A stretch of DNA of 64,000 nt from Oikopleura dioica (lineage: Eukaryota; Animalia; Chordata). Shown in pieces: positions 1-64,000 of the stretch. The position numbers and the translations under genes are program-made. The stretch covers positions 2,914,001-2,978,000 of the forward strand of contig OU015566.1 of assembly GCA_907165135.1 (NCBI GenBank), given 5' to 3'. The notes beneath the pieces were generated by a model that was not told the origin of the DNA, did not search any database, and was given only the letters and a program-made list of their open reading frames with translations. Numbering within the stretch: the stretch's first letter is position 1; every line of letters starts with the position of its first letter.

Positions 1-157
1 AATTGGGAATCTTTGAAAAAAAAAACGATTTTCTCTCATAAAGACGGCGTATTTACATTTTGTCAATAACTGCTTGCTTAGCTCTCACGTTTATTTTTTC
101 TTGCTGATCCTGGCGAAACGCGTCCGTGAAAAAACCGCGAGAAAAAAAAAAGAAAAA

Positions 158-1372
158 ATGAGGGAGAAAAACGAAGAAAAAGATACATTAAATTTCATGC
201 TTTGGAATTTTTCATTTCTGTGTTCCTGCATAAATGGGATCATTATTTTGAGCTCGAGATGGATGGTGACGAACAGGAAGGAATCCATGAGTTTGGCAAT
301 TGGAAGTGAATATTGGAAGGGGATCTTTGCTCAATGTGTCAGGTAAAATTTCCTTATAAAAATTTTTATTACGTTGCAATTTCAAAAAGCGGCTCTGTAA
401 AAGTTGCAATAAATATTTCGTTTTTTTTTAAATCTGATTGGTCTACATGCCAAATGTGCAAATCTGATTCGTCGTAACTTTGGCTGAATATTGGTCCAAT
501 TTTTCCGTCGATTCATTCTGCCTCCTTCTTATTTATGAGCAAAAGTAATAGCCACTTATCCAAGAACTTACCATAATCTTATTGATGGAGAGAAATTAAG
601 AGTCTCACTATGTTAGCCCTTGTATAAACCTTGTAAGTTGAGTCCGATTCCACGTTTTGAAAACATTAACTCTGGGTCTCTCTTGAACAACGAAAATCAT
701 ATTCATTATTTTAAAATGAATTTTGAATTTTAAAAACCTCTAGCGCTAATGAGATGAATTTTCACTGCGATAATTACGAGGTCCCGTGGTTTCTATTCGA
801 CTCTTTGGTCCTTTCATCCAGGTTTTTCATGGTTCTAGCCCTCGTTTTCGTTATTATCGGCCAGATTCTTATGTTTGTCTGCGGTGGCTGGAATCATTTG
901 CTTTCAAGGTTAAAATTTCATTCCCTATTATTTTCGCTTAATCCCTTTTTCAGGTCGAAAGAAGAAAATCCCCGAATTTTCAAAAACCTTGTCCGGGTTT
1001 CTGCCTTTTTCTTTTTCCTTGCTGGCGTTTTTCTCATCATCGTTTCGTCTCTTTTCACCGATATAATTCTCAAGTCATATTCGAGCGACACGAAATTCGG
1101 TCCCGTCAATGGAAATATCGTCGTTCAGCAGCAAAATCAAAATACTGTCAGATACGAATTCGGAGTTTGTCTCTGTAAGATATTTTCAGAAATTTTGTTT
1201 TTTGAAAATTTTAGATCTCGGCTTCATTTTTGGGTTTTTCGAGCTCTCCCTTGGTTTGGCAACGCTCTGCCTGAATCCATATTTAAAAAGAAACCAAGAA
1301 GAGGAAGAGCCAGATGAAAGATCTGATCTTCAATACGGCTACGATGGCGAAACTTTTCATTCTTATCAATAA
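158..1372 (+). CDS. Claudin/PMP22-family tetraspan membrane protein (4 exons)
   Basis: Spliced reading gives TM1, then W-x-G-I-F-x-x-C...C (WKGIFAQC...FHC), three more hydrophobic helices, RYEFGxCLYLG before TM4 and an acidic tail. GT-AG introns at about 343-742, 910-953 and 1175-1213. Confidence 0.75.
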
Positions 1373-1550
1373 ACGCTCTTATCATTCCAACTCGTCGTTT
1401 ATTTTTTCCGAGATTGATGGTTTTAGTGAAGGTCATTTTTGAGTAAATATTCTGAAGCTTCTTTGTCGCATTCTTCCTCTATTTCAGCGTATATTTCTGC
1501 TGTTATTTCATCGCCATACGCATCCAATTTCTCTGAAAAATGAAGCTTAA

Positions 1551-2192
1551 CCTTAGCCGGTCAAGGTACTCCAATTTTGGATCATGGGTCATTCGATCGC
1601 ATTTAGCTTCAAAAGTTGAGGAAAAAATTTTATTTGAAATTCACTTTGAGGAGTATTTTTCGATCGCCTTTCGACTGGTAGGGGTTTTAACCCGTTTCAG
1701 ATTGACCAAAATGTTGGCAGAGCCTCATTTTCACGAGAACTCAAGGCTCCATATATGGCGCCGGGTAATAAAAGGAGGTACTCCATATATGGCGTCCTTT
1801 GACCGGTACCCGAGCTTTTTCCCGGCAGCGGGCCGATAAGTTTTTCTCGAAATAGATATTATAAAACTAGTTTTTTTTTTCATAATAATGATAAAATATG
1901 ATTTTCATCCGGAAAACAAGCAGAAAAAAGCATTATTTAGCGTTTTTCATCCGAAATCAGTTTTTGACTTTTTTCTCGTCAATGATCATCAGCGAGAAAA
2001 TTTTTTCGGATTCATAATTTCTTGGAATTGATACGATTAATCCATGCTTATATTAATAAAAATGATTTTTAATAAATTAATATAAAAATTTTCAGAAAAA
2101 ATTTTGATGATTTCTTTAAAAAAAGCCGCGCGGCGCCATATTTGGCGCCTCTTGGCCTGTACCCGGAGAAAATCATTTTTGGCCGGCTAGGG
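1551..2192. mobile_element. Non-autonomous TIR element flanked by TTAA, with CC..GG ends (piggyBac-like MITE)
   Basis: TTAA 1547-1550 + CCTTAGCCGGTCAA ... TTGGCCGGCTAGGG + TTAA 2193-2196. The TIRs match with 2 mismatches. Confidence 0.75.
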
Positions 2193-2196
2193 TTAA

Positions 2197-2754
2197 GGGG
2201 GAGGTCGACGAGAAATATTTTTTTCGACTTTTCAAAATTCTAATAACATTTTTGACTTCCTCAATAAAAAACAAGCAATTTTGGTACCCAGCTTTTTTCG
2301 ATAAGGTGAAGTCAACAGTGAAAAAATTTCACTCAAAGATTGGGAATTCGGGCGCGCGAGGCGGAAAAATGGCTCGGGACAAGCGAAAAATGAGAAAAAT
2401 AGCGTCGAGAGCGCGCCGCGCGAGCTCCTCTTACTTTTTCAATCGTCTCTAAGACATTTTTTCTGTAAATATAATTACATCATCTTGTCGCCGCCTGATT
2501 CTAAAGGGTCTAAACTATCAGTAAATTAATTTTGATTACAAAAAAACAAGTCGGGTTTCGAGATTTTTTGGTCAAGAGACACCCCTTCTTTGATCCAATT
2601 TTTCGCAAATTTTTTGAATGAAAATTTTTTTTTCTTCTCGCCGCCTGATTTTTTGAACGCTTTTCTTAACACTCGAAAGATCAGAATTTTGATATCGAGG
2701 CCGGTTTTTCAGCATTTTTGGTCACGGAAATTCCGATTCTCGTCGACCCCCTCC
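2197..2754. mobile_element. Non-autonomous TIR element flanked by TTAA, with GG..CC ends (Kolobok-type MITE)
   Basis: GGGGGAGGTCGACGAGAA ... TTCTCGTCGACCCCCTCC with TTAA on both sides. Relatives at 59957-60348 and from 63780. Confidence 0.8.
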
Positions 2755-2758
2755 TTAA

Positions 2759-3036
2759 CCCTACGCGCCAAATGTGCCATATATGGCACAAGGGCTTTCG
2801 AAAACCCATTTTTCTCTCCGTCATCATTTCGGGTTCTTCCATTTTTACTCATTTTCGGGCAATAGTCTGGGCTTGGGTTTGGGTTCATTTTTGAGCTCGG
2901 GTTCTGGTTCGAGTTCGGATCTTGGTTAAGGTTCGGGTTCGGCCATTATATGGGGCCTAGGACGACGGAAAAGATGATGTGCCATATATGGCACATTTGG
3001 CGGCGGGGGGTGAAATTTTAGTTTGGCGGCGTAAGG
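2759..3036. mobile_element. Short TTAA-flanked MITE (piggyBac-like ends) with an internal degenerate GGGTTC repeat
   Basis: TTAA + CCCTACGCGCCAAA ... TTTGGCGGCGTAAGG + TTAA 3037-3040. Subterminal palindrome GTGCCATATATGGCAC at both ends. Hexamer repeat at about 2869-2942. Confidence 0.75.
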
Positions 3037-3386
3037 TTAAGTTGTTTTCCGAAGAAAAAATTCTACTTACTATTTTCACATGTAAAATAAATATCGATAA
3101 ATGCGCCCATTGAATCGAACTGTAAATTGTACGCTGGGGTCGCGTCAATCTTCATGGCGAAAAATGCAAGAAGCGAAAAGAATCTCATTTTTTCTCAATG
3201 CCTAAGAACTCCAAATACGGACGTTTATACCTGCTTGAAGACATTAATGTACATTGAATATCGGACGTCTTGTCAGGAACTTGTCAGCTGTCGTTCAAAA
3301 ATCAGGAAAGATGGAGATATACAGTGTTTTTTCTGTAAAGAGAAGCCGGAGGGTTCAGAGGATGTTTATTTATTCAATCAAAATTT

Positions 3387-3706
3387 TCACAGTCGCATAA
3401 TCTTTTCGAAATCTTGTTCAGTCGGGGCGATTTGACTTGGTTTTGGTTTCAGGTCCTTTCTCTTCATGATGAGGTTGATGTACTTGTCGCAGGCGTTTTC
3501 GAGACTGTAGAAATTATCGGATTGGGTACTCGCCATCAGCTGGGCATATCGCTTATCATTCAACAGGAGACCTTAAAAGCAAAATAAGGCGGTTTTTCCT
3601 AGAAAATTTTACCTTTGATGCACAGGTTGTAAATATTGTGCAAATCGTAAATCTCAATCGCTCTTCCAAAAACACCAGAAATAAAAACAAAATTCAAAAA
3701 CTTCAT
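3387..3706 (-). CDS. Small secreted orphan protein (~92 aa, 2 exons)
   Basis: MKFLNFVFISGVFG-RAIEIYDLHNIYNLCIK|GLLLNDKRYAQLMASTQSDNFYSLENACDKYINLIMKRKDLKPKPSQIAPTEQDFEKIMRL*. GT-AG intron 3573-3612, TATA-like motif near 3742, AATAAA just after the stop. Confidence 0.65.
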
Positions 3707-3900
3707 TTTTGCCGTTTTCCCAATCTTTGCTTTTGCTTTTCTTATAAAGCAGAAGGACTTAATTATTGAACACAAATTGGAAGCGAATTGGAAATGCGGA
3801 ATTTTATCTAACCACAGTGTGGAGTTCGACTCATTTTAAATTAATTTTGATACTTTTCGCGTCCACTTTCGTTTCCTGAACCTTTTTAAGTGGTACTATA

Positions 3901-4068
3901 CAGCCGGAGTCCAAAATAAGGGACTTTTTTCGGTCCCGAATTTGCGAAAAAAAGTCCCTTAAATTGGTTCAATTTAACATTAGAAACATACAAAACGGGG
4001 CGCAGATTTTCGGCGTTTCGAGCCAAAAAGTCCCTTATCTTGGTGTCCCTTATTTTGGACTCCGACTG
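3901..4068. mobile_element. Tc1/mariner-pogo type MITE with TA target duplication
   Basis: TA + CAGCCGGAGTCCAAAATAAGGGA ... TCCCTTATTTTGGACTCCGACTG + TA. 23-bp TIR with 1 mismatch. Confidence 0.85.
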
Positions 4069-4233
4069 TATATACTCTCTTGGAAGCTTTTCAAATCCCT
4101 CTCGACTGTACTCCTTCTCCTCGAATAACGGGGTTTCTAGAGCTGAAATTGATGATTCCAAGTATCGAAATTTCTCTAGACGCGATGGAAAACAACAATA
4201 ACATCATCTTCAAATCCCCCAAAATCGTCGGAA

Positions 4234-4951
4234 ATGGAGAGAAAAGCGGATGTTAAAGAAATTGTCAACGACGCAATCGCTTATGAAAATTCCCTCTTGA
4301 GCAGAGGTCGTTCCAGGGCACTGTCGACGCCATCAATTTGCCGGGATGACTCGACATTGAAAATCAAAAAAGAAGAAGACGTTGGAAATCTACGAGACTC
4401 AGAAAGAAGAAGCCCTCCTAGATTTAGACGATTTCCGCCGCCGACAAAACGGAGGGATCGGCAAACAAGAGGGTAAGAAAGATGATTTTTCTTTAAGAAA
4501 AAACCGTTTAGGGGCTCATTGTCTCGCTCCCAGCATCATCGAAATCGCCGCCGAGAAGGGTCAGTCTTCTCTCGTCTTGGAACTATTCATAGAAATCGCC
4601 GCAACAAAGGGCCAAGAAGAAGATTTCGTCAACGACACAAACCATACGATAGCCTTTCAAGATCAGAAGACAATCTTTCTGTAAAAGGAAACGGTTCTTA
4701 AAGATTGAATTCTAATAAGGAAATCTTTGAGAATCTTTTACAAGTACTGCAAGCTCGAAAAATGGCATTGTCGATTCAGGAGCATCGAGAAAAGACGAAG
4801 ATTATTGAGAAAAAGATGAATGATGAAAAGAATATCCTTGATGAGGTAAAGTCATTGAATAGGAAGAAAATTGTACTGCGAGAATTTTAAGTGAAGACTT
4901 CTGATATTTTATTTATTCAGTTTTGAATGCGGTCTTACTAATACCGTATTA
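4234..4951 (+). CDS. Uncharacterised Arg-rich/coiled-coil protein (multi-exon, start uncertain)
   Basis: ORFs at 4234, 4519 and 4705 join through plausible GT-AG introns (about 4472-4510, 4681-4719, 4846-4920). Arg-rich SVFSRLG segment followed by a coiled-coil-like stretch. Confidence 0.45.
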
Positions 4952-5258
4952 GTGCTGACATTAGAATAATATAAGCTTCATTTTAATTTTCATAAAAATA
5001 AATATACAATTTTCGGACATCAGACTAAATTTGAAAAAGATTACATAAATATTCTCACGAAGATCATAAAAATCATGAAAAATCTTACCGCGATAAATAT
5101 CGTAATTAATGTTTCATTTTTTCAACTTGCTTGGTAAGCGAAAATTTTCTGACTATTATACTATCTGAACAGCTGTTGAAGCAGATGCATATCGAACTCT
5201 ATCTACCTGGCAATGTGCTCGCCAGCTTGTTTTGCCATCTGTTTAATTTTATTGTAGG

Positions 5259-5585
5259 TTTACGCTCGTCTACGAAAACTCAAACGCCAAAAAGAAGACA
5301 ATGAGCGCGATCGTGGAAATTACGAATGTAAGTTCTCTTTCGTCATTTCTTCTTACATATTTCTCAGGTCGCTTCGAGCGATTGTGCGCAGAACTACGAT
5401 TGAAGGACATTTACTGGAATGGCGACTTCCGAGCTCCTATTTTCAAGCGCCCCGACGATGGGCCTGATGATTCCAGTCTCCTTGAAGAATCAGAAGAAGA
5501 CGGAGAACTGCTTGATGATGATGATGACGATGATGAAGACGAGTGGTCCGACGATGAGACATTTACTGACGGTCCTGATGACTGA
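5259..5585 (+). CDS. 3' exons of an uncharacterised protein with a highly acidic tail
   Basis: VYARLRKLKRQKEDNERDRGNYE|CRFERLCAELRLKDIYW...DDDDDDDEDEWSDDETFTDGPDD* through intron 5328-5367. AATAAA follows. 5' exons not resolved. Confidence 0.45.
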   Translation, partial: FTLVYENSNAKKKTMSAIVEITNVSSLSSFLLTYFSGRFERLCAELRLKDIYWNGDFRAPIFKRPDDGPDDSSLLEESEEDGELLDDDDDDDEDEWSDDETFTDGPDD

Positions 5586-5882
5586 TTCTTTTCTTTATTT
5601 CTATTTTTATATTCAATAAAATTTTCGCCCTTTATAAGTTCAAAACTGAAATCATGGAAGAAAATTTGTTAAAGAAAATGAGTAAGAATAGCTCGTTTTA
5701 TGTTCTTTCCAAAATTGACAGTCATGATTTCTGGTCATATTTGTTAAAAGCGCGTGAGCAATTGTGATATCACCAGAAAATCTAATAGCAACTGTTTACT
5801 TTGCCATCATGCAGCATTTCGACATTTAAAAAGCTCATTTTCTCACAGGAACTGATCATTTCATTCTAAATATTGAGAGAAA

Positions 5883-6696
5883 ATGAAATTTTTTACAATT
5901 TTCGGCTCAGCTGTTTTCGCTCAAAAATGCGAAAAACCGACTGACATTTCGAACCCCAACTCGGAGCTTCACTGCATCGGTGCCGGCGGAAATTGTGGAA
6001 TCAATGAGGATTTTGCGAGAAAAGGATGGCAGGCATATTTAACTGTTCCCGGACAAACGGCTGAAAATACTGTCTGGACTGAGGTAAGCTTTTCAGATGA
6101 GCTCGGTGAAATACCCAAATTTTAGGCACAGAAATACTGTGAGTCCATGGGCATGAATCTCGCGACTGTTGCAAACGAGCAAGAACACAAAGATCTCATG
6201 ACATACACTGTCGAGTACGGGAAGTGCATGACGAATGTTACCAACCGACCTGGCAATTTCTTCATTGCTCTCAATCGAGTCAATAATCATGATGAGTTCA
6301 AGTGGACTTATCGCAATGCTCCTGGAGAAGAGGTAAAATTTCAAAGATGAAATTTGAAATGCTCATTTTAATTCTAGAAAACCTGCCTTCCATACGAATT
6401 CGGAGACGGGCTCAACAAATTTGAAACCGAAGACAAGCTCATCGACAAATTTTGCGTCTACATGGAAAGTGGATCTGGCTCAAACCAGTCGAAAAACTGG
6501 AAACAAGTCAGTTTTTTTTCTAATAGGAGCTTATTCGATGACCTCTTAGGTTGATTGCAACAAGAACCCAACTGGAACTCAAATTGGCTTTGTCTGCCAG
6601 CCGCGAAGAGATGTAGAAGAATGCAAAAGTGGCGCCGCCGGGTTTTCTTCCTTGAGTGCAATGATTTTTATGCTTGCATATTTTTTGATTGAATAA
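5883..6696 (+). CDS. C-type lectin domain protein with signal peptide and probable GPI-anchor signal (4 exons)
   Basis: WTEAQKYCESMGMNLATV, FFIALN, FKW, CVYM, WKQVDC, FVCQ motifs. Hydrophobic C-terminus SGAAGFSSLSAMIFMLAYFLIE*. Confidence 0.85.
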
Positions 6697-6916
6697 ATCC
6701 GAATATAGTACAGATGATCAGAGCATACACTCGATCCTTTCTGAACTTGGCTTCTATTAACGAACAAGAGCGAATGAGCCATCAATTATTGATGATCAAT
6801 ATGTGATTTCAAATTTGTTCAAACGATAAAATCCTGAATAACAGAATATATCAAGTAAATTCAACACCGTATAAAAGCAACAAGAGGCGTTCTTATTCTT
6901 TAATATTTTGGGTAAA

Positions 6917-7135
6917 ATGAAATTCTATTTTCCCTTTTTCATTTTCATCTGGCTAACCAACCCATACCTCGGTGACACTGACAGTGACTTCGTCAAGAAA
7001 CTCAAGGTAAATTTAAAGGATAAATTCAGTTTAACAAATTCAAAGCTCCGTCAATGGCGATTCAAAATGCGGCTTGCACGGCACAATTCCCATCACCGTC
7101 ACAAGAACTCACATCGTCGCATGCGAATTTTCTAA
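6917..7135 (+). CDS. Cationic His-rich secreted peptide family, member 1 (59 aa)
   Basis: Exons 6917-7006 and 7046-7135: MKFYFPFFIFIWLTNPYLG-DTDSDFVKKLK|LRQWRFKMRLARHNSHHRHKNSHRRMRIF*. TATA at 6870. Three paralogues nearby. Confidence 0.85.
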   Translation: MKFYFPFFIFIWLTNPYLGDTDSDFVKKLKVNLKDKFSLTNSKLRQWRFKMRLARHNSHHRHKNSHRRMRIF

Positions 7136-7408
7136 ATATCATTCAAAAAATAATTTACGAATAAAGATTTTCGAAATATGAATGCTAAGGTATTTGCTTT
7201 TGAAGATAATTATAGAAAACAATTTGCTTGAACTTTAAAGAAAGGCCTTCTCTGAAGACAAAAATAATTTTGTTGACAGTTGTCCCTGAAGGTCTGTCTT
7301 CCCGTACGTATAAATGACAATGCCGAGAATAACTGAATATGTTAACAACTGTATATAAGAAGCAAAATGTCCAATTTTCAATTGATATTGGTTTCGAAAT
7401 CTATTTTG

Positions 7409-7656
7409 ATGAATTCATTTTTTCCCTTTTTCATTTTCATTTGGCTTACAAACCCGTGGCTCGGAGATACTGATAATGAATTTGCTAAAAAACTCAAGGT
7501 AAGGAAGAAAGCTGGCGACGTATTATTAAAATTATGTTGGCTCAGCTTCGTCAAAATCGATTCAAAATGCAACTAACTGGACACAACTCCCAACACAGTC
7601 AGAAGAATTCTCATTCAAAGCATATGCGCATGCTAAAAAGATCATACTTCTCATAA
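7409..7656 (+). CDS. Cationic His-rich secreted peptide family, member 2 (66 aa)
   Basis: Exons 7409-7498 and 7546-7656: MNSFFPFFIFIWLTNPWLG-DTDNEFAKKLK|LRQNRFKMQLTGHNSQHSQKNSHSKHMRMLKRSYFS*. TATA at 7352. Confidence 0.85.
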
Positions 7657-7860
7657 AAAATTTCTCCTGTACCAAATAAACTAAAAAGAGAAGGTCAAAC
7701 CCAAACACAAATGGAACGCAAAAACACAGAAGCTATCAATACCCGTCCTCCGATTTTTTAATGACAATGTTTTCAATAACAAAAACACAGTATATAAGAA
7801 GCCGAATGACCTTCAAAGAACAAGCAATCGTTCCTTTTTTTATTTTTTTTTCTCGTTAAA

Positions 7861-8086
7861 ATGAAAATTTATCTTCCCTCGATTATTCTTATTTGGGTAA
7901 CCTCCCCGTGGCTTGGTGAAATTGACAATAATTTTGCTAGAAAACTCAATGTAAGTTTCGAGACAGGAAAAATATTGAATGAATATTAAGCTTCGAATAT
8001 GGCGATACAAGATGCACCAGGCTCTGCACAAAGCTCACGATAGGCACAAAAGTAGCATCTACAGACACATGAAAATATTCAAATAA
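7861..8086 (+). CDS. Cationic His-rich secreted peptide family, member 3 (61 aa)
   Basis: Exons 7861-7950 and 7991-8086: MKIYLPSIILIWVTSPWLG-EIDNNFARKLN|LRIWRYKMHQALHKAHDRHKSSIYRHMKIFK*. TATA at 7791. Confidence 0.85.
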
Positions 8087-8142
8087 TCATTATTTTTATT
8101 TTCTTCTTTCTGGATACAAAATAAACGAACCAACAGCAAAAA

Positions 8143-9306
8143 CTAATTTTTGGTAAGTGCGCAGCTCTCATTAATTGGAACTTTGACTTGAACTCGGCAA
8201 TGAAAATGATTCCACCTGCTGCAGACGATATCATTCCACCACGGCCCACCCCACTCTGTTGATCGCAAACTTTCGGCGCAATTTTCGTTTCCACCCGTTT
8301 TGTCTGGCTGTTGGGGGAAAGGAAGCCAATTTTCCACGGTCTTCTCGGCACCAGTCGGATTGTACCATTTTTCATCATTTCCGAGAGTCATTCCAAGCCA
8401 CTCTCGTCGATCTGGTTTGATGTAGTTGTAATGCTTTAGCTCAGCCTCATTGTTGAAGAAGGGTAAATCCCCTCCGATCTGGTTGCATCGCTTTTTTGCT
8501 TTTTCAAATTCAAGTGGAAAGGGCTGTTTTTTGAACTCAATGCAGGTCCTCTTGGCCGTGACTCCCTAAGGAACAAAATTTATAATTTCAATTGAATAAA
8601 ATCTCTTACCAAATCACAGCCCTTCTCCCACTCATCAGAATTGGTCCACCAAAGAGAGGATTTTGAAAGTTTTCCATTTGCACAGCGGGCTTGTCCATTT
8701 ATTTTGCCATTTTTGCATTCAATATCGTAGTACGCGCGATAATTTTTCGTTTTCTCGTTTCGATTTGGGAGTATTTTTCTTGGAACGAGTCTTCCTTTCA
8801 CGGAAAGTTTCGAGTTAATAGTCATTGCTTCAGAAAGACATGGAAAATTCTTGAGATGAAGGCATTGCAAACGCTTATTTTCTTCAACTTCACCTTTTCT
8901 ATAAAACTTGAATCAAAAAATAAAATCTTCCTTTACCTTTTAATTCTCACGATCCTGCTACCATCGTCAAAGCACTTGATGAACAGATTTGGTTCTCTAC
9001 ATCGCTGGGCTTGGCAACCTGTTAAGAAAACCTGAGTCAGGTAAGTTCTCTGAGTCAGGTTTTCTTCACAGGTTGCCAAGCCCAGCTTCGCCCCCATGTT
9101 GGAAAAGAATTATCATCGCACTTTGGTTGACACTTCAATTTACCCAGAGCCGTCTTTGTCCCAAGATCCTTGCAATCCCAGAAGCCATTCTTGATCGAGT
9201 ATCTATACCAGCTGTTATTGATCTCTTTTGCTTTTTCATAACATCGTTTCGGAGAGTCGATGGCCTCACAAATTTGAAAAGAAAAAAAGAAAATAAGTAA
9301 GTTCAT
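8143..9306 (-). CDS. Secreted protein with Cys-rich N-terminal repeats and a C-terminal QPD-type C-type lectin domain
   Basis: Signal MNLLIFFFSFQICEA. CTLD motifs AKKRCNQIGGDL, WLGM, QPD, ENC, WWNDIVC, FHC. Exon 1 is interrupted by a foldback insert at 9004-9086. Confidence 0.8.
9004..9086. mobile_element. 83-bp foldback (MITE-like) insertion in the lectin coding sequence
   Basis: GCTGGGCTTGGCAACCTGTTAAGAAAACCTGAGTCAG is inverted, almost perfectly, at the right end. Confidence 0.75.
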
Positions 9307-9649
9307 GACTAGCAGAGAGAAATTGAAAATGATCTGCTTACTGAATTCGAGCGCAAGGAGTGATTGAAATACGAGATGGATTATTTGACTTCATGTGCAA
9401 GTTCTTCAAATCTGTTAAGCCGCTTTCAAATGCAGAAAAACATCCCTCCTCAGAACTTCTTCAAAGATGTCTTTCTTGAAATAAACAGAAGTTCATTTCG
9501 CCGCAGAAAGGACAGAACCTATCAATATTGCGGATATAATAATCGATTTTTCGACAATAATTTTTTCAATAACAAAATGGTGTTTATAATTTACCCTCTG
9601 TATATAAGGTCACGTATTCCATACTGGAAGAAACACTCGATTTTATTAA

Positions 9650-9857
9650 ATGAGATTATATTTTTCTTTACTTATTTTTACCTGGGTGACAAATCCCTCA
9701 CTCGGCGATACTGACAGTAACTTCGCTAAGAAACTCAAGGTAAAAAATCAATATAAAAAGGTAACCAAATATTATTTTGTTTTAGCTCCGTGTTTTGCGA
9801 TACAAGATGCTTCATCCGGACAAAAATAACATGCGAGTTTTTAAAAAATCCTCCTGA
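9650..9857 (+). CDS. Cationic secreted peptide family, member 4 (53 aa)
   Basis: Exons 9650-9739 and 9786-9857: MRLYFSLLIFTWVTNPSLG-DTDSNFAKKLK|LRVLRYKMLHPDKNNMRVFKKSS*. TATA at 9601, AATAAA at the stop. Confidence 0.85.
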
Positions 9858-9902
9858 ATAAATTGTTCGAAATTTATTTAAATTGAAAAAAGCAGGACAA
9901 AA

Positions 9903-11777
9903 TTATGCCCATTTTAAAGGAAAGCAAAGATTAAGTCTTCCGTAGTCAGTTTTTTCTTCTCTTTCTTCTATCAACCTCAAATTCTCATCGAGTTTATTTT
10001 GAAGTCTGGCGATGATCGGCTTTGCCCATTCTTTCTCAAACTGATTAACAGTTTCGTCTGGATTTTGCTCGAGATTATAAAACTCGGAAATTTCCGGGAT
10101 GAGTTTCCACTTGTTCCATCTGATCGATTGAATTCCTTGGTAGACGGCATGAGTCATGATCCACTGCGGTCCTTTGATCTCATCAGAGGCGCCGGTCAGA
10201 AGAGGGAGGAGGGAGCGGCTGTCGGGCCCTTCGTTGCAGGAGGGGGAGTAGTTGATGATGTCGGAAAGAGTTCTAGAGAAGAGTTAATTAAAGAATATTT
10301 TTCAAAAGGAATTTACCTGAAAACATCGACATAGGAGACGACTTTGTCCTCCACTGTCTTCGCCGGAAACTGCTTTGGGTACCACCACATGAAGGGCAAT
10401 CGATGACCTCCTTCCCAGTTGTAGTTTTTAAACCCCTTCAATTGCCAGTGCTCGCCTCCAAGGTCGATGGCATTTTGAGTGTGATTGTAGAGAATTCTGT
10501 TGAACTCGCTGGAATGGTCCGCTCCGTTGTCCGACATGAGCAGAATCAAAGTATTGTGGATTTTGCCCGTTTCTTCCAGGGTTTTGAAGAGATTTCCGAC
10601 GATGTCGTCTGCCTCGGCGATCATGTCTCCAACGACACCGGCTTCGGTCGTGTTTCGGAAGCGAAGGGGGGAGTTGAAAGGACGATGACCAGAACGCATC
10701 CCGTAGTAGGTGAAGAAAGGAGTGGTGGAGGCTTCTTGCGAGCGGATGAAATCGAAAAGCTTGTTGGAAACGACCTCGTCCATCGTTCTGAAAATGGCTC
10801 GGAAGGGCAAAAACTGAAAGAAAATTACCTAGAATCGTAGTTTTTTTGCGCGACCATCGATCTGGGATAGTTGCCCATCAGAACCTCCCCAAAAGTTTCT
10901 TCCTCGAACCAGGGAGCAGCAACGTAAGCCCCGACCCCAAATTCTTCTCTGTTAATCCTGGCAGTATCGTTTCGAATAGAGCCTTCCGGGAAGGTCCGTT
11001 GAATAGCCCATTCAGTAAAGGGCTCAGTTTGGAGACCGTTTTCGAAATATCCGTTTGGTTGGCAGCAAGGGGAGCCTAAATTTTGGGTCAGAAAAGAAGA
11101 ATGGCGATTCTAGCGCTTGCCTGAGGTAAATGAATAGTCGTAGTCAAAATCTTTTACTTCCGAAACCGGTTTCGTATAATTTCCCGGAACTTGATAAAGC
11201 CTTTTCTCATCTCCAGGAGTTCTGCTTTGCGGATTTTTATAGCTAATTTTCTTCCATTCTAGAACCTTTCTTCTTTGTTCGGCTCGTTCTTCAGGCGTCT
11301 GGTCCATATTGAGCGTTTCAGTTTTCAGCGGCTGCGATTTTCCGAAAATTCCAGTCGTGTAGCCCGCTTTTTTGAACATTTGGCCGAGGTGGGGTTCGCG
11401 GCCGGCTTTTAGAATTCGGTTCTTGCCCTCTAGAAAATGGTTAAGGGAAACGAGGGTTCAGGAAGGGGATATCTTACGTTGCATGGAATATCGGCCTGTC
11501 ATGAGCATGTATCGACTCGGTCCGCAACGAGCTGAACCAGCATGAGCATCCTAGAATAAAAAATCCGATGACTCATCGGCGATGAGATTTTTATCGTTAC
11601 CTTGAAGTTGACTCCTTCTGTCCCCAATCTATCAATATTCGGCGTCGGGACTTTTCCTCTCGCTTGATTTACTCTGAAATCCCCAACTCCAAAGTCATCT
11701 GCAATCAAAATGATTACATTTGGTCTCTCATCGCAAAAAATATTTGAAAAAAGAGAAAAATATTTTGCAAGTTTCAT
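9903..11777 (-). CDS. Arylsulfatase (formylglycine-dependent S1 sulfatase), multi-exon
   Basis: PNVIILIADDFG, TPNIDRL, DAHAGSARCGPSRYMLMTGRY (CxPSR), GYTTGIFGK, NTLILLMSDNG, EGGHRLPF, WKLI and FYNLEQNPDE motifs. Confidence 0.92.
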
Positions 11778-12396
11778 TTCTTTTTCAAATTCGTTTTTTT
11801 CAATTCTAGTTCACTTTTCTTGCGTCTGATTGAACGGATCACGAAAATGCGGCTCTAACTTGTTTTGAGTAAAAATATTCGAATTCCGTTGAATACCGTT
11901 TCTTGGGGATTTGATAATTTTACGAAGTAGGGCAATTCTATTAGGTCGAAATTATTATGTTTTCCCATTTTTTTGTCATTATTGCAGATAATCGTCAATT
12001 CGACTTTATTTATAGCGGACAGAAACCTTACGTAATGATTTTCATCCTTTTTCCGCATTGTTGTTAGTTCTTCTCTAAGACATCTTGTAAGAAATGTCTT
12101 TTTGTTATCTTTTGACATGGAAAAGCAAGATCAATTTCTAATGTCGCTTTTCTGATTTTCAGTCTTGTTCGTAAGGGCCCTTGGTCATTATCTAATCTTC
12201 TCTTTTTAGTTTTCAAAATCCATTTTAGTCGATAAAGTCAAGTGCATCGCCAAACCTCCGAAAAACGAAGTGGGTTCAATCGGGATCATTTTTTTATCAA
12301 AAAAAAAAAGAAGAAAAAAAATGAGGAAAAACGGACGATTTTGAGTTTATTTTTTGATTATTTTTAATAAAATTTTTTATGACAGTATTAAGAATT

Positions 12397-12841
12397 TCAT
12401 GTTTCGAGGAAGTTCATGTAGGGCTTGAATTTTGAAGAAGATCGCATTGGATCGGAATCGCCGTAGTCGTTCATCAAAGAGTCTGACATGCCATCTTCAT
12501 AAACGCTAGAAAATCACATTATTATATCTTGTTCGATAAGAATTTTTTGAGAATAGGGGCTGCAGGGGCCCCCGGGGGTGTTATTTTTCAGAGGGATAAG
12601 GGTTGGGGAAGGGTTCTTAAGGGTATCACTTCGGTATTTCTTTTAAAAATCCAGCATCGAAATTTCCATTCAAATAATTCACATGCGGATTTTTCTCCCC
12701 TAATTTCATGAGGAGAACCCCTTAATTTTTGACTTACTAGTTCCATGGATTAAAGTTTCCAGCATCTCCCCTCGTCGGACTTCTTGGAAACATCGCCTGG
12801 CTGATTCCAGCAAAAACAGAAAAGATCAAAAAATTCTTCAT
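12397..12841 (-). CDS. Small secreted orphan peptide (70 aa, 2 exons) with an RGD motif
   Basis: MKNFLIFSVFAGISQA-MFPRSPTRGDAGNFNPWN|YVYEDGMSDSLMNDYGDSDPMRSSSKFKPYMNFLET*. Canonical intron 12506-12737. Confidence 0.65.
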
Positions 12842-13965
12842 TCAATTTTAATTTCGCAAATATTTTTGGTTGCTTTTTAAATACAAAGGAGGAAAAGAAG
12901 AATTGGTCGCGTTTTTATAGAAAACGAACGTTCGCTGAGCGCCATCTGTGGCATGTTTTTTACCGCGAAAAGCTGTTGCTCTTACGTGCTGCGTTTGTTT
13001 CAATGAAAGATGACTGATGTCCGTCAAAATTTGATGCTAATGAATGTTGGTTCGCGGAGACGTAGAATTCGCACTTTTTGATTTGACAAAAAATGCTTTT
13101 ACCTCAGTTCACGTCAGTTCTACCAGACAAATGGCAATTTTGAATATTTTCCAAAAAAATTGTTAACTATTTTTTAATCAAAAACTCTTTTTGTCCCTTG
13201 AAATTTCATTTTAAATGACTTATTTTCAAATATATATTAAAATTATTTGGAAAAGAAGAATTATTTTACTTATTTTTGCTTATCTTTAAGGGGGTAGAAC
13301 TAGGATTTTCAAAGTCGGATTTTCAAATTTTTCTTTTCAGATTCTTAAAGCTTAGCTCATGCAAAATAAAACTTATCATTACAACTTTTTCCATCCGCCA
13401 ATCAAAATCGAGAAAAAAACGATTTTAGTTTAATCGATTCCTGCGTTGAGCGTTGATCCCTGCCATAATAGTTTTGATCTTTTTTCATGATTTTTACAGT
13501 AAACACGTGCTTAGAAATCAAAATTATTCATAGAGAATATACTAAAATATTTTTACTATTATTTATATATTCTAATTTATGGAAAAAATAAGGAAAGATA
13601 AGCAAAGACTAATTTTCTTTTTCAGAGTTTTCTTTATTTTCGACTTCTTTCTTCTTTCGTTTTTCTTCTCGATCAGCAATTTCCTTCTCAGCTTTTCGCT
13701 CTTTCTCCAGCTTCGTTCGATAAACACTTGTCTTGTTATAAGTTCCAAGAGTCGCCCTTCTTTTGAACTTATTTTCAATTTTCGTCAACTTTTGTGATCG
13801 ACGATTAGCATCAGCAGCTTTCTTCAATGACTGCAATTTTTCGATAACAGGATCATTGAGCGTAAATCCAAGTTTTGTTGAAATCAAGGAAAAAGCATTA
13901 GCCTCTCCTTCGTTCCAAATTATTGTACCAACAGACACTGATGCTTCAGCGAGAAGAGACGGAAC

Positions 13966-14196
13966 CAGAGTTTGAAAAAATGGTCAAGCCATTTGTGAAT
14001 TCTAGCCTTGAGCGTCATTTCTGGTAAAGAAGCGTCCTTTCGAGCTTGTTCCTTGATCCAAGTCAGCCTGAAAAGGATGAAATGAAAAGAGCATAAAATG
14101 ACCCTTGCTCATACTCTGTCGCTCATAACAAAAATTAGACTGTGGCCTCTCGAGCTAACATATTTATGCATGATTTTAGCATTTTTTCAAACTCTG
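13966..14196. mobile_element. 231-bp MITE nested in the transposase (CAG..CTG ends, hAT-like)
   Basis: CAGAGTTTGAAAAAATG ... CATTTTTTCAAACTCTG perfect 17-bp TIR. Removing it plus 8 flanking bases restores the transposase reading frame. Confidence 0.7.
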
Positions 14197-15207
14197 GTCG
14201 AGACGGTCACTATCTTTGATTTGTCGATGAGGGATCGAGAGGTGAGCAGGGCATGAAATGCTTCTACGAAGCTTGTCGAGGCGGATTTTCTCATGATTTT
14301 AAAAAAATCGGTATTTTCAAAATACGCAATTTTCATTTCATCAAGGAATGAAGCCAGTTGTGCATCAGGGTTCTTCTTCGCGCTTTCTCGATCAAAAATC
14401 GGGATTTTTCTGCTGCATTTTTCTGGATCCAAACAGTTGTCATGCTGGTTGTTGCAGTGTTGAATGAAATATCGAAAACGAGCTCGAATCGTCTCATCTT
14501 CATAAAAATCTTCATCTTCTCCAATTTCCTTGATCAACCGAGCAATAAGAGTTTGAAGGCTAAAAATATAAATTGAGTTCATTTTCAATAGTTACTCTAA
14601 AAACCAAGCGTGAAATACAAAACCGTTTTATTTTGACTTATCTGAAGGTCAAAAGTCAACCCGTTTTTCGCTTTTCATGATGATGTCTTTCCCAACTTCG
14701 CTAAAAACGCTGTGTGTTCGCACTTTTCATCAGACACTGATGAAAACAAGAGTATTTATCGATCAAAATGAATTGTGAGAATTGTAATTTGAAAGAAAAA
14801 TGTTTTCGTAGAACTCACCCTTGAATGAATCGTCGTTTACAGTTTCCACCAAAGCAATTTGGATAAAACAGCTTTACTGTTTTATCAATGGTCTCCACAC
14901 GATTACTGACGTTTTTCAAAACGTGCGCTGTAATTTGATAGTAAAATAAATCCAAAGATTATAAGTACCTTTGTCGCGCAAAAAAAATAATTGCTTCTTC
15001 AGAAAGAATAACATCTCCAGCCTTTTTTGAGTCAGGAGAATAATGCTTCGTGTAAAGCAAAGGATGCTTGTACTTGATGTCTCCATCCGTCGCGAATCGG
15101 AGCGGCTTAGAAGTGGTTTCATGGAGTGGGAGAAGAACATCAGTCGCCATTTTTGTGAAAGAAAGATATTCCATTTCATCTAATATTACTGTCATATAAC
15201 GCAAAAA

Positions 15208-15259
15208 AGCCCCCTAGGTGGCAGGAGAATAAATTTATTCTCCTGCCACCTAGGGGGCT
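15208..15259. repeat. Perfect 52-bp palindrome inside a transposase intron
   Basis: AGCCCCCTAGGTGGCAGGAGAATAAA|TTTATTCTCCTGCCACCTAGGGGGCT: 26-bp arms, no spacer. Confidence 0.95.
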
Positions 15260-18074
15260 GAGGTATAAAGAACTTACTGGCTTTACAATGTGCGATTTGA
15301 CCAGGTCCATCACAGTTCGAAGTGTCTGATCTTTTCTGGACATAATTACTGATAATCTTTGGTCTATCATCGTCGGTCACGTTCTGCGGAACCATCATCG
15401 TTGTATAGCTACAGGCGTAACTTTTGAATCCCGTTGTCAACTTTATGAAAGTTTGGAAAAAAGTAAAATGCTAATAGTGATTTTTTATCATTTTCATTTC
15501 AAACTCTTGCCTTATCATTTGGTTCAATATACATTGTCATGGATTATGGGAAAAAAGGAGACCTGGTTAGGTACATCCAGAAAAATAATGCATTAGATGA
15601 AAGTGTAGCGCAAAAATGCTCTTTGACAACTTTATCGAATAAATAAGAACCGTTCATATTGTCCGTCTCCAGCAAAATAGATTCCCGAATTAGGATCGTC
15701 AAGCTGAAGTCGGCGCTCTGCTTTCGCTTTGTAAGAACTCATATTTTCGTCAGAAATTTTCATCAGAGAAACATGAACATCTTTTCTCACTTTACCAAAA
15801 GCAGAATCGGATCGAGTCAAATTGACGCTATTTGATTGACCATTTTTCAAAACCGCTCCAAAATTGAGAAACAGGAGTAGTCTTTGAGCATTGACTGTTC
15901 GAATTCCGGAAACAGTGCAGCCAGCTGCAAACTGTCTATTGAAATTTTCAGAAACAGTTTTGAACTGTATCTTCTCGCCGCATTGGCAAGCGAACTGAAT
16001 GCTGAAACCGACGCCAATCAAACTGGTCAAACTTTTTTAGGGTTATACAAGACCGGCAAGAACAAGTGGTTATTCCAGAAGCTCCGATTCTAAATTTTTA
16101 GAAATCCCATTCCTTGGTAGAAAATACGCATTTCTACAATTCTGAGAATGGGTGACAACATCGTTGACAAGCTGGCACAATTTGAAGTAATTGACAAACA
16201 TGTTTGTAAACTAAATTTAGTGATCGTAATGTATTAGAAAAAATATGTGTTCGGGTCTAAGTTTGTTATCAAAATCTAAAAATGCAAATCTATAATAATC
16301 TTACTTCATTTTTTTCAAAAGATGTGCTCGAGCTGGAAGATGATGATGACCTTGCACTAGAAGAAGGAGGAAACGAAGGTCTAAAGCCTTTTTTATTTCT
16401 CTTATCTGCTGGACTCATTTCAAAATTTGAATTTGATTTTATAAAGTGCGAGATTTTGATGCTTTTCCTGCCCTGCTTCAGTATTTTCGACCCGCGACGG
16501 CGCGAGCTATCCTAATCAAAAAGTCATCGTCAAAAATGATATTTTTCGATCATATTTTTGATAAGAAAGAATATTTAATTTATTGACAACAAAAAACGAG
16601 TAAAAAGAAGACGATAACAGTCAGTATATTCATCACATTTCGAATTTTTCTTCCTTGATTTTGGCCGATCCGCGATTTTCGACTTCCAGTTTTCGAGCGC
16701 TTCGATTACGTTATCATTTTTTATGATTGGACAATTTCCTTTAAAATGTTGTTAGAAAAAGGGTTAAACTGTCTTAAAATGAAATTTAAAAAATTTGGCT
16801 AGTCACGTGACTCGAGAAATTTGAGGACGCGAATGGGCTAAAATCGCGATTTTTGAAGGGATGGGTGGACGTTTGGCTCTCTACCGCGGAAATCTGTTGA
16901 CGAAAAAAATTTTTAAGAAAAATGTTGTTAGATCTAGGTTTGCTTTATCTTCAGCCGAAGAGAGAATAAGAATATCTAAGCTTGTTTAGCTTTGAGCGCC
17001 GGTCTAGAATTGCCTATTTTCAAAAATCCTAGTTCTACCCCCTTAATGCTTTATTTGAATTTTTTCGGACGAAACTTAAGGGTATCCCCGTAATAAAAAA
17101 TTTTGCTTTAGAGCTTATCTTCAGCTTTTAATAATAAGGCCTATGTTTTTATTTTACATTTATTTTTTGCCCGATTTTTAGTCAGACTTCAAGACGGTAA
17201 CTAAAGTTGTTTCAACCATCTCGGAATGTTGGAATATTGTTTGAAACATTGTCAACGACGATGCTTATCATTAGAAGCCTAGTTTATTCCACAACAATTG
17301 CATATGTTTCTGCGGTTTATAAAGACGCCGCAAAGTGGAGAGAATGATCAGGATTAATGCCATAATGACGCAATGGCAGATTCAAAAACTGAGATTTCGA
17401 TATGCAGCTGCGTATTAATTATGTTCAGATTAATTAATCAAAAAGGCTTTAGAGGCGACCAATGCTCCATCATTGACGATGTTCAATATTTATTTGATGA
17501 TGATGGGCATGAGCGTATTGGAGCGAGAATATTTTTTGAAGGGCTATTATTAAGGGTGTCAACATCGATTTCGCCATTTTTTCGTACGCAGTTTAGGCAC
17601 TACCCCCTTAAAAATCGACCGAGAAAATCGGCCAAGAAATCTCATTTCCTGGGAAAAACTCGATATTCGGACGTCGAAATCGTTCAATTCTTTTTACTTA
17701 TTGACAGCTTCGTTTTATCGACGGTACGAATTCGACAATTGCTAATTGACAAATCTTCTTGTCAGACTGCTTTCATCAATTATTACCGAGAAGAACATGA
17801 ACTTCAAATTAAAAATAGACGAATTAAAATGTGATTGACAGATTTTGTCTGATTGACAAGACATGTCACATGTCACCTTTCATTTTGAGTCGGAAATTTG
17901 TTTTTTCGAGGAAATGCAGGAATTATTCTTAGTAGCCAAAAAGTTAAATTTAGAATTTTTTTCATCATGAAAAAGAAGCGCAGAATGGTCCAAATATACA
18001 AGTTTTTTATTGGTAAAATCAGTAAGTAAGGTTTAAATAAGCAGAATGAATATTTCATTTCGATCGAAAACAGC

Positions 18075-19441
18075 TTAGAAATTGCTCAGCTTCAATTGCC
18101 TCTTGATCGACTTTTTGCTCTTTTTGGCCTTTTTCTTCGCCTGAGTCGCAGCCTCTTTCTGCTTTTTCTCTTTCTTGATCGCTTCTTCAGTCAGCCAGTC
18201 TTCGTATCGTCTAACCGCTCCGTTCAGTCGCTTTACAGTGTTGTCTACTCGCTGGCTGACGTTTTCGATCTTCTTGCATTTTGACAAATAAACGGCGGTG
18301 AACTTTTTATACCCATTGAAGAGCTTTTTGATTTTGTTTCCAGCATGTTCCGCGAAACTCCTTTGGATGCCTAAAATACTTAATTAATTTAGAAAACTTG
18401 AAATTTGAAAATTTGATTCGGAATCGCAATTATGTCATATTTTTGACCGGCTTCATTTGAAAAAAGAAGCATATTGAGATCAACCATCTTTTTGGCGATT
18501 AAATAGTCGTCCAACAAACATATGACAAGTCTTATCTTGGATCGACAACTCGACTCGCCGGTGAACGAAGAGAAATGACGCTACTACTCTCTGTAATCAC
18601 CCCCAGATTCTCATGTAAAACCGGTCTTACCTCCAACATCATTGCCAAATAGAAAGTCGAAGTCGCTTCCCAAATTGCGCCTGACTGATTCGGACTCGTC
18701 GAAAAAATCGTCCCAGTAGTCTGATAAGACTTCCACTGCTTCTCGAAAGCCTTCATCTCCAGAACCAGAGGTTGCTAAAATCAGATGTTAATGGATTGCC
18801 ACTGCTAATGGAGCTTTCTTTTTTTGCCTTTTTCTGTCAGTTTTTTGTGGAATAAAAGCTTACTTAGCCCAAATCTTAAAATCTAAAGGTCTACGGATAA
18901 TTGACACTCAATTCACAATTGTCAATAAATCGGGAAATCTTGGCTTAGCATTGTTTTTCATGGGGACTGGACTTACAGTCATAATCCTCGTCTCGGCGGC
19001 GTCTTCTTCGGCGGCCCTTGCCGATGATGTTGTCTCCGTTGAGATCGACATTCCAGTCTTCTTCGAATTTCGTGATGGAAATGGGGTCGTAGCCGCATTT
19101 TTCGAGGAATTCGGCCAAAGCTTTCTGAAAGAAAAATTTGTTGAAAAGCAGGAAAAAGAATAAAAGGAACTGTATCTTACTGTGAATTATCCTCTGCATT
19201 TTCTTACCTGCATCTTGTGGAGCTTATGAATGTAGTTATCCGCTCTTGGCCAATCGGCGAGGTAATCGACGTAAATTTTTTGTGTTCTTTGATTCAGTTT
19301 TGTCAATTTTCCACTGGCATCAGCGATCAATTCTTGAAAAAAAAAATAAAAAGAGTTTTTTAAGTTTATATTTTTACCTTTGTTATTTCTTGCTTTTCCC
19401 GCAAGAGCAAGAGCAAATTGGAGAATCGAAAAAATCTTCAT
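18075..19441 (-). CDS. Secreted helical protein with a polybasic (furin-type) site, acidic linker and Lys-rich tail
   Basis: Signal MKIFSILQFALALA. Exons give ...AEFLEKCGYDP...GRRRRRRRDEDYD...SDYWDDFFDESE...KKLFNGYKKFTAVYLSKCKK...LKLSNF*. One junction is unresolved. Confidence 0.7.
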
Positions 19442-19693
19442 CTTTTTCTTGGATTTTTTCTCTTTTTTGAAAAGATTTAAATATTTAAATCGTCAAATTT
19501 ATCGTTTGAAGAATTTTAATTTAATGCAATTAAGAGCTTTGATTATATATTAATGGCTCATGAGCGCCATCGGAGAATGCGCGATCATGAGAACCAGTTT
19601 CTTCCGACTAATCAGTGATGTTCCGGCTCTCGTTGATTGGGAATCAAATTTGATTGCTCAATCAAAAGGGCTTATTAGAACAGATCAAATCAG

Positions 19694-19727
19694 AACCCTA
19701 ACTCTAACCCCAACCCTAACCCTAACC
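19694..19727. repeat. Short degenerate interstitial (CCCTAA)n telomere-type repeat
   Basis: aaccctaactctaaccccaaccctaaccctaacc. Confidence 0.7.
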
Positions 19728-20295
19728 TGAAAAATAAAAGTTTATTTTCAAAATATTGAATTAAAACTTGCCCCTTGGGATATCATTTTTGCGTCATTAC
19801 AGTAACTAAAATGCTGTTAGCACAATAGAAAATAATTCGAAAAAATCTGCGGTTGATGAAGTGGATCAACACAGGCTTTTAACCGCTCATCCGCCTTTTA
19901 GGCAGGCGCATAATTTGACAGAAAGAGGTTCAAACTGTGAAAGGCAAGTCAAGTTTATACCCGCTTTTCTGTAACAATTTTTCAGTTTGTCAACTTATAA
20001 AAGGTCAATTTTTCTCAGCCAAAAATGCTCATGTGGACAAAAAACTGATAAAAAACCCAAAAGATTTATCTTGGTTAAGCTATTTATCAGCAGCTAAAAG
20101 CTGTATGACGAGGTCGGTTTCGAGATATTATTACCTTTAAAAAGAAGGCCAAAAACTACCGTATTTTTTCAAAAAATAAATCTCCAAAGTTCATGAAAAA
20201 TCGACAATAAAATCTTATTTCTTGTCAAATGTCATTTCTATTACCTCAATTCTGCCTCGACAAGAGTTCACTAGAAGAAAACCAAGTCTTCGAAA

Positions 20296-21819
20296 ATGAA
20301 GATTGCCCCTTTTTTGACTCTCGCTTCTGGCAATGCGCTGGATATGAAACGACTGCTTCCTGGAAACTTGCTCAGAGAAGCGCGAGAAAAATTTCAGATT
20401 TTTGACCCGATTCCAGAGGGAAGTTTTGGGGCAAAGCCGGTGGGGGATTTGAAACTTCCCCGGGGCGATTCTTCGATTGAAAAAGCTGATGAGCTTTGCA
20501 AGGTGAGATTTTTAGGAAGAAGGTCTTGTTGTCTATTTTTTCTTCAGAAAAATTTCGGAATAGAAGCTTACTCAGAATATCTTGCTGAAGGAGCTCAGGG
20601 TGTCGTGTACAAATGCGTCAATGATGTGACTGGAACAGCCGTTGCTCAAAAAATGTATAAAAACGTAAGCAACCTACTTTTGTAAGAATCCTAATAAACA
20701 TTCCTTACAGCCGTATTTCATCGACACCGATCGCGCGCGTCAAGTCGACCAAGCAATGGGTGACACGGGAAATGGCCCGGAAGTGTACGGCTTTGAAGAA
20801 TACAAACCCGACATCGGTGACATCGACTGCTGCGATTTGAGTGACTGCGATCCATTCTACGAAGGTTGTGCTGATTGCTCGTCTTGCCCGCAAGATGCGT
20901 ACTTTTGCAAATTCGAGGAGTTGCTCTTTGGAAAAAGCTTGGACAAGATTGAAGAACTGGGGGCGAATCAGCCGGAGATTTATCGAGTTGCTGCGAAACT
21001 GTTTGCGAAATTGCATACTGTGACGGAAGAGGAATTGCCGAGAAAGATGGACTACTGCTATCGAAGCTGGCCATGGAATACCAGGTAGATCCACATAAAC
21101 GATCTGTTGTTATCGATCTTTTTCTCAGAGCAATGGAAGCCGCCCTCAACAACTGGGGAACCAAGACCAGGGAATTCGTCACCTCCCTCATCAAAGAACA
21201 CCCTATCGAAGCTGGAACCATCAAGATCACCAATATCGACGAGTACATGGCATTCCTCTACGACCTCCAATACGCGACAATTTCCCCTGGTGTCTGGGCA
21301 CACAATGATCTTCACCCAGGAAACTTTTTCGTTCGGGACGCGCCGGAGGGCACGCCAATGGAGGAACGATTGTTGTTCATTGATTATGACAACTCTGATT
21401 TTGGACTGAGGAATTTCGACTTTACCTACTATCTCTTGAACTCTGACTTTTCAGATGAAGTCCTCTACGAAGACTTCTTGGGTAAGCTCCTCCTTTGTGC
21501 AATTTTTTTATTTGATAAGCTGCTTACGCTCGGGAATATACGAAAATTGGAGCCCGAGAACTCACTTATGAGCAGCTGAATCAAGAAGTTTTCTGCAACT
21601 TTCCGTTTGCCTACATGAACAGGGTCTATCTTTTTGCAACGTATGGCGGGGAGAATTTCGCGAAGCTGTATTACTATGGATTCATGGTTTGGGCCGAAGA
21701 ATATGGAAACGGGAATGGTCAGTTGAAGAGAAATATTTCGATAATTAGTCCTTTTTTTAGTGAGCTGCCCGTGGGAAGGTCGATATCCAGAGTATCCAAA
21801 GTGTTACCCAATTGCTTGA
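20296..21819 (+). CDS. Choline/ethanolamine kinase-like (APH/ChoK fold) protein with a predicted signal peptide and Cys-rich insert
   Basis: LAEGAQGVVYKC, VAQK, Brenner motif HNDLHPGN, LLFIDYDNSDFG.R.FDF. Six exons with GT-AG introns. Confidence 0.8.
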
Positions 21820-22090
21820 ATCATTTCATTTTCTTTCATTTATCAATAAATTTGATTTGTTTGTTCATTGAGAATATTTCCTTAGTCATGATCATTGCAT
21901 AAGAACTTAGCGGATTGCGTTCTGCGGAGAATCTTAATGCAAAATTAGTTGACAAAACTTGATAATCAGGCTTTTTTCCCGATGCTCATTATATCTTCCG
22001 GAGTATTTTCAAAACAGAGCAGAATCAATCACAATCATTCCCTCGAAAGTCGTAAATTTGATTCTCAAGAAGAGCAGAAAAGCCCAAATT

Positions 22091-22276
22091 TTAGTCTTCA
22101 ATCGAATTTATTAGCAATGCGATTTGAAATTTTGTGTATCCTCGGCTTCTCAAATTACTGAAAAGATTAAATCTTGTTCTGTAATTTTTCTCTTACCTGC
22201 GAAAATTTTGATTTTCGTTGTCGAAATTATCAATTATTCTCGAAAGAAAAGCAGTGATGAAAGCAAAAATCTTCAT
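22091..22276 (-). CDS. Possible short two-exon peptide gene (~48 aa)
   Basis: MKIFAFITAFLSRIIDNFDNENQNFR|SNLRSRGYTKFQIALLINSIED*. Strong CAG|GTAAG donor, TTTCAG acceptor, TATAAG about 20 nt upstream. Confidence 0.3.
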
Positions 22277-22927
22277 ATTGGATCGTTTAAAACTTATATG
22301 AAAAATGCCTTAGCTGAAAGTAAAGCTTGTAGCAATATCATGATTCAATCAGAGGGCGCTCCTGTGAAGACTTTCGGTGGTACCGCATAATTAGTTACAC
22401 TTACGACTTAATCCTCAAAGATGAGTATTAACTGCCTCAGCATCGTTTTTTACAGTTCGCCTTTTTGACCAAAATATGATTCAATAAAACAATCAAAAAG
22501 GAAGGCGGCGTTCTTGTGACGGTAGAAAATGTCGGCCTCATTCGTCTTATTTGAGCGTCGAATGTCGCAGCAAACAAAAAATGATCATTAGTGTTTGCTT
22601 TCAATGCTTGCAATGGTCGTCTGTTTCTTGACTCAGTCTCATCTAGCGCGCCATTTTTTTCGTAACCCACTACTACGCCTCAGAGAATCCGCCCATTCTA
22701 GAGCTTTTTCAGTCTTAAACTGTCTTCCGTGATTTCTAAGTAGAAGAACAACTTGTCTTCCTTTTTCAAAAATTCGAAAAGCCGCTTGCGGCTCCGATTT
22801 TAGACAAGAAAAAGCCGCACACAGCTCGACTTTCATCTAAATTTCTCGAAACCGCAAGCGGCTTATCGATTTATTCTTTATAAACCCCAAAAATAGCCGC
22901 ATAGAAAGCAATATTTTCAGATAAAAT

Positions 22928-24254
22928 ATGGGATTTGTAAGAACCCTTGGAATATTCCTCGGCTTTTGCGCCACCATTCTTTCGTTCTACTGCCTGATCA
23001 CGCCCTTTTGGGCGACAAACGTCTCAAATAACAACGGCATCCAGACGACCAACCAAAAAGCACTCGGCTTATGGAAGTACTGCGAAAAGCCACAGAATGC
23101 TGGAAACGTAAGTTCTGTCTTCCTCCATTATTTTGGCGCGCTCCTAGCGAAAATCCGGTAGTAAATTGCAAATATTTACTGTCTCAAATTTTGCGCCCTT
23201 CCGATATTTGCCCACCACTCACCGCCATAATCCCTTTTTTGCCTTTTTTTCCCCTTTTTTTTCAAAAAAGAGCACCAGCCGGCATTTTTCTCACCCCAGA
23301 GATGGCGGTTATCAATGTTTTGACCAGTTTTGCCGGATTACTCGCTACTATTGCGAGCATTTACAGTTGCGTTTCGCCCTTTTGGGCAGTAAGCGTGCAG
23401 AATAATAATGGCTTCACGGAAATGCAAAAGAGATATTTTGGATTGTGGCAATTTTGTGCTGGCGGCGATTATTATGGAACGGTAAACCTTTAGATTATGG
23501 TCCTTTTTCATGGATTTTCTTGAAAATAAATTATTATAAAAATTATCCTTTTTTTCATTTTTTTAATTCTTCCTTTTCAGTACCAATGCCAGTCGTTGAG
23601 CCAATTCGGTATCGCCCAGCTCGCCCAGTACGGTATCGTCGGTTTCCGAGTCCTTGTCATTCTCGGCTGCATTTTCGGAACTGGCGGCTTTTTCGCCGGC
23701 GTTGCTTCTTCTGATTCTGTCAATATTGCTTCCACAAAGGTAAGACTTCCTTTTCCCAAGCCGGGTTTGAAGGAAATTTTCAGAAAGACAAGGGACGAGC
23801 AGCAGGCGGCGCGGCTGGAATGTTTTCCCTCGCTGGAGTTTTGATCCTCGCGGCTACTTCCTGGGCGGCGAATTCAATCATCAAGAGATGGAAGCAGCTT
23901 CAGATGGGTGGCGGTGGAATGAGCATCAATGCTGTAAGTTAATGAAAGAAGGAATAGGGGACGAAGGGATCCTTTTCGGACTTCTTCTGCTAAACTATTC
24001 TTTTTAGGGAACTCAGTGGACTTTGGGCGCGGCTATCTACGCCGGCTGGATCGCCGCTGCTATTTACATTGGCGTCGCAATCATCATGTTCATGGGCTGC
24101 TGCCAGAGCTCGGGCGATGACGAAGACGAATACGAAGATGACTACCGTTAGTTCCAAAACCTATCGAAATCGCGTTAACAGTTCTTTTTCAGGAGGAGCT
24201 CCTGCTGCGTACGCCGAGTCGGGATATTCCCAAGGCCGAAAAGAATTCGTCTAA
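22928..24254 (+). CDS. Claudin with two alternative first exons (22928-23107 or 23302-23481) and shared downstream exons from 23581
   Basis: Both first exons encode TM1 + W...GLW..C. The shared exon begins YQC (second ECL1 Cys). TM2-4, WTLGAAIYAGW, CC after TM4 and a PDZ-type KEFV* tail follow. Confidence 0.88.
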
Positions 24255-24726
24255 TTCTGCCAAAAAATGAAATAATGATAGAAATCCAATCATTCCTCTG
24301 TTCTTCTTTACTATCAACTTATCAGAATAAAAACAAGCAATAGAAAAACCTATTAGCCTCAAATCATTTATCCTTCAAATTTTGACTCAAAACACAAATA
24401 ACAGGCGCTAGAATTTTATAATATTCAGAGAAATAGAATCCTAGAGAAAATTTTCCGTTCCAAAAAGGTCGTAAAAATCCTGAGAAATATCGTTATTCTT
24501 CTTGCAGCTTCAAGTCTAGAAAATATCATTCGCCTATTTGAATTTTCACCCTTCTTCCTAATTGGCCACTCTTTGCACTGAGGTTTTTTCATCAAACTTT
24601 TCATTTGTCGTTTTCTTTCGTCAGAATTAATCTGAATTTTCGCTTTGTTTTCATTTTGTGAGAGAATTACTGTGTATTTTTTCTAGCTCGAAAATATATT
24701 TTCACAAGAGAATTTCAGATAATTTG

Positions 24727-26127
24727 ATGATGAAAAGTGTTAGCAAGATGAAGAAAGAAAAAGAGATAAAGGGGGAAATAAAGGAAGAGCCAGTTGAAGG
24801 AAACGAGTTTTTGATTAGGCATTCTTTGATAAGCGCAATTTGCGCTGCGCAAATTTGATAACAACAATTTTAAACTCATGAGAAGTCAAGGAAGAGCCAG
24901 AAGGCACCTTTGTCGGAATAGCTGAGAAAGTAAAGGACAACCCGCGAAAAGCGAAAACAAAGAAGAAAATCAAGGATGAAAACTCAAACAAGGTCCCCGA
25001 CAAGTCTCATCAGGTCGATCTTTTTGCGACTGCCTTAGCAACTGGCGATCAAATAATTGAAAAACAGGAAGGTTTTTTTTTGATATAATTTGACGAAAAA
25101 GGGAGAGGCCAAAAATAAACCCAAAAAGACAAAGAAGAAGAAATCAAAGAAATATAAGAATTCGGAAGGCAAGAAGAAAATCAAAGAAGAAGGGTCACGG
25201 AAAGATGTAAAGACAGAGCCAGATGATTCTTCATATGGAGAATCTCTCCAAAAAGAAGATCGAAAGAAAACGCTTAGGCCAAAAAAGAAAGATGTTCGTC
25301 GAGAAGCCAAAATCGAGAATGCGTCCGATGAAACTTCAGAAGATTCAAAACTCCCTCAAAGGAAGAAGCAAGAAAGAAAACCGAAAAACCCTGATTTCTC
25401 GAAGAAAAAGCCGTTTCAGGTCTGTTCGTTATCCAAAAAAACAGTTTTCGAATTTTTATAGTGCGAAGTTTGTGGAAATCGTTTCAAGACCAAGGCTACT
25501 CTTAAAGCTCACACGAAGAAATTTCATGAAGAGAAGACGGTCAAGCAAGAGCCGAATAAGGAAATCAAGGAGGAAGAAATGGTAAACGAAGAACCCATAG
25601 AAGGTTTTGTCTTCAAAGAACCATATCTTCCGAGACGATTCATTCCACTCAAGTAAGCCAAAATCAAAATTTTTTGAGCATTGTTAAACCCTTTTTCGAG
25701 CTCGTTTTCGAGCCAACAGCTTCTATTTAACAATTTCTTCAGCAAGCCGTTGAACCAGTTTGCGAAACCGCCTTTTATCGGCCCAAAAACGCGCCAAAAC
25801 GACTCAAAGAAAACTTGAAAATCAAAGCCCGGCGAATCATCAACAACGTGGTCCACTACAATATTGAAGATGAACGATGGGTGCCGATTTTCGAGGTGGA
25901 TAATTACGATGATATCGTCGAATACGAGAAGTACAAGTCGAAGATTCGAAAAGAAAAGGGCTTTACCTTATTTAATTTGAGATTTTTTTCTCTAAATTTG
26001 AAATAATTTAAACAGAGATACCCTTATTTCAGGATCGGAAGCGGATCTTTTTGTCCCAGAAGATGAAGAAGTCGAAGAAAATGAAGAAGAAATTGCGAAG
26101 GAAACAAAAAAGTTGGAGATCAAATAA
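24727..26127 (+). CDS. Lys/Glu-rich nuclear protein with one C2H2 zinc finger and a chromodomain-like C-terminal module
   Basis: KPFQ|CEVCGNRFKTKATLKAHTKKFH; KIKARRIINNVVHYNIEDERWVPIFEVDNYDDIVEYE; many psi-K-x-E motifs. Start approximate. Confidence 0.65.
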
Positions 26128-26511
26128 TTTTACAAATGTTTTTGAGTTCAAAAAATATTTTAACTGCCACTAAAGTCGCTCCAAATTGCCATATCAATTG
26201 AAAATAAACACAATTTTCGAAATTTTACATTTAGAGATGATTTTTTTATTACAGAAAAAAATAGTGACAGAATAAATAAGTGTTCTCATTTTGCATATTG
26301 CCGGCCTGAAATTGAAGGATTATTTTATTTTTCAAGTCTCAATTCTGCGGCTTTGACTATAAAAAAACAATGATAAGCAAAAATTAAGGGGTTAAAAAAC
26401 AAAATTCCAGGCAGAAAAGTCTGCTTGATTGGGGGTTTATATTTAGGGAAGCATTTTTTTACCTTCAAAACCAACAAATAAACAAGCAAAACAACAAAAC
26501 AAAACACGGAA

Positions 26512-28241
26512 TCACAAAAACTCTTTACTGTCAAAGACGTGGTAAGGAAATTTTTTGATGAATCCATCAATGAATTGCAGTCCCAGCAAACTCGAGCTAG
26601 AATGGATCGACAGCCAGGGCGAGTAAATCGTCATTGACAAGACTCCAGGAATGACTACGTCGGTTACACCGGAGACGCCGCTTTTCGCCGGGACGCCGTA
26701 TTTGAAAGCGAAACGGCCAGAATAGTCGTACATTCCACAGGTGAACATGAGACTGAGAGCGCGTTTCACAGATCGAATTGGGAGGACGGATTCGCCTGTG
26801 ATGGGATTGATGCCTCGATTGGCAAGGCAGGCGGACATGATGCTCTGGATCTCTGTCGTGACCTGAAAAAAGCTAGCCTCTTTTTAATTTTGAAACTGAC
26901 TGTACCTCTATACTACAGAGTTGATAATACAGATCGAGATTCTTGAGTAGTTGTTCTTCTGATTGGATCATTCCTTTCCAGCAGCCCATTCTGAAGATAA
27001 AAAAGAATATTTTGGATAAAGAAAAATAACTTACGTCATCATATAATTGACCGCCGCCTTGTTCATAAACCCAACTTCGAGCTCCGACTTGTAAACGGGC
27101 ATATTACAGGAGAGCGTAGACCGACTGCCAGTGAGCTTTTTGTAATGCTCGAGGAAGTAATTGAAGCGATGCGAAAGCGGCTGCTCGTGATGCACCAGTG
27201 AGCAGGTCATGATTGCGCCCATGTTGATCATCGGATTGAAGGGACGGCCTTGATTGTCGAGGATGATTTTGTTGAAGGCTTGGCCGGAGGGCTCGTGCCC
27301 GACAAACTCGTGGAGGACGTCGTCCAGGGCGGCATGGGTGATTCCATAAGTATAAGGCTTTTCATTGGTCGAAAAAAGAATAGTTTTGTTAAGGGCGTCA
27401 CTCTGCTAAGGACCATTTCCTTTGAAGTACTCTGCATCGTGTAATAAATATCCGAGTCGCCAAGATGCATCCTCTGTCCATCAACAGTACAAATCGAAAC
27501 GGCAAATAAAGAAGTATCGACTTCGCTGAGCTGCGGAATATAATCCGGCAGACGGCAGATTTTGACTTTTCCATTCCGGTCGATAATTGAACAATCAAGT
27601 TTTGAGCTTTGATCAATTTCCAGGTCGCGAACTTCGTCGAAAATCTCCTCGCAGGATTTTTCAAATGACTCCCAATCAGTTACTAGAAAATAATTGAGAA
27701 AAGACAAAATAAGGGCGTACCTTTGAGATTGTTGACGAGTCCATTTAAAATCCTCTGTTGCTCGAAGTCTGACTGTTTCTCTATAATTCCCACAAATTCT
27801 TCTTTTGTATAAGTTTCTCGCTCTCGTAAATCTCGGAAAAGATTGAAAGTTCTTCCTTCCAAGCCGCGTTTTGAAAGGACATTTCTTAGTTTTCGTGAAG
27901 TTATACCGATCAGATCTGGCAAATGCGGCGGTGAGGATGACGTGTCCTTGGATTTAACCAATGAGAGCCAGTCCTCGCTCGCTCGATCTGAGAGGGCTTC
28001 AGATCCAGATTTGCGGCCGCCGCAGCTACCAAATCTGATCGGTATCATTCTCTAGAAAAAGTCGTTTTATTTTTAATCGAAGCTAGAAGTTTACCGAGGT
28101 TTACGTCCGAAAGAGCTTGTGACCAATTGTGCGCTTTTCTTAAGATTCTTCTGGTCAATCTAATTAATTATTCAGACCTTCAGTAATTACTAGAAATGAT
28201 TTTATTGCTTCGATTTCTCACCTTTGCGCGCCCAAATTCAT
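26512..28241 (-). CDS. GLS: Glutaminase
   Basis: DYIPQL, SICTVDGQR, MQSTSKPY (catalytic SxxK), HEPSG, NPMINMGAI, TCGMYDYSG.FAF..GVPAKSGVSG. Confidence 0.93.
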
Positions 28242-28596
28242 TTTTTCTCTTTTTTTCTGCTTTCTGTCTCTTTCAGAAAAACATTGACCGCCTGCGACTT
28301 TTTGTTCTAGAGCGCGTGACCTTTCTTTCCAAACAAAATTTCTATAACAAAGTCTTGGCAATATAAATCGGGGAGGGAAAAAGAGGAGTGATGAGAGCTG
28401 AAGGCTCGTGTTTAGGGGATTAACAATTCCCTTGAGGGAGTTTGGAGAGACAAAGTAGTGGGGTCACAAAAGTATGTGCTTTTCTTGCAATAACTTTGTC
28501 ATGAAAATTACGTTATTTTCTTGATTTTGCCGATATACACAAAGACACATTTTTAGTTTAATGATTTTTATTGCGAAGAATCAGAAAACAGATTGT

Positions 28597-28981
28597 TTAT
28601 TTCAAGGGCTCGTAGCACTCATCGTCCGAGTCGAGATTGTATGGCCAGTCGCAGATTTTGTACTCGTCGTTCCAGACAAGACCTGAAATGTGCATTTTTT
28701 CACCAATTATCAAGTAGTTTACCGATCGGGCAGAAAAGCTTGTCCCCAACGCTTCCTCGCTCCCAGCATCGGAAATAAGAGCTGCAATCTAAAACAACGA
28801 TTATACTCTCTTCTTTCGAAAACGAGTCACCTTTTGGGTTCAAGTAGGTCCCATTCAAGCAAAACCCAGTATCTGGGTAATGAGTATCTGGCTTGTCCTG
28901 GCAGTAGTTGTTGCAGAAGGCCATGGCTTCTTGGTCATGATTCTGGGCCTGAACAAAAGCGGCGAGAAAAAGGAGCTTCAT
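28597..28981 (-). CDS. Secreted chitin-binding (CBM14/peritrophin-A) protein
   Basis: Signal peptide, then FCLNGTYLNPK|DCSSYFRC...FCPIG|LVWNDEYKICDWPYNLDSDDEC, the six-Cys spacing of CBM14. Confidence 0.85.
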
Positions 28982-29203
28982 ATCTGTATCTTTTTATGCT
29001 GCTCATTTCATTTTCTGCTGAAGAATTAAGCGAACAGATGATGAGATTCTCAACAATAGGAAATTTTCTAGGAGAAGAAAGGGCGATTCAGTGACAGAAT
29101 CCGTCATTTGGCAAATATTGGATTTGACCCACTTCCAGTCGGACTCATTATTAGCTAATCACCATAATACAAGAAAATAGCAAGAGACAAAAATCGCAAG
29201 AAA

Positions 29204-30538
29204 ATGAGCAAAGTTGTTCTTTTTACCCCCGGGTCGATATTTCTCCTTGGAGTCGGGGGCTGGTTCATGACTTATGGAATCGGAATCAGTGATCCCCAGC
29301 ATCTTGTTAGACGTAAGACTAGATTTATTTAGGGAGTCCCCAGAAAGATCGCTTTTCTAGTTCCTGATTGGCCGACAATCTCAAATACAGGGTCATTTCC
29401 GCCAGAATCTTGCGTTTTCTCGCAGTTACTCAATACAACAGGAAAATGTTTATTCATTTAGAAAAAAAACAACAGACAGAAATCTTTTGAAGACATTTTC
29501 GGAGCAATTATCGGCCTCTTCGTCACCGTCGTCTTCTTCAAATACACTCAAGCAATCGGCGCTGACGATAGTCTAGCAAAAGCAACAGCGGTTCTTGGAA
29601 TCATTCAAATGTTCGGAGTGATGCTGGTCGGAAATTTTCAATTTACGTCTATTCGGTTTGTTCACTTTTTCGGGGCTACTCTTGCGTTTGGTTGTGGATT
29701 GGCCTTGGCGCTTTGTATTTCAATAATGAGCGCGGGGAAACTCATGTCGCCGAAGTGGTTGGTTTGGACGAGGATTGGGATTACTACGATTGCTTTTGCT
29801 TCGGGAATCATAAGTATGCTTTTTTCAGATAATTGATAACATCATAAAAATGCCATTTCTTAGATGAGTAAGAATCGATGCCATTTTTTTCATAGAATTT
29901 GATAATTTACTTTTGACAATTTATTGGTAAATAATTTTACAAAAATAACAGGGTTGAAATACCGAAGCCCAAGCTCGCATTCTCTTTTTTGATAAGGTTT
30001 TCGTTTAAAAATTGTGCAGCAAGTAGAGAGAATAAAAGATCGGAGAAAAAGTTCGGGCGTGTTTCAGGTTGTCTTATTTATTTCTTTACTCCGATAAAAG
30101 AATAATAATTCCTGTTTGTAACGAATCATTTCATTTTTGAATATGACAAAAAAAACTCATTTTCTTGGAGACTTGTATCGTAAAAATAGTTATTGCTGGT
30201 TCGGGTCATCATTTTTATGGCGGCAAACTGAAGAGCGTCATTTTTGCAAAAAAAATATTAATTAATTATTCATCTAAAATCTGACTTCAGTGCTCGTGTC
30301 GGCTTTTCAACAAGGCGATCCAGCAGAAGCCGACTACTCACGTTTCTGGGCAAATATGACGGATGCCTTTGAGTGGTCTTTGGGAATTTCACTTCTTTGC
30401 TTCTACTGCTCGCTGACGTATGAGTTTTCAAAGATCAAGTCGACGAAATTTTCAATAACGCTGGATTCGGTAACCACGGTGAAATCTGAAAATGGTGATG
30501 GGAGAAGGGAGGTGGAATCAGAAGAGCATCGATTCTAG
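29204..30538 (+). CDS. DRAM/TMEM150 (Frag1/Sfk1) family membrane protein
   Basis: PTISNTGSFPPESCVFSQLLN, LVGNFQ, VHFFGATLAFG, AFEW and EF motifs; six TM segments. Confidence 0.85.
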
Positions 30539-30965
30539 ATTCTAGCGATTCGTTTCAGAAGAAATTTTATAGAAAAGAGACGCTGACGCCCAGACAATTA
30601 CGACTGAATTGAGCATCGATTAAAGCCTGTTATATATTTTCTTGTGAATTTATTTAATAAAGATGTCACTTTTCCCGACGCGCGGAAATTTATTCTCCTC
30701 TCAAAAAACATGAGATCAAAGTTGCACAAGCATTCAATTTGCATTGGAACGTAAGATGCATGCTGTTTGCGTGCTGATTTTTATATCGGAATTTTGGCAC
30801 ACCGCGCTCAATAAACTTTGCTAATCATTATCCTTGTGGTAGGGCACTTGCATTTGTCCAAACGAATTTCTTTCTTCTCTGACACAGTTATCAGTATCAG
30901 TCTTTTTTCGCAAAAGAGAGCAGCAGTCACTTAATCAAAAGAAGAGCTAAATAACAACACAGAAA

Positions 30966-33093
30966 ATGGGCTGCGGGAAAGGTTTTTGTACAGAGAGAAG
31001 AACTTGATAGTGCCGCCCTGAGCCGCTTTTTGCCGCTCTGCGCCGCCTTGCGCCGGCATAGAAAATTCGATTTAATAGATAACATCTATTTTGAATCACT
31101 CCTAACAAATTCTTTAATTTTCGAGCCAGTTACTAGCATTTGACTGACTATTTACTTTTTTTCTTTTCTGGACAAACAGTCGGCCCATGTTCTCAAACAA
31201 ACAAATCTAACTACCGCAAAAAACCAACATAAAGTCTTATCATCGCAACCTTCGCCATCCTAATCGGCTCATGGTGGAACATGGGTTGGGCGATTGGAGT
31301 CCTTAATCCGCTTGGTGGCGCTATGGAGGAACTTTTCGACAAATGCGGATCAGCTGCTTTCGATGAATTCGACTTGACCTGGTCTTTTACTACGGGTCTT
31401 TGGACAATCGGAGGAGCCATCGGAGCCGTTTTGGGAGGACCAGCGTCGAATTTGTGGTTCATTGGACGCAAAAGAGGGTTATTTGTGACTTGCGGATTGA
31501 TGGCTCTTGGATCATATTTGGAAGCTCATCCGTTTTTCTTTGCGTACGCGAATGATTATAATGAGTGTGCTGGAGATTATGACTTTATTCTTGCTGGAAG
31601 ATTTTTCTCAGGTAAAAATTCTGACGAATTGAGCCCTAAAATCTTCATTCTTAGGAATTGCTTGTGGTCTTACAACTGCTATCGCCCCAGTCTACCTCAA
31701 TGAAATCGCCCCTAAAAAGTGGAAAGGTCTTTTTGGCAATTTGAACCAGTTCACCTGTGTCATTGGAAACCTCTTCGTTTGGGTAGTTGGGCTCAAGCAA
31801 GTCACTGGCTCGATGGATTGCAAAGTCCCTCTGAACGATGATAATGAATGTCCGGCGGAAGAACAAGATATTGGACCAATCAACAGGTGAAATCAACAAG
31901 GAAACCCCGTTTTCTAATTATTCTTATTATTGCGAATTTCTAGATTTTCACTGACTCTTGGTCTCCCCCTCGTTTTCTGCGCTGTTCAGATCATCATTCT
32001 TCCATTCATCTGGGAGTCACCATCGCACTTGGCAAAATTCTCCCTCGATCGAGCGGCCAAAGCTGCAAAATACTACGGAGCCGAGGTTGAAGACGATTCC
32101 GGAGCTGACAAACCAGGTATAGAATTTTCTCATTTTCGTCTTCTTTCATGATTTCAGTCTATCCACGACTCGGCTGCTGCCAACCGCTTTTCTTCAAGCC
32201 CCTCATTGCCGCGATCATTCTTCATCTTTCCCAGCAGCTCAGCGGAATCAACGCCATCTTCTTCTATTCAACTCGTAAGAAAATGCTCCCTAAGCAAGGC
32301 CTAAAATTCCCTCAGAGATCTTCACGAGCGCTGGTGTTTCGGACCCAGAAGTGGCCACTTGCTTCATTGGCGTGATCTCCCTCATTTTCTGCGGCGCTTC
32401 TCTTGGTCTCGTCGGCTGTGCTGGAGGCAAAACGCTCCATACGTATGGAATCGGGCTCATTGGCATATGCGCTGGAATTATGGCGCTTCTTCTCGGCATT
32501 TTCCTCGAAGACGATTCTTATAATCAAGATGCTGTTTCCACCTCCGCCATTGTCTTTGTTCTGGTAAAGTTAAACTTCGAAATTTCCTTCAATCATTTTT
32601 CATAGACTTTTGTGGCTATCTTCCAATGCGGACCAGGTCCAATTCCATGGGGAATGGCGGCGGAACTTTTTGATGACACAAACAGGTAATTTTCTCGATG
32701 ATGTTCAAAATGATCCGTTCTTCTATCAGATCCCGAGCAACTGCTATCGGATGTCTGTTCAACTGGGGGGCCAACACTGCTGTCGCCTTCGGTTTCCCTC
32801 TCCTTGAGGTATAAAAAGCTCATCAACCCTTTTTCAATCAAATCTAGGCATCGATGGGTGGTCATGTTTTCTGGATCTTTTGCGGCTTCAACATCATCTT
32901 CTTCTTCCTGCTCCTCTTTTTCGTCCCTGAGACAAAAGGAAAAACCCTCCGAGAAATCCAAGCCTTCTTTATTCCTTCAATTCTCGATGAGCCGGAAAAC
33001 TTCGCCGTGGTTGTGCCCGAATACAACGACGCTTTCAAGGATGAAGAAAACAAGGACAAAAGCGAGTTGAAGAGTGAAGAATGTGATTTTTAA
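30966..33093 (+). CDS. SLC2A/GLUT-like sugar porter, tandem copy 1
   Basis: GRKRG, GRFFSG, PVYLNEIAP...KGLFG, QQLSGINAIFFYS, GPGPIPW, NW, VPETKGKT. Confidence 0.9.
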
Positions 33094-33306
33094 AAACGAC
33101 TTCTGATAGCTGTAAATTTAAGGCAATCCTGTCATTATTTTTCACTGTACGATGAATATACTGAACTTCAGTTTATGTTCTGTAAACTTTGCTTGTCAAT
33201 TTCCCTGTGGGAAAAATCATTGATTTCATCAAACAGAAAAAAATTCCCTGGCCTACATTTTTTCTCAGATAAAGAATTAAACGCTTATTTTATAAGAAAA
33301 CAGGAA

Positions 33307-35233
33307 ATGACTTGCGGGATTGGTTTTTAAATAAACTAAAGAGACACTTTAATATCTAAGAGAGCTCGATTAAAGGAACCATGAATAAAGGCTGCTTCTG
33401 GCTACTTTTGGCATCCTGATCGGCTCATGGTGGAACATGGGTTGGGCGGTAGGCGTCCTGAATCCTCTCGAAAACGCTTTGAACGAGCTTTTCAACGAAT
33501 GTGGCTCCGCAGCGTTCGACTCATGGGAATTGACGTGGTCGTTTACAACTGGGCTCTGGACGATTGGAGGTGCAGTCGGGTCAGTTGTTGGGGGACCAGT
33601 TTCGAATTTGAGAATAGTCGGCCGGAAAAGAGGGTTGTTTTTGACCTGTGGATTGATGGCTCTGGGCTCGTATTTGGAAGCGCATCCATTTTTCTTTGAA
33701 TATCCTTAAAACTACGAGGATGATTGCAGTGGATCGTATGATTTGATTCTTGCAGGGCGATTTATTTCAGGTAAAATTACTCTGAGCTTTTTCATTCTCA
33801 TTTTTCAGGAATCGCTTGTGGATTGACTACAGCGATTGCCCCTGTTTATCTCAATGAAATAGCACCTATCAACCTGAAGGGTCTTTTCGGCAATCTCAAC
33901 CAGTTTACGTGCGTTATTGGTATACTGTTCGTTTGGGTTGTTGGACTCAAGCAAGTTTCTGGCGCAATGGATTGTCAAGTACCACTTGATGAAAAATTCG
34001 AGTGCCGTGTCGGGGAAGAAGATATCGGAGCAATCAACCGGTAGGAACTTTGGATGAACCTAATTTCTCAAATTCAAGGTTTTCTTTGACTCTTGGTCTC
34101 CCGCTCGTTTTCTGTGCGATTCAAATCATCATTCTTCCATTTATTTGGGAGTCACCGGCTCACTTGGCGAAATTCTCTCCAGAAAGAGCCGCAAAAGCTG
34201 CTGACTATTATGCTGCGGAGATCGAAAAAGATACTGAAGAAGACAGACAAGGTAAAAATCGGAACAACTGGGCCAAAAACCCTCAAATTTTATCCCAGTT
34301 CACCCTCGACTCGGTTGCTGTGAACCACTTTTCATCAAGCCCCTGATTGCCGTCGTCATCCTTCATCTCTCCCAACAACTCACCGGAATCAACGCCATTT
34401 TCTTTTATTCAACCCGTTAGAAGTCCATCTTAAAATCTTATCCAACGACTTTTTTCCTAGAGATCTTCACTAGCGCCGGCGTTTCTGACCCGGAAGTAGC
34501 GACTTGTCTGATCGGTGTTGTCTCCATCATCTTTTGCGGCGCATCTCTTTGGCTTGTTGGCTGTGCTGGAGGAAAAACGCTGCATATGTATGGAATCGGA
34601 TTGATCGGCATTTGCGCTGGAGTGATTGCGCTTTTACTCGGCGTTTTCCAGGGCGATGATGATTTTGATAATCAAGCTGCTATATCTATCTGCTCAATCG
34701 TCTTTGTCTTGGTGAGGATAGGCAAAGAATGATGAGGCCTAAGTTTTTAGGTTTTTACGGCAATTTTCCAGAGCGGTCCAGGTCCGATTCCATGGGGAAT
34801 GGCGACTCAGTTATTTGATGATACTAATAGGTGCAAATTTAATTCAAAAATGAATAAAAAAATTTTGTATAATAGATCTCGAGCGACAGCGATTGGAAGT
34901 CTTGTAAATTGGGGGGCAAATACCGCCATCGCTTTTGGTTTTCCCCTGCTCGAGGTAATATCATACTCAAAATTTGACATTGACAAAAAATTTTATTAGG
35001 CAGTGATGGGAGGTCATGTCTTTTGGATCTTCTGCGGCTTTAATTTCTTTTTCTTTTTCATGGTCATGATCTTCGTCCCTGAAACCAAAGACAAAACTCT
35101 TCGCGAAATTCAGGCTTTCTTTGTCCCTTCAATTCTCAATGAGGAAGAAACTTTGCCAAAATACAACGAAGCTTTCAAGACTGAAGAAACCAAGGAGGAC
35201 AAAAACTTTGGGAGAAAAGAATATGCTTTTTAA
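33307..35233 (+). CDS. SLC2A/GLUT-like sugar porter, tandem copy 2, with an in-frame TAA at 33707-33709 (possible young pseudogene)
   Basis: Colinear with copy 1 and shares its intron positions. Reads FFEYP*NYEDDC where copy 1 has FFAYANDYNEC. Confidence 0.85.
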
Positions 35234-35376
35234 TACATTTTCTATCATATTAATAAACATACTTTTTTAGACAATATTCATAAAGATGTTTGAAATTAAA
35301 TCTCAAACTCGCGATAATCCTCTCTTGATCCCATTGACTGAGGTGGCGTAAGATAGTACTCAGAGATATTTGAAAA

Positions 35377-36698
35377 ATGTCGACTTATAAAAAATGGATT
35401 TGCGTAGAGGAAAGAATGGCCATTTTCAACAATCATTACACAAAACTCCAAAGGAAGATTCTGTTCGACGATATTTTCATTGACAGGTAAAGACTCTTCC
35501 CGATAATTTCAGGCCATCACATGACAGACGATTTTATTTTATAAAACTGCTTTTTTTGTTTAGACAATCTTGTATCGCAAAAGTCCCAATTTCTTATCGC
35601 ACGATGAATATGCTCAAAACGGGCGACGTCGTTTTCTACCTTGAAAAATGCGAAATCAAGCAGGCGACATACCTTTGTTCATCCCTCCGATCCCGACTGA
35701 GTCCTAGAGAAATCGTATCAGAACTTCTCGGCTCAGAAAGCGAGCTAAGAATGTACTGCAAACAGTATGGCATCTACAAAAGCGGAGAAAGAGCTAATGG
35801 CTTTGCTCTGGCAATCGATGTTCATCGGCATATCGTCAAAACGCTCGGAACTCATGAATGTTTATGGAAGCTCTCTCACGACCGGGCGCTAGCGATCAGA
35901 GCAGAAGCAAGAAAAGAAACCCCGAGCACAAGTACCAGCAGCCAGGAAATCAAGGAAGAGAACCAAGTCGAAGACGATGGAATTTCCGACATTTCCGAAG
36001 CCTCGCAAACAGAATCAGAAATGAACGAAAGGCCGAAAAATGTCCCAATCAGCATGGGAATCTTACCGATCGAGCTAGCTGGTGAATATGAGGGGCCAAC
36101 AGCTGGATTAGAGTTTACTTCCCGACCATCGATTCCACTTGTTCCTGTGCAAATGTGTCCGGAATTGCCAAGTACTTCAAAGAGCATCAGGCCGCCGGAT
36201 AGAAGCAAGCAGAGAAACGTACTGTCGTTACAGCAGAAGATCAAAATTATCCGTAAATCGATCTTTTTGATAACCTTAAAGAAAATTCTTTCTAGACCAA
36301 CATGAGAAAGAAGGTCTTTCTTATCGAAAACTCGCTGCGGAATATGGAGTTTCTGCCCCAGCAGTATTCTATCTCATCAAAAACAAGGAGCAAATCATGA
36401 GCGATTATGCAAGAGGATGTCCCCCTGATCGGAAAATTCGGAGACAAGAGTAATTATAAGAAAACATTTTTATTTATTCTTATAAAATTAAAGGCATTTT
36501 GACGCCTTGGATGACAAATGCGCAGAGTGGCTACGAGCTCAACCCTTTCCAGAGCATGTCCCAAAAGTCGCCATCCAAGAAGTTGCCCGTCAATTTGCAA
36601 AAGAACTTGGCCACAAAAATTTTAAAGCGTCCTATGATTGGCTTTCCAGATTCAGCGAAAGGAAGAACTTGAATCTTTCCAGAAGCAGTCTGAGATGA
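35377..36698 (+). CDS. Protein with C-terminal psq-type HTH + CENP-B/Tc5 HTH (pogo/Tigger-derived DNA-binding module), no DDE domain
   Basis: RNVLSLQQKIKII..SYRKLAAEYGVS..AVFYLIKNKE; LDDKCAEWL..IQEVARQFAKELGHKNFKASYDWLSRFSER; stop and AATAAA follow directly. Confidence 0.85.
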
Positions 36699-36786
36699 GT
36701 TTTTGTAACCTCATTTTTTTCTATTGTCTTTGTAAATAAATTAAAAAAATATTTTTTATGGGATTCTTTGTGTTCATTTATTCATC

Positions 36787-37073
36787 TCAGTGCAAATAAA
36801 AATCAATAAAATTGTTTAACTCTTCAGGTGTTCTTATTTTCAGCAAGATTTTGGACGCTTTTCTTTCTAGAACTTCGTTTTGATGATTATTCTGTTCGAT
36901 TTGGGCATAATGGAAAAATTTTCTCGCATCTAAGAATTTAAGTTTATGAGAAAAATAACTCTTCTTATCAAACCTTCGATTTCTTGCCCGATAAGAAGAC
37001 TATTTTCTGGAGAAAGATCCATTGCGTGGTATTTCCAAGCTGTTGAGATTGAAAGAAGATATAAAAAGAGCAT
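36787..37073 (-). CDS. Small secreted orphan protein (80 aa, 2 exons)
   Basis: MLFLYLLSISTA-WKYHAMDLSPENSLLIGQEIE|DARKFFHYAQIEQNNHQNEVLERKASKILLKIRTPEELNNFIDFYLH*. GT-AG intron 36930-36973. Confidence 0.55.
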
Positions 37074-37271
37074 GATTGGAACGTCAACTGTTGAATTGAA
37101 CACGAAAAAACAGTCTTTTATTGTGAATTCCGAGGACTCATTAAAATTTTATCGAATCAACTCGATTATCTGTCTCATTTGAACCTCTCTTGTATTTTTA
37201 TGTCAAATATTTCGCCGCCAGACGATCGTTTTAGAGCTTTCAAAGCAATTTTATTTACAGAAATATCGCAG

Positions 37272-39332
37272 TCAAAGGCACTGGACAGGATCACCAATCC
37301 AAAAGCATTTTCCATCGGAGCACGAGCATTTTCTCCAGGCATTTTTTGGGCGATCAAGCGTTCTGCCTAGCTTGCAATTGAGGAGGCAAAATGAGTTTTC
37401 TTCTGAACCATGGGTGCATTTCGGTCGCCGGAAGTTTTTGTCAAGTTGTTCTTCCAAATGAGCGCAGCTTTTTTCAGGATCAGAAAATTTTCTCTTACAA
37501 TGGATTTCTTTTATCAATATTCTGATCCCATCGCTGAGAAGATTGCTTATGACCGGTGGCGAAGGCTTTTTTCTCCGCCCTTCGAGTCGATTTGAAGTCT
37601 CGGGCTTTTGAACCGTGCCCCCAAGTTTGACACATCCGATTGACTGCTCACGGCTCCAGCGACATTCGCCAGATTTCTTGCAGCGGCATTTTTTCCAGTT
37701 TTGTTTCGGTGATTTGGTTTGAGAGACGTAGCCTTGTGGGCATTTCAAAAGACATTTTGATCGATCAGCGTAAATTCCTGAAGCGAAAAAATGATCTTTT
37801 TCTTCAAAAAAAAATTTTTTTCTTCTTGAAAAAATTCTTACCACTTTCACATTCGAATTCTCCGACAAAATTCTCTTGACTAATTTCTGGCGCATCGCAA
37901 AAACTCCCTGTTTCCATCACGATCCCTCTTTCTCCACCAGAACCAAAGACCGGTTGACATCGGATATTTTCTATGTCTGCATTCCATGCCAATCTTTTAG
38001 TGCATTTGACGGCTGATCTTGTTCCTGAGGGAAGAGAGAAGCCATTGTTGCAGATGATTTGGCAGCGGGAATTGGCAAAGTGGCCATTTGGGCAGTGGAA
38101 AAATCCGTTTTCGAGATTTTCTTTTTGCGATTCAAACAACTTTTTACCCTTTTAAAAAATTATGAAAAGATGAACCGAACCTGGAAGAGCGCATCCCTCC
38201 TCATTTTCCGCCAAACACTCCATTTTCAACAGAGAAGATCCTCCTTCCATTATCAATTCTTCCTCGTTTCCGATTCCGTTGAAAAGCTCCGTTTTCACGG
38301 CGACTCTAGAATTTTCCCACTTACAGAAATCACCATCCAAGCAGTTGCAGGTGACCTTGGCATTCGCTGGTTTATCAAGACGGTATCCTCTTCCGCAAGA
38401 AGCGTAGCACGTGACCCCGTGGAGAAAAACGTCACTTTCGCAAGACCAGTTGAAATTCGGGGAAAGATCGAAAAGGCGGCAACTTTCGAAATTCAGTGAT
38501 GAAATTTCTAGCTCCCGAGCTTGCTCGATGCTGGAGGTCGATGTTGTTGTTGTTGTTGTTGTCGATTTGTTGATGGTTTGATGAAGAGTTGTCGATTGGG
38601 CTATTAGAATTTGAGTTGTTGTTTGTAAAGCTGGTTTGGGGAGAGATTTCGATTCCCAGATGCACTCGTCACGTGGAAGCAGAATGTTCCAGTATTGTTG
38701 GTAACAGGAACATTTTGCTATTTCGGTTTCAAAAGAGGGGATAATTGACAGACATTTTAAACCATTTGTCTTTAATATTTTTGAGGTACCCGTTAATCAA
38801 GAATATGTTATGATAATTATTATTCAAATTTCTTTTAATAAAGTACTATAATAAAGTTATTTTGTCGTCGTAAGGTTAACTTATTTTCTAAGTTTGCGAA
38901 GTAAATGAAGCTATTACACTATATTTTTTATCTTTTACGTTTACAATTGATTTGAATAACTCAGATACATTATTAAATTAGATAAATTATGATTTTTTTA
39001 AACGTTTTAATCTAGAATCAACAAATTATATGATATAAAATTTATATCGGATTCTTTTAGTGCTGAATTAACGCTTCTCATTTTAAGAATTTCTGAATGA
39101 AATTAAATTTTGAAACCAAAGCTTCGAGGAGAAAGTCCTCATTTTCTCCGTTGCAAATTGTTCTATGAACCCAGTCCTCACCATCGCAGTCAAAATTTAT
39201 CCCCTCGGAAAAAGGCTCTATCAAGCAGATTTTTTGTTGTGGTTGTTGAATGTGCCTGGCTTTGGCGACATAATTGACGAGTTTGGCTAAAGATGATCCG
39301 GCGAGCAAAGAAGTTGCGAAGAGTTTTGCCAT
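37272..39332 (-). CDS. Secreted Sushi/CCP-like repeat protein with a Thr/Pro-rich linker
   Basis: Signal MAKLFATSLLAGSSLA. Repeated C..G...S.C...C..GY...C.C....C.W....C modules. Confidence 0.8.
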
Positions 39333-39453
39333 GAAAAATTGGCAAAATTGAGATTCTAGAGCTCTGTTTTAAAATTTCTCTTTTTGAAAGGTGAAAATCG
39401 TAGTTAACTTTTTCACGTTTGAATGAGGATTGGGATCTTTCTCGTTTTGGAAA

Positions 39454-41428
39454 ATGGGAAAAAAAGTGTATTTTGGCAGCGCCACCGAGGAGAAAGTGAA
39501 AAATGATCCAGCGAGACTAGTCGGATTTAACTGACGCAAGGAGAAGATCTTTTAGAAAGCTGCAAATTGAGTCAGATGGGAAATGCAGCCGGGAGGGGGA
39601 GACTATAAGTCTTTTCGAAGAAGTGAAGTAAGTTTATTTTAGAAGTTTCTGGAATTTATTATTTGACTAACTGACTGCCAGAAGCTCGATTTCTTGACTG
39701 AAGATGGAGTATCTGATGAATCATCAGTAATGATAAAAATATTGATTTGATTTCACGAATTTATGAGAAAGAAAATTCGATAAGCGAATTCTCAGCTTTC
39801 TTCCTGATCATTTTGAAATGAATGAAAGTTGAAGTCTAGAAAAAAATTCTTTCGCAACCGGCGCTTTTCGAGATTTCATTTTTTTTCATTTCCAGATTGC
39901 GAGGAAGCGCGTTTTTTGCGCTGACGCATTTCAGCATTTCGATTTTCGCGAATTCGGAAGATGAATTTTGAAGAATTTCTGGAGTGGATTCACAGGGAGC
40001 CAGAGAAACTGACAGGAGCGGCGAAGAGGAAGAAGAAAATGAGACCAGCGGACCACTTGCACAACAGATTGATTGATTTGCGGGAATGGGTTTCAATTTA
40101 AGATTTTCCGACTCAATTTTTTATTGATAATTTTCCATGAAACCCGAAAAGAAAGAGATGGAGAAAAGAAACGTCAGCGAAGAGGACAAAATGAGAGAAT
40201 ATCGGCGTCAATTCGACAATTATAGCGCTTGTTCGGAGCACTTCAGTAGAGTCTACAATTCGGCACCTGTTTTTCATCAACATCCAGATCCCGACGGTTT
40301 CGGTATGAGTGAAGGGTCCCTTTTTTTTAAAACTGATTTTAGTTCCGCCGCGAACGCCATCTCCGAAAAATAAGCGAAGACGAAAACATAAGAAAATGCA
40401 AAACTGCAAAATTGAAGCAACAATCGACATCACAGGAAATTCAAAAAACCCATTTTTCCTACCAAAATATGTTTTTTTATTGAATTTGAAAAGATGATCA
40501 GCCAAAAATCGAACCAGCTGCTGAAAAGAAGGCCGAACCAGAAAAAGAACCAAAGAAAGAAGAAAATGAACCGAAGAAAGAAATCAAAGAAAGAGGCCGA
40601 AAGCGGAATCTTCGAAAAAGGGATGAAAAACCGGAGGAACCAGAATTGACGGAAACAGAAAAGATCTTGAACAAAGTCCGAGAGCACTTTGCAAGTTTGA
40701 ATCCACGAAGAGAAGGAACGGGTTCCATTGACTCGATTTCTTGCTTTCATTTGCTGTCAGAGAATCGAGAAGCCGCGTGTGGCTTTGAGCCAAAACGAAG
40801 AAAAAGCCGCGTTCTGAGGTCGAAGTATCAAGCGGCTTCTAATTGCCGTTTTTTCGACTCAAAATGAGCCCCTAAAAAGAAAAACTCGACGAAAATATTC
40901 CCGAATTTTCTGGACTGGTCATAACTCCACAGCTTGAAGCGCGAGAAGACGAAATTCCCGGATTCGAAGCTGAGCTTGAAATGAGTCACGTGGTTTCGAA
41001 ACTTATTTTTTCAAATTTAAAAATTGATTACGAAATCACATGATAGAGAGGAAATCGAAGCAATGAAGAACGAAGTCGAAGATGACGGGTATGAAGTTCC
41101 CTCTCCTTCTGGAATCAATTCTCGAGCGTTTTTGGAGGAGGATTCCGAGTCTGATGAGGACGAAGTGGAAGAACCGGCTGGTGGAAAAATTGGGCCGCTG
41201 GAAGATCAGCCGGAAAATGAGCACATTTTGAGAGAGCTCAAAAGGATCGGGATTTCAAATATTTTTATTAGAATGAGACTTTAAATTTAAAAATTTTTAA
41301 TTTTGAAACGTCCAATTCGAAATCCTGAAAATAGAAACCAAGAACGGCTTTCTTTGATGGCAAATGAAGTGAAAGAAATCGAAGACATCAAGAACATCAG
41401 CCTTGAAGATAAACCAGAGCTTCCCTGA
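39454..41428 (+). CDS. Uncharacterised multi-exon Glu/Lys-rich protein (boundaries uncertain)
   Basis: Purine-rich charged reading frames at about 39900-40090, 40500-40760, 40920-40980, 41040-41245 and 41335-41428, separated by intron-like AT-rich spacers. Confidence 0.4.
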
Positions 41429-42059
41429 TTCTCGAGTCATTTTCCCTCGAACTACCAGTTATTTTTCACAAAAAAAACGAACCTGCCAAACAATAAAAAA
41501 ATCTCATTTTATGCTGTTTCGGATTTTGGTCTTTATTTCCAGCAGGAGTCAGCAATTTCCAGCGCCGGGGCGATGTTTTTGGGATGAGATTTCTGTAATT
41601 AAATATTGATCTCAAAAGTGGTTGAGTTTCTTGAACCTGGTTTTGGAAGCCAAATCAGCTTATTGCCAGATCTGTCAAGGGAAAATGTTTAATTGTCAGA
41701 ATTTCAAGGGATTTTTGGAAGGGCGCGAAATTTCTCGTTTTCAGGTTTTCTAGAGAAATAAAAGACTGTCTTTTGTTACATATTGCATATTTAAGGGTAT
41801 CAACAACGATTTTCCACCTTTGTTATTAACTTTAAGGGTATCTATTCCTTTTTCAAGTTTAACTTGAAGAAACAAAATTCGATTTAGAGGATAATCCACT
41901 AAGGTTATCATTTTTCAAAAAAATCGTAAACAAAATCAACCGCTCAAACTGACAATATTTATTTGCCACAGCTTTTCATTTTGCGCGCTGGGAAAAAAGT
42001 TGGACGAAACTGACAAACCCTTCCAGTCTGTTTTCATTTCCTCTCCTTTTTTCGAGACG

Positions 42060-42580
42060 ATGAGATTAATTCCGGTAAAATCATTTACTGTCTTTGAGAG
42101 ATTTAAAAATTTTTTAGACGATAGTGTTGGCGTTTGGCCTTGCCGAAGCTCTAGAAACTCATCGAGTTGCCCGAGCAGCTCATCACTTCGGACTTGGAGC
42201 TCATACAAACAAGCCTAAACCTTCGAAGGCGCCAAAGGAAATGCTCAAATTAATATGAAAAAAAAAAGAAATTTTTTTACCAAAGAAGTCGAATTTTAGC
42301 ATCTTCCGTAGCCCCCTAAACCATCAAAAGCCCCAAAACCACCAAGACCGCAAAATTCAAACAACAACAACAATAATCGACCAAACAACCAAGGCGGCGG
42401 CAACAACAACGATCCAAGATGTGATCCTACCTGGAGTCAGAAAAAATGCACAAGAGCTCGGTTAGATTTTATTTCTAACTTCCAAATTCTATTTATTTTA
42501 GCAAGCGATTCGAAAAACGGGAAGAACGACGACGAAGACGAGAGCAAAAGCTCGCAAACCGACCGGGCAAGGGAAAGTAA
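42060..42580 (+). CDS. Secreted basic prepro-peptide (4 exons) with a Pro/Lys repeat, poly-Asn, one Cys pair and an Arg-rich helix
   Basis: MRLIP|TIVLAFGLAEA-LETHRVAR-AAHHFGLGAHTNKPKPSKAPK|PPKPSKAPKPPRPQNSNNNNNNRPNNQGGGNNNDPRCDPTWSQKKCTRAR|KRFEKREERRRRREQKLANRPGKGK*. Introns 42075-42117, 42238-42311 (GA-AG) and 42461-42501. Confidence 0.75.
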
Positions 42581-42685
42581 ACTGATTTCTCTACTGATGA
42601 ATAAACATGAAATTCAAATTTCGAATCTTTTTTTTTTCTAAAACGGGCAGGCAGTCATTCGGGGAAATTTGATAACCAAGCGTGC

Positions 42686-42978
42686 ATCAAAAGAAGGATA
42701 AGTCGAATTCAAGATTCGGGGAGAGATTTTTGCAAGGAAAGCAGATTTTTCGGGAACATCGATTTTCATCAGAATCTTTATTTTATATTTTATATTTTTC
42801 TCACTTAAAAAAAGAGCATTTTACGAGCATCAAAAAGATCACCATGTTTCTCAGGCAGAAATGCGGAAACATCAAATTTTTGATATAGCGGCTTCTCTAG
42901 AAGTTTTTCTGACTCTTCCCAAAGATATCGCGGTAAAAGACTGCTGCAGGAAACCGTTGCAAAAAGAAAAAAATTCAT
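42686..42978 (-). CDS. Possible small secreted Cys-containing protein
   Basis: MNFFLFATVSC-SSLLPRYLWEESEKLL...DLFDA|HSDENRCSRKICFPCK... 3' end unresolved. Confidence 0.35.
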
Positions 42979-43205
42979 ACTTTTTCGAACGACTTGTCTC
43001 ATTCAAGAAGTTATTGACAATAACTGAACTTATATTTCGATTTGTTTATAATATTAATTGTTAAAGATGGCCACGCCTCTTCAAAATGCACAAGAGTGCT
43101 TGAAATTAATAAAAAATAAGAGACCTAATACCTGTTTGCAACCGCAAGTTCAAGTTTCAAATAATTTAATTTCGAGAAAAAAAAAGCAGGCAGCGTGAGA
43201 ATTCT

Positions 43206-44350
43206 TCAATCTGAATCATTTTTTTCCAGACTCCCGACGGATGTCCAGCTCCTTACTCTCTATTGTCTATCAGACAGCGACGAGACTTCAGTTGCATTCA
43301 GTATCGTGGAGATCGGACACAGTATCGTCTTCAGGATGCATGAAAGCATTGTAGAAAGTGAACGCGGAAAAGCCAAGGAAGAGAATTCCTCCAGCAATAT
43401 TCACTGAAAAAATAATTTAGAAGGAAAAGAAGAACTTACAGTAAGTTATTTTAATTTTCGAGACGACGAATTTTCCCAGAATGACTGCCAGACCCACGCA
43501 AGCAGCATATCCAAGGGAGCATCCGATGAAAACCATAAGTTGAGCACTCGGCTAAAAAATTATTGGTAAATAAGTCTTTTTGACTAGAAAATTTACATTT
43601 GTCGCGGCCAAACTGATCGTTCCAAGCTGAGATTTGTCGCCCCATTCGCCGAGAAAAGTCAGCAAAAAAGCCTTCAGGAAGACTTTGTTGACGCAGATTC
43701 CGAGAGTATTTTCGGTCTTCTTCAAACAGCCAACATTTTGATTAGCTGTGTCGGATGTTTGCGAAGCCGCTTGAGATGGGCGACGAGAATTGCTGATCAT
43801 TTCCACGGAAACTTCTGGGTCATTTGGATCTTCGCTTGTTGAAGACTTTCGGAAACGAACTGTAATTGACGAATCATCGTTGCCTCCCTCGCTCAACTCA
43901 TCCGCCGCGTCCTTCATTTCATCCGATGCCTTCAAGCCCCTATTCTTGTACCCTTCGTAAAACATCTGAAGTCCAAAAATGGCAAAAAGCGCTCCAGCCG
44001 CGTATTGAACGTAATTTTGCGGAATGACGGAGTGTTCGAAAATCATCGCCAACGCGACAGAAATGCCAGTCATGCAGACAAGCCCAAGCCAGCAACCCAT
44101 GAAGACAAGGACACGACTGTACTTCATCGCCAAAATACAGGCGACGAAGAAGGTTTTGTCGGCGAATTCGGCCATGAGGATCATTCCAAAGGAGAGAAAT
44201 AGCGCCTCGAAAGCGTTGGCTTAAAAGACGATCAGACTTTCAAGACTGGACTTTGATTGGCTGTCAGTACTTTATAGCTTTTCTTATTGGTCTATTTCAA
44301 AACTTACGCTCTTCGAAATCGTCATCGCAACCGGGGAGCAAAACCGCTTC
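43206..44350 (-). CDS. TMEM165: GDT1/UPF0016 Golgi cation (Ca/Mn) transporter
   Basis: Two E-x-G/A-D-K-[TS] motifs (EFADKTFF, EWGDKSQL) separated by an acidic loop; GHALC-like GYAAC. 5' end lies further upstream and is unresolved. Confidence 0.9.
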
Positions 44351-44870
44351 TCTAGGAAATCTGGGGCGATTTTCATCCAAAAACACCATTCTTTTTTGCC
44401 CTCTTTTTGCAAGGCACTTGTTTGACCTTCTGAAATTTTGAAATCCCACCCGCCGGAGCAGACCCGTGAGCAAACATCAAATAGTCTTATCTCCTGCTCA
44501 AAATGCTGAATGTTATCTGAAGTCAAACTATCGTATGTTGCATTTTTCTGATGTAACAGTCGACTCAGAATATTCAAAATAAATATAAAATATTTGATAT
44601 GAAATAAATATTTAAAAAAAAAATCTAAAAATCAAAAGAAAAAATTTTATTTTAAAAAAATTAAGAAAAAATTTTAATTTTGAAATAAATTTTTTTATTT
44701 TAAAAATCCGGCTATTTCGCTCTACGACCGTGACGCTGATCGGTTATCCCATTAAATACCTTTTTTATGCGGCAATTCATAGTCAACGAGCAAAGCAAAA
44801 CAAAAGAATTTTACATTGCTCGACAATTATTCTTGTCGCCGATCCGTTTCAAATTGACAAGAGAAAATGA

Positions 44871-46515
44871 ATGGATACGGCAATTATGAACATGCTTAGA
44901 GCAAGCGTATTTTCAGCAGTGTTTCTGATTTTGATCGGATTTGCCGTTTTACAACTCGGCAATGAGGATAAAAAGCTGACAAGAAATCATAAATTAAACG
45001 GAAAACAAAATTGGAAGATAAATAAAAATAAACAAAAAATCGAAGAAACCAAAGAAAAGAGAGCAAAAAATGAGAAAATTAAAAAAGAAAAAGAAGAAAA
45101 AAGGCAATGATTTCAAAATAAAGGGAAAAAAATTATTGCTAATGATAAAAATTTTTAAAATCGTCAAAAAGACAACAACAGAAAAAGCTCCAAAAACAAA
45201 GCGAAACGCTCAAACTCAGACCGAAAGAAAAAGTCCTCTTCAATCCCGTGCCCCGATCGTCTCTAAATGCGGCAAAAGAAATGAACGAGCGGCGCGCCGC
45301 CAACTTAGATAAATTCATTGAAAGTGGGAAAAAAGTTCGACTGCCAGATGTGATCATCGTTGGCGAGAAAAAATGCGGCACGAAGACGCTCATGACGTTT
45401 TTGCTGGAACATCCGCAGATTTGCGGATTTCGACAAGAGGTGCATTTTGTTAATACTGGAGGAAAGGGATCAACAAATGAACAAGCATTTACCCTTACCC
45501 CTCGCGGCCTCGCCCTTATCCTAACCTTAAACACAAGCAATAATAGTCTTCTTATAATAAAACAAGTAATGGGAACCTAACGACCGGACTCTTTCCTATG
45601 AGTTTCCTATTTGGGAATTTTTATGAATATCGTCTTTTATTGCTGGCACTATTCTTACCTCCTTGACCTTTCATCTTACATTATCCCAACAACAGAAATC
45701 GTGAAAGACCTAAAAGCCTTGCTTGGCCACTATTCTTCCATCAAAAACAACAAGTCGCAATTTCTCATCGCGAAAACAGGTTTCGCTCTTTTCAAAGCCT
45801 ACCTGCCAACCGTTCCGCAGAACAAATTGAAGATGATAGAAGAAAAATATCTGACTGAGACGTTCGAAAACTGGAAGAATCGAGTCGTTTTTGTAGATAT
45901 TGTTTGTGACCCGGTGAAGAGGCTTTTGTCCGATTTTCAGCACTACAAAGCTGAGCATCCGAATGCGTTGAAAATGAATGATCATAAATTTGGAAACAAA
46001 TCGGAATTTTCAGTAAGTTCTTTTTCGTTTTTTCAACCCTAGCCCTCCCCCTTTTCAAGGAAATCAGCTTCAACCAATTCGTCAACACTCGCATCAAAAA
46101 ACACATCAACCAAACCGACATCGCTCGAAGCATCATACGAACATCGACTTACAAGTTTCCCAGAACCCTTCTCAAAAGTTTTCCTTCCCAACTAGTCATT
46201 CTCGACGGCGGTGTTCTTCAAAAAGAACCGTGGAAAGAGATGAAACGGCTAAAAGAAAAGCTGAAATGGAAGGGTTTATTTTACGAAGGAAGATTTGGAA
46301 AAAGGGAAGATGGATTTTGGTGCGTCAAGAAGGATGTTCATTTAAATACGAAGGAAAACTTGGTTTGCATGCCGGAATCAAAGGGTCGATCGAAACATGG
46401 GAAAGAAACCATCTCTCCCGCGAACGAGAAATTTTTGTACAAAGCATATGAACTATCCAGCAGAGCACTGGGAAAAGCAACAGGGAGGAATTTTTCTTGG
46501 TTCGACAAGTTCTAG
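44871..46515 (+). CDS. Heparan-sulfate 3-O-sulfotransferase-like type II Golgi sulfotransferase (copy 1)
   Basis: N-terminal TM and stem, RLPDVIIVGEKKCGT (5'-PSB), DPVKRLLSDF (3'-PB), GFWC...CMPESKGRSKH. Confidence 0.85.
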
Positions 46516-47250
46516 CGCTTTCTGATAAAAAATGATTATTCGACCTTTTTTCTTCAATATTTTTTAAAAATTATATTTATTTCTTCTCTTGCCTGAAAAT
46601 CTTATTGAATAAAAAAAAATTTGATAATATTATTTCAGTAAAAAAGACTTGAACCAATAAAATTTTTCGATTTTTTGAATTTTTTTTCTGAAATCTTATT
46701 GGTTGAAAATTTGTCCTATTATCAAGAAACCCTTTTTCTACTTTTTTGAAAGAAAATCTGGATTAACTTTGTTTCAAATTGTCTTAATCCCTCAATTTCG
46801 GCCGCAGGCATGGTCAGATGAGCATAATTACGCTGTCTATTTTTCCTTCAACCCCTCCTTGTTTAGCAAACAATGGCGGAATCCGATGAAAAACGCTTAA
46901 AATCGGCTAAAACTAAGTCATAATCTCTTAATCAAAGTCTTCCATTCAAATTGTCCATGTTGCCATGACGAGGTGCTCAATTCTTCAAGTATTTTTCGAA
47001 AACCTTTAAGAGCTTAAACTAAAGCCCGGTGGGCATGGTATTCGTTCAACCAGGTCGAACGTACTAGGCCTGGTTGACATTCCGCGGTGAACGTTTTTTT
47101 TTCTTCAAACTAGACAGTGGATAAAGAAAATATTAAACTTTTATTGGACAGTTTTTCCTGAATTCAGCGGTTTTTTACGAACGCATTGACAGTCTTTCTA
47201 CAGCAGTGACCTAGATTAAAAGAGAACGGAGGTCTTCAAAGAAAAACTCG

Positions 47251-50061
47251 ATGACAAATAAGGTAATTTTTCTCCAAGCTTCAAAATTTATCAATTTTTA
47301 TTTATCATAAAAAAAAGGATTTTAAATCGCAAAATTGCTTTTTTTGAAGAACAAAATTTGGGATGGCGTCTGGAACCGACAAAAAATTTCGACAAATTTT
47401 GCGTCGGCGGCTACTTGGCTACTGATTAGCCATCGAGCCGAATCCTGGCTTCTGATTGGTTGAAAATTTCCACGCAAAATTTGTCGAAATTTTTTTGTTG
47501 GTTCCAGACACTTCCCCCAAAATTTTGATCATTTTTCGTTTTATTTTCGAGAGTCTGTTCTTTTTTCTAACCACTTTTCCCAGGTTGGAGATTCTAGCCA
47601 AGGCGAAGCCTGGGGAAGTCATATCGAGTTCATCCTCTCTTGCATCGGCTACTGCGTCGGCCTTGGAAATGTCTGGCGCTTCCCCTACTTAGCTTATGAA
47701 AACGGAGGAGGGGTATTCTTCATCCCTTATTTTTTGATGCTGTTCCTCGTCGGAATCCCACTCTTCTACACTGAACTTGGCATGGGCCAGTTTAGCGGAG
47801 AAGGAACACTTGGAGTTTGGAAGTGCTTGCCAGCGTGTAAAGGAAATGTTCAAGAAACTTGAATGAAAAACCAACCGGGCGGAAAATAACTTGATTGAAC
47901 CTTTTTTGCTCAACAACGCGTGAAAAAATATTCGATAATTCCGGCTTATCATTGTTTTAAAAACATTGAAAAAGGTCTTGGCTATGGGATGATCCTGGTC
48001 TCTTTCTACGTGATGATCTACTACAACGTCGTGATCGCCTGGTCGATTCACTACCTCTTCTCCGGAATGCAGAAAATCCTCCCCTGGACGAAGTGCAACG
48101 AGTGGTGGAATACTGCAATCACAAAGGTCAGTTTACAACTCCCGTGAAATGCCACTAAAATTTTTAATTCAAGGGGCAATGCGCTATTACCGCCTCTTTG
48201 AGCGAGAATCAAATGAACTGCAAAGCAAACAACACCGACGAATTCGAAACGCTCTTTTGGAAACTAAACGACACTGTTCGTGATGAATGGGCACCGGTGC
48301 TCGTGTCCAATTACTCGCTAAGCGAGGACGAGATTGATCAAGTATTCAATGTTTCCACCAAAATTGCTTCTTCCGAAGAATATTGGTTGTAAGTCTCTTT
48401 TTTCGATAACCATAAAAAAACCGTTTTCCCCGGTTTTTGGGGGGTTTTTCGGGGTTATCGCTCCTTGGAGATTTTTCGGACGCTGATTGGTCGGTTGACC
48501 GGAAACTCGATTTTCATTGGTTAAAATTTTTTTGCTCGATTTCCTGAATTTCAAATCTATTAAACCTTTTTAAGCCGTCGAGTTCTACGAGTTTTCGACA
48601 ATTCAACTGATGCTGGAGAGCAAGTGTATGGTCTTGGAAACAACGGTGCTGTTTTGGGAGATCTGGTCGGATGCAACCTTTTTGCTTGGATCCTTGTCTG
48701 TGCTTGTCTTTGCAAGGTTTGTTGAAAGACTTGGCTCTTCTTGACCTCTTTTGAAGGGTGTTCAATCGGTCGGAAAAGTCGTCTACGTCACTGCTACGTT
48801 TCCCTACTTGGTTTTGCTGATTCTCGTTATTTTCGGAGCGACACTTGAGGGCGCTGGAGAGGGCATCAAATTCTACCTCAAACCGGACATCGAAAAAGTA
48901 GGCGAAATCAACCCTTTTCTCTTAAAAAATCTTGTAAGCTTGCTGATCCGAAAGTCTGGTCAACCGCCGCTTCTCAAATTTTCTTCTCTCTCGGCGTCAG
49001 CTTCGGCGGCTTGATGGTCATGGCTAGTTACAACAAATTCTCAAATAACATTATGCGGGATACTTTTATCGTCGCTCTTGGAAATTGCTTCACTTCGATT
49101 TTCGCCGGCTTCGGGGTTTTTTCTTTCCTCGGGCATATGGCCGTCAAGTAAGACTTTTTTCGAGATTGGATAATATCTTTGCTCTAGAAATTGCATGTCC
49201 GTGGATTCCGTCGTCGAATCTGGCCCTGGTCTTGCCTTCATCGCCTATCCTGAAGCTATGGGTTTGCTTCCAGCATCTCAGCTTTTCTCAGGTTATATTT
49301 GATAACAAAAACCCTTTTAAAGCCAATTCTAGTGCTATTTTTCATCATGTTGATCACCCTCGGCCTGGACTCCCAATTCGCCTTCGTCGACATCCTCATC
49401 GCCGGCGTCCTCGACGAGTTCCCGAAACTCCGGTACGGCTGGAAGCGACTCCTGACCGTCAGTTTCTTTTGCTTCCTCGGTTTTCTCCTTGGCTTTCCGA
49501 TTTTGACCAACGGTGGACTCTACTGGTTCAAATTTGTGGACAACTACAGCGCTTACTATGGCCTGCTTCTCTTGGCTCTTTTCTTGAGCTTGAGTGTCCA
49601 TTTTGGATACAACTTCATGTCCGAGCCATTCAGATTTTTGGAGAATATGAAGGAAATGAATGGTAAGACGGATTTTATTTATCGATTTTACTCATTTTTT
49701 AGGAAATATGAATGTGATCCTGAAGGGGTACTTCTACAGCTGTTGGTACTTGCTCACCCCTGGAATGATCATTTTTATCACTGCCATGGCATTCAGCGGC
49801 TACGGCCCGATTTGGAGTGGGGATGGAAAAGAAGTTTATCCAGAGTGGAGTAATGGTCTTGCGATGACCATGTCGATGAGTCCGATTATTGTCTGCGTTC
49901 CTTACTTTATCATCAGGTATGAGAAAATTTCAAGTCCAATTTCTTACCTATCTCAATTTAGCGTGATAATGACAAAGGGCAAGAGCCTAAAACCGACCGA
50001 TGATTTCAAATCAAAGCAAGAAAAAGAAGGCGGCGCAACAACTCAAGACTCGAAATTCTAG
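47251..50061 (+). CDS. SLC6 Na/Cl-dependent amino-acid transporter (proline/glycine transporter subgroup, SLC6A7-like)
   Basis: [75 protein letters not shown]. The start may lie further upstream. Confidence 0.9.
47353..47526. mobile_element. Foldback/MITE in an SLC6 intron
   Basis: GTCTGGAACCGACAAAAAATTTCGACAAATTTTGCGT is inverted at about 47472-47509; arms extend to roughly 50 bp. Confidence 0.75.
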
Positions 50062-50211
50062 CTCCGCCATTCAAAAGAACGCCTTCTAGAATATTTCTAT
50101 TAATTTCTCCACTTTTGCAAGTTCCGAAACGCCACTAATCCTTCTAACAAAAATGTGCTAACAATTATCTTCTCGGTTTATTAAAATAAACTTGATTAAA
50201 AAAACGTCAAT

Positions 50212-51993
50212 TCAAAATTCTAGCGCTTCGTTTTCGACAGCGCCTTTTTCCGAAAATTCTTCATCTTCGTATTTTTCGCTTGAAGTCATTGCATTTTGCC
50301 TATTCAAGGTTTCTTTTGTCAGTCCGGATAAAATCGTTCCTAGAAAAGCTCGAGCATTTCAAGTTCTTATAATTATACCGAAGAAAAGAAGACCAATGAT
50401 GATTAAATTGGAGATAAGCACTGCGTCCTTGTTGATTTCAGCTGTCAAAATCGCTTAAATCGTTCAATTTTCAACCAAAAAATAGAATGCTTCTGGACCA
50501 ATGGTCCTATGCAAAAGCCTTAACCCTGAGTAAAGATTGAACATTTTCTTGGCAACCGATTGTAAGCCCCATTGAAAAAATCCCGATGAAGAAATTCAGC
50601 ATTCCAGAGCTGGTGCACTCATCGATCGGATATGTCAGCTCAGCTGCATATTCAAATCCGATCGGAAGATATCCGGTCATGAAGAATCCCAGTATCGAAA
50701 TGAGAATATAGTCAGTTGGAATACTATTCAATTGTTTTTCGAAAATTTCACAAAAGAAAAATTCAGTTGAAAAAGCACAATTTCTTGAAAGATCTAAAAT
50801 TCCCGCAAAAGCAGCAAATGTTCCCAAAACGCCAATATAAGTAATCATCGTCACCAATTTAAACTTTTTCGACGCATCGAGCGCCAGTCCTCCCAAAATC
50901 GACCCGACCAATCCGGCCACGATGAAGCAAAGCCCCATCCAGCCAAACAGCGTGTCCTTCTCGCTAGTCGATAGACTCGAGTCTTCAAAACTCGGCCCGA
51001 GCAGCTGCGGCAAAAGGGTTGAAATCGCGTAGTACGAGCCGCCATTAATGCCGTATGAGATCATCAGAAAAATGTAAGAACGATTTTTGAGCAGATCACT
51101 GAGGGCTTTTTTGTAGACTTTGAGGGCATCCTTTGATCCGTGGTTTTTTGTGATATTTTCTGCTCGACGAAGAGCCTCAGCTTCAGATGGTGGTCGATCT
51201 GGCTCGTTTCGGAAGAAGACAAGGATGGAGAGAAAACTTATCGCGCAAAGCCCAGTTCCAACAACAAACATCAACAAAATCTGCTTCCCAACATCTTCCA
51301 CCGTCTTCTCCGCCGCGTCCGAATATTTGGTCGTGTTCGACCAATCTTCAGGTACGACCCCATTCGGCCAGTATTCTTCTGGAGGGCCGGGAACAAAAGC
51401 TGGAGGGAGAACGAAACCAACAGCGACCCCAAGTTGATTTCCGAAGACACCGATGGAAGTTGCGGTTGAAACCTGGTTTTGGGGAAACCAGACGGAGGCG
51501 ATTCGAGCGGGAACTTCAAGGAGAAATGGCATTGTGCAGGCGACGATGAATTGGCCAGTGACTGAATGAAGGAATAGGTCTTGCCCCGAAAAAGAACTCA
51601 TAACTTACAGGAAAGCCACCATAAATCGGGCTGAACAGCGCAGCATTTGATCACATTTCCGAGCAAATTGATAAAAGAGCCGACGAGCACAAATCTTCGA
51701 AGAGTCGTTGTTTCAAGAAAGAGCAAACAAGGAACCATAAACAAGACCATGTTGGAGCTGAAAGAAAGTGCCGTCCAAGATATAAACATTTCAGAGGTCT
51801 GGTAGTATTCGATGAAAATATGAGGAATAATCGTGTACTTTTTAAATATTTCAAAAAAATATTTTTTGTGTAAAAAAATTCTTTGAAATTTTGAGAAATT
51901 TTCCTGAATCCAAGCTACCGCATTTGTAAAGCTGAAAAAGGCAAAAACAAGGAGGACAAGCCATCTTCTCGGAGTCACGGAAATCTCTGTCAT
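50212..51993 (-). CDS. FLVCR-like (SLC49) MFS transporter
   Basis: RRWLVL, NAVAWIQY, PARIASVWFPQNQVSTATSIGVFGNQLGVAVGF, PPSEAEA, GFFMTGYLPIGFEYAAELTYP. Confidence 0.92.
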
Positions 51994-52836
51994 TTTGAAA
52001 ATGCGGTCAAAGAATCAAGAAGTGCAAATAGAGGGCCGATTATATTTTGTCTCTGTATATTTGCCGGATTACTTTCGATCTTGCAAATTTGGCTTTGGAT
52101 TAAGCTGCTGAGATTTTTGCTGACGGAAGAGTGACCTATTTTATCCGTTTCCTTTTTTTGTTATTTTTAAGCTCAATTAGGCAAACAATTAAAAAAGAGT
52201 TTTATAATCGCTTTTTTGCTGATCATCGGAATTTTAAATTGATGACAAATTTTTGGCTTCCAAGCAAATTTGGGTTAAGAAACCCCGTATCAGAAATCGT
52301 GAAAATGAGGCTCTGAAATTAAAGTTTTTTTCAAAAACTATCATAGGTAGACCATTTATTTCAATTGCTTCCTTTAAATCCAACCCTCGACTGCAACCGT
52401 TCCCCTTATGATTATCTCTCGAGCTCAAACTTAAGGTTATACAGGCCGTTAAAGGTAAGGTTGCTAAGTGAAGGTCTTTTTGGTCTAATTGAGGTATACG
52501 GTATACCCTTAATTTTTTTTTAACGGGGGAGGTATCGTTTTCTTATTTATTTTGCTCAACATTTTTTTTAGTTGTTAGCAATTTGTTTTGTCCTAAAAAT
52601 AGACGGTGAATTATGATTCATAATTTATGAAGCAAGCATCTCCCTCTAGCAAATTGTTTATAGTCATATCACCAAGAAAAAAATTCTGTTGGCGGTGGTG
52701 CACCAAAAACGTGCGCCCCGGCACCACCACCAATTACAAACGAGGCGTTTTTTTCCACTAAGACTCGATCTCGCTAAAAATAATCAACTGGGAATCAAAA
52801 ATAAGAGAAAATTTGAAAAATGCGCGGAGAGAAAAA

Positions 52837-54355
52837 ATGATATTTCATCGAATCAAGCGGGATTGCTCGACGGTTTTGCTCTTTATTTTTGCCCTGTTTT
52901 TGGTTTCTTATGAACGGGTTAAATTCGATTTAGCAATTTTGAGTCGTTTACGTTTATGTTATCAGGGCTTACACTTGTTTTTCAAGAAAGAGCCTGGCGA
53001 GAACCTTCTTTTTCAATGAATTTTGAACCCGCAAAAACAGTTCGACGAGAGAAAAGTCCGCCACCACCGATCAGCTGATGAAGATTTTGACCCTTCAGAT
53101 CTTGAAAAATTCTTCGAAAAGCAGAAGAAGCACGAAGCACATGAAAATGTCCACGTGAGACATCTAGAACCCTTGGTCCCAAAAAGAAATTTCCAGATTT
53201 CATCATCACAGGTAAAGCAACTTTCGATTCCCTAATTCTCACCCCTCAGGTGTTCAAAAATGCGGAACAACAGGCCTCCAAAAGTTCCTCCAGGGCAATC
53301 CGTTTCTTCTTTCCGCCCCGGGCGAAGCGCACTTTTTCGACAGCGATGAAAATTATGCCCGAGGCGCGGATTTTTATCTGTCGATGATGCCCAAGGCGAA
53401 TGAATTCCATCACGTGTTTGAGAAGACTCCGAGTTATTTGACGCTGAAGAAGGTGCCCGGAAGAATAGCGCAGTTTAAAAAAGATATTAAAATTATAGGA
53501 AAGGTTGAGATCTTAAAAATAAAAGCCTTCCCGCTTTCCGAAAACGGATACTTTTTCTTCGACCCAAAAAAGCCATCCTCTGCGATCCTGTAAAACGCGC
53601 CCTGAGCCACTTCCTCCACGTCCACGCCAATAAGATCAAGATTACAAAGAATGCAGAACGCAAAGAAGTGCATTTCGACCCAGACGTCACCCTAATTGAC
53701 GTTTTAGGTAGGCCGCCGCTTGTGCCCGCAATCAAAAAATTAATGCTCACAGGTGACATTTTCAGCAAGAAATCAATCGATTATTTGAAGTCGGATAAGT
53801 TCAACCCGCCAAAACATAAAGCAGCTAGGGCGGAGTTTTGGAAGTAAGTCACGAATTTTTTTTTTTTGAATTTTTTCATTGATAATGTCAAAATTTTTAG
53901 GTTTTTGGAAAAGCACGAAGACCGAAAACCGCACAACTTCGTGACCCGCGGCGCTTATGCGTTCCACATAAATATTTGGAAGGAATATTTCCGCGACGAT
54001 CAGATGCTCTTTATCAGCGGTTCGGACTTGGCCGCGAAGCCAGCGCAAGTCGTCATGAAAATTCAGGACTTTCTCGGAGCGCCGAAGATTTTGAATGAAA
54101 ATCATTTTGTTTTCAACAAGGTAAAACGCCTTTTACGGCCGCTTTTCAAGCTTTTTTTTAATTAAGACATCCGGGTTTTACTGCCTCCAAAGTCCAGGAA
54201 AACACAAGCCGGATTGCGTTGGCGCCCATAGTGGCGGAAAAGGGCGTTCGAAGACAGCTTCTTTGTCGGAAAGCACCACCTATCTTCTCAAACGCGTCTT
54301 TGGCCTCGTCAAATACGATCTTGACCAGGCGCTGAATACGACTGTCAAATTCTAG
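52837..54355 (+). CDS. Heparan-sulfate 3-O-sulfotransferase-like sulfotransferase (copy 2)
   Basis: FPDFIITGVQKCGT, EAHFFD, FEKTPSY, ILCDPVKRALSHF, GFYC, KGRS. Confidence 0.88.
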
Positions 54356-54458
54356 CTTTTCTTCAATATTTCTTTTTGTTAATAAATATTATTTATAAAC
54401 TGATACGAGAAATTTATTGAATTGAAGAATATATATTTCGCAGCAGGAGCAATGATGT

Positions 54459-56134
54459 TTAAGCAGTTTCTCTTACAAACTTGAACTTGTGCCCGAAAAC
54501 TTCCGTCAAATCGTCTTCTACTGATTTGAAGATTTTCGACAGGACTTGTTTCGTTTGAGGCGTGAATTCGGCGTTGATGCGTTTTTGGGAATCATTGACG
54601 GGGTCGGAAATTGCGCAGTTTGGCACGTGATCTGATGATTTTCCATGAAGGCAATACCAACCTGAAGACAAGGGTTGAATAGAAGGGTTGAAATGAGTGA
54701 GGTTTTGAATTTTACCAGAAGTCTCGTTTTTGACGAAGGAAGAAATGTTGATCAGCTGGTCTACATCTGCGAATTCTTGGACCTTATTCAAGACTTTCCA
54801 CGGCTCTTTTCTGAGGTCGTTTTCGTTCAGGATCAAGATTTGGTCCCGTGGAAAGTACTTTTCATCGAGTTATTATGGTTTTCTCAAAATACAGTCCAAT
54901 GAAGAATAATTCAAATGAAACTTGATTATCAATTTGAATTTAAATTTTTTCAAGATGGTCAAATTTTGTTGGAAAAATTATGGTTTCAAGCTTCGATCAA
55001 TTTCACAAAAAGAAAACTCGTTTCCTTGAACCAATGTCGAATGTGATATCCGTATGCGCCGCGAGTCAAGAAATTCGCCGGTTTTCGATCTGAATTTTTC
55101 GCGGTTTAGATGACATTTTGTAAATTGCGGATTTGCGCCGTACCCGCGCCTACCTCCGTTTTGGTGCAAGTATTGATGCAGCAGATCGCGCACGTCCTCG
55201 GTGTTGAAATCAGGGTCGTTTTGCATCATTTCGACGACGACGGAAGGGAATATTTCTTTGATTGCATCCATGAGGCCTTCTTCGGCGGTGGTGGCGGTGA
55301 AGACGAAATTTCGGGGAAGAAGGTGTTCTTCGCCGTTTTCCATTTTCGTGCTTTCCGCAGGAATAAAAATTTTTCATATTATATTATATTATATTAATAA
55401 TTATATTATATTATATTATATTATATTATATTATATTATATTATATTATATTATATTATATTATATTATATTATATTATATTATATTATATTATATTATA
55501 TTATATTATATTATATATAATTTAAATATTTTAAGTGCAGAAACATTCTTATCCTAGCCTTTCTGCTGAAAAATAGTGCGCAAGAGCTCTAGAAATCGGA
55601 TCGCAAACGAGGATGACGATTTTCATCGACGAGTCGAAATCATACACTCGCCCAGGAACGAGTTTTGAAGAAAAATAGCTGAAAATGATAATTATGGAAA
55701 ATCAAGAAAAATCCAACCTCGGAGTACTCTCGAAAACGCGATGATAAGGGTAGACCTTAGGCATCAGCGACATGTAATATTCTGGACCAGATTTGAAATG
55801 CTCCATGTTATCGAAGTAGTGCGGGTCTTCAATATTTGTGTGAACAAAATAAGGGTTCCCATGAAGATAGTGTTTCAAAACGTTGGTTCCGCATTTTGAA
55901 GCGCCGACGATCAGAAAATCCGGAAATCGACGGTGTTTTTCGTACAATTTGTAGTCCTTTCAAACGTTAAAAATAAGGCGAAAACGAGGCTTTTGTTTAT
56001 TTACGATTATTCATCTTATGAGCATAAAGGGCTATCCAATTTGTCAGCTAGAAACATAGCTGAAAAGAAGAAAAAAACTATTTTTCCGCGCCGGATCGAG
56101 AGGGATTTTCCCCACATGTTATGATCCTAAACAT
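54459..56134 (-). CDS. Heparan-sulfate 3-O-sulfotransferase-like sulfotransferase (copy 3)
   Basis: FPDFLIVGASKCGT, PHYFD, FESTPR, VCDPISRALAHY, GWYC. Start approximate. Confidence 0.82.
55376..55515. repeat. (TTATA)n pentanucleotide microsatellite in a sulfotransferase intron
   Basis: Direct reading: about 140 bp of near-perfect TTATA units. Confidence 0.97.
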
Positions 56135-57155
56135 TTGTCGCCGGCTAGCGCGGCCGCATGAAATAAAAAAATAGGTAACGCGATCCTGTGATTGCTTCGC
56201 TAAAAAATCTTGTCCAAGTTCTCGCGAATGTCCGGGGCGAATATTTTCGCGGCTTTTCTTTCGCTCGATATGTTCTTCGTTGAGAATTTTTATTATATAA
56301 AGGCCTTTGAAAGGGGTTTAAAATTAAGGGTATCGCGGTCTCATTAATTTAGCAATAAAAATTATCGGCTTTTTAGCTTTAAAATCATTAAAGTTCTTAT
56401 TTTAAAGCGTTATTTTACTTAAGACACATTTTTAAATAGTGGAGGGTATACCCTTAGTCGTGCTCTCGAGTTTTTTATTTTTGACATTTAGATGAAGCCT
56501 ATTTTTTCAATGTTTCTATCAAAAAAACCGTCCTTCTTTTGGCACTTGAATCGATATTAACGCAGTGATACCCTTTATTCCAGACCCTTTTTCCTATGAT
56601 AAAAAATATAATCTTCGCAATAGAACTCCTCGCGAGCGGATTTCTCATCGTAAATCTCGGCTTTACTGGAAATTTAAATCTTGTATTCGGACTTTCTCTC
56701 TTCATCCTTATTTTCTATTATCTCTACTGTATTAAAACTTGTTAATGAAAAAGAGGTTGAAATTGGCTAAGCGGTATGGAAGGACGCCGCGCCCAAACGA
56801 TGTTACGAAAAAATTGGTACCCAAAGGGCAAATGCTCACAGAATGGAGAATAACGCTACTATCACGATCGCAATTTAAGGATCAACCGCAGTGAATGATA
56901 AGCGATTCGAATTTGCGGAGGAAATTTTTGTACGAATAAATTTTTTTAAACATGACGATTTTTAGACTCCTGAACGTCAGAGTTCATTCGCGAGTGTTAT
57001 ATAACTCGCTGTGGAAATGCTGAATGTTCACGCATTTATTGGACGAAGAAGAATAATCATGAGGCAATTTATTTTTTGATGAGAAATGCGCAGAACAAAG
57101 CGACCTCAGCAATTATCCTTGTGAGTTCATCCAGTGTTGTTATATAATACCGTAT

Positions 57156-57634
57156 TCAGGGCAGAAGTACGAATAAATAAATTTCGGTCTTACAGAAAAT
57201 CGTCAGCGAAAGACATGATGCAGTCTGTACAGTGTACACCTCGACTTTATCGTTTCCTTGCATTCCAAGAATCAATGGCGTGTCTGTATCCTTTAGTTTT
57301 AAATAGATAAAAATCATAATTATCCAGCTCCAACTAAGGGGCTTCTCTTCGATTTACCTTGATAATTCGATCGTGGAAGCGAAATTCTAGTGTTCCCCTT
57401 GCCACCTTGTGAAATTCTGCAAATGATTGGAACACAATTCCAAGTGGCAATTGCTAAAGAAACGGGTTCATTCATGATTAAAATTCTCAACTTACGATAT
57501 CCACGACAAACGATCTCGGCTCGTCAAACCCTAAATATCCAAGAAAAATCTTATTGTTTTTCTCTAACTGTCGAAAAAAATTTTTGATAAGAGGTTTTTT
57601 GTAGAAAAATTTCCTGTAAAAACCTGCCGGACAT
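57156..57634 (-). CDS. Divergent SUMO-like (ubiquitin-fold) protein lacking the di-glycine motif
   Basis: Exons 57634-57614, 57567-57496, 57453-57358, 57290-57156: MSGRFLQ|LEKNNKIFLGYLGFDEPRSFVVDI|QLPLGIVFQSFAEFHKVARGTLEFRFHDRIIK|DTDTPLILGMQGNDKVEVYTVQTASCLSLTIF... matches the SUMO pattern RF.F.G.RI..TDTP..LGM...D.IEVY..QT. Confidence 0.7.
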
Positions 57635-57834
57635 TTCAGAAATCGTCTAATAAAAGTAAACAAGGGAAAAATTTATGTTCGAGAAAGAAATTTTACGCTG
57701 GAGGAAGCACTGATCCGTAAATCGTTAGTCGTCATATCGATTTATATGAACATTTTTATCGTTCTTTTTATTAACAAATTTCATTTTCTTCAACAGAAAG
57801 TTTTCTATCTACAGTGATTCTACACAAATTTCTT

Positions 57835-60800
57835 CTACATTTGAGGCGATGTTATTGCCAAACATCTTTCGTCTTCATGTGTCTTACTGTACTTCAAAAG
57901 ACTCGTATTTGGCGATTTTCCGGAGCCTTTTCGGAAGAAATTTTTCAATCCAAAGAACTAGAAAATTATCATTCAGGGAAAAACTCCTTCAAAACAGACC
58001 TTTTTCTGATTCAAAGCAGATTTTTGAATGATGAGTTTTGCTCGTGAGCGTGACTGTGAGCTGATGAAGGAATAAATGATAGGATTGAGAGCGTCGTTGA
58101 GGAAAATGAGGCCTTGGATTTGGATAAAAACGTATTGAACTCATTAATAACTAGTATGTCTGACCTAATTCTGTCGAGAGCCAGGAGCTGATGGGGTTTA
58201 ATCTAACTCAATTTTAATGTCTTTTTATTAAATATATCTTCATTGTTATCCTTGACATAAGTCAATCGCCCGAGAAGGACGCAGCTTCTTTCGCTCATAA
58301 ACTTATTCTCGGTCAATTTCATCAAGTTATAAATGTGAAGCGGAGTCCAGCAAATCACAAACGTCACAACAGTCACTCCCACCAAATACATCACTCGAAT
58401 TGTCTTGCCTTTTCCATTTTTTGAAATATTCTGAAAAATTTTTTTTTTAATTATTTTGATTTTTTTCGATAATTTTTACCTGCATGTACGCTTCCTGTCT
58501 TCTGATGAAGTAGATGATTCTAGAGTAGCAAAACATGATCACTGTAAAGGGCGAAACAAAGCCGCCGAGGAATATTGAAATGTAATATCGTTTGTACATA
58601 TTTGAGTCCGACTGTTATCGGATATTTATAAGCATATTGAAAAAAACGGGTAAAACCAATTTTTGGAAAATTTAATTTTGGAGAAGTTAGTAGACTCTAC
58701 TAAGTAGAGAAACGATTAGTGAGGATAAAATAATTTAGGAACAAATAGTGGGGATAAAACTATTTTGAAACGAGTAATTTGGGAAGAACTAATTTTTGAA
58801 ATGATTTTATGGAAAAGGGTTTTGATTGGCCGGTAGGCCAAATACGGCAATCTTATTGGTCATCCAAAAATGGATCCTAGAGATTTGGATTTCCAATATA
58901 AGTCGGTCCTAGATTATTTTTTAAAAATTAATCGTTTAAAAATTCAATTTTCCTAAATTAATCGTTTCAAAATTCATTTCTCCAAAATTAAATTTTCCGA
59001 AAATTGGTTTAGACCAAAAAAACAACCATAAAAAGTCCCTTTCATTTTCTTTAAATATCCAGTCTTGTGGCAATAACCAATGGATTCCCAGTCTAATTCA
59101 GAGCCATTTGTTACCTTTGAGTTCGAATTCAAATCTGGAAAGCGGACGACACAATCCTTAGTGACCGAATCGTATTGAGAAAAGATTATCATCGGTAGGG
59201 CAAAAAGCGTCGCCAGCAAGAAGCAAGCTAAGCACTTGCGCCACGAAATACGGAGAACGCGATTGATGGTCGAATTCTGCGCAAAGCAGATGAGCCCAAA
59301 TCTGTCCAGTGAAAGAAGGGCCAGGATGAGGGTTGAGGCGAGGAAGGAGATGTAATCGTTGCTTCGGAGGATTTTGCAGCCAATTACGCCGATTGGAAGC
59401 TGCTTCTGGAAAAAAATTAAAGTCTACTTTTTTCTCGAAAACTTGCAACAAAATGAGACTGTCGAAAAAAAGACAGCTTCATTTTCTACTAAAAGATGTG
59501 ATCAAACTTTTTTGACATCTTTGCTTAATCAAACCTGTCCGAAAAAGTTCGCCCTGGTTGATTATGTGAGTCGCCATGGACAGGGTGATTGCGAGTGCAC
59601 TCGGCGGATTGTGAAAGAGAATAATCAGCAGACAATTAGTTTTTTAATTGAGCTCATTTTGAGGCATGATGAATGATTGGTAGCCTTGGCTACGGTTCTA
59701 ACTGTGGGTAAGCAGTTTTGTGGGTTGAAAAAAATGTTCGATTTGTAATTACCTGTTTTGGAATGAGAAGAAATGGTATCGAGAACAGGTGGAATAAATT
59801 CGCAACGGCCAGGGAGATTATGCCTTCAATACCAATTTAAATTAACCAAAAAAGGTTATGTTACTGTAGATTCTACAGTTAAACACCAGAACTTTCACTC
59901 TTCAACAGTATTTATAAAGACTCAAAATTAAAAATTTATAAGAATTCCGTCTCCAAGGAGGGGGTCGACGAGAATCGGGATTTTTTCAACCAAAATTCCG
60001 GAAAAACCAACTTTGAATGAAAAATTCTAATTGGTTAGGTGACTAGAAAAGGGTTTGAAAAATACATCGGCGAAAACTAGAAAAAATTTTGACCAGAAAA
60101 AATCGGCGTAATCGTGTCTCAAAGTGGACCCCAAATTGCAATTTTAGCAATTTTCCGATTTTTTTGCCATTTTTTTTCTGTCACATTTGGTAATGAAGTG
60201 CACAAAATTCCTGCGAAAACTCGTGAAACTCGTTGCCGCTGTATTCTAAATACCCTTCTCTTCTCACGTGATAAGTCAAAAAATATTTGCAAAATCGGGT
60301 TTTTCGGAAAAATTGGTTTAAAAATTCTGATTCTCGTCGACCCGCCCCTTAATAAAATAGGGGAATTCTTAGTTTTGTAATTATGCATACTTCCATGACT
60401 ACAAATGCATTATTATTTCTGATGAACAAAAAGTCGTACCGACTGTACTCCCTTTAAAAAAAGAAGCCGTCAGAGCAAATCAAATTCTTCAAACTAACGG
60501 CTCATGCTAAAGGTAGACATTAATTTAAGATTCATCAATTTGACGAAAACAGTTCAAATACGAAAAAACAGGTAGACAACATTGTTTGTGTTTACCTCGG
60601 GAAATACCTTTGGTAGAAGGATTTGCAGCGATACGGTCGTTTCCAAGGCTATTTAGGAGCAAAACGAAGAGGTTGCCAATGATTCCGATGAGAAAAGTTG
60701 TCGTGTAAAAGACGTCCTAAATTATCAAACTTGGAAAATTTTTTATCAAAACATATTATTACCAAAAGAACCCTTGTCGCTTCATTTTTCGTATTTCCGG

Positions 60801-60888
60801 TCGAAAATGTCTCTAGATAATCATCAATTTCGCCAGCAGAATAAAAACTATAATTCGAGTAATCAGACGAATAATCGTACTCCTCCAT
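57835..60888 (-). CDS. Class A (rhodopsin-like) GPCR, peptide-receptor-like
   Basis: Tyr/acid-rich N-terminus, GIIGNLFV (TM1), SLAVAN (TM2), GCK..SLDRF (TM3), FVSPF.VI.FCY (TM5), FVICWTP (TM6), LNPIIY (TM7). Confidence 0.88.
59957..60348. mobile_element. Kolobok-type MITE of the 2197-2754 family, inverted, in a GPCR intron
   Basis: Left end GGAGGGGGTCGACGAGAATCGG is the exact reverse complement of the 2733-2754 end. Right end TTCTCGTCGACCCGCCCC + TTAA. Confidence 0.8.
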
Positions 60889-62114
60889 GATTTCACTGAT
60901 GCCAGTCCGGGATGCTTTCTTTGCGAAAGTTTTTTCGCGCGGTTTTATGATGGCCTTGCCCCAGGCGAGTTCAAATGCGTGCGCACGCGGGCGACACCAG
61001 TAGAAGGCGATAAATAGGTGTTTTTATTTTCAGAAGAGGAGATTTATTCATAGACGATAATTTCATTTGATGACGAACTGCCTGTCTCATTTCCTCTTCA
61101 GAATTAAATTAAAACGGTATGTTCTCATGGAACATGACTGAAAAACATCATCAACTTTTTATCAGTCAATTCACAATTCCGTATCTCAAACAATTATTCA
61201 ATAATCAGACTTTTTTTTTACAAAATTATCGCGAAAATTTTGAAAAAAATATATATATTTTTTTTTTCTAAAAAATGATTTAATAAGGGTTGAAATCATG
61301 AAGGCGACTTTTTCTGAAAAAATAGTTTTGTCAAAAAATTGTCGAAATTTAGTGTCAATGTGGAGCTGTAACGCGTGTTTCGTTATTTTCGTGAAAACAT
61401 CTTCCAATTTGCGGTTATTTTTGGAGAGATTTTCTTTCGAAAAAAATCTTTCTTGTTGGCTGAGCGTAAAATTATCCGCTCATCCCTACCAAATGTAAGC
61501 GAAGCTACCATTAGCGAGAGAGTGTTGGTTACTGTTACAGTAACCAGCAATCAGCCCTGCGTTTTCCTTCTTCCCTTATATTGACATTTTGGATGACCTA
61601 AGAAAACAGCGTTTGAAATTCAATGGCGAGCAAATTTCCGCGAAAATATTTTTCTAAGACACCCCGCTGCGGAAATGAGGAAGAAACGCGCCGCTCAATT
61701 TTCGTTTGATATTTTGAGTTCCAAATTCGCCTCCTGTCATTATTCTTGCAAAAGAGAGGGATTACTGTAACTAACCTTTAATTGAAAGATTGACAGATAT
61801 TAACCTTGAATGGAAGATGAGCGGTTTAGGTTTGTCTTCGTTACATAATATTACGTCACGTGATTAATTCATCAAGCAGATGCATCTTTGCATAGATAGA
61901 TCTTATACTTACAGTAGGCTCCGGGAAGAGTTACTTTGTAATATTGAAATATGCACAAGATCAGATTAGGCTTCTGACTCAACTTTTTTTACAAATATAA
62001 GAATTTTATTGAAATCAGACATAAGAAGCAGGCGTTTTTTCAAAGCTGGAAACAAGCTTGTATTTTATATTTTTCGCTAAAAGTTCTGCTCAGAATTTTT
62101 TTCAGTAAATCATT

Positions 62115-62524
62115 GATAATTTCAAAAAAAAAATTTGCGGGTCCGGAAATCATAAAAAATCTGAAAGTGCAGTTTTCTTCAGCTCGTTGAGACGAGTCGA
62201 ATGATGGGTCAAACTTTTGATGACTCCAATGATTAACCGGTTAGCCGGCAATTTCCCGGAAAATACATTTCCGGTCGCCGTTTTTGTTCTAGAAATGCTA
62301 GAATGACAAAAAAAGCGGGAAACTGGTCCTTGAAGTTAGTTTTTCTGTGGGTGAAAAAATGAGAATCATATCTCTAACCATAAGATGCTTATCACCAAAA
62401 TTCTATTTTCTTATGAAAATGGGACCGAAAATTAGGAAGGTGCAGCAACAACGAAATACATACAAAACTGCACTTTCAGAATTTTTACGATTTTCAGACC
62501 CGCAAAAATTTTTTTGAAATTATC
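62115..62524. mobile_element. Element with ~62-bp imperfect inverted repeats (MITE-like); may extend to about 62045-62696
   Basis: 62115-62176 is inverted at 62464-62524. A weaker outer pair GCTGGAAACAAG / CTTGTTCCAGC lies outside. Confidence 0.65.
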
Positions 62525-63037
62525 CATTACTTACATGAAGACGTTCTGCAATTTCTCGGGCAATACAGTATAAGAACAGTAACAAACAAACAAAACACTA
62601 GCCAAAGTCTTTTTCGAGGCTCGAAAATTTTCCGACAAGTATTAAAAAGTTGATTTTTGAGCCCAAAAATGAATATACAATAAACTTGTTCCAGCATCTC
62701 TGTTTTATACATTCTTTTTCAAAGCCTTTTTTCTCTTAAATAATTTGCGGATGTTTTTTTCTCGGACTTGCATCTTTTCCCGAGGGGTTCGATTAAGGCC
62801 GAAAATGTTGATTTATAATACATAAGGACGAGGTAATCATTATCGCCCCTAATGAACGTTCAGGGAATACTGTCACTGTCTGTTGCTCTGAACCGTTTTT
62901 TTTTTGCTTTTTTTATTGATTTTATTGCGAATGAAGACTTTTTCCTGCAAGAAAGACACCACAAGTAAGGGTAGAAAAAATAAGTTTATTAATTAAAAAA
63001 AATATTTTTGCCGTCATAAAAAAATATAAAAAATCAT

Positions 63038-63763
63038 TCAAAAATCATTACCTGATGCAGCAGGATCGAGAGAAGCAATTTGAAAGACCTCTTCTTGCTC
63101 ATCCGGAGAATTGATTGAAGCCAGGGTTCCTCCTTCTCCTTCGCAAACGCCAAGAGCAGTTTTCCACGGCTTCTCATCTCGCATCAGCAGGACGCATTTT
63201 TGGGAGCTCGGGATGAAGTGCCAGCCGTAGTCGCATTCTTCGTGAGGACTTGCAGTTGGAATCGTGCTTGGGTCCTGAATACCGATCATGAAAACGACGA
63301 AGACAGCGCTTCAGCCAATCAAAAGACAGTATGTCTAAGACAAGCCAATCAGAGGCCTCGCTTCATACCTTTGTCGTTGAAACAGTAACAGCTGGTCTCA
63401 TACAAATCGGATACTTTTTCAACCCTTGATTATCCTCCCCACAGGGGCAGTTTTTCCACAGACCATCATCGAGACCATCTCCTTTGATTTGCGCACAGAG
63501 CTTGTTCTGATCGGCCTGTGGATTTCCATCCCGCCAATTTGTAAAAGTAATTTGCTCTCCATCGTCCCAAAATTGCGGCTCATTCGGAGGGTATTGGTTC
63601 GTGTGTCCGCCAGAAGGTCCGAAAGTTATCCCCAGCCAGGAGTTGCCCATGATTCGTTTCATGACGAAAGCGTTTTCGTCTTCAGTCTGGATTTGAAGCA
63701 ATTTCGCGCCGAAGGATTCACAGTGAGCTACTGCGTCGTCTTTGAATGTCTACGAAATTGGCT
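63038..63763 (-). CDS. C-type lectin domain protein, 3' part (5' exons beyond the window)
   Basis: WLGI, FWDDG, FTNW..GNP, CAQI, GLWKNCPC, PIC, then a Thr/Pro linker and the N-terminal half of a second CTLD (CDYGW..C..W..A..C.GEGGTLASI). Confidence 0.85.
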
Positions 63764-63779
63764 CTAGAATTAACTTTAA

Positions 63780-64000
63780 GGGGGAGGTCGTCAATATCGG
63801 GGTTGCTCTTGACCAAAAAAGCGGGAAAACCTGATTGGATAGAAAAAAATCAAATTGTTAGGGGGAAAGAAAGGGTTGTAAAAACGTGACCGGCGCAATC
63901 GAGAAAAAATATTGGCCAGAAAAAATCGGTCAAAAATGCCGCCAAAGTAAGGCGATTTCGCGAAAATTCACCAAAAATGGTTATTTTTTTCACAAATTCC
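63780..64000. mobile_element. Left end of another Kolobok-type MITE (2197/59957 family), in a lectin intron, truncated by the window
   Basis: TTAA 63776-63779 + GGGGGAGGTCGTC. The internal sequence resembles 59975-60110. Confidence 0.65.

Follow-up and report, generated by a model that had tools for sequence, protein, structure and literature searches.

A Tandem Gene Cluster in Oikopleura dioica Apparently Encoding a Lineage-Specific Family of Small Cationic Peptides

Four intact two-exon genes in the genome of the larvacean Oikopleura dioica apparently encode an undescribed, lineage-specific family of cationic peptides that lack Cys and begin with a hydrophobic leader. As judged from comparison of the coding sequences, the four copies are shown to be real genes that are maintained by purifying selection. 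The best explanation is that they form a tandem family, specific to larvaceans, whose small cationic products are secreted and act in host defense, a reading that is given slightly less than an even chance of being correct.

Gene Structure

The window referred to below is the whole 64-kb stretch of DNA that was analyzed. Sequence analysis and a repeat search within the window identified four paralogues on the same (+) strand, with ATGs at positions 6917, 7409, 7861, and 9650. Exon 1 is 90 nt long in all four copies and is followed by a predicted phase-0 GT-AG intron of 39, 47, 40, and 46 nt in copies 1–4, respectively, and by a second exon that has an AATAAA signal 0–34 nt 3′ of its stop codon in every copy. 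The predicted products of 59, 66, 61, and 53 aa contain no Cys. In copy 1, exon 1 (6917–7006, + strand) comprises 30 codons and encodes the leader, a W-x-T-x-P-x-L-G motif, an acidic spacer, and a dibasic site; the intron (7007–7045) is 39 nt long; and exon 2 (7046–7135) encodes a cationic core, a His-rich variable segment, a closing M[RK]-hydrophobic motif, and the stop codon. Copy 2 (7409–7656, + strand; 66 aa) consists of exon 1 (7409–7498), an intron (7499–7545), and exon 2 (7546–7656), and copy 3 (7861–8086, + strand; 61 aa) is arranged in the same way (exon 1, 7861–7950; intron, 7951–7990; exon 2, 7991–8086). Copy 4 (9650–9857, + strand) has exon 1 at 9650–9739, an intron at 9740–9785, and exon 2 at 9786–9857, and encodes 53 aa with a single His. 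A pattern spanning the end of exon 1, the intron, and the start of exon 2 matches the window four times, compared with 0.00 matches expected from shuffled sequence. The positions and exon–intron structure given in the first-pass annotation of this DNA (90-nt first exons, phase-0 introns of 39–47 nt) were thus re-derived from the sequence. Its observation that the mechanical list of open reading frames is wrong for all four genes was also confirmed, as the listed frames continue into the introns.

The intron of copy 1 is in frame and free of stop codons, and the introns of copies 2–4 break the reading frame. One alternative reading holds that the copies are not peptide genes at all and instead represent non-coding repeats or pieces of the N-terminal part of a glycosyltransferase (QTMAN_N/GTDC1), which is considered extremely improbable. 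The glycosyltransferase reading draws on a match of Pfam PF12038 (E = 0.007) to the open reading frame that runs through the copy 1 intron. With 16.6 bits, the match falls short of the Pfam cut-off (25) for a domain of 168 positions, and it requires the intron; it was therefore rejected as a read-through artefact. Moreover, the required intron breaks the frame in copies 2–4 and in the orthologue described below. The genuine QTMAN gene is found on a different contig (G000:C1:5957973), and its second exon has no BLASTP similarity to the peptides. Non-coding repeats are ruled out by the codon-level selection and the promoters of these genes.

Relatives and Selection

The queries used to look for relatives of the peptides were individual exons, alignments of exons, or the naturally occurring open reading frame that runs through the copy 1 intron; joined exons were used only for counting charge and hydropathy. 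In the O. dioica genome (64.28 Mb in 19 contigs), exon-1 and exon-2 profiles and a DNA pattern recovered only the four copies, with the remaining matches at chance level, indicating a family of at least four members. A search of 5.8 billion proteins returned a single relative, P0001, and a HMMER search of 1.84 billion representatives returned P0001 together with three matches built of repeated 10–11 residue stretches. No further relatives were found in the JGI metagenomes, and none were found among PDB sequences or in the ESM Atlas. There was no valid family match in Pfam, where single exons match nothing, and a motif search of the literature did not find the core motifs. The proposal that the family is undescribed is therefore upheld, as no known family was matched in Pfam, PDB, the Atlas, or the literature. 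An exon of the neighboring QPD lectin, searched likewise, also yielded no candidate, and the libraries thus cover this lineage poorly. Consequently, failure to find relatives says little about other larvaceans.

P0001, the sole relative outside the genome, is encoded on a 685-bp ocean-metagenome contig (L012). On this contig, the 3′ end of the GPI-type lectin gene that lies upstream of copy 1 in the window is followed by a TATA box and then by the orthologue of copy 1, and the last exon of the lectin is 86% identical between contig and window. Copy 1 and the GPI-type lectin are thus linked in L012 as well. The intron of the orthologue occupies a position identical to that of copy 1, is 40 nt long, and contains an in-frame stop, which shows that the 39-nt intron of copy 1 is non-coding even though it is free of stops. 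Comparison of exon 1 between copy 1 and L012 reveals 12 synonymous and 5 non-synonymous changes (dN ~0.07; dS ~2, which is near saturation), and dN/dS is ~0.1–0.4 for pairs of paralogues. These values show purifying selection. This coding constraint is consistent with a host-defense role, and defense peptides are typically duplicated in tandem and contain an indel-rich segment.

Promoters and Transcript Data

The TATA boxes of copies 1–4 are located at −47, −57, −70, and −49 relative to the ATG, in good agreement with the distance of about 50–70 nt reported previously; only 1.6% of the ATGs in the window have a TATA box at such a distance. The TATA box of copy 1 (6870–6877, + strand) has a counterpart in the L012 orthologue. 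In copies 2, 3, and 4 the TATA box lies at the end of a promoter block (7316–7358, 7763–7797, and 9553–9607, respectively, all on the + strand), and these three blocks are the only genome-wide matches to a strict promoter-block pattern, for which the control gave 0 matches. The elements of the upstream block (GA[CT]AAT, AATAAC, and TATA) are kept in all five sequences (the four copies and L012). The four peptide genes are probably co-regulated.

In O. dioica, promoters with a consensus TATA box are sharp, tissue-specific, and active at the adult stage, and the motif TCTAGA is used by most testis-specific genes (PMC6389100). The TCTAGA motif is absent upstream of the peptide genes, and the possibility that they encode a protamine-like sperm protein was rejected on the basis of this absence and of the hydrophobic leader. 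The combination of an adult-type TATA promoter and no TCTAGA motif argues for host defense. In contrast, no NF-kB-like site was found upstream of the peptide genes, which counts against that role.

Four RNA runs were also examined. They derive from a divergent strain, for which most reads are less than 90% alike, including those on the adjacent sulfatase gene, and contain 0 junction reads across the peptide genes. The few reads at 7796–8167 were rejected as proof of expression, as they fall in bins with T-rich tracts, have opposite mate orientations, and include no joint.

Organization and Targeting of the Predicted Products

The predicted products share a common layout. A hydrophobic leader (approximately residues 1–13) is followed by the conserved W-x-T-x-P-x-L-G motif, an acidic spacer (residues 20–26, charge −2 to −3), a dibasic site (KK or RK at residues 27–28), and a cationic-aromatic core (residues 29–38). 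The His-containing segment that comes next is the variable part of the molecule, with a length of 7–18 aa and 1–5 His, and is succeeded by the conserved M[RK]-hydrophobic motif. The portion after the dibasic site is 25–38 aa long and has a charge of +7 to +11. Recounting gave the same values as the first-pass annotation for Cys (none), for net charge C-terminal of LG, i.e., after residue 19 (+10, +8, +8, and +7 in copies 1–4), and for His (5, 4, 5, and 1). Accordingly, the description of the family as His-rich holds for copies 1–3, but not for copy 4.

The expectation of a conserved leader and a variable mature part is contradicted by the distribution of invariant positions among the five sequences, which is 2 of 11 in residues 1–11, 5 of 8 in residues 12–19, 4 of 11 in residues 20–30, and 5 of 8 in residues 31–38. 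Since the invariant positions cluster in residues 12–38 (14 of 27, cationic stretch included), the conserved unit is this region, which extends across the intron and contains the cationic-aromatic core. Conservation this strong is more easily explained by a specific binding partner than by an arms race, and is thus a point against host defense.

The invariant block also underlies a different reading, in which the products are signaling peptides (hormone, neuropeptide, or pheromone) and the conserved residues 12–38 or 29–38 bind a receptor. The order of leader, spacer, and dibasic site, the confinement of invariant residues to one block, and the strong purifying selection would all suit a ligand of this kind. 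However, the peptides have no C-terminal Gly as amidation signal, and hence do not have the layout of amidated neuropeptides. Moreover, there is no conserved second dibasic site to close the core, as later dibasic pairs have no conserved place and exon 2 of copy 3 has none. A length-variable basic segment is also unusual for a ligand, and no known family was matched; a signaling role is therefore regarded as quite unlikely.

The N-terminal region is atypical as a signal peptide. Cleavage after LG, as had been supposed, would leave four of the five sequences with an aromatic residue at −3 and is not favored. The cut that best satisfies the (−3,−1) rule, after residue 21, fits four of the five, and no site fits all five, which weighs against a secreted defense peptide. 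Nevertheless, numerous Oikopleura proteins that are proven components of the house either are not recognized by SignalP or are predicted to be cut at positions 14–20 (PMC3390340, Table S1). As many genuine house proteins score poorly as signal peptides, the atypical leader is compatible with secretion, and the peptides are likely secreted.

The same features could also be explained by a membrane micropeptide, in which an uncleaved signal-anchor keeps the N-terminus in the membrane, with the basic tail serving to bind lipids or a protein partner. Consistent with this idea are the poor (−3,−1) fit, the invariance of W, T, P, L, and G in the would-be cleavage region, and the AlphaFold2 model of exon 1, which has two helices broken at the Pro but is of low confidence (pTM 0.24). 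The maximum 19-residue hydropathy, however, is just 0.85–1.35, which is low for a transmembrane helix, and the hydrophobic stretch covers only ~11 residues. Furthermore, tandem amplification and a variable tail are more typical of secreted effectors, making an uncleaved anchor rather improbable.

AlphaFold2 models of the exons, each modeled singly, consist of low-information helices. Helical amphipathicity, which had been put forward as a check, does not exceed that of shuffled sequences (p 0.35–0.90), and the same is true of beta amphipathicity (p 0.11–0.19). An idea based on alternating residues, that the peptides form beta-hairpins or self-assemble, was rejected on the basis of the shuffles and of an AlphaFold2 model that contains a single low-information helix (pTM 0.29).

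Comparison with Known Peptide Families

The predicted peptides resemble the linear cationic antimicrobial peptides (LCAMPs) of Ciona (Ci-MAM, Ci-PAP, and KH.S921.1), which are also from a tunicate and form a small multigene family of 50–100 aa Cys-free precursors with an N-terminal hydrophobic leader and a cationic segment rich in Arg, Lys, Trp, and Phe (PMC7387483). The filter used to find the Ciona peptides (18-residue window, hydrophobicity 0–0.6, moment 0.1–1.0, charge +3 to +10; PMC7387483) is passed by 11–22 windows per sequence here, with best moments of 0.27–0.43 that are not above those of shuffles. This filter is permissive (80 segments passed; 165 sequences), and validated Ciona peptides include some with moments down to 0.12–0.17 (PMC7387483). 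A C-terminal anionic helical pro-region is found in 17 of 22 Ciona candidates (PMC7387483), whereas in the peptides described here no window C-terminal of residue 19 reaches a charge of −3 or lower, and the acidic part is short and N-terminal to the cationic part. On inspection of the alignment, neither of the published Ciona signal consensus sequences (21–23 aa) is resembled. The dibasic site is another difference, as Ciona precursors have no basic processing motifs. Finally, the cationic core is conserved here and hypervariable in Ciona, and the larvacean host has no haemocytes.

Clavanin precursors carry an anionic C-terminal extension, which is missing from the present products, as is an amidation Gly at the C-terminus. 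The clavanins, clavaspirin, and styelins of the tunicate Styela clava (PMC5465252, PMC5198042) are likewise linear, cationic, and contain both His and Phe. However, searches of Pfam and PDB gave no sequence similarity to these peptides, and the hydrophobic moment here is not above shuffles. In addition, the segment that contains the His residues is polar, variable, and dispensable, and is not an amphipathic helix as in clavanins.

Histatins have precursors of ~55–65 aa and are known only from primates, and any resemblance to them must therefore be convergent and compositional. That resemblance consists of a polar, weakly amphipathic segment rich in His, Lys, Arg, and Ser, and of tandem genes, the comparison being with human saliva (PMC7559477). 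The HExxH zinc motif of histatins (PMC7559477) is absent from all five peptide sequences. The view that dependence on pH or metal through His is a family trait was consequently abandoned, as the His segment is variable and copy 4 has one His.

The order of parts (signal, acidic spacer, dibasic site, and mature peptide), with a conserved preproregion on its own exon, is also that of frog-skin precursors, which are cleaved at KK, RR, or RXXR sites (PMC7387483). In contrast to frog-skin precursors, the spacer is only ~7 aa long, KK or RK takes the place of KR at the dibasic site, and the intron lies two residues into what would be the mature peptide. The searches revealed no sequence homology. 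These comparisons place the peptides outside the Ciona, clavanin/styelin, histatin, and frog families, yet they may act like linear cationic defense peptides.

Proposed Role in Host Defense

If the peptides function in host defense, they would be made in an epithelium of the adult (that of the gut, the endostyle, or the house-making organ), where the leader would direct them to the secretory pathway. Removal of the leader, and probably of the acidic spacer as well, would then free a peptide of 25–38 aa with a charge of +7 to +11. Binding of the freed peptide to anionic microbial surfaces would depend mainly on its charge and on aromatic contacts, and not on the formation of a strongly amphipathic helix. 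In copies 1–3, pH or metal may modulate activity through the His segment, but this segment appears dispensable, and such control cannot define the family since copy 4 has one His. In support of this role are the size of the products (53–66 aa), the absence of Cys, passage of the Ciona filter, and the frog-like dibasic site. Conversely, the permissive nature of that filter and amphipathicity no greater than that of shuffles weaken the case. A more specific proposal, considered plausible but more doubtful than not, is that this is the first appendicularian host-defense family, epithelial and active at seawater salt, in which a fixed core and a closing motif bracket an exchangeable His-rich segment that tunes the response to pH or metal. 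Such a layout would differ from that of the tunicate peptides described so far.

Lineage-specific cationic peptide families are of a familiar kind. Larvaceans lack haemocytes (PMC5465252), the cells that make antimicrobial peptides in ascidians. Literature searches found no description of an antimicrobial peptide from larvaceans, and the candidates presented here could be the first. Larvaceans filter and eat bacteria, and this candidate family raises the possibility that they use epithelial defense peptides. Salt-tolerant marine peptides are also of applied interest.

Genomic Neighbors and the Polysaccharide-Binding Alternative

Both neighbors described previously as C-type lectins were verified as such. 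The GPI-type lectin (5883–6696, + strand) has four exons, a signal peptide, and a hydrophobic C-terminus from which GPI anchoring is inferred, and its exon 2 matches Pfam Lectin_C with E = 1e-4. The second gene (8143–9306, − strand) encodes a secreted lectin with QPD and WND motifs. Its domain exon (8143–8565) matches Lectin_C with E = 1e-11 as well as surfactant protein D and mincle in the PDB, while its upstream exons are an inferred model. The peptide genes were said to be interleaved with lectins, which is correct for the QPD lectin, located between copies 3 and 4 on the opposite strand and head-to-head with copy 4. The GPI-type lectin, however, forms only the upstream flank of the cluster.

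Neither lectin has an upstream TATA box, and the strict promoter pattern has no match at either gene. Co-regulation of lectins and peptides was therefore rejected, as the promoter block is not common to both, and this difference counts against host defense. C-type lectin domains are also present in house proteins (PMC3390340), such that the neighborhood does not establish an immune locus. For both reasons, the earlier designation of the region as a mini immune locus is not retained.

The occurrence of C-type lectin domains among house proteins instead lends some weight to the possibility that the products are secreted polycations that bind or cross-link anionic (sulfated) polysaccharides of the house or of endostyle mucus, with a structural or adhesive function and not an antimicrobial one. 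House inflation requires sulfated proteoglycans (PMC3390340), which speaks for a polysaccharide binder, as do the high positive charge, the weak amphipathicity, the adult-type TATA promoter, and the adjacent sulfatase gene. However, the core motifs were not found in the literature motif search, and the acidic spacer and dibasic site resemble a pro-peptide, suggesting latency and a bioactive product. A structural role of this kind is consequently judged unlikely. If the peptides were components of house or mucus, they would be small parts that earlier proteomics likely missed.

With respect to the surroundings of the cluster as such, a sulfatase gene adjoins it, and a palindromic MITE-like repeat (9004–9086) is located within what appears to be exon 1 of the QPD lectin.

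Promoter motif of the peptide genes

Four of the five promoters (those of peptide copies 1–4 and of the copy 1 orthologue on L012, an ocean-metagenome contig) share a conserved ATCAAT motif about 125–135 nt 5' of the ATG, with sites at window positions 6781–6800, 7735–7740, and 9521–9526 and at L012 positions 268–273. This motif resembles an Onecut/HNF6-type site, a likeness that would hint at endodermal expression. A literature search on this point turned up nothing.

The QPD lectin

The QPD lectin and peptide copy 4 are arranged head-to-head. Ahead of the lectin's start codon lie a pyrimidine tract and an AG but no TATA box (window 9307–9336, minus strand), a pattern suggestive of trans-splicing or a 5' UTR intron. 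The Cys-rich N-terminal part (window 8610–9306, minus strand) matched no family in a Pfam search. The apparent first coding exon (minus strand) contains a palindromic, 83-bp MITE-like element (window 9004–9086) that is flanked on both sides by a CGA direct repeat and has 79 strand-level matches across the genome. As this element ends in AG when read on the lectin strand, it may be removed by splicing via a non-canonical donor; alternatively, the lectin may be disrupted.

Other genes

Immediately downstream of peptide copy 4 is a multi-exon sulfatase gene (window 9903–11777, minus strand; Pfam E = 1.5e-20), which is expressed in RNA runs of a divergent strain. The true QTMAN/GTDC1 gene of the genome (L011) is located on another contig of the assembly (G000:C1:5957973-5958497; PF12038, E = 1e-48). 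Elsewhere in the window, ORFs at 20296–21902 resemble choline/ethanolamine kinase, with HNDLHPGN and IDYDN motifs and a signal-peptide-like start at 20296.
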